From Octopus vulgaris (lineage: Eukaryota): a stretch of DNA of 64,000 bases. Shown here piece by piece: positions 1 to 64,000 of the stretch. The position numbers and the translations under genes are program-made. The notes under the pieces are model-generated. The model made no database searches, was not told the DNA's origin, and saw only the letters and a program-made list of their open reading frames with translations. The DNA lies in contig OX597832.1 of NCBI GenBank assembly GCA_951406725.2, forward strand, positions 61,132,001-61,196,000, given 5' to 3'. Each line of letters begins with the position of its first letter. The first letter of the stretch is position 1.

Positions 1-320
1 ATATATATATGTATCAGCATGTTTATGAACATACATGTATACATATATATATATGATGATGATGATGGTCGCTGTATGTTTATGAAGAGCTGGGCTCATT
101 AGTCACCAGTGGAGCCACAAGTGTAAAGTTTTATTTTGTCTGAGTGCACAATGTTCTTATTGGTCAGTGGTGTGTGTTTATACATACATACATACATACA
201 TACATACATACACACATATATATATACATACATACATAAAAACACATATACATATATATGTTTATATACATATGCATAAATATACATATGCATATATATA
301 TATTTATATATACATATGTA

Positions 321-373
<53 letters not shown>

Positions 374-461
374 GCACATATATTTACATATGCATATATA
401 TATGCATATGTATGCAAATATGTAAGTATTTATATGTATGTAAATATATATGTATGTATAT

Positions 462-499
<38 letters not shown>

Positions 500-671
500 A
501 TATATATTTATATATATATATATATACATACATACATATATATATTTACATATACATACATATCTATGTTTATTTAAAAATGGATACGTGTATATAGGTA
601 AATATGTAAATATATGTATATATGCATCTAATGCAGTGTATGTGTATGTAATGCAGTGTATGTATGTATAG

Positions 672-708
<37 letters not shown>

Positions 709-710
709 TC
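1..710. repeat. Compound microsatellite (TA/TACA/GATA/GA)
   Basis: Direct reading; accounts for the YI/HT-rich ORFs here. Confidence 0.95.
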
Positions 711-959
711 TGACAGCACCAGCGTTGTGATGATGATAATGATGATGATGATGCGATAATATTACCGGTGCTGTTATTGTTGATGCCATCGAGAGACAGT
801 TGTTGATAAATTTTTCACTGCTCTATCCTTCATCGTCTGTTGAAATATTCATTAAACAGGTTAGCATGTGAACATGCCATTTAGTTTAGTTCCAGTAGAT
901 TTCCGCTCCTGAACATACGCAGCGGTATATACGCTATTAACAAACACAGGTAGTATGAC

Positions 960-1320
960 AGTGGTCACTCGATCTGCTAGAAACAGCAGCCAAATCTCCT
1001 TTACATTACTCTGTCTCGTTCAAATGAAGGACGTGCCGGATATGGTCTTAGCTGAAATGTTTGTGATCCCATCGCTTCTTAATCAGGCTTGGAGACTAAA
1101 TAAAATGCAGGACAAAATATCGAGAATATAGCTAGAAATAGCAGCCAAATCTTCCAGAAATCTCACCTGGCTGTCTTCATAAAAGAATACATTAGATATC
1201 GAACTCATTTTGTTGTATGACTACAATAAAAGACAGGATTGTCACCGGAGGAATGACTTTAACCAAAGATCTCTTCGATCAGGGTTTACCTTGGACTAAA
1301 CGGCAACATCGACAGCAATC
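960..1320 (+). repeat. Tandem copies of an old dispersed repeat with core CGATCTGCTAGAAATAGCAGCCAAATCT
   Basis: Core near 970 and 1130; the same core recurs four times at 33300-33910 and inverted near 9100, 12320 and 46960. Confidence 0.6.
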
Positions 1321-1551
1321 ACTCAGCCTGTAAACTACTCCTTCTCTTGCCTCAGAGCGATCTTTTCCTCATTTAATAGCCATTGGTTAATCCACATTAC
1401 TCCCTATGGAGAGCAGGGCCTGTTTCTCCAGCTCAGGGTTGGGGAAACTTTTTAGTGCAGCGGGCAAAAATTTCCAAAAGAAAAAGAAAAAAGGTCCGCG
1501 GCGGATCACGATTTCTAACTTTTATATCTGTGTAAATCTTGTATATATCTA

Positions 1552-2121
1552 CACAGACATGCAGGAAGTAAATAGACACCTTTGATTTTTATAATCTTTT
1601 ATTTAATATTAATTGGTTGAAGGAGAGGTTTTCTTCTGGCTGCTCGTCCGTAATGCTCAACCTTATGCAGATATGTAACACGCGTTCTTGGACTAACTTC
1701 TAGCTGTTTTGCAATGTCTGAAGCCTTCGAACGGAGTTCATTTTCCACAATTCTCTTCAAACAGCAAAGCTTCGATCCTGAGGGCCCAGGTCGGCCGGGA
1801 CGAGAATCTGTTGATTCTTTTCCTTGGCTTTTGAATTGCACTATAATTCTATTAACAGTAGGAAGAGGAATTTGAAGATTTTCGGCAATTTTTCGCTAGC
1901 TAAGACCAGCCTCAGATTACCCAACAATATGACCTCTTTGAAAATCTGACAGTTCTGCTGAATTTTTTTGTGCGAGGCATGGTTACTCTTCGCAAATGTT
2001 TAATATAGTGGCACTAAAGAATAATTACATTGTAAATTCTACACCGCTGAAAACATATTAAGACGCTTAGATCAGAAATTTTGAAAATTAAAGGTGTCTA
2101 TTTACTTCCTGCATGTCTGTG
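1552..2121 (-). mobile_element. Internally deleted Tc1-like transposon
   Basis: Near-perfect TIRs CACAGACATGCAGGAAGTAAATAGACACCTTT and AAAGGTGTCTATTTACTTCCTGCATGTCTGTG; TA flanks at 1550-51 and 2122-23. Confidence 0.92.
1599..1980 (-). pseudogene. Tc1 transposase N-terminal HTH domain; frameshift and stops, no DDE domain
   Basis: [46 protein letters not shown]...RPGRP...RAARRKPLL is a typical Tc1 paired-like DNA-binding region. Confidence 0.88.
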
Positions 2122-2253
2122 TATGTATAATTCAAGATACATTAATAAAGATAAGTTTAACACATCAAATTAACGCGTAACATCTTCATTAACGACGCCA
2201 ATGAATTTAGGACCTTTATATCACATATGAGGTGTTCTATATTTTTCAGCTAG

Positions 2254-2594
2254 TAAGGCGACGAGCTGGCAGAAACGTTAGCACGCCGGGAGAAATGCGT
2301 AGCCGTATTTCGTCTGTCATTACGTTGTGAGTTCAAATTCCGCCGAGGTCGACTTTGCCTTTCATCCTTTCGGGGTCGATTAAATAAGTACCAGTTACAC
2401 ACTGAGGTCGATATAATCGACTTAATCCGTTTGTCTGTCCTTGTTTGTCTTCTCTGTGTTCAAATTCCACCGAGGTCGACTTTGCCTTTCATCCTTTCGG
2501 GATCGATAAATACGAGTTGCGTACTAGGGTCGATCTAATCGACTGGCTCCTTCATCCAAAATTTCGGGCCTTATGCCTAGAGTAGAAAAGTATG
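2254..2594 (+). mobile_element. SINE family A (tRNA-like head, central GTCGACTTTGCCTTTCATCCTTTCGGGGTCGAT domain), partially duplicated
   Basis: 12-bp TSD TTTTTCAGCTAG at 2242-2253 and 2595-2606; the central domain resembles the Nin/Deu SINE domain from memory. Confidence 0.9.
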
Positions 2595-2880
2595 TTTTTC
2601 AGCTAGAGTGTAGTTGGGTCTCAAGGGGGTGGTACAAACCTAGCAATATGTGTTTTATAGTGAAAACATAATTTCCATTCAAATGGCAATTACTGGACGA
2701 TTTTCTGTTGGAGTTTGACCGTTTGGAAACGCGACCTATGTCGCAAATAGGCATACGAGTATTGTATAAATTTTATGACTGAAAAATTGACTATATTTTG
2801 TACATATGAGTATGCCAGCCTGCGGGCGCAATAAAATGGGCACACGAGCGCAATTGCGCTCGGGGGTTTCCCCACCCCTA

Positions 2881-3078
2881 CTCTAACGTATATATTCCTC
2901 TCTGGACGGGATACCAGTCTATCGCAGGATTATTCACTTTTACCAGCTGAGTAGACTAGAGTAACAGGAAATGAAGTGTTTTACTCAAGAAAACAACCTC
3001 TCGCCCGGTCCAGGAATCGAAACCACTATCCTAGGATCAGGAGTCCAACACCTTAACCACTAAGCCATGCGCCTCCTC
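2881..3078 (-). mobile_element. tRNA-derived SINE (family D-like) interrupted by the hAT element
   Basis: Minus strand has A box TGGCTTAGTGG, B box GGTTTCGATTCC and a CCTGCGATAGACTGGTATCCCGTCCAG domain; appears to resume near 1415-1433. Confidence 0.7.
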
Positions 3079-3434
3079 ACTAACGGCCATTACTATTGAG
3101 AAGTTTCTCGTTTTATGTTTCATTGTTTTTTTTTTTTTTCGTTTAACGTTAATAATTCATGTAAGAATATTTTATAGACCAAATGAAAGAAGATAGTAGA
3201 TGCGTGCTATTTACAAAATAATGCGGCTTTTCAGAATTTCTGAATAACATGATGGTCGCTGACATTGTGTATAAAAACCAAAATAAACAAAAGCACGATG
3301 TAAACTGATCTGTGGTTTAGTAATAGGTTTGCTGGAATGGTTTACGAGATAACTTACTAAAATGGCACGCAAGAATTAGCTGATGCCATCCATTGGTTGA
3401 GGACTTCACTATAACAGTCTTTTTTTTTTTACAA

Positions 3435-3830
3435 TAGATTGCTAAAATCGTTTGCTGCAGAAATTTGCTTCAAATGTTTGCTACAATAGTTCAATAAAAG
3501 TGTTTACTACAATGGTTTGATGAAATGGTTGGCTAGAGTAGTTTATTAAAATGGTTTGCTACAGCTATTTATTAAAAGACTTTGCTACAATGGTTTGCTA
3601 CAAATGTTTACTAAGATGGGTTGCTACAGCAGTTTGCTTCAAATGTTTGCTACAATAGTCTGATAAAATGATTTCCTACGATGGTTTGATGTAATGGTTT
3701 AGTAGAGTAGTTTGCTAAAATGGTTTACTACAATGGTTTACTACAATGGTTTACTACAAATGTTTGCTAAGATGGTTTGATATAGCAGTTTGCTTCAAAT
3801 GTTTGCTACAATAATTTGATAAAATTATTA
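3435..3830. repeat. Minisatellite of ~13-14-bp units (AATGGTTTGCTAC-like) with a higher-order period
   Basis: The variant block TTTGCTTCAAATGTTTGCTACAATA recurs near 3464, 3633 and 3789. Confidence 0.85.
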
Positions 3831-3885
3831 AAGAACGTAAAGACAGCTGAAATACTGCTAAGCATTTTGCCAGGCGTGCTAACGT

Positions 3886-4346
3886 CTTATTTCTTTATTG
3901 CTCACAAAGAGCTAAACATAGAGGGGACAAACAAAGACAGACAAACGGATTAAGTCGATTACATTGACCCCAATACGTAACTGGTACTTAATTTATCGAC
4001 CCCGAAAGGATGAAAGGCAAAGTCGACCTCGGCGGAATTTGAACTCAGAACGTAACGGCTGACGAAGCATCGCTAAGCATTTCTCCCGGCGTGTTAACCA
4101 CTCTGCCAGCTCGCCGCCTTTAACAGAAAGTATTCGTTTCTACTCTAGGCACAAGGCCCGAAATTTTGGGGGAGGGGACAGTCGATTGGATCGACCTCAG
4201 TACGCAGCCGGTACTTAATTTATCGACCCCGAAAGGATGAATGGTAAGTCGACCTCGGCGGAATTTGAACTCAGAATGTAAAGAAAGACGAAATACTGCT
4301 AAGCATTTCGCCCGGCGTGCTAACGTTTCTGCCAGAACGCCACCTT
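3886..4346 (-). mobile_element. Two tandem SINE family A copies
   Basis: Two occurrences of ATCGACCCCGAAAGGATG...GTCGACCTCGGCGGAATTTGAACTCAGAA, each with its head. Confidence 0.9.
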
Positions 4347-4364
4347 GCAAATATAAATATTAAA

Positions 4365-4391
4365 ACATACACACACACACACACACACTCT

Positions 4392-4422
<31 letters not shown>

Positions 4423-4480
4423 GCACACACACACACGCACACACACACACGCACACACACACACACACACACACTCTCTT

Positions 4481-4512
<32 letters not shown>

Positions 4513-4530
4513 GCACATACGCACACATTT

Positions 4531-4576
<46 letters not shown>

Positions 4577-5158
4577 ATGCGCGCGCATATATTACGGCGC
4601 TGCCAAGAATAGCTTTTTGTGCCCTGAAGAAGTCCAGAAGTAGACAAATTTAATCATTAGACCTTGAGACGATCTTGGCGTCTTCTCAAAGTCTTTTTGC
4701 TTTGTAGTCTTGTATAAAACAAACGACAAAAGTCGCTTTTGTGTGTGTGTGTGTATTTGTGTTTTTGCGTGTTTCTCAGTGTATGTCAATGTGCGTGTGT
4801 TTGTTGTGGGCCAGTGTGTATTTGCGTGTATGTGTGTACAAATGTGTGTGTGTGTGCCAGTATATATGTGTGTGCATGTGTGTGTGTATGTATGTGTGTA
4901 TCTGTCAGTGAATGGAAGTGTATATTTGTGTGTGTGTATGTGTGCATATGAGTGTGTGTGTGTGTGCATATGACTGTGTGTGCGTATGAGTGTGTGTGCG
5001 TATGAGTGTGTGTGCGTGCGTATGAGTGTGTGTCTGTGCGTATGAGTGTGTGTGTACGAGTGTGTGCGTATGTGTGTGTGTGCGTATGTGTGTATGAGTG
5101 TGTGTGTGTATGAGTGTGTGTGTGTGTATGAGTGTGCATGTGTGTGTGTTTGTGTGTA
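4365..5158. repeat. (CA)n/(CT)n/(TG)n compound microsatellites
   Basis: Direct reading. Confidence 0.9.
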
Positions 5159-5469
5159 ACCACTCTATTCAGTTGTTTGTATGTTGAGTGAAGACTCTTG
5201 GTGTAAGCTTTCATTTGGCCACTTCTAAAAGCAACGATGAAAATGCATTTCCGTCAAAAACAAAAGTCAATGAAGTGGATCAGAGGGACGCGATTGGGGA
5301 TGTTGTGGCTTTTATAAGTACACTTACTCTTTCGCTTGTTTCAGTAATTAGACTGCGGCCATACTGGAGCACTGCCTTGTCGGGGCAGTCGAACAAATCG
5401 AACCCTGCACTTCTTTTTCAAGTCTCGTACTTATTCTGCTGGTCTCTTGTGATGAACCGTTAAGTCACA

Positions 5470-5624
5470 CAGTTTTATATTTAAAGGAATTATGTACATT
5501 ATTTACATTATTTACATTTGACTGATATTTGTCCTCATCTTTTTTGTTGTTAACACAAATTTTTGGCTGATATACCCTCCAGCCTTCATCAGGTGTCTTG
5601 GGGAAATTTCGAACCTTGGTTCTC
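5470..5624 (-). mobile_element. HHR-bearing tail of the tRNA-HHR element (head missing), inserted within a family B SINE
   Basis: Near-identical to 54812-54960 and 63712-63835; CUGAUGA intact (5586-5592) but GAAACGUU mutated to AAAAAUUU. Confidence 0.75.
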
Positions 5625-5696
5625 AAATAATGTGCTTAAGTTACAGGTATGTAAACCAACCAACACCGGTTGTTAAACGGCTGGCAGAACACACAC

Positions 5697-5783
<87 letters not shown>

Positions 5784-5994
5784 GTGTGCTGGTCATTTGT
5801 CGATAGAATAAATTTTAAAAAGTACTCGCTTCAGCGAGAAGTGAATATCATTTGATGAATATAGTACCTATACGTCAGCTATTTCAAGTTTCAGGTTCGG
5901 ATTGTGCAGTAAACTGACTGGTTTGTATTGTGTACCGTACTCAATCTGGCAATCGTTCCCAACCAGAAATTGCTGGCCGTGTGAAAAATTTAAG

Positions 5995-6051
<57 letters not shown>

Positions 6052-6226
6052 GTGATTGGAAAAATCATCAGAGCTTCGGAGAAAATACTATGCGATTTTC
6101 CTTTTTTAAAAATCCTTCCGATGTCACCGTTGCTTTTCACCCTCACCACGGGGTTCGATAAAATAAAGTTACTGACAAGTACTGGGATCGATGACACTGA
6201 CTAACCCCCTCCTCTAGATTTCAGGC

Positions 6227-6259
<33 letters not shown>

Positions 6260-6284
6260 TTAATAGTAATTTGGAGTAGAGAGT

Positions 6285-6595
6285 AAGTCGATTACATTGG
6301 CCCCAGTGCTCAACTGCTACCTATTTTATCTGCTCGCGAAAGGATGAAAGACAAAGTTGATCACAACGGAATTTGAACTCAGAACACAAGGACAGACGAA
6401 ATTCCGCTAAGCATTTCGCCCGGCGTGTTAACGTTCCTGCCAGCACGCCGCCTTATTACTTTCAAATATTCTTTTCTACTCCAGGCACAAGGCCCGAAAT
6501 GTTTGGGGAGCGGGCCAGTCGATTAGATCGACTCCAGTACGCAACTGGTACTTAATTTATCGACCCCGAAAGGATGAAAGGCAAAGTCGACTTAG
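6285..6595 (-). mobile_element. SINE family A copies (degenerate plus partial)
   Basis: Family A central domain present twice. Confidence 0.8.
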
Positions 6596-6984
6596 GCTGA
6601 TTACTTTCTAATATTGGAGCAGAAATGTGATCTCTGTGTTAGTGTCTAAGGGAGATAATTTTTGCCGGTTTAAAAAATGGACTTTATTTACTGCAGAATA
6701 TTAGCGGAATTTTATAAATTTATTGTGGGAATGGGTTAGTCCAGATGAATCAATGCAAAACATATCGATACTTATTTGATCGATCTCACATCGATACATG
6801 ATAAATTTAACGTCAGCAAAATTTGAAATTAAAATTGTGACATATATACAAATCTTCTGTCTATGAAATATGTAGGTATGTATATATGAACATGGGTGTG
6901 TGCGCATACGTATATGTGTCTGCGTATGTATATATATGCATACACACACACACACACACAGATATACATATGTATGTCTATCTC

Positions 6985-7353
6985 TTCGTGCCATTCCGTC
7001 GGTTGTGACGATGAGGGTTCCAGTTGATCCGATCAACGGAACAGCCTGCTCGTGAAATTAACGTGCAAGTGGCTGAGCACTCAATAGACACGTGTACTCT
7101 TAACGTAGTTCTCGAGGATATTAAGCGTGACACAGAGTGTGACAAGGCCGGCCATTTGAAATACAGGTACAACAGAAACAGGAAGTAAAGAGTGAGAGAA
7201 AGTTGCAGTGAAAGAGTAGAGCAGGGTTCGCCACCACCCAACTGCCGGAGGCTCGTGGAGCTTTTAGGTGTTTTCGCTCAATAAACACACACAACGCCCA
7301 GTCTGGGAATCGAAACCGCGAGTTGCCCTAACCACTGGGCCATTGTGCCTCCA
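6985..7353 (-). mobile_element. SINE family C (tRNA-derived head)
   Basis: Reverse complement of 12552-12951; A box TGGCCCAGTGG and B box GGTTTCGATTCC. Confidence 0.88.
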
Positions 7354-7924
7354 CCGTGTATGTATATTCGTATATATATATATATATATATATATGTCCG
7401 TACACACACACACAAACATATACACACATTTAATGATTTTATCCAATTATTCAATCTGACGCGCGCCATCCTGTCTATCGCTATATTCTAATTTTGAAAC
7501 ACTACAAAATAAATAAATAAATATATAAATAAATAAATAAATAAATGAATAAAAAGCAACAAGGATTGCATTCAAGATTTTCTTTATATTTTAATCTTAA
7601 TCAATTCCACAGGCTTGGTAAAAAAATAAAATAAAAGTGCAGATTAAAATGTCGAAATTTATTAAAAGATGAGATGCAACGTGAAATGATGTCGACGCAC
7701 AGAAAATGAACAACAGAAAGGAAAATTGAAGTTGAATGTCATTGTATCTTCTTGTCTCTGAGTAGCTTCTGTCTCTGGACTGTGGCCATCTAGAGGCACC
7801 GCCTTGGAGAGCATAGGCTGCTACTTATTTTATTAGTCTCTCAGCCGACCGCTAAGTTACGGGGACGCAAACAAACCAACATCGGTTGCTGAGCAGTAGG
7901 GCGCGACAGAAACAAAAACGCACA

Positions 7925-8460
7925 ATCATACACACATACATGCATGCATACATACATAATACATACATACATACATACACACACATACATACCTCATACA
8001 TACATACATCCATACATTCATACATACGTACGTACATATATACGTACGTACATACATACGTAAGTACGTACATACATACGTACATACATACGTACATACA
8101 TACGTGCATACATACGTACGTACATACATGCATACGTACATTCATACGTACATACATGCATATGTACATTCATGCATACGTGCATGCATGCATACATACA
8201 TACATACGTACATACATGCATACGTACATACATACGTAAATACTTGCATACGCACATACTTGCATACGTGCGTACATACATGCATACACACATACGTACA
8301 CACATACGTGCATACATACCTCATACGTGCATACATACTTCATACATACCTTATACATACATACATGCATACCTCATACATATACTAACACATGCATACA
8401 TACTTGCATACATACATGCATACATATATACATACATAATGTATGTGTGTGTGTGTGTAT
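7925..8460. repeat. (CATA)n/(CGTA)n degenerate microsatellite
   Basis: Direct reading. Confidence 0.9.
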
Positions 8461-8635
8461 GTCCCCACAACCACTTGACGACCGGTATTAATGTGTTTAC
8501 GTCCCTCTTATCAGTTATGCAAAAGAGATCAATAGAAGAATGAGTCTTTAAAACCAGTCAACTTGAAATTCTTCAAACCGGTGCCCCAGCTCGGCCGCAG
8601 TCAAATTGCTGGAACAAGCATAAAAGAAGGATTAA

Positions 8636-8910
8636 ACCTTGTGAGTGGATTTGGTAGACGGAAACTTAAAGAAGCGCGTCGTATATATTTGTGTGTGTGT
8701 GTGTGTGTTTGTATGTGTGTCTGTGCACCCCCATTATCGCTTGATAACCGATGTTGGTGTGTTTACCTCCCTATAACAAAGCGGTTCGGCAAAAGAGACA
8801 GTTAGAATAAGTACCAGGCTTACAAAGAATAAGCCCTGCGGTCGATTTGCTCGACTAAAGGCAATGCTCCAGCATGGCCGCTGTCAAATGACTGAAACAA
8901 ATAAAAGAAT
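8636..8910 (+). mobile_element. SINE family B, 5'-truncated
   Basis: Matches the body and tail of 13783-14188. Confidence 0.85.
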
Positions 8911-9192
8911 TGTACCCTGGGCCCAGTTATGTGTAGTAGTACTGGTTGCCAATCCCTGGTCAGCTCTGAATGAGCAGAAACTTGCTGAAAAACGTTCCAA
9001 CCAGAGCCACCTCTTCTTTCTAGCTATGACACCTTTATTCACCGAGTCATTCAATGTGTTTTTAATCTTGTAGCGGAGGATGTTGATTTTAGGATATTTG
9101 ACTGCTATTTCTAACTTGTCAGTCGACCGTCAGCGCAGTTAAGAACAGTGTATGGAAACTTTGCTTACAGTGATAGGTAAAAAGCCACGGAG

Positions 9193-9372
9193 GCACTAGC
9201 GTAGCTCGAGTGTGTGTCACCTCTTTGCCGCTCTCAGGCCCCACAAAAATCACATTGCCTACAGCAGCCCCAAAAGTCCCATCCGAAGCGGCCCTTCCGT
9301 TTGCCTACAACAGACCCAAAGGTGCTGCCTGGGGTAGACCGCCTCTATCACCCCCGCTCCATCACCCCCGCT
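9193..9372. mobile_element. Degenerate hAT-like MITE; related copy at 63048-63238
   Basis: Both copies begin CACTAGCGTAGCT and share CCCCACAAAAA and ATTGCCTAC(A/T)GCAG blocks. Confidence 0.5.
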
Positions 9373-9561
9373 CCATCATAGGTACGTTGCTATATGGAAG
9401 TTTGATTAATTGAAGTATTTGCTGTGTAGTTGGTGTTAAATGGTGCCTGTAGCTGCTGCATATCTGGTATTAGAGGTGTGTTAAACGTGAATCTACCTAG
9501 GCTTGTTTCGTCAAGATGTGCAATCAACACATTCACAGATAGTGATGGAAGGTGCAGTGAA

Positions 9562-9964
9562 AGGCGGCAAGCTGGCAGGCATGTTAGCACGCCGGGCGAA
9601 ATGCATAGCAGTATTTCATCTGCCGTTACGTTCTGAGTTCAAATTCCACCGAGGTCGACTTGCCTTTCATCCTTTCGGGGTCGATTAAATAAGTACCAGT
9701 TACGCACTGGTGTCGATATAATCGACTTAGTCCGTTTGTCTGTCTTTGTTTGTCCTCTCTGTGTTTAGCCCCTTGTGGGTAGTAAAGAAATAGGTATTTC
9801 GCCCGTCGCTACGTTCTGAGTTCAAATTCTGCCGAGGTCGACTTTGCCTTTCATCCTTTCGGGGTCGATAAATTAAGTACCAGTTACGCACTGGGGTCGA
9901 TGCGGTTGACTTAATCCCTTCGTCTGTCCTTGTCTGTCCCTTCTTGTGGGCAATAAAGAAATAA
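9562..9964 (+). mobile_element. SINE family A dimer (full copy plus 5'-truncated copy)
   Basis: 14-bp TSD GAAGGTGCAGTGAA at 9548-9561 and 9965-9978. Confidence 0.93.
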
Positions 9965-10959
9965 GAAGGTGCAGTGAATCTGATTTTTGTGTTGTAGTGC
10001 TTGACACAAATCTGTCTAAGTTTATTTGGCTGTGATAGATGCAATCTGCATCCACCCAATCTCATCGACGGTCAGCGCAGCATATTAATTGAATCCACAC
10101 GACAAATATAAACCCATCCGCCTCGATATGTTCGGTGGAGATAAAGTACAGCATGTATAGACGTGGGTGGTGGTGGTGGCAGAAGGCGGAACAAAACGAA
10201 TAACATGGTTTTCCGCGAGAACTGCTCTAAACGAAAACTAAATGAACGCAGTCTTGGCTGGCGATGCCAGTTAAATAAGAAGACACAGGAAATTTCATTA
10301 AACGAAAGCAATCAATTTTCAAATTCTAAGATCGAATATAAAATTTGACAGAAAGCCTGAGCGTCCGCTGATCTCTTCGCGTTGAAGTTGATACATTGTC
10401 ATAAGCAATAAAAGAGACACGTTTTGGGTCAGCACTTTAAATGTATTCGGTAGAAGGACGGTAAGATGATCAATAGTTATAACTTCGGCTGACCAAAGTC
10501 GTAACACGGTCAGCGTTTCATAACAATTCCTGAATTAAATGGAAACGGTAATTAGAAAGGAGAATTTAATAAACAATAAATAACTTTTCCTATTACAACT
10601 ATTGTCTGCGCACTTGAAATAGTCTGGCTGGAGATCAAAATATTTCGTCTTTATTAGAAATATGGAATAGCGAGAATAAGGAAGCAGATAAACCCAGCCA
10701 GCATGAGAGACGTAGTCAATTGCCGTCGCCGCCGCCGCCGCCATCTCCACCGCAACTATCTCCACTATCCTCACCACCACCACCACCACCACTACCATCA
10801 TCATCATCACAATCCATCAATGATGATGATAATAATAATAATAATTGCCGTTGGCGTCGCCATTGTTGTTCATGTTTAGTTCACTTGCAGACGTTACAGT
10901 TGTGTTAGAAATTGGTTCTTTATTCTAGCGAAGTTAGAGTTTGTGCAATTCTTGTTGTA

Positions 10960-11240
10960 AAAGTTTATATCATTGAATTTATTATTTAAGTCACTGTTTA
11001 TGGTTCTTTAGTTCTTCACACTTCTCAAAGTAGTCGCTTCTATAATAGTTCTAAAGATTATTAGGTCTATAATTTCTTGTGATGAGAGTTCAAATATTTC
11101 GTATTTCACACATAAAATGGTCTGTAATGTCCAGCTAGGTAAGTTGAATAGATCTCCGTTATATTAAGGCTGCCTTTTTATGCTGTATGGTCGTCTACAT
11201 ACTTAAAGGTTTAGTGAGAAAACCCAGGGGTCAAGCCATC
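10960..11240 (-). pseudogene. Highly decayed LINE reverse-transcriptase fragment
   Basis: Minus strand reads TFKYVDDHTA (YxDD motif) near 11180-11210, with weak surrounding similarity. Confidence 0.35.
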
Positions 11241-11699
11241 GAAATATTTTAACACTAACATAAGTTACCATACATCAAAGGGAGATTCATATAGATATAT
11301 CAAAATTCTTCAATATTGGTAAAGGAGAGCGGAATGGGAGAGCGTAATGAGCCTTGCGAATGTGTTTAATGTTCAGAATCCAACTAGTCTGCAACACCGA
11401 GAATGGTTTAACTATTATCTTCTAAGACGTTGCTGTATCTTACTACAATGACTGAACTTGTTACCGTGTTGGTCTGGTGGTTAGGGTTTTTTTTTTCTTT
11501 TGGAGTTACAGTCTCAATCATGGTCGCGGTTTCGACTCCCAAACTGAGCGAACGTATTGCGTTCTTGAGGGAAACATTTTATTATTTTTTTTGTTTATTT
11601 TTTTATTTATTTATTAAAATTTTTTTTTGCCAGTGGCTTCAGTTCATTCAGCTGAAAATGAGTTCCACCAAAAGCAGGGAGTGTGAGGAATATCCTCAT

Positions 11700-11890
11700 C
11701 GCCTCACCACCACCACCATCATTAACATCACCATCATCATCAATGCCACCACCACCACTACAACCACCACCACCACCACCACCAAAATCAACATCATCAT
11801 AATTGGCACCACCACCACCATCAACATCATCATCATCCAAATGTTATCAACATCAGTGCCACCGCCATCATCACTGTTGTCATCATCATT

Positions 11891-11934
<44 letters not shown>

Positions 11935-12070
11935 TACCGTTGTCATTATCATCATCATCATCATCATCTTCATCATCAGCGCCACCATCATCATCACCGA
12001 TATCCTCCTCCTTCTCATCATCATCATCACCATTGTTGTCATCCTCATCATCATCATCATCATCACCGTC
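11700..12070. repeat. (ACC)n/(ATC)n trinucleotide low-complexity tract
   Basis: Direct reading; explains the poly-T/S/H/M ORFs. Confidence 0.9.
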
Positions 12071-12551
12071 CAGGGGAGTATTACGTTCAGCTTTCGTTCG
12101 CTTTTATTTCACAGACACTCAGATAATCTTGGGCTTGATGAACCTGTAGATGTTTGAATCGTACAGACTCACAACAAAGACCTAATCTCCGGCTAAGAAG
12201 ATTAATCCCCGATTAACCAAAGGTATAAGAACTTTCTATCTCGGAATTTTCCCACGCATAGTGTATCCAAAGTGTACTCTCCCTTTTAAGACTGAAGGCT
12301 CTAATTTGATGGAATTTCATCTGTTATTTCTAGCAGGCCGCGCTACCGTGTAGAAACTCCTCCAGTGTCTTAAAATATACACGTTATGTATATATATATT
12401 ATTATATGTAATATATATACATATATACATATATATATATTATTAATATAATACATATTGTTATGTATTAAAACGTTAAAAGATTTCGCAAACTACCCTT
12501 TAATATCAACTTAAACTATACACTCGTTACGCGAGTTAGCACAGTTTTAAT

Positions 12552-12951
12552 GGTGGAGGCGCAATGGCCGGGTGATTAGGGAGCGGACTCCCGGTGGTGG
12601 GATCGCGCTTTCGATTCCCAGACCGGGCGTTGTGATGTTTATTGAGCGGAAACACCTAAAGCTCCATGAGGCTCCGGCAGTTGGTGGTGGTGGCGAACCC
12701 TGCTCTACTCTTTCACCACAACTTTCTCTCACACTTTCTTCCTATTACTGTTGTACCTGTATTTCAAAGGAGCCAGGCCTGTCACACTCTGTGTCACGCT
12801 GAATCTCCAACCCACCCCCCACCGAGAAGTACGTTATGGCTGCACGTGTCTGTAGAGTGCTCAGCCACTTGCGCATTAATTTCACGAGCAGGCTGTTCCG
12901 TTGATCGGATCAACTGGAACCCTCGTCGTCGCAACCGACGGAGTGCCATGG
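12552..12951 (+). mobile_element. SINE family C, full length
   Basis: tRNA-like head GTGGAGGCGCAATGGCCGGGTG...TTCGATTCCCAGACC; 10-bp TSD CAGTTTTAAT at 12542-51 and 12952-61. Confidence 0.9.
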
Positions 12952-13782
12952 CAGTTTTAATATAAATTATTTCTATAAATATATTGATGTTTGTTATATG
13001 ATGCGATATTAATTGTACGATACAGAAAAAAAAAATCGTACATGAAATTAATAGTGGCGTTCAATACATATGAACTACAAGAGTTTGAAATGTGATTGAT
13101 CAGCCAGTTCCTTTCTAGAGTTATATATGTGTGCGTGTATATGTGTTTATATATAATTAGGAAAAACTATAAAATAGAATTAGATGATCAATGAAAACAT
13201 TTCAGACAGTCACACACACACACACGTACCCCACCACACACACACACACATACGTATATACACTAGCGATAGTCAAGTTAACAGATAGCAAAATTTGTCG
13301 TAATTAACCCACGATATTACCTCAACACACTGCGGTAATTATTCATCGAAGCACATTAATAAATTAATTTCCAAGCAGATAGCTACGAGAGTTCTCGGTA
13401 AAATTGCAGTTTTTAGAGTGTTATGATGTGTTCTGATTAGATTTGTTGTTCGATTTAGTTTCGACTTCTGCAGTCTTATAACTTCAACTCGTTTCTTTTG
13501 CTCTGCGCTGACAATATGTCATTGATTCCTGCCTGTTATTTGTCAAGAGGTATCATTTTTATATAGAGCATAAATGAAGAATTTTCAATGATGAGTTCCA
13601 AGCGACTAATTCGAAATTAATTTGACATCGCAACGATGAAAGGTAAAATTGGCCTCACCAAGATCTGGAACCAAAACGTGTAGAAACATAACAAAAATAC
13701 TGCATACCACTTTGTCCGTTCTTTTATAAAATTTGCTATTCACTGCGCTTCCGCAATAAAAGGTATTTGAAAAAGATATTTT

Positions 13783-14188
13783 GCAGGAGTGGCTGTGTGG
13801 TAAGTAGCTTGCTTACCAACCACGTAGTTCCGGGTTCAGTCCCACTGTGTGGCACCTTGGGCAAGTGTCTTCTACTATAGCCTCGGGCCGACCAAAGCCT
13901 TGTGAGTGGATTTGGTTGGCGGAAACTGAAAGAATCCTGTCGTATATATGTATATGTGTTTATATGTTTATGTGTCTGTGTTTGTCCCACCCAACATCGC
14001 TTGAAAACCGATGGTGGTGTGTTTACGCCCCCGTAACTTAGAGGTTCGGAAAAAGTGACCGATAGAATAAGTACTAGTCTTACAAAGAATAAGTCCTAGG
14101 GTCGATGTGCTCGACTAAAGGTGGTACTCCAGCATGGCCGCAGTCAAATGACTGAAACAAGTAAAAGAGAGTAAAAGAGTAAAAGAGA
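13783..14188 (+). mobile_element. SINE family B, full length (tRNA head, CORE-like GGCACCTTGGGCAAG, internal TA/TG tract)
   Basis: A box TGGCTGTGTGG, B box GGGTTCAGTCCC, repeated 3' tail GTAAAAGA; many copies in the window. Confidence 0.9.
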
Positions 14189-14199
14189 ATACATAAGGG

Positions 14200-14525
14200 T
14201 TTCTGGCGGAAAATAATTCAAATATATAGGGAATTCTCTGTAGCACGGAGATCAGTGAGTCTCTCCAAGTCGAGATGCTATTTCTTTGCATTGGGAGGTC
14301 ACAGTTCAGGTACTTACGGAAGCAATGAAAATGTCACAAACAAGAATCGCAGGACGGTTTCCTCAAACTGGGCCAACTGGCAGGAGATCTAGGGGTGGAT
14401 CAAGAACGTGATGGTTGGTCACGCTTGGGAATCCATCTGGTTGTTTCTGATTGGAACCTTTGGAGAAACTGCTCGAGGTCTATGCCCTCACGACCCTGTG
14501 ACCTGTGAAAATGGATGACTGGAAG
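14200..14525 (+). pseudogene. RTE-clade LINE ORF C-terminal fragment
   Basis: EISESLQVEMLFLCIGRSQFRY and MSQTRIAG...PTGRRSRGGSRT*WL resemble RTE motifs (RSQLRWFGH, GKRPRGRPRTRW). Confidence 0.6.
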
Positions 14526-14827
14526 AAAACGTTTACTCATAGAAAATACTCGCGAAAATAACAATTCCAAGTATAAATACAGAAAACTACAGCAAAAGAG
14601 TGTCACGCAGAGAGATTGAACACACGACTGTGTGGTTGGAAGGGAAACAAACACACACATACACATACACGCACGCACACAGGCGCGCGCACACACATAC
14701 ACAACGAGCATCTTTGAGTTGTCGTCCACCAAATTCACCCACAAAGCATCAATCGGCCCAAGACTAATGCCTCTCCCAAGGTGCTACGCAGTGAGATTGA
14801 ACCAAGGACTGTGTGCCTGGAAAGGAA

Positions 14828-14885
<58 letters not shown>

Positions 14886-15464
14886 TTATCCCAGCATAAT
14901 CCCTCCATATCCGCTTCTGATTTCCCTGTTTTCTTTCTCCTGCTTATTATATTTATACTAACATCTGTATAACTATTTCATGAATGCTTTCATGCAATTA
15001 ACCACCCGTCCATCTTTTATTTAAATGGAATCTATACAATATAAACAGAGAAAAAAGCGACTTTGGGATTGTCAAAACTGTTGCGGCCCACTCATATACG
15101 CGAGCAGAATAAAAGAGGAGATTTCGTTTATTTTTTTATTGCTATAACATCATAAATTACATAAAAAAAGAGTTATTTGTGATGTTATAATAACGAAAAG
15201 AGAAACTAAACCCCTGGTTTTATTCTGCTCTCAGATATCTATATTTGAATAATCTTCAGAGTGTGTAATGCCAAAAGGAAAATAGAAAGACAAATTCTAC
15301 TTAATACTTGATTAGAATTTGGATATATATATATAATTTTAAGTATTAGTTTATCATTATGCTATCTCAGTCAAAATAGCAATCTCTCTCTCTCGCTCTC
15401 CCCATCTCTCTCTTTCTCTAAATATAGTATTATTGGACGGTCAGGAAGGAAGGGAAGAAGGAGG

Positions 15465-15499
15465 GTTTTACGTTTCGAGCGGAGCTCTTCGTCAGAAAC
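15465..15499 (-). ncRNA. Minimal type I hammerhead ribozyme motif with intact core
   Basis: Minus strand GUUU-CUGACGA-A-GAGC-UCC-GCUC-GAAAC-GUA-AAAC; lies in a ~150-bp repeat (15425-15575) with a second copy at 57248-57410. Confidence 0.75.
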
Positions 15500-15584
15500 A
15501 TAGGAGAAGGAAAGATCCAGAGAAGGGAAGACAGAGGAAAAAAAATTGCCAACGGTATACACGCGGTTATATACCTATATAGGA

Positions 15585-15755
<171 letters not shown>

Positions 15756-15974
15756 TGATACTTCTCTTTCCATTCCATCTCGCTGCTTTGCAGCTTATAT
15801 TCCCTAGATGCAATTTTGTAGCTAAAGGCTAAATATGTTGGCCCACCCCTCCACTTCATTAGCCACCTTTCAATTTCAGGATACGTTTACCAAAATGATG
15901 CGGTTTGAAAATTGTATGCACCAATTCCATATGAAATTAAAATGCTCCAATTCTATATGAAATGTTGAAAAAAT

Positions 15975-16185
15975 TTTGGCACAAAGCCACTAATTTTGGC
16001 GGGTGGGGATTAGTTGATGTCATCGACCCCAGTACTCGACTGTTACTTTAATTTATCGACCCTGAAGGGATAAAAGGGCAAAGTCGACCTCGGTCATATC
16101 TGGGCTCACAATGTCAAAAGCCGGAAGAAATGCCACTCAGCTTTTACTCCGGCGCTCTACCTATTTTAAATAGATCGCCGCTTTA
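15975..16185 (-). mobile_element. Degenerate SINE family A
   Basis: Diverged central domain and head. Confidence 0.7.
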
Positions 16186-16325
16186 ATAATAATGACTTAC
16201 GCTAGCTTAATATTACTGCTACTACAGTTGATAATAATTATGAATAAATAAAATGAAAATAAACAAAGCTTCATCACGATTGTGTTTGAATTTATATATC
16301 ATCATCATCATCATCACCATCATCA

Positions 16326-16378
<53 letters not shown>

Positions 16379-16467
16379 GATTGACCTGCTGACATTTCTC
16401 GGTAGTCATTTTCTATTATTGCGAATAATTGATGAAATTTAGGTAATTCAACATTAAGGTCAATCTC

Positions 16468-16505
<38 letters not shown>

Positions 16506-16575
16506 CAAAAATAGAAAATTAAGTTAAAAAATATCAAGATGATAATTTACATTTCTATATAAGCAAACTAATATG

Positions 16576-16625
<50 letters not shown>

Positions 16626-16695
16626 TTTATAAACATACATTGTTTCATGTATATATATAAAATGATGCACAGCAAATGTTCGCGTGCATACACGC

Positions 16696-16750
<55 letters not shown>

Positions 16751-17008
16751 CATATATGCAAGCACACTGGCACACACTAGCATATATACATGCAACCATG
16801 CATGCATGAATGTATATATGTATATATGCCTGCATGCTTTCGTACACACACACACACACACAAACGATTATATAGATAGATGGCTAAATTCGTATATAAT
16901 TATATTCACACAGATACTTACGCACAGGCAGCTATACGTATAATTACTGATTTAAACATACATACCTACATCTGTACTAACTTACATACATACAAACGCA
17001 CGCACATT

Positions 17009-17062
<54 letters not shown>

Positions 17063-17348
17063 AATAAAGTAATTATGCATACACCCACACACGTATGTAT
17101 ATATATATATATATATATAGGTATGTAAATATATATATATGTACCTAAGTGCACATACATACATGACGACCATACAATCCACTTGCGTACTTACAGACAC
17201 GTATATATATATTCTATACATATGTCTCTCTCTCTCACTCTCTCTCTATATATATATGTATATGTGTGTGTGTGTATATATATGCGAATATATATGTATA
17301 TATATATGTGTGTGTGTATATATACATATATACATACACACATATATA

Positions 17349-17398
<50 letters not shown>

Positions 17399-17619
17399 TA
17401 TCATGGAATTTACTAAGCGATATATCTCCAAAACATATTTTTACAATTAGATGTGATTGCTAGGTTAATTGATTTGCTTCTCATTTTATTTTATGAATTC
17501 CATTCTCAAATGTATAACCAGCCATTAATTTTTAATTACTGTTTTTAAATTAGTCAAATCTCACCGGTTTACATATGATATATATATACATATATAGTGT
17601 ATACTATACATATACATAC

Positions 17620-17728
<109 letters not shown>

Positions 17729-17752
17729 TGTATGTATGTATGTATGTATGTC

Positions 17753-17785
<33 letters not shown>

Positions 17786-18067
17786 GCCTATATATATATA
17801 TATATATATGTATATGAGTTTCTCTCTGTATATATAACGTATATGGATATCTATATGTCTGTGTGCGTGTGTGTGTGTGTGTGTATGGAAGGATGGACGG
17901 GTGGGTGTATGTTTGTATAGAAATATTTGTCGTTTCACACTGGTGTGATTTGCAATTAAGTGAAAAAAAAAAGAAATATTCAATAATGTTATTGAAAATA
18001 AAATAATATTATTGAAAATTTCATGTGAATCGCACGCACGCACGCAGTCTTTTCACATACACGCTCT

Positions 18068-18134
<67 letters not shown>

Positions 18135-18136
<2 letters not shown>

Positions 18137-18442
18137 TTTTATTCTATTTGTTTCAGTCATTTCACTGCGACCATGCTGGAGCACCGCTTTTAGTCGAAAA
18201 AAATCGGCCCCAGAACTTATTCTGTGTAAGCCTACTACGTATTCTGTCGGACCCTTTTGCCGAACCGCTAAGTTACGGGGACGTAAACACACCAGCATCG
18301 ATTGTCAAGCGATAGTGGTGAAACATACACACACACAAACATACATATACGACGGGCTTGTTTCAGTTTCCGTCTACCAAATCCACTTACAAGGCTTTGG
18401 TTGGCCCGAGGCAATAGTAGAAGACACTTGCCCAAGGTGCCA
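18135..18442 (-). mobile_element. SINE family B, head missing
   Basis: Reverse complement of the family B body. Confidence 0.85.
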
Positions 18443-18819
18443 GTATATATATACTATTTAATATACACAGTATATAGTTATGAACTACTAACAGTTTCAT
18501 AACTTGGAAATATGTTTTTAGCTTTAATCGCATGCCTAGTGTCTCCAAGCGATCTTCAGGCCTTTCGCGCATGATTCCCGGTGAGAAATATATATTTTTT
18601 AACGTACACAGAAAATATCAATAGTTATGCGCTACAAATAGTTTCATGCATTCGAGATGTAACTTGCAAAGGCCATGTGCGCAGAACCTGAAAATTGTTG
18701 GGAAGCACTAAACGCGTTATAGACACCTGCGTAGAAAATATCTCCACTGTATGAAACTATTAGTCGCTCATAATATATACTGTGTACACTAAACAATATG
18801 TATCTCTCATCGGATGGAG

Positions 18820-19210
18820 TAGGGTGCGATGGATAAATTATCACCATTTCATATTTTTAATTTCGCGCATTCACATTGTTTGTTTTTGATTTTGTCGACT
18901 ACTGATGATAGTAGGTTCTGTTTGGGCCCTTTCTATGAGAAAAACAACATCATGACACAATTGACTCTGCCAGAAATCTGGAAACGACATGCTGTACTGC
19001 TTGGCATTCACTCTGGAAGCTCCAATACGAATATTTCAGAGTGTTTGGGTGTCGATCTGAGGGCAGCGCATGTATCGAGAGGGATAAAAATCAAACATTC
19101 AGTCAACATCATTGTGTTTGGAGTGGTCACTAGTGATAGCGATATTATGCCTCCATTCTTCTTCTCACACTGCCTCAAACTCAGCACGGAGGCTTAGATC
19201 AAGTGGCTGG
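18820..19210 (+). pseudogene. Internally deleted mariner-superfamily (DD37D/maT-like) transposase remnant
   Basis: HTH start MTQLTLPEIWKRHAVLLGIHSGSSNTNISECLGV fused to the catalytic-region motif KHSVNIIVFGVVTSDSDIMPPFFF. Confidence 0.7.
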
Positions 19211-19920
19211 GGGTAGAAATGTCCAAGATCCTGGATGATTCGACATGGCGAAGGACCGATGTGTGGATGCCTTCGGGATCGGTATGGTGGAAAATCCGAA
19301 ACTTGTATTTTTTCTTTTAGAAGCAACTCACAAAAAAGTTAGCACGCCTCCCCAATCACGAAGCGTCTGCCATAACAAAAACTTTCGGAGTCCGAATAAT
19401 GCCAGCCAGAATTAACTATTGAGGACTCATCGGGTGACGCTGAAGAGGAGGTGGTTGACGTAGATAGACGCGACGACAAACGCGACGTGAACCGTAAATT
19501 CAACGAAGTTGGCGTACATGGACATGATGAGCCTGGTGTGGACGTTGGCGTAGCTGGATTTGCCGTTGAACGTGAAACTGATGCAGCTGGACACGAAGAC
19601 CAATGCAACGACCGTATATACAACGAAACTGGTGTAGCTGGAAGCGACTGTACATTCCGTGAAGGACCAGAAGAATTTGTTGAACGTCTACGAATTTGAG
19701 AGGAAGTCACAGTGAAAATGGTGGTGTAACCGTTACTTTTATACTATTATGGTGATGAACTGTTGAACTGAGTTAGAAATATTTACATGAAGCGTCTAAC
19801 AAACCTTGAAATTTGCACGGCGGCCTCTGTTATCGATTCCGTGAGTGATAAAGGATATATATATCAACCGGTACACAAACAGGTACAAAACCACAGCAGA
19901 TAGGACTGCATATATTTTCG

Positions 19921-20168
19921 ATCGACCCCGAAAGGAAGATAGGTAAAGTCGACCTCGGCGGAATTTGAACTCAGAACGTAGCGTAGCCGTATTTCGTCTG
20001 CCGTTACGTTCTGAGTTCAAATTCCGCCGAGGTCGACTTTACCTTTCATCCTTGCGGGGTCGAGAAATTAGGTACCAGTTACGCACTGGGGTCGATGTAA
20101 TCGACTCAATCCGTTTGTCTGTCCTTATTTGTCTCCTGTTTTTAGCCCCTTGTGGGTAGTAAAGAAAT
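19921..20168 (+). mobile_element. SINE family A with an inverted duplicated 5' segment
   Basis: 11-bp TSD ATATATTTTCG at 19910-20 and 20169-79; 19921-19980 is the reverse complement of about 20005-20065. Confidence 0.88.
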
Positions 20169-20270
20169 ATATATTTTCGTCATCTGATTCAAAGCGAGTA
20201 CACGGCGCCCGTAAATTGACGTCAACCGACGTCATAGGGTTAATTTGTTTTGCGTGGCCGATGTAAAATA

Positions 20271-20482
20271 GGGATCTTGTTAAATTTCTCGCAACCTCTT
20301 GAAGTATTTCAAATTTTCACTTGATTATTTTCAATACTATGTAGGTTTGCATACTGATGACAAAAACCACATTCAATTTTTTCTAGAAATTGATAATAAA
20401 ATAGTTACATCAGTGTAAAATATTTGGAAAAATTTGAAAATTTGAAATCCTTGAAGTGGTTGGAAGAAATCTAACACGACCC
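20271..20482. mobile_element. MITE with ~55-bp imperfect TIRs
   Basis: GGGATCTTGTTAAATTTCTCGCAACC...TTTCAAATTTTCA and TGAAAATTTGAAA...GGTTGGAAGAAATCTAACACGACCC; TAAAATA on both flanks. Confidence 0.7.
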
Positions 20483-20629
20483 TAAAATAATAATCACCAT
20501 AAAAATGTAGTGTACCTTCTGTGGTCAGCTATCATAGGTAAGACAATCCTTACTTGATTAAATTAATTTTGAATTTCACCTAAAAGAGTAAAGAAGCAGG
20601 TGTACAGAACAATTACCTTTAATATTTCT

Positions 20630-21043
20630 TATTTCTTTATTGCCCACAAGGGGCTAAACATAGATGGGACAAATAAGGACAGACAAATGGATTAAGTCGA
20701 TTACATCGACCCAGTGCGTAACTGATACTTAATCTATCGACCCCGAACGGATGAAAGGCAAAGTCGACCTCGGCGGAATTTGAACTCAGAACGTAACGGC
20801 AGACAAAATACATATTTCATTACTACCCACAAGGGGCTAAACACAGAGGGGACAAACAAGGATAGACAAATGGATTAAGCCGATTACATCGACCCCAGTG
20901 CGTAACTGGTACTTAATTTATCGACCCCGAAAGGATGAAAGGCAAAGTCGACCTTGGCGGAATTTGAACTCAGAACGTAACGGCAGACGAAATACGGCTA
21001 CGCATTTCGCCCGGCTTGCTAACGTTTCTGCCAGCTCGCCGCC
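20630..21043 (-). mobile_element. SINE family A dimer
   Basis: 11-bp TSD TTAATATTTCT at 20619-29 and 21044-54; same internal junction as 9562-9964. Confidence 0.93.
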
Positions 21044-21089
21044 TTAATATTTCTGCTTTCTGTAAGGTGATGAAATGGCAGAATCGTTA

Positions 21090-21290
21090 ACTCGCCGGAA
21101 CAGAAAAGAAGGAGGCCCAGGGTTAGATCAAAGATGAAATGATCAGATGATATCCATAGTTCCAATTGGTCACACTTGAGACTTCATTCGGAAAATATAA
21201 CGTCAGACTCAATAGGGCTCTGCCCTGTGGACTCTACTCTCACGACACTCCAAAGAATAGTGGCCAGAGAAAATTGATGGATGGATGGTT
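21090..21290 (+). pseudogene. RTE-like LINE 3' end fragment
   Basis: KRRRPRVRSKMK*SDDIHSSNWSHL followed by a GATGGATGGATGG tail. Confidence 0.45.
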
Positions 21291-21879
21291 ACATTAAATA
21301 GTGTAGTGCACGGTACGCGATGCTTTAAAAAATGCACTTGAATTATCATGGCTGGACTGAATATCTGTAATTAGCTCGATGAGTTGATAAACATTTCTGG
21401 TCATATTCATTCATCTTGTTCCTTAGAATGCACAGAGCAAGAAACTGGGACTAGCTATGAAGCGATCTGCTTCGTAAACAGCTGGTTTCGATTTCAGGCC
21501 GCTGTAGATCACCTTGGGCCATTGTCTTTTCCTAGAGACCAAAACCTGACCAAAGCTTTCTGAATGAATTAGGTAGACGCAAACGCTGTTGACACACGTC
21601 CTTATGTAGAAATCGATGTGTTCGGCACATATGGCAACAGTGATTACATGCATTTGCATTTGCCGTGTTAGTATTTTATCTGTCATTGAGGGATCTGAAA
21701 GAAATAAAACCCTTTTAATTGGTTTGAAAAGAGTAATATGCAGACAATTAAGTGTCCTCAAATACCCCTCGCACTTTCGATATCAACCTCGTCACTTACT
21801 ATCTGTCTGTTTAACTGCTTCTCACACATACTCTGTCCTCTCGCAGGCACTCGCGCTCTCGCTCGCACACACACATACA

Positions 21880-21946
<67 letters not shown>

Positions 21947-22150
21947 GCACATGCACACATTCCCACACACACTCTCTCTCTCTCTTTCTCATTCACGTAT
22001 ATGAATCACTGAGTTACTCCGATTGCCATAAAGCAAGATCCGCATTAAATATTATTGAAGGCAAAAGAAAAAATTCCAACTCACAATATGTAAATATACT
22101 AATTTGATGCTGACAACAACAACAACAACAACAACAATAATAATAATAAC

Positions 22151-22199
<49 letters not shown>

Positions 22200-22559
22200 G
22201 ACAACATCAACTACAGCTACTGCAGCAATTTCAATGGCAACAGCAAGAAACAATAACATCAGGAGATGGTATAATTCAAAGAAAGGCGAACCAAGTGCTA
22301 AATGGTATTGGTATTTTTGTGCTTTCAGTCTGTGTCCTGACGGCTGATGGTCACGTGATGTCAGCTGCGTCCCGCAGCGTTCTCATGATTTATACATGAA
22401 TGATGCTATCTTTAAAATGGTGGTGGCGATGGTTGTGGTGGTCGTGGTGGTTGAGGCTGAACGACGGCCAAACTGGACAGATTGCCTATGTTTGGAAGCG
22501 ACATCAACACGCAGCTTTGATATCGCCGCAATTAAGTCGAAAATATTAATGAATTCGCC

Positions 22560-23242
22560 CTGACACCGCCACCACCGCTACCGCCAGCACCACCAAACCA
22601 GCAGCAGCAGCATCATCATCACCACTAGAGCATCAGACCACCGCCACCACAAGACAACTACCACTACCACCACCCCATCAACCACCACCCTATCAACACC
22701 ACCACCACCACCATCAGCAGCACAAAACCATCACCACCACCTCCACCACCACCACCACTGCAAGACGACCACCGTCACCACCAGACCACCAGACTACTAC
22801 CACCACTGTTAGCACAAAACTACCACCACAATCACTGCTAGACCACCAGACGATCGCCACCACAAGACCACAATACTACCACCAGCACCACCACCACCAT
22901 CGCCACCCCATCAACCACCACCCTATCAACACCACCACCAGCACCAACATCACAACAAAACCACCACCACCACCACCACAATCACCACAAGACCAACATC
23001 ACCACCACCTCCGCTTCCACTACCGCTCCCTTACAATACAGACGGCACCGTTTTCCTTGGTCAGTCTTCATGATTATCGCCAGAAGTAGCACCACCACCA
23101 CCACAAACATTATCACCCATACCATCTACTAAACACCAACGCCATCAAAGCAACGACAATAATAATGGGGACGCCATCATCACAGCTGGTGCCGCGGTCA
23201 ATGTTGGTGTCACAGACATAAACACCAACACCCAGCAGCCAT

Positions 23243-23308
<66 letters not shown>

Positions 23309-23470
23309 CACCACCACCACCACCACCACCACCACTATTACAACTGATGATGATGATGATGATGTGGTTGATGATGGGGATGATGACGATGCAGTGATGA
23401 CGAATACGATGATGATGATGGTGGTGGTGTAGGTGGTGGTGGCGGTTGTGGTGGTGGTAGTGATGACGAT
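22560..23470. repeat. ACC/ACT/GAT-rich degenerate trinucleotide low-complexity tract
   Basis: Direct reading. Confidence 0.85.
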
Positions 23471-24978
23471 TTCTAAATTGAGCACAATGCCATTCATTTT
23501 TTTGGAAATGGATGTTGGCCAGCTCATCTGCCAGTCCATGTATGGCAGTTGTTGGATCCTTTCAATCTGGTAGCCAAGTCAATTAATTATTTTCCTTTAA
23601 CGAAACGCTTTCAAACTTCGGATATTGGTAGAATGTGTCATACAGAACATTTTTTACTCTTAGCGTTGTTGTCAAAAGTTTCTATCTTACAAATAATTAA
23701 TTAATCGACTCGTCTACCAGATTGAAAATTATCCAGTTGTTTTATCGAATCCTCACCTCTTAGTGGTACCCGTCGGGATTTGAACTCAGAAGTTAAACGG
23801 CTGTAAGTTTTAAATGTCACAATGCATTTATTTCATTGTGCGAACCATTCTACCATCCACACATATACATTGGTTTCTGAAATTGGTTATGGTCGGATAT
23901 ATCGATTACATCTATTCCAATACTTAACTGGATGTACGTATTTTATCGATTTATCAAAGATGAAAGGCACAGTGGATTTTTACCGGGATTTGAACTTACG
24001 TTATGGATGTTTGGTTATGTATAGAAAAAAAACCTAACTAGATACCACAAAACAAGTTTTGTTCGTCGACACTCCACCGATTTCAGACAGTGGATTGGCC
24101 AGCCGAATCGTTAGAGCACTGGATAAAATGAAAATGCATGCTGTATTTTAAGACAGAGCCATTTAAGTTTTGAGTTCAAATCACACGAAGGTCAAACCTT
24201 ACCTTTCATCCTCGCTGGGTTGATATAAACAAACGTACCAGAGAAGTACTGGTGCCATTTCAATATTCCATTCTACAAAGCATCCTAAGATGTGAATAGA
24301 ATTATGTAATAATAGAAAACCAAAAGTAAGAACCTGACACTTGATAATAATAATAATAATAATAATGATAATAATAACAATAATAATAGTTATAATAGTA
24401 ATAATAGTAATAATAATAGTAATAATAATGGCTTTACTTTCTAAGAGCGATCGTGTTACCTCGCCATCTTAGGAGTGAAAGCAATCCTAATAGCGCAAGG
24501 GTAAGAGGTGAGGATATTTGTGTCCAGAAAATGATGCGTTTGAGGTTAAGGGTTTCGTGTTCATAGAGATGAACATAGACGTATAAAACGTAGAGAGAGA
24601 GTGGAGAACATTTAAGATCAAAGACGACCAGTACAGAAAGGAAATATATAAACTCATACAATACCAATCTCTTACTTCGTTCCATTCATCTATGTAACTG
24701 TCCGCCTGTCCGTCTGTCTGTCTGTCTATGCTTTTGCGAACGTGTCTGTATGTATATCTATCCCTTAATATTCGTCTATGTGTGCATGCATCTATTGCAT
24801 ATATCTATGTATCTGTCTGTCTTTACTTCTATATATGTATGTGCATATGCATCTATCAATCTCTAATTTATCTGTGTGAGTGTGTGTGTGTGTGTGTGTA
24901 TGTATGTATATACTTGTATCTATGGATCTATCTATTTAATTGTCTTTCTGTCTTTTCATCTATTTATTCATCTCTCTA

Positions 24979-25050
<72 letters not shown>

Positions 25051-25086
25051 TTTATCTGGCGGTCGGTCTTTCTCTCTCTCTCTCTG

Positions 25087-25180
<94 letters not shown>

Positions 25181-25588
25181 CATGTCTGTCTGTCACCCTG
25201 TCTGTTTATCTATCCACCTACATATCTCTCTCTGTGTATCTATCTTTCTATCTACCTGCTCCCTCTATCTCTTCCTCACTCAGTCTCCTCGTTCTTATTT
25301 ATATATCAAAGCAAAACCACCATCAACAGAATAAGAACTAAAAGCCGTGAAATAGACCGAAATATTTATTTATTTACTTATTTACTAAGGTGACACCGAC
25401 ATCGAAGTTTTGGCAAAGTAGGCTTTTTCAAACTCTACTTGAAAAAGCTTTGTCTTCCCGTCAGTGAGATCGAATCGAAACCAGGAACCACCAGAATTTT
25501 TAAACCGAACTTCTTAACCAGATAGCTACTGTTTATTTTTTCATAACTCAGAGGAAAATCAAATCGATCTCACTGAAACACATACATC

Positions 25589-25635
<47 letters not shown>

Positions 25636-25754
25636 CCAAAGAGACGCACACACATATTTAGACACACCTGACTTGAACCGAGCGACAAAAAGAACTTGCT
25701 TTTGTCGCCCCCAAAATGATAAGCTTGCCTCGGCGGTATTTGAACTCTGAGCAC

Positions 25755-26030
25755 CGGGTATCACTACAAAAATCGCCTTTTCGACCAGTTTCTCGATGAC
25801 AAGCGCCAACCTCTCGGCTAACGCCTTGGCCCAAATCTTCAAGTCTGCGTTGAGCAGAGTGATGGGCCTGAAGTTATCTATGACGTTCTCCTTGTTTGGA
25901 TCTTTTTTAAGCAGTATCACCGCTTCTCGCTTTACAAAGACGCGGATACTCCCGTTTTGCTGCCAGTTGTAGTAGAGAGCTGCCAAGACGCCCCCCAGAC
26001 AAGTCTGACATATGACAATAGAGTTCGTAG
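25755..26030 (-). pseudogene. L1/Tx1-clade LINE ORF2 reverse-transcriptase N-terminal fragment
   Basis: VILLKKDPNKENVIDNFRPITLLNADLKIWAKALAERLALVIEKLV matches the ITLIPK...YRPISLLNxDxKILAKxLANRL motif. Confidence 0.9.
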
Positions 26031-26089
26031 GGCAGTCCGTCCAAGCCTGGCGACTTGTCTCCCGCGCGGCCTGCCATTACACCCCGTAC

Positions 26090-26408
26090 TGATCATGGGA
26101 TTGCACTTTGAAAGTTATCCTCCCAGGCACAAGTCCGGGCAAGGTTGTTTGTTGAAGACCAGCAGTCGCCCATGCATACCAGCCTCCCCTCTCCACGCCA
26201 CTAGTGTTATCCAAGGGAAAGGCAAAGGGGCCGATACAGCTTGGCACCTGTGACGTTGCAACTCATTTCTACTGATGAGTGAACTGGAGCAACGTGAAAT
26301 AAAGTGTCTTGCTCAAGAGCGCAACACGCAGCCCGGTCCGGGAATCAAACTCACAATCTCACGATCGTAAGCTCGTCGCTATAACCACTGAGCCATGTAC
26401 CTTCACTA
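26090..26408 (-). mobile_element. SINE family D (tRNA-derived head)
   Basis: Minus strand A box TGGCTCAGTGG, B box GAGTTTGATTCCC, central CTTGAGCAAGACACTTTATTTCACGTTGCTCCAGT. Confidence 0.8.
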
Positions 26409-26442
26409 CATACATACATACATACATACATACATACATACA

Positions 26443-26473
<31 letters not shown>

Positions 26474-26565
26474 TAATCAATATAGGGTAGCAAAAAATTC
26501 AATAGAAATTTTTTCGCCACCAGCGGTCTAGTGAGAAAAAGAAAATAGTCAGAGACTATATATAA

Positions 26566-26805
26566 ATTCAACAATAATTGAGGAACGGCCTCAATAGGCC
26601 ATTCGACCCACTAGAAAGAGCAGCCAGGACTCAAACCGCCAATTAGTAGTAATTCAGAAATTAAAGGAAAATTTAAAAATAGGGTAAATGTTTTTAAATT
26701 TTCCTTTAATTTCTGAATTACTTACTAATTGGCGGTTTGAGTCCTGGCTGCTCTTTCTAGTGGGTCGACTGGCCTATTGAGGCCGTTCCTCAATTATTGT
26801 TGAAT
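26566..26805. repeat. Long near-perfect inverted repeat (~114-bp arms, 11-nt spacer)
   Basis: By eye, arms 26566-26679 and 26691-26805 differ by one substitution and one indel. Confidence 0.92.
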
Positions 26806-27418
26806 ACATACATATATATATATATGTATACAGAGAGCGAGAGAGATAGGTAGATATAGATAGATAGATAGATAGATGTGTGTGTGTATGTGTGTGTCTG
26901 TGTGTGTGTTTTGTGTACATCACTTTCCCTTCGTCACTCATCCCTACACAACACACGTGCATTCCACATCACACACACCATATTCTCGCAATACGCGCGC
27001 ACATTCTTCCCCCGTACACTCAGACAATTCACAAGACTTCGGCTCTGACAGATTACCTAGCAACATTTGTTCTGTCTTACTATGTACACAATTGCAGAAA
27101 GACTTGTCGCCTACGTTTCCCAACGTCACGTGATCAGATATGTCTCTATGATTTATCTGATATGTCATAATTGTTTTGATATCCAATTACCTTCTTTCAT
27201 ACATGCATTTTATCGAATGGCTAATGCAATATTTGTTAGCATATATCATCATGGTTTCTAATGGACATATATATATATACTGGTGTGTGAGGTTAGATTT
27301 TTGGGTTGTTTTTTTGTTTGTTTGTTTGTTTTTGTTCTTTCTAGCTTTCGCCTTTCTCTTTCCCGCTTTCTTTTCTCTTTCATGTGTGCATAAGAGATTC
27401 GTGAACATGTAAGATATA

Positions 27419-27467
<49 letters not shown>

Positions 27468-27555
27468 ATATGTGTCTGCATAATATATACTATGCACATA
27501 TAAAATTGTGCAGATATAAACTCATGTGCGCACAAATGTATGCACACACACACAC

Positions 27556-27645
<90 letters not shown>

Positions 27646-27734
27646 TTGTTTGTGTGTGTGTGAGAGTGTGTGTGTGTGTGTATTTATATGCGCGCACATA
27701 TGTATACAAACGTGTTTATATATTTATATATATG

Positions 27735-27794
<60 letters not shown>

Positions 27795-28059
27795 CGTGCA
27801 TACGTGTACATACACACACATATATACACACATATGTATGCTTACCAATTAAGACATAACGCGCGCGTGCGCACACACAGAGAAGTAGATGGGAACCGTT
27901 TACTTATGTCACTGCTGTGATTCGCGGTTGTTCGACTGTTTGTTCTGTGAGATGAATGATGGTTACAACAAATTTTATTAACTAAATCGATTAATGACGT
28001 CATTCAATGATGTCATATACGAAAATAACAAAAAAAAAAATTCCTTGCTGTTGATGATG

Positions 28060-28113
<54 letters not shown>

Positions 28114-28394
28114 TCTTTTTTATTGGCCACAAGGGCTGACACGCATGATTACAAAAAGGGACAAGACAGGACGAAAGGTTACAAAGGGTTTTGCCGTTTT
28201 TGAAAAAACATCGAGTAAAAACTTTATAACAATAATTATAAAACAATGAAAAACTCCCAAAAGGGGGAGACGTTTCGAAAGGTTCCTGGTGGAAAACCCT
28301 ACAAAAGCCAACGGGAGCCTGGTCAAAAAAGGGGTGTAGAGAGTCCCTTTTTTCTCCTTTTACATTACCTTTTTGAAATTACAGGCGAAACCTG

Positions 28395-28453
<59 letters not shown>

Positions 28454-28899
28454 TAATAATGATAAGGATTTCTGACGTCAAAATTTTAAAATTATGTAAT
28501 ATTTATATATTTATTAAAATTTATAAATTAATTAATTAAATGATATTTGTTTTCCTGTGATAAATTTCTAAAATCAAACAAAGCGAAGAGAACTACTTTT
28601 AAGGGAGTGAATAACTTAAACTGGGTAACTGCAAGTGAGAGATTTCAATCCCTGGATTCATATGGTTTTTAATAGCTATCTGTATATCTAACTTAACGTG
28701 GATATACTGTAGAAAGCCGCCAAACTTCCGTATTCGTTTTGAGAAAGCATCTGGTATAGATATGTAGTACTAAAAAGCTCACAAGTTTTTGAGTAGCAGA
28801 CGAAAAGCATCTAGAAGCGGTTTATTACTTTCTGGTTCTATATAGTTTTGATAATGTAGCATAGTACACCGCAACCTTTTTTCACTGATGGTACACTTA

Positions 28900-30734
<1,835 letters not shown>

Positions 30735-30919
30735 TTAACAAAAAATTACTGTTAGCGAATTGGTTACTTGTTTCTTTGGAATTAATGAGAACCCAATACG
30801 TTTCGAAAATCAATTGAGCTTGTTCATCAATGTTTTCAGTCTGCGGAAAAATAGTTAAATCCCCATGTTCGTGTGTCATTAGTTTACGCGCGCACGCTTA
30901 CAGAGCATCATATATACTC

Positions 30920-31131
30920 CTTTCTAGTATAGGCACAAGGCCTGAAATGTGAGGGAGAGGGAAAGTCGATTACATCGACACCAATGCGTGACTAGTATTT
31001 AATTTATCGAGCCCGAAGGGATGAAAGGCAAAGTCGATGTCAGTAGAATTTGAACTCAGAACGTAGCAACGGGCGAAATACCGCTAAGTATTTTGTCCAG
31101 CGAGCTAACGATTCTGCCAGCTCGCCGTCTT
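30920..31131 (-). mobile_element. SINE family A variant with a short tail
   Basis: Family A head and central domain. Confidence 0.8.
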
Positions 31132-31171
31132 AGAGCAACGTATATACTGTACGCGCGCGCGCACACACGCG

Positions 31172-31212
<41 letters not shown>

Positions 31213-31453
31213 GTGATAGTATGTATTAAGGTGTTCCAGTTGATCCGATCAACAGAACAGCTTGCACGTGAAATTAACGTGCAAGTGGCTCAACACTCCA
31301 CAGACACACATGTACCCTTAATGTAGTTCTCAGGCAGATTTAGCGTGACAAAGCTGGCCTTTTGAAATACAGGTACTACTCATTTTCACCACCTGTGTGG
31401 ACTGCAGCAACGTGTATGTACATATATTTCTGTGGCTACCTGTCTGTCAGTCA

Positions 31454-31503
<50 letters not shown>

Positions 31504-31559
31504 GTTGGACTACTGAATTCAACACGTTTTTTTGTCTCTCTGTTTATGTCCTCTTATTC

Positions 31560-31595
31560 CTTTCTGTCAAAGAGCTTAAGCTTGAAACATAAAAG
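31560..31595 (+). ncRNA. Decayed minimal hammerhead-like motif
   Basis: CUUU-CUGUCAA-A-GAGC-UUAA-GCUU-GAAAC-AUA-AAAG keeps the HHR geometry but the core is mutated. Confidence 0.4.
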
Positions 31596-31670
31596 ACTCT
31601 ACCATTTTTCCCGAGCATCAAACTAATGCACTTGCTTGTTGTTCGTCTTTGTTTTTCTATAGATTTGAAC

Positions 31671-31701
<31 letters not shown>

Positions 31702-31722
31702 GTGTATGTATAAATATATACT

Positions 31723-31782
<60 letters not shown>

Positions 31783-31834
31783 TTTATATATATACATACA
31801 TATATATATTCGTTGCTAAACCCTTAATTGCTTA

Positions 31835-31884
<50 letters not shown>

Positions 31885-32064
31885 GGAAGTTTACGAAAAT
31901 AAACAAAAGACGAAGGCAGGTGGTGTACAAACAAACGGCGTTGCCCCAGCATGGCCACAGCTCGTGAGCTGAAACTAGATGAAATGAAATGAAAAGTATA
32001 TATATAATGGAGAAATTGTACATTCTTTCTATGTTTTTAATAATGTTTTATATATATACATATG

Positions 32065-32616
32065 CTAGCATTATGACCCGTCGTTGCCGGGTCATAGTGC
32101 TAGTGCATGTATATATGTGTATATATATGTGTACATATTACATGTACAATTTTTCATTATCCATCTGGACTATTCCATTTCTGCATGCTAATTTTATTTT
32201 TAATTTATACCCATTCATGTGAAACCACTTATTCAAGTTCAAGTCATTGATGCAATTTTATACCAATTGCTATTTTTACTTTTGTTATGTTCTGATTATA
32301 TTATACTTTAGTTTGATTTTAATCATTACTTACTACATATAATTCAATTGTTATTATTATTTTTATTGTTAAGTTGAAAGTATCTGACATAAAATAGAGA
32401 AACGTTTTTGTTTCACTTTTAACACGTAATACTGAAATAGTGGAGAAGATATAATATTGCTATGGGCTCGCTCTAGGCAAGAAGTTGAACATTTGACACT
32501 CCCCGGACCCTAAGTAAAGCATGTGAAAAATTTGAATGGATTTGGTTGTGTAGTTCTCAAGTTTTAGGGAAACACGCAGACAGACACACACACATTCTCA
32601 GTTTTATATATATAGA
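32065..32616 (-). mobile_element. Non-autonomous Helitron-like element
   Basis: Minus strand starts TCTATATATATAAAA, has an internal TG/TCTG microsatellite, and ends with hairpin TATGACCCG...CGGGTCATA then CTAG. Confidence 0.65.
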
Positions 32617-33289
32617 GAGATATATAAATATAGACACACACACGCACACACACATGCACACACACATATATATGCACACACACATATACATGCACACATA
32701 CATACATACATACATACATACATACATACATGCATACATATCTATATATGCATACACACATACATACATATCTTTATATGTCGCTCTTCGCAAACCAACT
32801 TTTACCCATCCTCTGTAAATTTTCAAACTAACATTGGTAATAAATATAAGAGACTGCTAGAAACTTACAGCCTCTGCCAACTCTCGATAAAATGAATATC
32901 CGAAGAAACAGACGCCCAATTTAAAATCCAGAATATCACATCGCATCTTTTCATTTTGCATCATATTTAGTCATCAGAAAGGAGCCATCTTGTCTAAAAT
33001 GTGAGTCGGCGGTGAGAGAATAAAAGCTGTTATGGAGAAATTCGGTCTGGATTTAAGTATCTTGCTGTGTGTCAGCCGTTTTAATTAGACGCCACTCTCG
33101 CAAGACTCTGGCCGGATTTGACCAGTGTTAATTTGAATTTTAGCATTTGACCTCGGGTTTTATTGATTTCTCTTGGATAACTCCAATCTCCACCATGAGC
33201 AGAATTACTCGAGTCAAATTTACGTAAGAGGCCTTATTGATTAATATTAACGGCAACGAATATTATGTCTCTGGGGAACATGCCAACCA

Positions 33290-34040
33290 ACGAGCTGTGA
33301 CGTGTTTGCGCTCGACCTGGTAGAAATAGCAGCAAAATTTTTCATCAAATCACCCTGTGCCTTCTTAGAAAATGGTCCTAATTTTTTCCTACGCAAATGA
33401 AAAATGAGACGTGGTGGTCACGGTTTGCAATGCATTTGATCATAAGGCTGATTGATCGGGGTTAAAAGAAAAGTAACGCGTGAGAAACCAATGAAGGAGC
33501 TTCTATGTTATCGCTCGAATAGCTAGAAATAGCAGCAAGTTTCCCTCAAATCACACCGCACTCTCTTAGAAAATGACATGCTGGATAATATAGTTCTAAG
33601 TTTCTCTGCCCACGATGAGGGAGAACTTTATGTGGTTGCTCGATCTACTAGAAATCGCAGCCAGCTTTTCCGACTTATCACCTTACCGTCATTAAAAGGG
33701 AAAGGCACCGGAATAACGTTGTTCTGGATAATCTCTGAATCAGACGGGATGGTTATAAGTGGAATATCTTGACATGGGTCGGATCTATCTAGACTGACCT
33801 TATAACAACAACAGCAACAATGACAATAACATCTTGTTCTCACGGGTTAATATGGGAGCCTTGTACGCAGTTGCTTGATAGCTAGAAACAACAGCAAAAT
33901 TTCCTTCACATCATATCCTACTGAATGATATAAGATTCTTCGTGTTAGGAGTAAACTATATCTGAAAAACATATAGCTAAGGTTAGGATGCTTTTAATTA
34001 TCGATCTGCCCAGTCTGAGCTAACCTAGGGTTAAATAACA
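33290..34040 (+). repeat. Cluster of ~4 degenerate copies of the old CTAGAAATAGCAGCCAAAT repeat
   Basis: Core near 33315, 33520, 33645 and 33880 with a shared downstream block. Confidence 0.65.
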
Positions 34041-35277
34041 GCTTCAAATTTGACACAAGACCAACAATTTTTAGAGGAGAATCTTAGTCGATTTACTCGA
34101 CCTCCGTGCTGCTCATCGAGTCCGAAAGAATGACCGGCAAAGTCGACTTCAGTTGAATCTGAACCGAGAACGTAAAGCACCGGAAAAAATGCCGCTAAAC
34201 ATTTTGTCCGACTTCGCTACCAGTATGTCCCTTTTATGACACTAGTTATTCCCCTTCCTCAGAACTCTTCTCTATAATTACGTCTCCGCCCACGTTCTGT
34301 CGCTTGTCACTACGCACTAACCGCATTATACAAAGTGAACATTAACCAAATAACCTTCAGCTAAGTTATCTGTATTTCAAAAGAAAGGGGCTTTAAAGAA
34401 TTATGATCGCTGTCGCCCCACCCTTTCTCTGTCTAGCAATTAAAAACAAAAGAATGAAAAAATATATGTATAGATATTTTCTGATTGATATTGATTACAA
34501 AATTTCTCATAGGTCTCTCTCTCTTTTAAATTGATATGCACTATACTGGAATTAAAATACAAATAAAGTTTGAAATTCTTTCCCCGCCGTATACCAACAG
34601 CAAGAACAGAATTGCTTTAGATGAATAGATAAAGAATCGAAGGTTATCGATGAGAGAAAACCTACAAATCCTCTCCAATACTAGAAAAAAAAAAGCAAAA
34701 AAAAAAAAAAAAAGTGTATGAAATTAATCGATAGCCATCGTGTAACGGAGTGTGTCGACTTCGCTAGCTGAGCAATTAAAGAAATAAATACGGCGGTTTT
34801 GTCATTTGCCTTGTGCAAAGGTTTCAAATGACAAGACTGGCTTAGCAGAAGTTGATCAAAGATGATCAAAGGGCGTTTTATGATGACTAACCGTTTGTTA
34901 ATTAACTAGTGGTTCCTACCAAACTACCACTATACTACTACTGCTACTACTACTTTTTAACCATGGCGTACTGGATACGCTAATTAATTTGCTGTTTATG
35001 TAGTTGAAAGGAGAGTTTAGTTATAATTTTTCTTTTTATTGTGTTAAAATGTGAACAATCGTATCGACATAACACTTATTTTCTCAGACATAACTATCCA
35101 ATATTCCACTACGAGATCTCTCAGTAGAAATGCTATGAGTCCAGAGTTTTGTCTGGTTCTTGTACCAAGAAATCGTACTTAAGCAATGCGGCACTACAGT
35201 CACGTCATATTTCGCAACCATAAACTTTAAAGTAAGCACAACAAACAACAAAGCGATGAACTGGTTAGCACCAAATA

Positions 35278-35312
<35 letters not shown>

Positions 35313-35904
35313 CTACTTCCACATCGTTTCTTCAAAGACACACACAGTAGCACTTATTTGTGATCAAATAAGAGCTGAAGAACCCTTAGATCGAAAAGCC
35401 TGGGTAATTTATTCATTCATCCATTCCGTCCTTACTCAGCAGAGTAGAAGAGCAGTAAAATTATCTTTGATACATTTTAAAACAAATAATTTAGATGTAA
35501 AGGAATCTGGGAGAGGTTGTAAGAGACCCGCCTATCTCATTAAGTGAAATAGACAGAGTAGAAATGCGAAATCATCTTTTCATATGACACATGCTCAAAG
35601 CGCATCAAAAAGAAGCAATTATGGACTGGGGACTTTTTGTTTGAAAAACTTACAGATCAAAAATTCACTTCTGAAGTGAATTGATAAAAAGATATATATT
35701 TCCAGAAGAGTGACGGATTTTGCAAACAACATTTATGGTTGATCTGTTGAAGAAGTTGAAACTAACTTGGCCATCGGCCGTGGCGTGAATCCAACACTTA
35801 GCAGCGGTTTTCTACTAGCTTTTTCTTTTTTGTACAACTTTAACTATTTGTCTTCTTCGCCAATGTTGATATGTTGATCTGAATCACCACGTATCTTTAA
35901 ATAA

Positions 35905-36014
35905 AGACTCTTTCTCTCTCTCTCGCTCGCTCTCTCTCTCTCGCTCGCTCTCTCTCTCTCCCTCTCTCTTCTATATATGTATATATCTATGTATGAATGC
36001 ATGTATATGTTTGT

Positions 36015-36067
<53 letters not shown>

Positions 36068-36411
36068 TAAAAGCACATATCCATAAATTTGTATACATGT
36101 ATATACACACACATATATATATATGTATATATGTGTGTGTGTATATATATATGCACACACACACACACACATATATATATATGTATACAAATACATGGAT
36201 GTGTGCTTTCATATATATATGTGTATGTGTGTGCATATATGTATATATACATATATATATATACATGTATATATATGTATATATATATGTATATATATAT
36301 GTGTGTGTGTATATATATATATATACATCGATTTATATATACATATACATACATACACACGTACACATACATATGTATTTGTATATATATATGTATAAGT
36401 ATATATATATA

Positions 36412-36477
<66 letters not shown>

Positions 36478-36610
36478 TATATATACATATATATATATAC
36501 ATACACACGTACATATACATATGTATTGTGTGTCTGTGCATGTGTGTATATATATATATATACATATACATACACACGTACACATACGCATACACGCTCA
36601 TACAGAGGCA
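35905..36610. repeat. Compound CT/TA/CA microsatellite
   Basis: Direct reading. Confidence 0.95.
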
Positions 36611-37759
36611 CACAAATATCCTATCTAACTATACGTATCTCTACGTTGTCTGTCTCTCTGTCTCTCTGTCTGTGTAACCTTGAACGGCGGCTCTCGTATT
36701 TTTCTCTTCTTTTATCTTTTTCGCTGTCGATGTTGGTATTTAAGGGTGGTCTTGTTCGCGACAACAACCTCTGATGTGTAATTTACCTGGAACTCTTCCA
36801 GTCGAGTAAAACCATAGTCCACGATCAATTCCTGTGAAGCAACAACAATCTTGCTTGTTATGAAAGCAAAATGTTGTTGTTGCTGTTGTTGTTGTCGTTG
36901 TTGTTGTTGTTGGTGGTGGTGGTGGTGGTGTTGGTGGTGGTGGTGGTGGAGTTGGCGGTGGTGGTCGGTGAAACTAAAACCTTTTCTGTTATTCCGGTTT
37001 GTCATTCACAGTATTTACATGTTATAAGCTTTTACAAACATTAGAATCTTTTGACAATTCTACCGAACAGAAGCTATGGATCTGTTAAGTGTAAACTACG
37101 TGGTCGTGCTTCACGTTGTAGATCCTCCTCTCTACCCGATCAGTTTAGTCTCAAACAGTCGGCTTTGGCTTCCTTCCAAACCATTTCAAGATTGACCAAA
37201 CCGCCGCTCGCACTCATCTTCCTTTCTCCCCCCCTCTCTCTCTCTCTTGATGTCACCGCTGCAATAAATTGCACAGATGTTTAATGCATCTGTTGTTGCT
37301 TGGTTCTGCATTTCGCCTTCTTTAACTTGTTGTTATTGTTCGTTATTATATTTGTTATTGTTGTGGTGTTGTAGTTGTTGTTGTTTTTGTATAAGCCGTT
37401 TCACGTAATTTGACTGAAATAAAATATTGTTTCTTGAAATCCAGTTTTAACATCTTTTTAATACCCTATGCACGTGCGCGCGATTCTTTCAGTGTAGGAT
37501 GGATATATCTTCTACCTTTTACTTGTTTCACTCATTGGATTGCAGCCATTCTGGGACACCGCCTTGGACGGCTTAGTCTAGCGTTTCTCAACCACCTTTT
37601 ATCTGTGGACCATTTTGATTCTTATTTTGCTCCTGTGGACCCTTATAGCCGTTCGTTGTTTTAGAAATCTTGTATTTTCATTATTAAATATTATTAGCAT
37701 TTTATTTTTATTATTTCCTTTTTTTTTTTTTGTTTCAGTCATTTGACTGCGGCCTTGGT

Positions 37760-38078
37760 TTTGGGTTCGTTCAGTCCCACTGCGTGGCACCTTGGGCAAG
37801 TGTCTTCTGCTATAACCTCGGGCCAACCAAAGCCATATGAGTGGATTTTGTAGACGGAAACTGTAAGAAGCCCGTCATATATATGTGTGTGTGTGTGTTT
37901 GTCCCCCATTATCGCTTGACAACCGATGTTGGTGTGTCTACGTCCCCGTAACTTAGCAGTTCGGCAAAAGAGACCGATATAATAAGTGCTAAGCTTACAA
38001 AGACAAAGTTCTGGGATTGATGTGTTAGACTAAAGGCGGTGCTCCAGCATGGCCGTAGTCAAATAACTGAAACAAGGA
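37760..38078 (+). mobile_element. SINE family B
   Basis: Matches 13783-14188; preceded by an inverted tail piece at 37730-37755. Confidence 0.85.
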
Positions 38079-38242
38079 AGAGAATATACTTGTTCCACGT
38101 CCTCGCGTTGTTGTGTTTTCTCTTTGTGTTTTCATGTTTAGATTAACTTTATATATATATATATAAATATACTTTGTATATATATATATATATATATATA
38201 TAAATATACTTTGTATATATATATATATATATAAATATACTT

Positions 38243-38278
<36 letters not shown>

Positions 38279-38378
38279 GGTTAGTTGAAATATACATACA
38301 TACATACATACATACATATAAATATATACATATATATGTATGTATATGTGTGTGTGTGTGTGTGTATGTATACATATA

Positions 38379-38586
38379 CGAGGGGAAGCTGAAAAGTTCC
38401 TGGAATCGCAAAAGGCCATTCTGGAGTCCTAACCTTCCCAGTTCTTTTACAGAGCTTAGGGAAACTGAAGGACCATTGCAATAAGTGTGTGAATCTGAGA
38501 AGGGAATATGTTGAATGAAATTATAATTAACTGATCCTCTTGTATTTTCTTTTACCCAAAACCAAGGTCTTTTCGGCAGCCCCTCA
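38379..38586 (+). mobile_element. Mariner-derived MITE
   Basis: TIRs CGAGGGGAAGCTGAAAAGTTCCTGG and CCAAGGTCTTTTCGGCAGCCCCTCA; retains the mariner C-terminus [20 protein letters not shown]. Confidence 0.8.
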
Positions 38587-38669
38587 TGTGTGTATGTGTT
38601 TGTGCGCGCGTGTGCTTGTGTGTGTGTATGTGTGTATGTGTGTGTGTGTACATATATGTACACACCACT

Positions 38670-39300
38670 TGATGTGTTTCATGTCTTCTCTCTAGTGGAT
38701 GGAATCTTAACCCTTTTTAGCTCCCCCAAACGCCCATCTGTTTGTTGCACCGAGGCAATCTTCTTGATGTTGCGGCGTTGATTGCCTCGAGTTTGACACT
38801 TTACGGTGACCATAATTGTCAGCAGCAATCCAGGGGAATGGGAACGAACGTTCTCCATGTTCTCCATAGGAGCAACAGGATTTCCTCCTATTCCGTGTTC
38901 TCATACATCTCGGAGTGCAACCAGTCACTCACCTGCACATTGTTGCCATCTTTGTAATTCGCGCATGGTATTATGCATTCCTATTTATTCGCATTCCCAG
39001 ATCACGCTCCGACTCTGACTCCGGTGCTGCAATTCACCCTCGTCATCTGAATTCTGATTATAGTTTGTCTGTATGAAAGTGCTTAAAATTTGTTAGCATT
39101 GAACTGCATGTTGTTTTATTCAGGCCTCTTGCATATCGCTTCTAGTTCTTTCTGTACTTTTGCGATGTCATCAGGCTCCTTGACCGCTTGTAATACTTTT
39201 GTGTCACCAGTGATAGTAGCTGACTGTATGACTGATGCCATATCTGAGAGAGCCACCACGAACAGTTGTGGTCCGAAGCCAATTCCCCGAGAAATATATC
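38670..39300 (-). pseudogene. CR1/L2-like LINE reverse-transcriptase C-terminal fragment
   Basis: Minus strand GDTKVLQAVKEPDDIAKVQKELEAICKRPE*NNMQFNANKF, later LDYCC*QLWSP and KKIASVQQ. Confidence 0.8.
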
Positions 39301-39495
39301 ACTTAGTATTGATGTTTTTACTTTGGTTGGCCCAGGGCTATAGTAGAAAATATTTGCTCAAGGTGTCACGCAGCGGGACTGAACACGGAACCATGTTGCT
39401 GGGAACTAAGCTTCTCACCACACAGTCATACATGTGTATATATGTGCAATATATGTTTAAAATTGCGTCTTATCAAACAATATTTGAAGGATTCA

Positions 39496-39618
39496 AGGCA
39501 GCGAGCTGACAGAAACGTTAACACACCGGGCGAAATGCTTAGCGCTATTTCGTCTTTCTTTATGTTCTGAGTTCAAATTCCGCCGAGGTCGACTTTGCTT
39601 TTTATCCTTTCGGGGTGA
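39496..39618 (+). mobile_element. SINE family A, 3'-truncated
   Basis: Head plus central domain. Confidence 0.85.
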
Positions 39619-39695
39619 CTTGTGACTTGACAGATGACTAAAGACTCCGGTGCATTTTTAGCTACACTGCCTTACGAAGGAGGGGGAATAATAAC

Positions 39696-39739
<44 letters not shown>

Positions 39740-40858
39740 GAAGAAGAATGATGATGATGATATATCAGATACACTAACAAAAGATTCTTCCACATAGCTT
39801 CGGCTAAACCTCTCACTGAAAAAAAGAATAAAAAAAGCAGGACCAAAAAAAACTAACAAGTAAACAATGACAACAAAAACAAAAGAAACGACGAACAACT
39901 TCAACAACAACAACAAAAAAAACCCAACCCCGTCCCACCAAAACCTTTACGTAATCCCGTGTATCAGACGATATCGCTTTTTATCGCTGTATCGGCGAAA
40001 TTAGATCCGAAGCTTGGTAGATCTGGAGGCGTAACAACGCTGCTCGCATAATGCAAGGTGGACTTCCTGAGCGAATACGAACGAATTTGGCCGCGAGGCA
40101 GCGCAGCCGTTTGTTTTATTTAGATTTGCGCAGCATCAAATATTGTACATGTAGACCATAATAATACTGAGAGATTCCGAGGCAGTCATGTATCATCCAT
40201 GTATGGTGTGAATGCGCTGGTGTGTGCGTGCTTCTATTCGCTCGTGTAAATATTTAGAGGTATATACATTCACACACTAATGTATACACACTCACAACAC
40301 ACATACGCATGCGCGCACGTATATATATACACACACGCGCGCACATACACACATGTATGGGGAGAGAAATATATTTTAATATACATGCATCATGCATGTG
40401 TTCAAACTGTATGAATGAATTGATTGCTAATCTGTTCATGTGTATGCATAGATGCCATACGTACAGTGATGCATACATGCATATATACATATATATAATA
40501 CATATATATATATACATAATACATAAATAATATAATACATATATATATAAAATACATATATATATAATACATATATATATATATATATACATATATACAT
40601 ATATGCATACATACATATATACATACATATATACTTACAAACGTATGTATATATGTATGTACATATATGTACGTATATACGTACATATATACATATATGC
40701 ATACATACGTATATACATACATATATACATACATATACACATACAAACGTATATACATACATATATACATACATACATGCATACATGCCTACATAACTGC
40801 ATATGTACATACAGCTCTCTCTCACACACGCTCATGTTTATGTATGTATATATACATG

Positions 40859-40893
<35 letters not shown>

Positions 40894-41157
40894 GTAACAT
40901 GAATGCGTGTGCATGTTTCTGCAATGTTTGTGCATGGGTATGTTTCTATTTCCAGATACAAAAGGGGACACTTCCAAGAAGACAGGCACATAACGGTGGA
41001 TAAAAATATTACTTCTCATCAATCTGTGTCTGTCTCTCTTTATATCTGTCTATTTATCCACACACTTATTTTTCGGTTGTAAATTCTACAAATTATTTAA
41101 GGGCCGAGATCTTCCTGCATTGCACTTATATACCAAGTTATATGTATATATATATAT

Positions 41158-41450
41158 CACGTGACCGACCAGTCCATCAGATGTAGTTACACATCGCTGG
41201 TCACAATGCGTTCGCATTGTTTTAGCCTTCGAATGACGCCACCCCGCTGGCTAAGCGAGCAGGCCAACAGAAGAAAGAGTGGGAGAAAGAGTGGTGAAAG
41301 AGTACAGCAGGGATCACCACCTCCTGCCGGAGCCTCGTGGAACTTTTAGGTGTTTTCGCTCAATAAACACTCACAACGCCCGGTCTGGGAATCGAAACCG
41401 CGATCCTACGACCGCGAATCCGCTGCCCTAACCACTAGGCCATTGCGCCT

Positions 41451-41453
<3 letters not shown>
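41158..41453 (-). mobile_element. SINE with a family C head and body but a different 3' tail
   Basis: 41270-41453 matches family C; 41158-41270 does not match the tail of 6985-7180. Confidence 0.8.
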
Positions 41454-41500
<47 letters not shown>

Positions 41501-41558
41501 TATATGTTTCAGCCTTGAAGCTGCAGCTATGCTGGGGCGTCGCCAGTTAAAAGATATG

Positions 41559-41643
41559 TTCCTCAGGTGAAGATCGAACTCACGACCTTCAGATTTCGCT
41601 TTTGATTATGAGACTGATGCGCTGCCTACTGCGCTACCGAGGG
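41559..41643 (-). tRNA. tRNA-Met-CAT: Elongator tRNA-Met(CAT) gene or pseudogene with a 12-nt intron (41595-41606)
   Basis: CCCTCGG-TAGCGCAGTAGGCAGCGCA-TCAGT-CTCATA[ATCAAAAGCGAA]A-TCTGA-AGGTC-GTGAGTTCGATCTTCAC-CTGAGGA-A, then TTTT. A C1:A72 mismatch and C61>T suggest it may be defective. Confidence 0.82.
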
Positions 41644-41674
41644 CAACTATACATATATGTTTGTTCATTTACTT

Positions 41675-41791
41675 TTCCCAAGCAAGAACGTTACTGAGCG
41701 TGACGTCGACGTTTCAGCCAGTGAGGCCATCGTCGGACTGGCTGAAGCTTCGAAGTCACTGTCAGTAATATTTATATTCTTGGTTTGGGAA
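41675..41791. ncRNA. Long imperfect hairpin containing a hammerhead-like motif (minus strand, 41705-41739)
   Basis: Nested pairs TTCCCAA/TTGGGAA, CAAGAA/TTCTTG, TTACTGA/TCAGTAA, GTGAC/GTCAC, TTCAGCCAGT/ACTGGCTGAA; minus strand GUC-CGACGA-U-GGCC-UCACU-GGCU-GAAAC-GUC-GAC. Confidence 0.6.
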
Positions 41792-41929
41792 TAACAAAAT
41801 ACGTACTCTCCAAAATTATAGAGTAACCCATCAGATTAATGTAAAACTGTTTCTATTTTACCCAAACATAAATCAAACATTAACACACACACACACACAC
41901 ACACATTTAATCATAGTTTATATGTATAG

Positions 41930-42405
41930 GCGCAGGAGTGGCTGTGTTGTAAGTAGCTTGCTTACCAATCACATGGTTCTGGGTTCGGTCCCACTGCGTG
42001 GCACTTTGGGTAAGTGTCTTATATATATATATATAACTAAAATATATAACACCCTTATTTTTAGTTGTAAAAAATTATTACCTTTGTATGGTATTTTTTC
42101 CCTGGCCACTTGATAATATCGATATTTAAATATCGACATTATCCTTATTTATAAATATATATATACACATATGTATGTATGTATATGTGTGTATATGTGT
42201 GTCTGTGTTTGTCCCCCCAACATCACTTGACAACCGATGCTGGTGTGTTTACGTCCCCGTAACTTAGCAGTTCGGCAAAAGAGAACCTGATATGCTAAGT
42301 ACCAGGCTTACAAAGAATAAGTCATGGGGTCGATTTCATCGACTAAAAGGTGGTGCTCCAGCATGGCCACAGTCAACTGACTGAAACAAGCAAAAGAGTA
42401 AAAGA
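41930..42405 (+). mobile_element. SINE family B interrupted by an AT-rich insert (42020-42160)
   Basis: Head at 41930-42020, tail at 42200-42405. Confidence 0.85.
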
Positions 42406-43235
42406 CTATGTTTAAATTCCACCACAGGTATATGGCTGATAACGTGATAATGCATGTAAATATGTTTCCATGGTGTGTGTGTGTGTGTTTGTGTATCTAT
42501 ACATATACCTATATGTATATGTGCTTATGTTAACCCTTGCATACGGCCATACGTCGCCATTGTTGTTGTCATTCTTGTTATGCTTATTCGTTTTTTTTTT
42601 ATGTTCTTGTTTTATTTTTGTTTGCGTTTCTCTCCCGTTGTTTTCATTAGTTTCTGTTTGTTTCTGTGTTATTTTTTTTAGAGTGGGGTGTGTGTGTAAT
42701 TGAGGGTCGCGGGGTCACTATTGTCTCTTCATCTCCTCCTCCTTCTTCTTGTCCTTTTCCTCCTCATATTCCCTCCTCCCCCTACTTTTTTATTTTTGAA
42801 ACTCGCCCCTCCTCTTTTGTTCTTCAAACTTCTCGTCCTTCAGAAGACACAACACAATAGCTACTAATATACATCATTGACAAAAACAACAACTACAAAA
42901 AAAAGAGAGAGAGAAAACAAAACGAAAATCATCAAAACATGAAAAAAAACAAACAACGAAAAAATATAGTTTGGTGACACAATAACGCTGTGGAGAAGAT
43001 GTGTATAGCCTGCAGGTAAAGAGTGCATGCAGTTAAGACCATCTTCTCTAGAATACGGCATGGCATTTGGGCAAGGAAAAAGCGGGGAGAGAGAGAGAGA
43101 CTTAGAGAGACCATTGAAAAATACTTGCAAAGCAGTCAGCGGCATGAATCACTCATTACTCGCCTTGGAGCTTAGAAGAAAGGACAACTGTGCTATTTGC
43201 TAATACTATGATCCTAAAACCCCTACCTCTCTATC

Positions 43236-43302
<67 letters not shown>

Positions 43303-43528
43303 TTCTTCGTCGTTACCTCTTAAGTCGGTTCGAACGTTCGACACCCTCTCACTTTATCGTTTCTTCCATCGTTGTCCTAGCCACCGACCCCAACTTTGTT
43401 TTTTTTTGTTTTTGTCTTTGGCCTCTCCCTGCATGTTCCCCGAGGCATACGTTGAAGGCCCTGCATGCACGTATGCCTCTACAATCAAGCGTATATAATA
43501 TGTATGTATTTATGTATGCACGTATCTG

Positions 43529-43586
<58 letters not shown>

Positions 43587-43648
43587 AGTTGTGAGTATGT
43601 TAAACGGAATAACACGGAAAATAAAACAAGGTACATTCAAACATACAC

Positions 43649-43679
<31 letters not shown>

Positions 43680-43957
43680 TGTATGTACGTATGTAAGTGT
43701 GTGTGTGTATGTATGTATGTAAGTGTGTGTGTGTATGTGTGTTGGTGGATGTGATCGAACATATTAATGTTTGCATGCATGCATGCAAACACATGCAAAA
43801 TCAGTTTTTAACTTTGTGCAAATACAAAAGCTTATACGTAATTCAGTGCATATAAGCTTTTGTATTTGCATCCATGCAGTCGCAAAACAATATAAGGAAT
43901 ATAGCTGCCGTTGATTGTCTGTCTGTTCGTCTGACCCCGAGTCAGTTTGTCTATCTG

Positions 43958-44035
<78 letters not shown>

Positions 44036-44151
44036 CATCCACCCACCCGCCCACCTACCTACCTATCTATCTATCTACCTACGTGTCTATTTAGGTACTT
44101 ATCTATCTATTTATCTTTCTCTCTAGGTACCTGCCTGTTTATCTAGGTACG

Positions 44152-44224
<73 letters not shown>

Positions 44225-44379
44225 ATCTATCTCTATCTATCTATCTGTCTGTCTATCTAGTTTGCTTGCGATCTGTCTGTTTGTCCGCTATTACTTTCAA
44301 ATATATTTTTATACGAAATATTTTCTTTGTTTATGATGCTATTTCCAAATTTAATTAAAAACAGTAGCCTTTAATTATC

Positions 44380-44905
44380 CTTTCCATTGGGGGTACAAGG
44401 ATTCACATTTTAGTGAGTCGATATTCGATTACATCAATCCCAGTGTTCAACGGGTACCTAATTTATCTACCCCGATAGAATGAAAGCCAACGTCGACCTC
44501 AGCAGAATTTGAACTTAGAACGTAAAGGCGAACCAAATGCCGCTAAGCAGTTAGCCCATTGAGCTAAAGACCTCGCCAGCTGGTCGCCCTAGAGAAATAT
44601 ATAATCATGTTTTCTACTGTAGGCACAAGGCCTCAAATTTGGTAGGCGGGTACTGGTCGATTACATCGACCCCAGTGTTTCACTGGTACTTAATTTATTA
44701 ACCCGAAAGGATGAAAAGCAAAGTCGACCTCGGCGGAATTTGAACTCAGAACGTAGCGACGTGTGAAATAGCGCTAAGCATTTTTGTCCAGCGTGCTAAA
44801 AGTTCTGCCAGCTCGATGTCTCAGAGAAATCTATAAAAATTCTTTCTACTAAATGTACAAGGCCTATAATTTTGAGAGAAGGAGTAAGTCGATTACATCG
44901 ACCCA
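44380..44905 (-). mobile_element. Tandem array of 2-3 SINE family A variants
   Basis: Repeated CGATTACATC(G/A)A(C/T)CC units at ~240-bp spacing. Confidence 0.8.
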
Positions 44906-45124
44906 AAGCATTGGTCCCGGGTTCGGTCCTACTTCGTGGGCTAGTGTCTTACACTTGAAAATTTAATATACAAATATCCATTTTACAGAAAGTTATGAGG
45001 AAACAAAACTAGTTGGTGTACATCTGTAGTTATGCTAAGAAAAATTGCATTCAAAATGAGATATGAAAGCTGCTGGCACTTCGTACTAAACTTTCAGTAT
45101 GGTAATATTACTTTTCTGGGTCTT

Positions 45125-45272
45125 TACGCTCTGAGTTCAAATTCTGCCGAGGTCCACTTAGCCTTTCATCCATTCGGGATCGAAAAATTAAGTACCAGTT
45201 GCGTACTGGGGTCGATCTAATCGAATGACCCCCTCCTCCAAAATTTCGGGCCTTGTGCCTAGAGTAGAAAAG
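45125..45272 (+). mobile_element. SINE family A, 5'-truncated
   Basis: Central domain plus short-tail variant. Confidence 0.8.
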
Positions 45273-45599
45273 ATTATTACTTTTCTGGTCAGTTAAGAGC
45301 CTTATTGTCCGTTTTGTTGTTAAGTAACATATCCCTTGGCGAGAAAGTCGATTGCTTGAGGTCAATGTTGCTCCAGTGTTCTAATCTGGGTCTCATACAC
45401 CGTTAATACAGACCGAAGGCCGCAGCAGCTGTCATGCTTCGATGACAAATGGAACCTCTCAACGTCCTCTTCGTCGTCCAACACTCAATTGTTTCCTAGT
45501 AATTTTACGCCGTGCAAACAAGAACTGTGTAATGAATATCAAATTATAACAAGAAATGCGGGGTAACCAATATGGAATCAATTGTTTGCAGTGTACGTG

Positions 45600-45980
<381 letters not shown>

Positions 45981-46211
45981 TGTTTATTGTTGGGTAAATA
46001 CAGAACATAGATAAGGTCATAAGTAATTGAAAATATGTCGACGTGACCCGAGAGCCTGTCGTGTCAGTGTGACTTTGTGCTGAGCTTACAAAAAGGTGAC
46101 ATCTACAAAAAAAGTGAATTGCTACAATACGCAATTCATTAAGAAATCCTTTCATTCCACTGACGAATCAACGAGGTGGTCACTAACGAATGTAAGTATA
46201 GTTTTCTAATG

Positions 46212-46460
46212 CCACTTTGGGCAAGTGTCTTCTACTATAGCCTCGGGCCGATCAAAATCTTGTTAGTGGATTTGATAAACGGAAACTGAAAGAAGCCCGT
46301 GGTATATGTATAAACGTGTGTGTGCGTGTAACTTCGTGATTTAGCAAAAGAGACCAATAGAATAAGTACCAGACTTAAAAATGAAGGTCATGGGGTTGAT
46401 TTCTTCGACTAAAAATCTTCAAAGCGGTGCCCCAGCATGGCCGTAGTCTTAAAAATAGAA
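46212..46460 (+). mobile_element. Degenerate SINE family B
   Basis: Matches the family B body with an internal deletion. Confidence 0.75.
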
Positions 46461-47051
46461 AAGAACTTCAATTTATCGATCGATCGATCCATCTACTGAT
46501 GTAGTTACATCATGTCTTTTAACTTTTATTTGTTTTAGCAGCGGGACTGAACCCCGGACTGTGTGATTGGGAAGTAAGCTTCTTACCTCACGTTGCTTGA
46601 TCTCTTAGAATCAAATAACATTTCTTTTATTAATCTCCTTAACGTTCACAAGAGAGGAATAAAAACAAAACTGTGAAATATTCCATTATATGTACTCGTG
46701 TTTATGATAGTTATTTCCTGCAAGATCAACACTGACCGAGCAGTTATGTGAATAAGCTCCATTCCAACAGTGTCCATCTCGACATTTTTTAATTTAGTAT
46801 TTAGGTTTAAATCATCATCTGATGTAATGTGTGTTTCCATTTATTAAGACGGTGTGTGTGTATGTATGTATGTATGTATGTATGTGTGTGTGTGTATGTG
46901 TGTGTGTGTGTGTGTGTGTGCGTGCGTATGTGTGCCTGTGCGAATTAAACGGTATTTGACTGCTATTTCTAGCCGGTTAAGTGACATCCTAAACTCTCTC
47001 TAGTTGATACGGAGGCGAAATACGCTTATATGTATGTGTACGTGTGCACCG

Positions 47052-47089
<38 letters not shown>

Positions 47090-48037
47090 TTGTGTGTGCG
47101 TGCGTGGGTCTGTGTATATCGGAACTGATCATGTTTGCACACACACTCACATACTCAAAGACAGACACACACTCATACACACACACACGCGCACAGACTC
47201 ACACACACACAAACATTCACAATCGCTCACACACACACATTCACACACAGACACACTCATACACACACACTCGCTCGCACACACACACACACATACACAC
47301 ACACTACCACACACAAATACACATACACATACGCACACATTCAGATTTTATGCACCAAGTATGTCTTGTAGTGACCCCTATGTAAGTGGTATGTTTGGGG
47401 CAGACATGGAAATGTGTGTATGTGTGTGTATGTGTGTGTGTGTATGTCCACGCGTGTATAATTTTGCCTGTTCTTTTTTTAATCTTTTTTATTTCTTGTA
47501 TTTTTGCTTCCGAAGGTTGTAATTAACATACTTTGAACAACAATTACAAACAATAAACAAAATGGAAGACAAGCAACGTTAATTGCCATCTCCCGGTCTT
47601 AACCACCTGTACAGGTGCAGAGGTAACAACGCGCGCGCGCACACACACATACACATGTATATGTGTACATATGTGTGTGTGTGTTTGTGGATATGTATAT
47701 ATATATATATACGTATGTGTGTGTACATGTATATATATGTGCGTGTGTGTGGTGTGTGTATATACATATATGTGTGTGTGTATATATTTTTTATATATAA
47801 ATGTGTGTGTATGTACGTATGTACGGAGAACTATTAATACACAAATGACTGACACGAACGAGCGCACATTCTCTCTTCCTCCTCCCCTCTCTGCCTCTCC
47901 CTCCTTATATCTAAATTCGGCTTCCTTTGACCTCTGACACAACTTCTTCTCTTTGCTCTGTACCCGTAATTTGCATTTTGCTTTGTCTTCCGTGCTCTTC
48001 CTGACCGACCAATTGGCTCCATTCTTACCCGCCCCGT

Positions 48038-48290
<253 letters not shown>

Positions 48291-49208
48291 TATTGTTCCT
48301 TCCAGGACTTTCTTTTTTAAACATGTAGTAGTAGTAGTAGTAAGAAGAAGAAGAAGAAGAAGAAAAAGAAAAAGAAGAAGAATGATAATTATAATAATGA
48401 TAATTTCTTTTATTTGCCACAGAGGCCGAAAAGCATTCGGAACAATTCAAAGACGAAGAACAGCGGCAATTTACTTTGAGCAGGGACAAGCATTAAAAAC
48501 AATAACAATTAACAAAAAAAATTATATATAATAACAAAATTTCCTAGTATGCGTGGGTAGGGTAGGATCACTCAGAAGTTACCAAGAAACCCTAAACATC
48601 TTGGGTCACCCCGACCGCTAAGGACACTCTTAGAAGGTGGCCCTCTCGCATCCGTTCTTTCCAACATACAATCGGCGACTTAGAATAGGGTTCACTTACT
48701 CGGACCATCGTCATCACATTCAGCCCCTTTTCAACAAATTTAGTGGTCGGTGGGGTTGATGGTGGGGTGGGGGTGCAACACCCAACTCTTGACCCTCACC
48801 TTCCTTTTCAAGTGGAATTAAAAAAAAAAGTCGATAAGCGTTTTGGCTAGAGAAGAAAGTGTTTGTCTTCAACCCCCTAAATCTAGTCTGTCATACAACA
48901 TCTAACGCTAAGGCACCTGATAGAAGAAAACTGCTTGCCTTTTCCTGCTTATAAGAAGGCGTCGGCTTCGGATCGATCTTAATAATCAATCAACCAATGT
49001 TCGTTGAGGCTGAACAACCAATACCAATCAATCGGTATTCACAGTATGGACTATACAATTCATCCTTTCGATCGCTGAATAGAAAACATGGCTCTCTCTT
49101 TCTCTACAATATATATTACAAAGTCGACCTTGGTGGAATTTGAACTCACAACGTAATTTCTACCAGCTAGCCGTTAATAATAATAATAATTATTATTATT
49201 ATTATTAT

Positions 49209-49293
49209 TCAGGTCACTGCTTGTGGTTAGATTCGAACTCGGAATCTTGTGGTTAGTAGCCCGCGCTCTTAACCACTACGCCATATAGAACTG
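49209..49293 (-). mobile_element. tRNA-derived head of the tRNA-HHR element; tail absent except an inverted stub
   Basis: Matches 55181-55252; abutted by ATATAGAACTG, the reverse complement of the tail-end consensus CAGTTCTATAT. Confidence 0.7.
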
Positions 49294-49429
49294 TATTAAA
49301 ATACAGCAAATATACACGGTATACACTGAAAAAGAAGGGACATATGCATAGCAAACAAAGGTTAAAAAAAGTGGCGGGGAGGATGATAGAGTTGTGGCCA
49401 TCCTGATACAGTAAGGCCTCTAGGGATAA

Positions 49430-49872
49430 TCAAGGAACCCCACTGTACGAGATTTCCCAGAAATCCCAGGAGCGAGTGCTCTCTCCAATTCCTTCTCTCC
49501 GACTGAAAGGTCCACACAGAGAAGTACCATCCATTCTTGCCATTTTCGCAGCTTTCACCCACCTTTCAATAAGCTCACTCGAGGACAGCACTTCCCTTTC
49601 GATTCTCAATTTCTTTTTCAAGTGAATCTTGAAAAGTCAATGAGAGCTCTACCAAAGAGGAGTGTATCTGTCCTCATGCCTTTCAGCTTTATCCACCAAA
49701 CAACCTCTTTCGCCACAGCCACCAGGCATAGGAAAACTGCTTTGCCTGCTCGATTGAAGGAGGGAGGCGGTGCGATCATCACTGCAGCCTCGGCCAACAG
49801 ACGGACCCGTCACACGCGTGACAGCAGCTGTTCAACGTAACCCCACAAGTCAGGAATACCCGGACACTGGAC
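49430..49872 (-). pseudogene. L1/Tx1-like LINE ORF2 C-terminal fragment; a weaker related piece lies near 48790-48990
   Basis: VQCPGIPDLWGYVEQLLSRV...AVFLCLVAVAKEVVWW...KKKLRIEREVLSSSELIERWVKAAKM. Confidence 0.7.
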
Positions 49873-50184
49873 GTTAGATTTTTTTATAAGGAAGCTAGGG
49901 AATGTGTACGGCAACAAAGACAAAAAACGGAGAACATGGTACTCAATTACAAATACAAACAACAAGAATATAAAAACAGGTGTCTTTCGACTGAGAACGG
50001 ATCAAATTGAGCTGGCGTGTATGTAGTGAAAGCCTAAAGGTAGGAACATACGAGATGGACATAAAGGTCTTTGCGGTCAGCAGTCACGCTAAGAAAGAAA
50101 GATCATTGCTGGCCGGACACGGGTCACATCAAAGGTGGAGAGAGGGGTAGGGGCTGCAGGATTGAAGGATTAGAAAAAAAACAG

Positions 50185-50217
<33 letters not shown>

Positions 50218-50343
50218 CCTGTTCAGGCTATATTATTAGTATTAACCTGCGTTTGAGAATTTAAAAATCACTTTAACTTTCTAAGACATCTCAACGCTTC
50301 TAAAGTGTTTGTTTGTTTACGTTCATCGTAATTTGAATTTAAG

Positions 50344-50374
<31 letters not shown>

Positions 50375-51305
50375 AACGCTTTTCGGTATCCAACAACCAC
50401 CAAGACTCGTTCAAATTATTTACCAGTTGAGCTTGTTTTCATTTCACTTCAGTTCGGCGGTGTGTCTTTGTATATCTATTAATATAATTCTCTAGCTGCT
50501 TAACTATTCATACATCTGCAGACTTACCTACCTACCTACCTACCTACCTACCTACCTACCTACCTACCTACCTACCTACCTACCTACCTACGTACCTACC
50601 TACCTACGTACCTACCTACGTACCTACGTACCTACCTACCTACCTACGTACCTACCTACGAACCTACCTGCTTGCCTGCCCCCCTGTCTGTTTGGCCACA
50701 AGTTTTGGTCTGAAACATGTAAAAGATGAAAGTGAAACGTCCACTGATATTTCTTAACCAAGATTATTTCATTTTAGTTTAACTATCCATCATTAATGTA
50801 TCTTTGAAAGCATAAATTTATAGACCTTCATTACATTGTGTCCGCCATTTTAATACACGAATGCAGAATAATATAGACATTCTCCTCCACACTCTCTCTA
50901 ATAGTATATATCTTCTCTCTCTCTCTTTCTCACGTTTTTCGTTCCTTTCTTTGTAACCCTTTCTCCTACTTCTCACTCAATTCGAGTTATTACCTCCCTT
51001 GGCGTATGCGCATCGCACGGACGAAACAGTCAGAAACGTAGGAATGCGAAGAATAATATTATAGATAATGATAATTATTTATAATAATAATAATGAGAAG
51101 AAGAATGATAATAATAAGGATAAACATGGTAAAAAGAAATCGAGATATAAAGCGTAGATGGAAAGAAAAGCAAAGAATATAATAATGCTGTTTGTTAATT
51201 ATTAAGCGTGGGCAAAATCACGTGGTCGAAATCAAAAGACGCCGGTTGCTGTTAAAAAAAAAACGATTTCTTAGAAGAAACCTGACTGAGTTTTCTTAGT
51301 AGCAA

Positions 51306-51385
<80 letters not shown>

Positions 51386-52233
51386 ATAATATTTATAGCA
51401 AGTTGGCTTCTTGAAGAGCTTTGCAAATCAGTGATGCAGTGAACTCCGAAAACTGATCAGGAAGAATTTGCAAAAACTAAATAAATATATAAATAAATAA
51501 ATAAATGAATAAAATTGCAATGATAGATTAATACAAAAACAAATATAAGACAACGACAAAGATCACCCCCTCCCTCTCCCATCCACCCTTCATCTCTGAA
51601 AGAAGTGAAAAAAAAAAAAAAAGCATTCCGAACTGTATACCAAGTGCAATCATTAAAAGTTACGTAGCGTGAAATTCGTTTCAAAAGTTAACTAACGAAA
51701 GGAGAGAAAATAAACAAACACAACTCAAACGAAAGATAATATATGAATTTTATATGTGTGTGTGTGTGTACGTGTATATATATATGTATGTGTGTGTGTG
51801 AGAGCGCGAGTGTGTAGGTTTATATATAGGTAAACGTGTGTGAGATCTATTTGTACATGTGTATACCTATATATGCATATATGTATGTATCTATGTATGT
51901 ATGTAGGTGTGTGTGTGTGTGTACATATAGGGAAACGTGTGGATATAGAGATACATATGTATATTTCTGTATACCCATATGTGTGTGTGTGTGTCTGCGC
52001 GCGCGTGTGTTTGATTGTCTATATGTATGTATATATGCATATGTATTAATATGTATGTCTATGTTCTGAAGTATATTATATATATGTGTGTGTGTATACG
52101 TACATATATACATATGAATCTCTCTCTCTCTCTGTATATATATATGTGTGTGTGTGTGTGTTTATATATATATGTGTGTGTGCGTGTGTGTATCTAAGTA
52201 TAGACTAACGATCCTATATATATATATATATAC

Positions 52234-52295
<62 letters not shown>

Positions 52296-52615
52296 CACAT
52301 ATATATATGTATATATCAAAAACAAATACGTTAATGCCTGAATAAGTAAATAAATAAAGGAATAGATAAAATATAAATATCGGTTGTAATTATAGACAAC
52401 ATTCAATCAATTGAAATCGATCGCTACTTTCTTACACTTCTATAATAGTCTTAGCGAAATTACTTTTTTTTAATATTTTTTCTATCGGAGTGAAATCTGG
52501 GACAAAGAAGTCAATGTAGGACATGGATATCTTGCCATTCCCACCACCACACACCGACACAGTAACACACATACATACATACATACACACATACATACAT
52601 ACATACATACATACA

Positions 52616-52649
<34 letters not shown>

Positions 52650-52782
52650 AATACACAGACACAGTGACATACATACATACATACATACATACATAAATAC
52701 GCAGACACAGTAACACACATACATACATTGTCACGCATATATACTCAGACACACTGACACACATGCACGCATGAGCACACAT

Positions 52783-52990
52783 TGGTTTCAAATTTTTGCG
52801 CACAGCTAGATAATTCGGGGACGGAGAGGAGGGGTTAAGTCGATTACATCGACCCCAGTGCTCAACTGGTAGTTATTTTATCGACCCTCGAAAGGATGAA
52901 AGGCAAATCCAACGTCGGTGGCATTTGCACTCAGAACGAAAAGACCTACAAAATGCTGCTTAGCATTTTGCTCGGCGCGCTATCGATTAA
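52783..52990 (-). mobile_element. Degenerate SINE family A
   Basis: Central domain and head. Confidence 0.75.
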
Positions 52991-53411
52991 CGGTTACACA
53001 TACAAATTGCACAGTTGATTTATTGTATTTCTTTTTGCTAGTGTCTCACAGTAAATTATAGCGTCGCTTGGACCCTACCTTCTAAGGTGTAGTCGATTGC
53101 ACTCACTAAAGTATGTATTTGATCGACTTGAGACGAGCACGAATATGTAAAGAGCCCTTAACGAGATTTCAAATAAAATGGCTCAGAAACAGGTGCCCCA
53201 ACATGGCCACAGACTGAAACAAGTGAAGTAATACATATACACTCAGCAAAACATACATACACATTCGCACGCACGCATACACACACATATCCTTTAGTAA
53301 ATTTGTGAGCTGATGATATTCGTAACATTTGGCCTTGTGTTAACACAAAGTATCTCTACCCTGTAACAAAATTCTTAGTGAGGATTTGTACGCTCACCCG
53401 ATCGATATTAT

Positions 53412-53490
<79 letters not shown>

Positions 53491-54379
53491 GTCTGTCTGT
53501 CTGTCTGTCTGTCTTCTGTCTGTCTGTCTGTCTGTCTCCATCTGTTTATCTGTCTGTCTAGTTGCTTACCTACGTACCTAGTTTCCGACCTTCATGCCTG
53601 CCTCATGGGATTCCGACGCATTAAATTTCAGGTTGTATTTGTAAGCAATTTGTAAGCTCCAATACGTGTTGAGTGCACAAATGTGACTGCTCGGTGTTTT
53701 GACAGATATGTCAAAATCACCACGCTTTGAAAAAGGGATGACTAGGTTAAATATTCGAGGTAAAAAAAAGTGAATACACAATGTGAAGAGTGAAGTGTGA
53801 ATTATGAGAGAACCGGGTTAAGAGAATTGTAGTTGGTGTGAGAAGTAGTAAGAGGAAGCTCAAGCCAATGGTAAACAAAAGAAAAAAAGCCTCAGAAATA
53901 TCCCCAGCTTCAATCTTCTCTTCAACCTAAACGTAATGACAAACATGACAAAATTTTCCTAATACGTATTAATAAGCATTTCCCAATTGACCGTCGATAC
54001 TACAAACTTTTGAAACAAAATAACGCAAACGTTCTTTGTAACTGCATAAGACAGTAATTAAACCTAGAGTTATTTCAATTTTTGTATGGTTGGCAGTTTT
54101 TCCCTGCATGGTAGTCTCTCTCTCTCTCTCTCTCTCATCCTCTTCTATACACATGCTTTAACTAATAGCGTTATTCAACGGATACTTTTATATTCACTGC
54201 TCTGTACCATTGTTGGATTTACATCTGTAAATTCTACAAAGTGGATAAATGAAATATTTGGAAACTGGGATAAATCAGTATGGTTATATTTAAAAAAACA
54301 GACTACCAGACATTGAGAGCAGTTACAGAATATGGAACCAGAAACTACACTAAAAACACATCGCCAAAGCCTTAAATAT

Positions 54380-54780
54380 CCATTTATCTTACACACCCAC
54401 AAACATCAGTCAAAGCATATGACTGCGTGGAATCAGAAGAACCATGATCATTAAGCGGGGATTGTTTAAAAGTGAAATAACCTGCAAAAGAGACAATTGA
54501 ACCATATCGGACTAACAAGCAGAACGTTCAAAATTAGCTACACAACATTTTCACGCGTTCTGAAAACTTCAGCAAAGATACCCAATGTCTTCATCGAAGA
54601 ATATATTTGGGACTTCAGACGTGGGCATTATAAGTATTCAAAAAGGAGCAATAACAGACTGTCACACATACATGAATTATAATTATCATACAGGAGTAAA
54701 ACTATTATTTAAGAAATATATGCTGAATCCGTAGGACGAAAGTTGTGATCGACCATGCAGAGCAACAACTAAATGAGACA
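54380..54780 (+). pseudogene. Decayed Penelope-like (Neptune-type) GIY-YIG endonuclease region
   Basis: In order LSYTPTNI, YDCVESEEP*SLSGDCL, HIGLTSRTFKISY and EYIWD, resembling recalled motifs SYSCMPN, CNC...CPLxGxCL, YIGLTxxxFKxRY and SKYIWxLK. Confidence 0.6.
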
Positions 54781-54811
54781 ATGGATAAACAATAGAAACA
54801 TAAAAAAAAGG

Positions 54812-55051
54812 TCCAGTTCTTTATTTAAGAGATGAGGAATTATGTACATTATTTACATTATTTACATTCAACGGATATTTGTCCTCATCTTGTTTGTTGT
54901 TAACACAACGTTTCGGTTGATATACCCTCCAGCCTCCATCAGGTGTGTGGGGAAATTTCTCATTCCCAAGGTATTTTTCGATGTTCTTCTTCTTCTTCTT
55001 CTTCTTCTTCTTCTTCTTCTTCTTCTTCTTCTTCTTCTTCTTCTTCTTCTT

Positions 55052-55082
<31 letters not shown>

Positions 55083-55295
55083 TTATTATAATTATCATTA
55101 TTGTTGTTTTGTTGTTATTGTTGTTGTGTTGTTGTTATTGTTGTTATTGTTGTTGTTGTTATTATTATTGTTATTATTGTTCAGGTCACTGCTTGGAATC
55201 GAACTCGGAATCTTGGGATTAGTAGCCCGCGCTCTTACCACTACGCCATATGGCCATATGTAACCACTACGCCATATGTAAATAATGTAAATAAT
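54812..55295 (-). mobile_element. Composite element: tRNA-derived Pol III head, microsatellite linker, minimal hammerhead tail
   Basis: Head 55181-55252 (A box TGGCGTAGTGG, B box GAGTTCGATTCC); linker 54985-55180; HHR 54902-54947; tail to ~54812; inverted tail copy 55276-55295. Confidence 0.8.
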
Positions 55296-56372
55296 AGAGG
55301 AAGGGCTTGACCAAAATAGATTAAATAAACTAGCTGCAAGACATTCCGGAAGTAATGTCTGTCTTTCTATCTATCTATCTTTCTATCCCTCCACTCCACT
55401 CCACCCATCCATCCATCTATCCACCCATCTATCCATCCATCCATCCATCCATCCATCCATCCATCCATCCATCCATCCTTCCTTCCTTCCTCGTGTTTAT
55501 GTGTGTAGATATACAGAAAACAACAGATATTCGCTCTGGTGTTCGGTCTCAAATTTACCACTGGATCGAAACCTCAGACTCCACCGGATCTTATTTGGAA
55601 TTATGTTGGCTAACTCTGCACCCCCCAAATATTACTAGATATTATCAAAGCGTTCTGGCCGTGACTATCTCGATGTTTTGTATAACGACGATCCGTCTTT
55701 TATAATGATATTATGTATGATATAAGTATGATTTGAGAGAGATTCGACTGCGATTTGTGCAAGGTCGAACGACCTTCCGATGGAGGTCACGGGGTCGCTG
55801 TTGGACAACTTTCCATGTCATGCTTAAACTACGATATAGAGGGCATACACTCCATTGTTTACGAGAAATTTCAAGACGACGACGACAACGAAGATGAAGT
55901 AGGAAGGCGAGGGAAGAAGAAGGAGTAGTAGTTGGAGGAGGGGGGTAAAGTCGTAGAAGTGAGGAAAAAGAAGAAGAGGAAGAAATAAAGAGATGTGAAG
56001 AAAAGGTGAAGAAAGAGGAAAATAATGAGAATGAGAAAAGGTAGAAGCAAAAAGAGAAGAAAATGGAAGAGGAGTGATAAAGGAGAAAAGGGAGGAGGAG
56101 GAGGAGGAGGAGAAGGAGACGGAGAAGTCGGGGTAGAAGAAATCTAAAATGTATGTTTGAACATATTACTGGTTTAAAGAAGAAATTATGTACATAAAAT
56201 GTGATTTTGACACCTGACAGATGGCAATCGTTTTATTTAAGATGCCACATAAAAAAATAGGAAAAGAAAAAGAGAAAAGAAAAATCCGTTGGTTTGCGCT
56301 ACCAGTGTTCAAGGGATTAAACAAATCTATGGAAGGAGGTTGAGACAGAAAGATATATTGATAGACGTAGAC

Positions 56373-56405
<33 letters not shown>

Positions 56406-56600
56406 CGAGAGAGAGAGAGAGAAGGAGAAGACAATTTATCTCTGTAATGTCAAACTGTTATCTCAAAATGTCGGACTCTTGTTTTTTACTTCTTCCTGGT
56501 CAGCTTTGAGTGGATTAATGATAAAATTCCTGATAATGTTTCTTTATTCATTATGATTAATTAGGCTTTACAGAATTTTATAACTGTAATTTTGAAACTA

Positions 56601-56637
<37 letters not shown>

Positions 56638-57027
56638 TGTAGTAGTAGTAGTAGTTTGTAGTAGTAGTAGTTGTAGTTGTAGTAGTAGTAGTAGTAGTAG
56701 TTGCGATAGTAGTATAATCTCTGCCAGTTACGTTCCAGATTGTAGTTATCTTGTCGGAGTTAGTAGTACCACCTACGTTTCTAGCGCTCCTGGTATTCCA
56801 TACTTTCGTCTTATTGACAACCATATAATGGCTGGCATGTTTCTTATTTCGCTGTTCACTCACAAGTAAACCCTGATTAAGTAAACCTATAATTAAAAGC
56901 GTTTCAAGCGTGACCGTCCTGTCTTTTATTCAGACACAGTGGTTCTAACATTCAAGAAATTTTCCTGTAGTCTTTACGGTTTCAAACACCTGACCCAATT
57001 GTTTTTGGAATATTTCTACACCATTGT

Positions 57028-57192
57028 CGCAGATGCGGCTGTGTGGTAAGGAAACTTACTTCCCAACCATTTAGTACCGGCCATGTTCAGTCCCATTGCG
57101 TGACACTTCGGGCAAGTACCTTCAACTGTAGCCTCAAGCCGACCAAAGCCTTATGAGTGGATTTGGTAGATGGAAACTGAAAAAATTCCGTC

Positions 57193-57200
<8 letters not shown>
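57028..57200 (+). mobile_element. SINE family B 5' half
   Basis: Degenerate head and body. Confidence 0.75.
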
Positions 57201-57249
<49 letters not shown>

Positions 57250-57316
57250 ACCGCGTGTGTATCGTTGGCGATTTTTTTCCTCCGTCTTCCCTTCCTTGGA
57301 TCTTTCCTTTTCCTAT

Positions 57317-57351
57317 GTTTCTGACGAAGAGCTCCACTCGAAACATTAAAT
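57317..57351 (+). ncRNA. Hammerhead motif, second mutated copy of the 15465-15499 family
   Basis: GUUU-CUGACGA-A-GAG-CUCCA-CUC-GAAAC-AUU-AAAU within homologous flanks. Confidence 0.6.
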
Positions 57352-57762
57352 CCCCCTTCTTTCTTTCCTTTCCTGAGCGTCCATTAACACTTTACTTGTT
57401 TCACGTCTATTTTCTTGCAGTGCTATAGAACGCTTCTACTAAATAAAGAAATCTTCCGTTGTTTTTCGCCGGTAAAGTTTATATTCCTCGCAGTGTGTAA
57501 CCTCTTGCTGAAAATAACTCAGTGCACGGTTCTTCGTTTCCTAAATGTCTCAACAGATTTCTCAAATTCTCAACTCGATCCCTCGTAATGCTTTTCAATT
57601 TCTTGCTTCTCCACCCTGATTTAAAAAAATGTTTCCTTTCAACATGTTCATTCACACTGGTTCAATATGTTGTTATGGGATGTTATATGGCAACTCCGAC
57701 TTCCGCGGTGCCGGAAATGGTCGTATCTGATTAGTTGAAATTCCCCCCCCACCAAAAAAAAA

Positions 57763-57807
<45 letters not shown>

Positions 57808-57894
57808 CTAAAGTTTCGTAATTTTATATTTTTGATTTCTTTAATGGTTATGGCTTTTGTAATTGGTCTCAGAACTTTGCACAACGCCAGTAGT

Positions 57895-58075
57895 TTCGAA
57901 GCAGGGGTTAAATCGATACATCGACCCCAGTGCTCGACTGGTACTTTTTTCGATCCCGAAAGGGTGAAAGGTAAAGTCGACCGCGTCGAAATTTAAATTT
58001 AGAACGTAAAGACGGACGAAATGCTGTTAAACATTTCGTCCAGCGTGCCAAGGATTCTGCCAGCTCGTCGCTTTA
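57895..58075 (-). mobile_element. Degenerate SINE family A
   Basis: Central domain and head. Confidence 0.75.
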
Positions 58076-59010
58076 ATGGTGAATAATTAGTATGAAATAT
58101 TACGTCTGTGTAGATATTATAAAAATTGAATTTGATATAGAGAACCGAACAGATCATTCTCCTGTGCCGTCTTAGTAATTTATTACTTGTGTATGTAAAC
58201 TTTTTCTTCTAAACGTTGTTCGTAGCATATGGGTCCATCAAATTTGTTTGCCAATAAATACTGTCAACGAACGCATGATTAAATCGTTAGCAGTTCACCA
58301 GACATTAATTTTCCACACTTTACCTCTATCTGTTCCTGTGTATTGTATCTATGTGTATAAGCATGTTCTGTGTGCTGCCTTGTGCAAGTATATGCGCAGT
58401 GGGATTGAATAGCGAAACCTGTAGTTCTGTTGCGAACTGTATTTCTAAACTATTCGGTTATGTCAACAACTTTGGTTGGCTAGAGACGAAATATTACATA
58501 CAAAAACGATTGTTCGGACGGAACATACACAAACACACACAATGCACAACACACATACACACATATAAATACACACGCAAAAATAAACCCACACACACGC
58601 CCACACACCCTCGCTTTTGCATAATATATACGTACATATATACATATTGTCTCATATACATATATACATACGCGTGCTCACACGCATGCGGCTTTGCGTC
58701 TACACATACGTCTGCACATACATCACAGGCACATATACGCTCTCTCTCTCTCTCTCTCACTCTTCCTCCCATATATACATACCTACCCGTGTACACAAAC
58801 TATTTCTCTCTCTTTCTCTCATCAATACATACGGGTATATACACACTTAAAAATACACACTTGCGCACATGTACACATTCTCTTGCTCTTACTTTCACTA
58901 ACTCTTTCTATATCTCTCACACATACACACATTCCTTCTCAGATACATACGTATATACATGGGTACAAACATACCTATACACACACGCTCTCACTCTTAT
59001 TCTCTCTATC

Positions 59011-59063
<53 letters not shown>

Positions 59064-59122
59064 TATATATACATATATGCATATATATACATATATGCAT
59101 ATATATACATATATGCACACAC

Positions 59123-59190
<68 letters not shown>

Positions 59191-59790
59191 TATATATACA
59201 TATATACATACGCACATACATACTCACACATCACGCGCTCTTACATCCATATTTACAGACAGACAGACAAACAGACGGACAGGCAGGCAGGCAGGCAAAC
59301 AGAGACAAAGGCACTGACTTACGACGTAGGTGACACCAAAAGCTCATAAAACAAGATTATGGTCTTATGCTTCCTTTGTAAAATGGTCTTCCAATGTATT
59401 TTGAAATGTCATTGTAGAAAGAAGCCAAAATGTTTTCGTGTAGGAACAGAGAAATGACAGACAAAAAGATACGTGTACATACATACACACATACGTATAT
59501 GTATATATATATATATATATATAACAAAAGAGCGGGTGGTATATATATATATATATGTATGTATGTAGGTATATGAGAGAGATAAGCGAAGGAAGGACGG
59601 TGAGTCACATAAGTAATACTACTTAAGAGTAGATACATTGATGCCAACAGACAGGTAGATTGTTTCACGCCATCTCACTTTGAAGCGAGCTCTTTACCGT
59701 TTCAGTAGTAGTAGTTGTAGTAGTAGTGGTAGCAGTGGAGGTGGTGGTTGTTTGTTTACTCTCATCGTTGGGATCATAGGAATGGTGATT

Positions 59791-59844
<54 letters not shown>

Positions 59845-59938
59845 ATAGTAGTGTTTGTGGTGGTAGTGATGTTGGCTGTGTTTGTCGTTTTGATGGTTGA
59901 AAGTCACTACCTCATTGTTCGTTATTGATTTGCTACCG

Positions 59939-59986
<48 letters not shown>

Positions 59987-60179
59987 GGAGGGAAAAAAGA
60001 AACAAAAATGACGAAAACAGCCCCAAAATATATAGATATAAATAATAAAAAAAAGGGCATCTTTTAGTGAGTGAACTAAGATTAAAATCGGTGCCTTGAA
60101 AAGAAAGGATACTTTGTACACCAGCAACAACAACATGAACAATAATTCCACCACCACTAACAACAGCCACAACAACAGC

Positions 60180-60226
<47 letters not shown>

Positions 60227-61882
60227 TAATAATAATGTCAGGTATAAAAAGCGAGCAGATGGGTTGGTGATAAACCGTGAATTTAGGGTTGCAGATTACG
60301 GTTCATGTTGGATGTATGCTGCTGTAGCTTATCTCAACAATACCCCGGGTATGTTTGAGTGGTGCTACAACATTAGCGAAGACACATTCTGTAACAAAAC
60401 GTTGCTAAAAGATTCTCTTCAAGAGTTTCCAGCATAAAATAAAGCGACAAAAGTGCGGATGAACAACTACGCAGGTTCGCGTGCAATCTTTTGTGCTCGT
60501 CGGTATATGCATGCGGATATGTGTGTATGTATGTATGTATGTATGTATGTATGTATGTATGTATGTATGTATGTGTCTGTGTGTGTGTGGAGAGAGAGAT
60601 AAATGAGTGTATGTGTGTATATATATGTGTGTATGTATGTATGCATGTATGTATGTATGTATGCATGTATGTATGTATATATGCTTGTTTGTATGTAACG
60701 GTGTGTATGTGTGTATACATGTGTGTGTATGTGTGGAGAGAGATAAATGAGTGTATGGGTGTAAATATGCATATATATGTTTTTACGTATGCGTGTATAT
60801 ATATATATATATATATATAAATATGCATATGCATAGCTATGTGTGCATGTATGTATATATATATATATATATGTATTGGCATGTATGTCTGTGTATGTAT
60901 ATATATATGTGTGTGTATTAATATGTATACGTATACATACACATACACATGTACGTACACGCCTGAAAGTATGTGTGAAGTTTCAGGATATATATAAATG
61001 CATGTATTATATATGCATATGTATTTTTATACAAACACTTTCACACACACGTGTATGCAAATATATGTAGGCGCATGCGTATAGATTATATTCTTATTTA
61101 TCTACATATTAATATATCTATGTCTTTTATGTTATACAACATCGCCTCACACACATAGAAATCCGCCATAAAATACATACGTATATACACACACACATAT
61201 ACATACATACATACATACATACATACGTATTGAACGTACATACATGCATACACACACATACATACATGTGTGTGTGTGTATGTGTGAGGAAAACCTCATA
61301 CCGATGTAATAATACGGTGATATTGTTGTTGGTGATGGTGGCGTTGCAGCTGATGATTTTTGAACGCCTAAAGCGTCAGATCTGTGTTTAAAAGATGCCT
61401 TATCTCTTGCAAAGCATTCTTTCTCAATCCCTCTCACTTGCTTTCTCTCTCTCTCTCTCCATCTCTCTCATTCCAATAGACATTTAAATAACAACACCAA
61501 GAAGAAACAAGCAAAACAAACAAACAAACAAAACAAAAGACAACGAAACAATAACAAGAAGATAAGCAGTGAAAAAGAAAGCAAAGCTTTATTTAATCTA
61601 AATTAAAGTAGCAGAACTGAACAGAGTTAACATGGTCACAGATCGCTGTGTAATGTTGGTTTTGCCAGGAATTTTCGTGGGTAAAGTAGCTTCTATATAC
61701 AGGGTCGAGAGTATAACCGTAACAGTATATGGTTTCTGCTCTTACTATATATATAAGAGATAATGGTGTCATTGGGACCCAAAGGTGTTAGGTAATGCTG
61801 AATAAGTGCTATAGACAGACCGTAGATAAGTTCCAGATTCGGTAATATTGCGAATAAAGGTTTCAACGTTGGTTCTTTGTCA

Positions 61883-62162
61883 GCGTGTATATATAAGAAT
61901 TTTTTGCGTAATAAGATAAAAAACCAAGGCTGTATAGATATTAGAGCATTTATAGATAGAAGGTCTTACAGCTGTTTCTAGGATATTGATTAATAATATC
62001 CCTTCATCGGAGACGGTGTGAGAGGAAAATTAAGTCATAGTTAGTTTAGATGAAGGGATATTGTTAATTAATATCCTAGAAACAGCTGTAAGACCTTCTA
62101 TCTATAAATGCTCTAATATCTATACAAGCTTGGTTTTTTTTTCATCTTATTACGCAAAAATT

Positions 62163-62211
<49 letters not shown>

Positions 62212-62213
62212 GC
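61883..62213. mobile_element. Inverted-repeat element (~125-bp arms, 40-bp spacer) carrying a hammerhead-like motif; Penelope pLTR-like
   Basis: Arms 61883-62008 and 62049-62213; minus strand 61963-62014 reads GUCU-CCGAUGA-A-GGGAUAUU...AAUAUCCU-A-GAAAC-AGCU-GUA-AGAC. Confidence 0.7.
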
Positions 62214-62448
62214 AGGATGTTCAAAATGTCTCTCCGCAGTAAGTATTTAATGGTTTTCGGGCGATTCTTGTACATTGATCCTTTACTTGCTCCCCAGAAA
62301 AAAAAAATCTGGCAGTGTTAAATCAGGTGATCTTGGTGGCTAAAGTCCCTTCGAAATAATCTGTTTACGGAAAAAACTCTTGAAGTAGCGCCATGGTGAT
62401 GCGCAGGATGAAACAAATTCACTGCAGAGAGACTTTTTGAACACCCTG
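62213..62448 (-). mobile_element. Tc1/mariner-superfamily deletion derivative (MITE)
   Basis: TIRs CAGGATGTTCAAAATGTCTCTCCGCAGT and ACTGCAGAGAGACTTTTTGAACACCCTG; minus strand retains *PPRSPDLTLPDFFFWG. Confidence 0.82.
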
Positions 62449-62461
62449 TGTGTATATATAC

Positions 62462-62512
<51 letters not shown>

Positions 62513-62714
62513 TGTACGACATAAAATGAAGAAATAATAGTTTGTCAGCCTGTGTTATCGTTTTCCAATCTTAATATTCCACACAAATATCACTGTAGTA
62601 CTTACACACACGCGCGCGCGCAAAACACATCATCATCACAAAGAAATACTATTACATAACCTTGCTCATACAACATCTTCGTCTTCGCAAACGCACAGAA
62701 ACCTTCACGTGCAT

Positions 62715-62789
<75 letters not shown>

Positions 62790-63444
62790 TCGAAAAGGAT
62801 GACAAGCAAATACAACCTCGGGCGTGTTTGAAATTAGAACGTAAAGGTGGAAGAAATGCCGCTAAGCATTCTATCTCTGGCGCTAACGATTCTGTCAGTA
62901 TCTCATCTTTTGCGCCAGTTCGCTGCCTCAACATCCAGAATTATAACAAGGATAATAATCATTCCGAATATGGATTCATTCGAATAACGATTGAAGGCTA
63001 TACATATTTGTCAGGGGAACATAGAGTGGATTAAATCAACCCCAGTACACTAGCGTAGCTAGAGCGTGTCCCACTCGTGGGGAGGGGGCCCTTCCGTGTG
63101 CCACCCCCGGACCCCACAAAAAATACGTATTGCCTACTGCAGATCCAAAAGTGCCGGTCCTTTAAAAGTACTGCTCATTTAAAAGTCACCCCTTTAAAAG
63201 TGCTGCCCCTACCGCCTTTCTCCCCAGTTACGCTCGTTCCCCAGTATTATACTAATTCTAGAAGTGCATGGATCCTGGAAGGGTGAAAGGCTTAGAAACT
63301 GTGGTAGGATTTGAACTCATAATTGAATATCGTAAGGTATTTCAAGACGCGCCATGTTATTTATGCTCTAGTCCTAGTTGTTGTTCATGTTGATGATGAT
63401 GATGATGAGGAGGAGGAGAAGGAGAAAGAGGATGATAATGACTC

Positions 63445-63650
63445 GTTCTAATATAGGCAAACGGCCTGAAATTTGGTGGAGAAGGAACTGGTCAATGTAA
63501 CTGATCCTAGTGTGTAACTGGTACCGACCCCGATAAGATGAAAGGCAAAGTCGACCTCGTCGGAATTTGAACTGAGAACGTAGCGAAGGGCAAAATACCG
63601 CGAAGCATTTCGTTCAACGTGCTAACGGTTCTGCCAGCTTGTCGCCTTCA
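63445..63650 (-). mobile_element. SINE family A variant
   Basis: Central domain and head. Confidence 0.8.
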
Positions 63651-63711
63651 TAATAATAATAATAATAATAATAATGATAATAATAATAGGAATAGTAATA
63701 ACAATAACAAC

Positions 63712-63860
63712 AACATTTACATTATTTACATTTGACGGATATTTGTCCTCATCTTGTTTGTTGTTAACACAACGTTTCGGCTGATATACCCTCCAGCCTT
63801 CATGTGACTTGGGGAAATTTCGAACCTGGGTTCTCATTCCTAAGTTATTTTTCTATGTTA

Positions 63861-63950
<90 letters not shown>

Positions 63951-63993
63951 AATCTTGGTGTTAGTAGCCCGCGCTCTTAACCACTACACCATA
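63712..63993 (-). mobile_element. Second linked copy of the tRNA-head, (AAT)n, hammerhead element
   Basis: Same order as 54812-55295; the head has lost its B box and the HHR has a 3-nt deletion in CUGAUGA. Confidence 0.78.
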
Positions 63994-64000
63994 CAACAAC

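Follow-up and report, generated by a model that had tools for sequence, protein, structure and literature searches.

The locus examined here, in a 64,000-nt stretch of the Octopus vulgaris genome (hereafter the window), in all likelihood holds one end of a Hydra-like Penelope element, whose hammerhead is damaged and likely inactive, beside a decayed copy of a pre-tRNA-Met joined to a SINE tail. We consider it most likely that the two arrived as separate insertions at an AT-rich site. A preliminary description of this DNA had seen in them instead one unit, a tRNA and hammerhead ribozyme composite, and had likened the hairpin to a retrozyme. Much of what that description recorded was confirmed. 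The long hairpin is real (-51.3 kcal/mol, z -7.42, with 0 of 200 shuffles as good), and the hammerhead-like motif that was quoted is present on the minus strand at 41739-41705. As claimed, 31 nt separate the hairpin from an intron-bearing tRNA-Met(CAT) that is followed by a T-run, and the tail at 41544-41506 resembles 31937-31975 (74% over 39 nt). ARAGORN misses this tRNA without its intron option and detects it when introns are allowed; a general repeat search of the window gave output dominated by microsatellites. At the gathering score, Rfam found nothing in the window but the tRNA, and hence no hammerhead.

The features are collected in Table 1. The 88-nt tail of the element runs on from the hairpin on the side away from the tRNA. 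A possible target-site duplication of 9 nt, of low complexity, encloses the tRNA and its tail and leaves the hairpin outside. There is one copy only of the hairpin family within the window. More SINE copies lie on both sides of the locus, at 41451-41170 (minus strand) and 41930-42400.

Table 1. Features of the locus, by position in the window
Feature	Position	Strand	Remark
Hairpin	41675-41791		head of a longer element, not the whole element
Head-to-head pLTR stump with inverted arm, direct arm and one-sided tail, assigned to a Hydra-like Penelope element	41667..41883	+	
Inverted arm	41667..41740	-	minus strand is the ribozyme-sense pLTR
Degenerate type I hammerhead	41697..41741	-	
Hammerhead stem I, 5' strand	41741-41737	-	3' strand of stem I mutated
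Hammerhead core	41736-41730	-	C at position 4
Hammerhead helix II	41728-41716	-	
Hammerhead helix III	41712-41703	-	palindromic
Hammerhead cut site	after 41702	-	GUC triplet is 41704-41702
Microhomology where the two arms meet	41737..41740	+	4 nt
One-sided element tail	41796..41883	+	start approximate; then CA microsatellite
Possible target-site duplication of tRNA and tail unit, upstream copy	41654..41662	-	9 nt, low complexity
tRNA-Met(CAT), decayed, intron-bearing copy	41559..41643	-	intron 12 nt
Pre-tRNA 3' trailer and T-run	41549..41558	-	
SINE 3' tail piece	41506..41548	-	joined at the T-run
Possible target-site duplication, downstream copy	41501..41509	-	overlaps tail end; then TA/GT microsatellite

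The hairpin belongs to a large family. Searches were run against the 2.8-Gb assembly. With the hairpin as query, 46 matches were obtained in the 40 candidates scored; 1273 candidates came from the adjoining 93 nt and 3897 from a well-kept copy. Since 313 kb of unselected flank contains 4 copies, the family would be of the order of ten thousand copies, of which thousands are listed as candidates. The unit is about 216 to 217 nt long and has a palindromic head with a tail of 88 nt attached on one side only; the window element is 84% like the family majority sequence. In 58 two-armed copies, the central gap is absent in 30 and measures 1 to 33 nt in 28 (11 to 12 nt, as in the window, in 11 of the 28), and these variable gaps show that the arms join at varying points. 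A microsatellite adjoins the element ends in 41/68 and 59/81 cases, compared to a background of 17%, and a TA tract lies within 20 nt of the ends in 27/68 and 38/81, compared to 9%. For the counts given below, duplicate loci were collapsed (121 to 109), L153 and L154 were counted once, and loci selected by pattern were excluded from the tallies of 82 and 38 copies. The family may already be listed in the supplements of the papers cited here.

The nature of the parent element comes from copies without the inverted arm. Five such copies have a common upstream sequence in its place, and three steps of extension upstream lead into a broken ORF with pieces resembling reverse transcriptase (RT) and the GIY-YIG endonuclease. 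Pfam, homolog, atlas and PDB searches with these parent fragments gave no match, and no intact parent copy was found. The identity was instead reached indirectly: relatives of an unrelated Penelope-like element (PLE) fragment in the flank of L005 yielded 29 full-length proteins, and by tblastn 23 of the 30 upstream loci match these (best E 4e-48). Among the 29 proteins, which are relatives and not the family's own decayed fragments, RWK is found in 24, DKT in all 29 and CxCX5C in 26; the linker and endonuclease motifs overall are present in 26 to 28, and one of these relatives passes Pfam GIY-YIG. The family's own ORF fragments show the CxCX5C linker and the CxxC/E/N/CxH end. Five ORF-bearing loci end in the arm and tail of the hairpin family, and the long copies carry an inverted, 5'-truncated copy, placed at varying points, with the tail on one side only. 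The fragment in the L005 flank (L005:347-952, minus strand) is a 202-aa open stretch of a different and better-kept Hydra-like PLE.

Given these motifs and the tblastn matches, we assign the hairpin to the head-to-head pLTR end of a Hydra-like Penelope element. The Hydra clade of C-terminal EN+ PLEs, as described by Craig et al. 2021 (PMC8557442), has the same ORF with RT and GIY-YIG domains, the same CxCX5C linker and CxxC/E/N/CxH end, a hammerhead in the pLTR, and TA-type targets, listed there as (TA)n. The layout of an inverted 5' copy with a one-sided tail is described in that paper and in Arkhipova et al. 2013 (PMC3846280). The octopus family differs from the clade in its longer tail (about 88 nt, compared to 30 to 40), in a core that is most likely CCGACGA rather than canonical, and in being represented, among the copies found, by broken ones only. 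With the EN+ Penelope elements of PMC3846280 it further shares head-to-head pLTRs, a palindrome at the junction and solo pLTRs; here, however, the palindrome is nearly the whole insertion, and a favored fold point lies at core position 4. A foldback element of the MITE or Helitron type, copied from one fixed palindromic master, was rejected in view of the copies without an inverted arm and of the coding parent. The retrozyme reading does not survive either, as the hairpin is a PLE end, with a single inverted pair where a retrozyme would repeat its hammerhead-bearing units in tandem, head to tail. The non-LTR retrozymes of animals (bioRxiv 10.64898/2026.07.22.740005) do contain a type I hammerhead related to that of PLE pLTRs, but as tandem units, whereas the inverted pair here has a coding parent.

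That leaves the ribozyme itself. The majority sequence of parent-type copies forms 12/12 pairs of the type I hammerhead fold: stem I (5 bp) and the core come first, then an unpaired U, helix II (4 bp), GAA, a palindromic helix III of 10 nt and GUC. In the minimal and variant type I hammerheads that Cervera and de la Pena 2014 (PMC4209133) describe from PLEs, stem I is likewise short, the base after A9 is unpaired, the G10.1-C11.1 pair is present and helix III is palindromic, and these ribozymes occur in pairs on opposite strands; the octopus family differs in having C at position 4, and the window copy in its loss of stem I. Of 30 parent-type copies, 14 have T at position 4 and 13 have C. The dinucleotides there (TG 14, CG 7, CA 6) match those of a neighboring CpG (13, 9 and 5), which makes C the simplest ancestral base. 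C thus looks ancestral in the family, and U at this position fits CpG decay. These counts led us to reject U as the simplest ancestor; a minority subfamily with U is possible. A tally of the central base over 38 two-armed copies (C 16, G 8, T 9, A 5) agrees with C, and so does the consensus of loose ends from two other sequencing runs. The expectation that a family consensus would restore CUGACGA was therefore not borne out: the strict core is present in only 5/30 parent-type copies, and even a loose core in only 4/82 others.

The window copy is more damaged than this. It keeps GAA, A15.1-U16.1, G10.1-C11.1 and an NUH triplet (GUC), with helix II at 4/4 pairs and the palindromic helix III at 3/3 through a pairing-preserving double change. 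Measured against C3-U4-G5-A6-N7-G8-A9, its core fails at position 4, and only 2/5 pairs of stem I remain, compared to 5/5 in the family majority. To call it one base from a minimal hammerhead was thus too generous, since 3/5 stem I pairs are gone in addition to the C at position 4. The motif does descend from a hammerhead, as had been proposed; the way it was parsed has to be changed, with helix III as a 10-nt palindrome and the cut at the second GUC. We rejected the parse that uses the first GUC without loop III, a spelling found in just 3/82 copies. The direct arm of the window element is without the ribozyme core. Rfam searches of seven family loci at E<=10 gave no hammerhead family among the 150 of 173 matches listed.

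The preliminary description had pointed out that retrozyme RNAs fold into stable structures that sequester their hammerhead. Here the predicted folds favor the hairpin, at -50.6 kcal/mol, compared to -25.2 with the ribozyme helices forced. For the arm by itself, too, the first two predicted folds differ from the ribozyme. We conclude that the window hammerhead is damaged and likely inactive; a read-through RNA across it would be predicted to fold into the long hairpin and not to cleave. Elsewhere in the window, a complete, canonical hammerhead core is found in another repeat at 15495-15461 (minus strand), with a second copy of that repeat, decayed at helix III, at 57321-57352 (plus strand); this repeat is probably the end of a different PLE family.

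What, then, of a mobile composite, in which cleavage by the hammerhead frees an RNA with the pre-tRNA? The hammerhead-derived motif does share the strand of the tRNA, lies upstream of it and retains helix II as well as a helix III of 3 bp, and a second case with the same polarity exists at L146. In addition, hammerheads with C at position 4 occur naturally, and this variant, though considerably less active, supported viroid infectivity (PMC3088659). Against this, the window and L146 have no common junction, and the hairpin is found without tRNA-Met at 106 of 109 distinct family loci, so that hairpin, tRNA and tail are not one family. Stem I is broken, the hairpin is favored by 25 kcal/mol, and the tRNA is without pair 1-72 and a B-box base. 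The cut had been placed about 64 nt upstream of the tRNA, and the family cut triplet gives 58 nt. Cleavage 58 to 64 nt upstream would fall outside a normal Pol III pre-tRNA. The preliminary description had itself named beforehand two things that would count against the composite, occurrence of the hairpin without the tRNA and a core not conserved in the family; both are what we found. We regard such a composite as extremely improbable.

The tRNA and the SINE-type tail, on the other hand, do belong together, as was originally claimed. Two pattern searches and one DNA match gave a set of 90 tRNA-Met loci, 35 of them in four clusters and 55 dispersed; all 55 were examined, including L209 and L219, where BLAST shows no tRNA. 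SINE sequence, whether from the head, the tail or the interior, follows at the T-run in 26/28 dispersed copies with a 3' end, the window among them, compared to 0/32 clustered genes. The introns and trailers of several of these siblings trace to different source genes, and their flanks are not shared. Likeness to the source gene ends at the transcript (for instance in L226, L158 and L206), with no more than about 4 nt of leader in common. For the window tRNA, no source gene could be assigned; a comparison by eye of its mature body with that of the commonest gene shows 5/73 positions changed, including the lost pair 1-72 and the last B-box base, and its intron is 12 nt long, compared to 21 to 22 nt in most tRNA-Met genes. 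An amplified tRNA-headed SINE would have one common junction, and here introns, trailers and SINE partners all vary. What the window and its 25 siblings have in common is a small RNA in sense orientation whose 3' end runs directly into part of a SINE or LINE. It seems likely, from these comparisons, that the window tRNA and tail are a chimeric pre-tRNA/SINE retrocopy of a known kind, made in one event.

It is of course conceivable that the tRNA was a solitary gene that decayed, and that the SINE tail and the hairpin inserted beside it later. T-runs can serve as LINE targets, and two solitary, intact tRNA-Met genes were found (L058 and L060). This is very unlikely, however, as 26/28 compared to 0/32 far exceeds what independent insertion would give, and as the siblings match their source genes over the transcript only. 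A test of target-site duplications in 11 units found none clear in most and one of 15 nt in L211, where it encloses the tRNA-Met and tail unit inside an unrelated palindrome, implying that these units insert on their own. The palindrome in question (L211:220-700) is 200 nt long and belongs to another family, with the unit in one arm.

Chimeras of this sort have been described elsewhere. In U6/LINE and U6/SINE chimeras (Doucet et al. 2015, PMC4476161) and in tRNA/LINE-1 chimeras (PMC13174262), too, a single insertion carries a small Pol III RNA 5' of retroelement sequence, which is from a LINE or, with U6, also from a SINE. What sets the present case apart is that the partner is a full-length, sense, intron-bearing pre-tRNA with its trailer; the human tRNA/LINE-1 chimeras are mostly antisense halves. 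Our literature search found no published description of octopus tRNA pseudogenes. Intron-bearing pre-tRNA-Met with SINE sequence at the T-run is seen at L045, L053, L040, L146, L153, L156-L159, L162, L163, L167, L168, L202, L204-L206, L208, L211, L212, L215, L222, L226, L227 and L230; the tail-type copies begin at a near-identical point, about 45 to 50 nt from the SINE end. There are also many dispersed 5' halves of tRNA-Met (L152, L155, L160, L161, L165, L166, L203, L216, L220, L223 and others), which end at or just within the intron and resemble tailless retropseudogenes. At L207 and L221, an antisense tRNA-like SINE head is joined to a tRNA-Met 5' fragment, with near-identical junctions in three copies. 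L153 and L154 (C4, 53 Mb apart) are identical over the 620 nt compared, reflecting either a recent duplication or an assembly duplicate.

Are the element and the tRNA linked? Besides the window, two of 54 dispersed tRNA-Met loci abut the same Penelope family, and the junctions are all different. In L146 (1393-1714), a full tRNA-Met lies about 12 nt from the same arm end with the polarity of the window; in L101 (1438-1634), a tRNA-Met 5' half is fused into the arm. A decayed tRNA-Met copy in L040 (1501-2035) has the same polarity at about 290 nt upstream. A rough model with few background copies predicts 0.06 to 0.19 abutting cases among the 54 loci and gives a P of 0.002 to 0.015 for at least two. 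Near the elements, SINE ends show an enrichment of about 2.3-fold (9 compared to 3.9), and the P just given spans the model with this factor and without it; for a five-fold hot spot, P rises to 0.04 to 0.06.

One can envision from this that the adjacency is causal, either because the Penelope family inserts just upstream of Pol III units or because a Penelope nick or palindrome captures pre-tRNA/SINE cDNA or becomes its target later on; the parts would still be dead passengers. L146, with the polarity and spacing of the window, the direct fusion in L101 and the case in L040 speak for such a link, as do the rough P, the chimera lying within another palindrome at L211 and two SINE heads that point away from an inverted-arm end at 9 to 13 nt. 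The three cases have three different geometries, however; even the window and L146 differ in intron, SINE partner and arm junction. Only 2/108 inverted-arm ends have a tRNA, both Met and one of them the window, and no family copy was found in the tRNA-Met gene clusters examined. The two SINE heads compare to about 0.5 expected, which is not significant, and the background rests on 3 to 4 copies. Nor is there a set distance upstream of tRNA genes, as there is for most insertions of Ty3/TRE5-type elements that target them. We consider a causal adjacency unlikely, whichever route is chosen. It is quite unlikely that pre-tRNA retrocopying has a mechanistic coupling to a Hydra-type family of thousands of copies, its hammerhead weakened by C at position 4, which repeatedly sets a hammerhead arm before a tRNA and so provides material from which tRNA-ribozyme SINEs could be built. 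For L101, we considered whether a ribozyme product had been ligated to the 5' exon of a tRNA by an RtcB-type enzyme, and rejected this, the join being inside the intron and on the wrong strand. The search of sequencing runs listed no RNA run with the sequence, and no contig from four runs bridges the junction of hairpin and spacer. The association of the element with tRNA-Met copies is weak and unexplained, in an otherwise ordinary locus, and no report of a link between PLEs and tRNAs was found in the titles and abstract openings of the literature searched.

Returning to separate insertions, we propose that a PLE reverse transcriptase laid down two short, opposed pLTR copies that were joined by microhomology to give the hairpin. 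At another time, a LINE reverse transcriptase would have copied a SINE 3' end and then, from its oligo-U end, an unspliced pre-tRNA-Met; passage onto the pre-tRNA may have been a move between templates or the copying of an RNA already ligated. Both kinds of insertion would favor TA-type microsatellites and hence collide.

Seemingly, the family amplified with C at core position 4, which fits the finding that PLE insertion in vitro does not need cleavage (PMC11167929). For this locus, the analysis accounts for a ribozyme-tRNA signal that was spurious and illustrates the way in which stumps of Penelope elements generate such signals. If the adjacency were causal, there would be a link between PLEs and tRNAs. 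SINEs have been proposed to originate when a tRNA head gains a LINE-recognized tail, a step that can be studied in the natural set of at least 26 separate junctions of pre-tRNA-Met and SINE.

What the first reader, a model, noticed from the sequence alone, without database searches (positions are those of the whole stretch)
54812..55295. SINE-like element joining a tRNA Pol III promoter to a Penelope-type hammerhead ribozyme
Seen: on the minus strand a tRNA-derived head (A and B boxes) is joined through a variable (AAT/AAG)n linker to a ~170-bp tail. The same order recurs at 63712-63993, with a tail-only copy at 5470-5624 and a head-only copy at 49209-49293. The three tails give the consensus GACAC-CUGAUGA-A-GGCUG-(10 nt)-CAGCC-GAAAC-GUU-GUGUU, a complete minimal type I hammerhead. 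Each copy has a different core lesion, so the ancestor was intact. In two copies the head's 5' end abuts an inverted piece of the tail (55276-55295; 49283-49293). Established: minimal HHRs with a palindromic stem III and inverted 5' junctions mark Penelope-like elements, and schistosome SM-alpha repeats combine a Pol III promoter with an HHR. Inference: this is a non-autonomous, Pol III-driven, self-cleaving retroelement mobilised by a Penelope-like RT rather than by a LINE. I do not know of a description in this lineage.
Basis: partly seen in the sequence, partly recalled or inferred. Interest (0 to 1): 0.85.

Follow-up and report, generated by a model that had tools for sequence, protein, structure and literature searches.

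The report
Penelope retrotransposon with tRNA-derived promoter
This repeat is not a separate SINE but the end repeat of a protein-coding Penelope-like jumping gene, which unusually carries a tRNA-like head that likely serves as its promoter, so most of its estimated tens of thousands of copies are short pieces that begin at that head.

Summary
The head-(AAT)n-hammerhead unit is real and linked genome-wide, but it is the terminal repeat (pLTR) of an autonomous Penelope-like element (RT plus C-terminal GIY-YIG-type motif). 29 of 30 best ORF 3' ends run straight into the head. The 'tail' encodes the protein's N-terminus. Two complete copies of 2.7-2.8 kb were seen. Hammerhead, inverted junctions and two alternative 3' ends are known PLE features; 46 of 49 head-to-head pairs join one long and one short end. 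Short and ORF-linked copies share haplotypes and age, so no separate SINE lineage is evident.

The unusual part is the tRNA-Arg-like A/B-box head inside the pLTR. 47 tail-selected arms stop at the head start and only 3 run into the ORF. The sense strand has no T4 run in about 2.55 kb of commonest-letter columns (P about 0.02). None of 25 related PLE ends has A+B boxes before the hammerhead. Likely reading: a PLE whose promoter was replaced by a Pol III-type one. Pol III use and self-cleavage are untested; RNA reads look like passive read-through. No description found in nine paper searches.

The parts
55182..55255 (-). tRNA-like head of the pLTR (75 nt)
   Evidence: a natural head copy aligns best to genomic tRNA-Arg(TCT), z 8.1, and Arg(TCG), z 7.5, among 20 tRNAs
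55238..55248 (-). A box (Pol III internal promoter motif)
   Evidence: read from sequence; head positions 8-18
55195..55206 (-). B box
   Evidence: read from sequence
54986..55181 (-). (AAT/AAC/AAG)n linker, expanded in this copy (median gap 24 nt in ORF-linked, 46 nt in solo copies)
54814..54985 (-). 'tail' = 3' part of the pLTR, coding the PLE protein's N-terminus; long 3' end (position 185)
   Evidence: continues directly into the ORF in L161, L184, L192, L200, L202
54961..54963 (-). likely start codon of the PLE ORF; frame broken in this copy by an 11-nt deletion just after it
   Evidence: open frame from this ATG through the hammerhead into the ORF in L188, L197, L198
54902..54947 (-). 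minimal type I hammerhead: 5-bp stem I, core, unpaired A, stem II, GAAAC-GUU with palindromic ACGU; predicted cut between 54907 and 54906; core damaged in this copy
55261..55278 (-). duplicated head start at the 5' junction
55276..55295 (+). inverted piece of the tail (positions 119-138 of the window tail): remnant of the opposite arm, short 3' end class
63715..63993 (-). second copy: head 6-50 (B box lost), linker, tail 1-148 (short 3' end)
5470..5625 (-). third copy: 5'-truncated, tail 24-185
49210..49286 (-). fourth copy: head followed by (AAT)n, no tail
49283..49298 (+). inverted end of the tail plus 5 nt that match the start of the ORF continuation
   Evidence: one search compared with L161

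Best explanation
The unit is the terminal repeat (pLTR) of an autonomous Penelope-like retrotransposon, and the short copies likely arise when the element's own reverse transcriptase starts inside the 5' repeat of an RNA that begins at the tRNA-like head, which likely acts as a Pol III-type internal promoter. Shown: layout head-linker-tail-ORF-head-linker-tail; tail codes the protein's N-terminus; 5' ends pile up at the head start; paired arms carry one long and one short 3' end. From published work on the anole PLE: the protein cuts and extends both target strands and starts reverse transcription at two adjacent internal sites just downstream of the hammerhead, on uncleaved RNA. Inferred: RNA starts 4-7 nt upstream of the head (about 13 nt before the A box); priming at the two sites, one per target strand, gives two cDNAs of at most about 300 nt; these end at the RNA's 5' end and are joined head to head, often through the palindrome GCCC-AC-GGGC there. 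Priming in the 3' repeat gives the much rarer ORF-bearing copies. Inferred origin: a tRNA-Arg-like SINE head with an (AAT)n end entered the pLTR and took over from the native promoter. Whether Pol III also reads the whole 2.7 kb is the open step (about 0.35).
For: 29 of 30 best ORF 3'-end hits, the query locus included, have the head 2-17 nt downstream, 26 of 30 also a tail. Complete copies at G000:C1:71381484-71384208 and C6:106067939-106070736. RVT_1 in two natural ORF pieces; a 569-aa open RT-to-C-terminus frame in L333. Tail frame aligns to residues 18-130 of the 847-aa PLE homolog P0004 at mostly 40-50% identity, across the hammerhead. 46 of 49 inverted pairs are long+short, none long+long or short+short. 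Of 143 arms in 87 tail-selected loci, 47 begin at head position 1-7 and 3 run into the ORF; unpaired copies begin at about -7 to -4. Copies that continue into the ORF also begin there (L181, L184, L200). Same two main haplotypes and 3-4% non-CpG divergence in solo and ORF-linked units. T>=4 runs: 0 in about 2.55 kb of commonest-letter columns against 29 A>=4 runs; decayed copies 0.38/kb against 1.57/kb in 22 other RT-element ORFs of this genome with equal T3 density and 2.8/kb in 74 related PLE loci. A+B boxes before the hammerhead: 0 of 25 related PLE ends, 9 of 26 own ends with the same strict patterns.
Against: No direct evidence for Pol III or for any transcript start. RNA reads (two unstranded runs of a related or same species, about 6% read) show no start or end pile-up and 87% run on into unlike flanks, as for copies inside host RNAs. 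Rfam finds no tRNA in the head. The T4 signal is one evolutionary sample: P 0.018 at the in-genome rate, 0.016 by codon shuffle of L332; no single piece is significant, and L333 has 3 runs against a null of 2.85. No complete copy whose 5' end sits exactly at the head start was found: the two complete ones begin upstream of it and inside it; the longest head-started copy runs about 0.94 kb into the ORF. Palindromes at pLTR 5' ends occur in rotifer PLEs without any tRNA head (PMC3846280), so the pile-up could come from the palindrome alone. Related PLE loci are distant (35-49% identity) and not independent.
Confidence: 0.62

Rival explanations
1. Ordinary PLE with a passenger. The tRNA-like head is an old SINE fragment fixed in the pLTR; the element is transcribed by Pol II (own Inr/DPE-type promoter or read-through), and short copies stop at the head because the nascent cDNA folds back or pairs at the palindrome there.
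For: The palindrome is part of the element's own 3' UTR, exactly at the pile-up. Palindromic pLTR 5' ends, inverted pLTRs and solo pLTRs are described in rotifer PLEs (PMC3846280). Drosophila Penelope uses an internal TATA-less promoter like those of LINEs (PMC2377424). An AUG-initiated ORF is easier to translate from capped RNA (established knowledge). RNA reads show no separate small transcript.
Against: Unpaired copies end at the 5' edge of the palindrome, about 13 nt before the A box, where a Pol III start would lie. T4 runs are depleted on the sense strand only. Stop-to-hammerhead distance is about 180-240 nt against mostly 137-186 nt in related PLEs, so the 75-nt head plus linker seems to have replaced part of the native repeat.
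Confidence: 0.22
2. One reading: solo head-tail copies are themselves Pol III source genes, a SINE born from the pLTR and mobilised in trans by the PLE protein.
For: Solo copies outnumber ORF-linked ones about 13 to 1 at round-coordinate sites, keep A and B boxes and have no internal T4. The tail holds at least part of the region the anole PLE protein needs (PMC11167929).
Against: No solo-specific haplotype or younger age class among 75 solo and 42 ORF-linked units. Solo copies end at the RT start sites, whereas the anole protein needs RNA downstream of them (PMC11167929); nearly all pairs used both sites, which points to templates that continue into the ORF (inference).
Confidence: 0.12
3. 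Chance neighbours: an independent SINE with an (AAT)n end is hit repeatedly by a microsatellite-targeting PLE.
For: PLEs prefer AT-rich or microsatellite targets (PMC8557442, PMC11167929); 48 of 143 arms have no detectable head and some follow the (AAT)n end of other elements.
Against: The head is fixed between the ORF stop and the tail; head and tail alleles are linked; no free head with another body among the strong profile hits in 1.06 Mb. Head-less tails are explained by truncation at inverted junctions or by other elements inserted into the linker.
Confidence: 0.02

Closest known systems
Penelope/Poseidon-type PLE, e.g. Poseidon_Ac of the green anole (PMC11167929) and Adineta vaga Pen2a (PMC3846280)
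   Same: Single ORF with RT and C-terminal GIY-YIG-type motif; pLTR overlaps the ORF start; minimal hammerhead at the ORF start; optional 30-40 nt 3' tail from two RT start sites; inverted 5' arm; palindrome at the pLTR 5' end; solo pLTRs.
   Different: A tRNA-like A/B-box head and an (AAT)n tract inside the pLTR; very sharp 5' pile-up at the head; T4-free sense strand. Not mentioned in the passages I saw and absent from 25 related PLE ends.
TRIMp3 elements Cassandra, Helenus, Ajax (PMC10886601)
   Same: Small-RNA-derived Pol III promoter inside a terminal repeat, proposed to come from a SINE insertion into the repeat.
   Different: Those are short non-autonomous LTR elements; that paper argues their autonomous partners must use Pol II and are unlikely to share the repeat. 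Here the autonomous element itself carries the head.
Schistosome SM-alpha / Sj-alpha SINE-like repeats (as reviewed in PMC6765202)
   Same: Pol III promoter followed by a hammerhead.
   Different: Canonical hammerhead, tandem multimers cut into monomers, no ORF. Here a minimal hammerhead lies in coding sequence and copies carry it uncut.
Non-LTR retrozymes (PMC7229834; bioRxiv 10.64898/2026.07.22.740005)
   Same: Non-coding repeats with a type I hammerhead related to pLTRs.
   Different: Defined by head-to-tail tandems; the copies here are mostly solo or head-to-head. A few internally deleted tandems come close.
tRNA-derived SINEs
   Same: tRNA-like head with A and B boxes; the head is related to other SINE heads in this genome (E 3e-6).
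   Different: No LINE-derived 3' end, no simple-repeat 3' tail, target duplications rare (3 of 12), and the sequence is part of an autonomous element.

Membership tests
EN+ Penelope-like element | single ORF with RT | tested here: met
   RVT_1 over cut-off in L112 and L116 pieces; 569-aa open frame in L333; homologs to E 1e-106
EN+ Penelope-like element | C-terminal GIY-YIG endonuclease | tested here: inconclusive
   Motif VYSIPCSCGRLYKGET and later HxxxH/KLKEA motifs read by eye; Pfam GIY-YIG only E 0.23 on homolog P0004, none on L115; no solved relative
EN+ Penelope-like element | pLTRs flanking and overlapping the ORF | tested here: met
EN+ Penelope-like element | minimal hammerhead in the pLTR (unpaired base before stem II, G10.1-C11.1, palindromic stem III) | tested here: met
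   against features in PMC4209133; free position 7 is T in 69% and A in 29% of 291 tails while the non-CpG core positions are 90-98% fixed; Rfam gives no hit; 15 of 136 arms fully intact
EN+ Penelope-like element | optional 30-40 nt tail at one end, inverted 5' arm | tested here: met
   46 of 49 pairs long+short; 48 of 96 loci have an inverted pair, 3 of 10 round-coordinate loci
Penelope/Poseidon clade | [quoted passage not shown] | tested here: inconclusive
   No such motif seen by eye in the linker; no tree with named references was built
tRNA-derived SINE | tRNA-related head with A and B boxes | tested here: met
   (z 8.1 to tRNA-Arg; only 20 tRNAs of 6 amino-acid classes sampled, isotype tentative)
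tRNA-derived SINE | non-autonomous element separate from its partner | tested here: not met
tRNA-derived SINE | LINE-type 3' end, simple-repeat tail, target-site duplication | tested here: not met
   3' ends lie at two internal PLE sites; duplications of 7 nt or more in 3 of 12, one inside a microsatellite
tRNA-derived SINE / TRIMp3 | transcribed by Pol III | not testable with these tools
   indirect only; RNA-seq uninformative
Non-LTR retrozyme / SM-alpha | head-to-tail tandem units, each with a hammerhead, no ORF | tested here: not met
   solo or head-to-head copies dominate; a few tandems with ORF remnants
Hammerhead ribozyme | self-cleavage | not testable with these tools
   stems I and II fold as predicted, -13.0 kcal/mol for a natural copy; the two-molecule minimum-energy fold did not give the swapped stem III dimer

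The most novel reading that the evidence does not exclude
An autonomous, protein-coding retrotransposon transcribed by RNA polymerase III: a PLE captured a tRNA-type internal promoter in its pLTR, lost all T4 terminators from its 2.7-kb sense strand, and so became LINE and SINE in one sequence, with internal RT priming turning its 5' 300 nt into tens of thousands of SINE-like copies.
Probability: 0.33. Interest if true: 0.82.

Novelty: new variant of a known kind. Interest (0 to 1): 0.55.

Why it matters
If the head is the working promoter, this is a case of a SINE promoter taken over by an autonomous retroelement, and possibly of a Pol III transcript that must be translated, which the TRIMp3 paper considers unlikely. 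It also shows how SINE-looking families can arise with no SINE source gene, a trap for repeat annotation. Apart from the promoter question, the strict long+short pairing of inverted arms (46 of 49) is genomic support for the two internal RT start sites found in vitro, and suggests each site is used on one target strand. If the head is only a passenger, this is an ordinary, well-preserved PLE family.

Tried and rejected
ARAGORN on the window: no gene. Rfam on the window and on five loci: no tRNA or hammerhead on the element, only microsatellite noise. Scan of metagenome contigs with P0004 alone: nothing; viral contigs: nothing. Pfam PF26215 is not in the searchable library. PDB sequence search: no significant relative. 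Earlier findings of this scan: none. Sequencing-run search: no RNA holder listed by record; runs under six organism labels hold part of the stretch, only four runs were laid. RNA reads gave no start, end or cut site. A sister PLE family without the head: none among the 30 best protein hits in G000, all 83-90% identical to this family; only the top candidates are scored, so rarer families are not excluded. Target-site duplications: not typical. Idea that L058 was a one-off template switch onto a PLE RNA: rejected. Idea of an intron ending at stem I: no matching joint among the 15 joints listed, 78 not shown, so untested. Stem covariation inside the family was not counted; related PLEs have different stem II sequences around the same core.

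Full report
Observation. The window is G000:C19:61132001-61196000 of a 2.8-Gb, 227-contig assembly; the repeat families look like those of an octopus, which is my recollection and was not tested. The unit is a high-copy family: 23 of the 30 best head hits have a same-strand tail within 600 bp, and 100 stretches of 10 kb at round coordinates hold 14 arms in 10 stretches, about 39,000 arms genome-wide (21,000-66,000). ARAGORN and Rfam do not call the head or the hammerhead.

What it is. One head hit (L058) had the end of a protein-coding frame directly upstream. Searching G000 with that piece, 29 of the 30 fetched hits have the head 2-17 nt downstream and 26 also a tail. Upstream the frame has RT motifs (RVT_1) and ends in a GIY-YIG-type motif read by eye (Pfam support weak). 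At the other end the tail runs without a break into the ORF. Its frame, from an ATG upstream of the hammerhead, aligns with residues 18-130 of an 847-aa homolog, P0004, including the peptide coded by the hammerhead itself. Two complete copies, head-linker-tail-ORF-head-linker-tail, of 2,725 and 2,798 bp were seen. All 30 best PLE protein hits in G000 belong to this family. So the unit is the pLTR of an autonomous Penelope-like element, most likely Penelope/Poseidon type (no tree built).

PLE signatures. 3' ends fall in two groups, about 141-161 and 182-185 of the tail. Of 49 head-to-head pairs (L266 dropped as a duplicate locus, L218 counted twice), 46 join a long and a short end, 3 have a broken arm, none is long+long or short+short. 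This matches the optional 30-40 nt tail of PLEs and the two internal RT start sites of the anole element, which extends both target strands and does not need hammerhead cleavage in vitro (PMC11167929). The hammerhead has the features listed for PLE minimal hammerheads (PMC4209133). Its free position 7 is T in 69% and A in 29% of 291 tails while neighbouring non-CpG core positions are 90-98% fixed, so source genes varied where the ribozyme allows it; related PLEs show the same two forms. Only 15 of 136 arms keep it fully intact, and 5' ends do not gather at the cut site.

Are short copies a separate SINE? Among 75 solo and 42 ORF-linked units the same two main haplotypes dominate and divergence is alike, 3.2% and 3.9% at non-CpG columns (the sets are selected by similarity to different queries). 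Target duplications are rare (3 of 12). Head-less tails come mostly from inverted junctions or from other elements sitting in or at the (AAT)n linker. I found no sign of a separate lineage.

The unusual part. The head aligns best to the genome's tRNA-Arg(TCT) and Arg(TCG) among 20 tRNAs fetched of 34 listed and is related to other SINE heads. Of 143 arms in 87 tail-selected loci, 67 begin in the head (47 at positions 1-7), 48 in the linker, 25 in the tail, 3 in the ORF (L264 and L266 overlap). Unpaired copies begin 4-7 nt upstream of the head, at the edge of a short palindrome that is part of the element's 3' UTR, about 13 nt before the A box. Copies that continue into the ORF begin there too (L181, L184, L200), though L187 and L202 begin further upstream. 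Pol III stops at runs of four or more T (established knowledge). The commonest-letter columns of about 2.55 kb hold 14 T3 runs and no T4 run, against 29 runs of four or more A. Decayed copies have 0.38 T4 runs per kb; 22 ORF pieces of other RT elements in this genome, picked from 100 of 188 candidate ORFs scanned, have 1.57 with equal T3 density; 74 of 80 related PLE loci long enough to score have 2.8, equal to their codon-shuffle null, and none of 28 long ones has zero. Chance of zero is 0.018 at the in-genome rate. Against this: single pieces are not significant, L333 has 3 runs against 2.85 expected, and each complete copy has 2 at unshared places. A+B boxes precede the hammerhead in 0 of 25 related PLE ends (1 of 41 ends had the pair, far downstream) and in 9 of 26 own ends with the same strict patterns. 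RNA-seq gave no support either way: deep unstranded coverage of the pLTR, 87% of reads running into unlike flanks, no start or end pile-up.

Mechanism. Most likely RNA starts just before the head; the PLE protein primes at two sites in the 5' repeat, one on each target strand; the cDNAs reach the RNA's 5' end within 300 nt and join head to head, often through the palindrome. ORF-bearing copies need priming in the 3' repeat and are rare. The start site, Pol III use and the joining step are inferred. The main rival is a passenger head with Pol II transcription and stopping at the palindrome, since palindromic pLTR ends occur in rotifer PLEs (PMC3846280) and Drosophila Penelope has a LINE-like internal promoter (PMC2377424).

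Literature seen. Read in part or whole: PMC11167929 (parts 1-3 of 4, all but the end of the references), PMC4209133 (parts 1-2 of 4), bioRxiv 10.64898/2026.07.22.740005 (parts 1-3 of 5; its supplements are closed). Passages by term search only: PMC8557442, PMC7229834, PMC3846280, PMC2377424, PMC6765202, PMC10886601, PMC6962438, PMC13282606 (also one supplement; it lists Penelope-like and unclassified SINE families, with no occurrence of hammerhead or ribozyme). Nine searches showed no description of a tRNA-derived promoter in a PLE pLTR; Repbase, Dfam and most subscription journals were not searchable, so the family may be catalogued there.

Verdict. Observation confirmed; interpretation partly supported. 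A new variant of a known kind: a PLE with a tRNA-type head in its terminal repeat. Interest 0.55; 0.82 if Pol III transcribes the whole element (probability about one in three).

Noticed in passing
window 41559-41643 (-): Rfam tRNA match at 43 bits with a 14-nt insert in the anticodon arm, not called by ARAGORN; tRNA pseudogene or SINE head.
   Followed up: no
window 2238-2600, 3830-4360, 6265-6600, 9560-9970, 19920-21050, 30490-31130 and others: Another very abundant short repeat family, often in nested or inverted clusters.
   Followed up: no
L032, L048, L040 (downstream of head); L003, L018, L019, L226, L229, L235, L256 and L005, L026, L238 (upstream of tail): The (AAT)n linker is repeatedly occupied by other elements that end in (AAT)n; L040 shows an ORF end that I recall as a restriction-like endonuclease of Dong/R4 type.
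   Followed up: partly
L182, L183, L186, L189, L190, L197, L199, L200, L206, L209, L210: Internally deleted tandems: tail, 120-250 nt of ORF start, then a second pLTR, so two hammerheads lie 300-500 nt apart; several on contig C29. Candidates for dimer cleavage, circles, or extra source genes.
   Followed up: partly
tail positions about 135-152: A 9-bp unit occurs in one or two copies and keeps the reading frame (NNV repeat), consistent with selection on the coded N-terminus.
   Followed up: partly
L309:159-3596 (-): Uninterrupted 1,146-aa LINE ORF with AP endonuclease, RT and zf-RVT.
   Followed up: no
L062:2631-7426 (+): LTR retrotransposon with long open gag-like and pol frames (RT, RNase H, integrase).
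   Followed up: no
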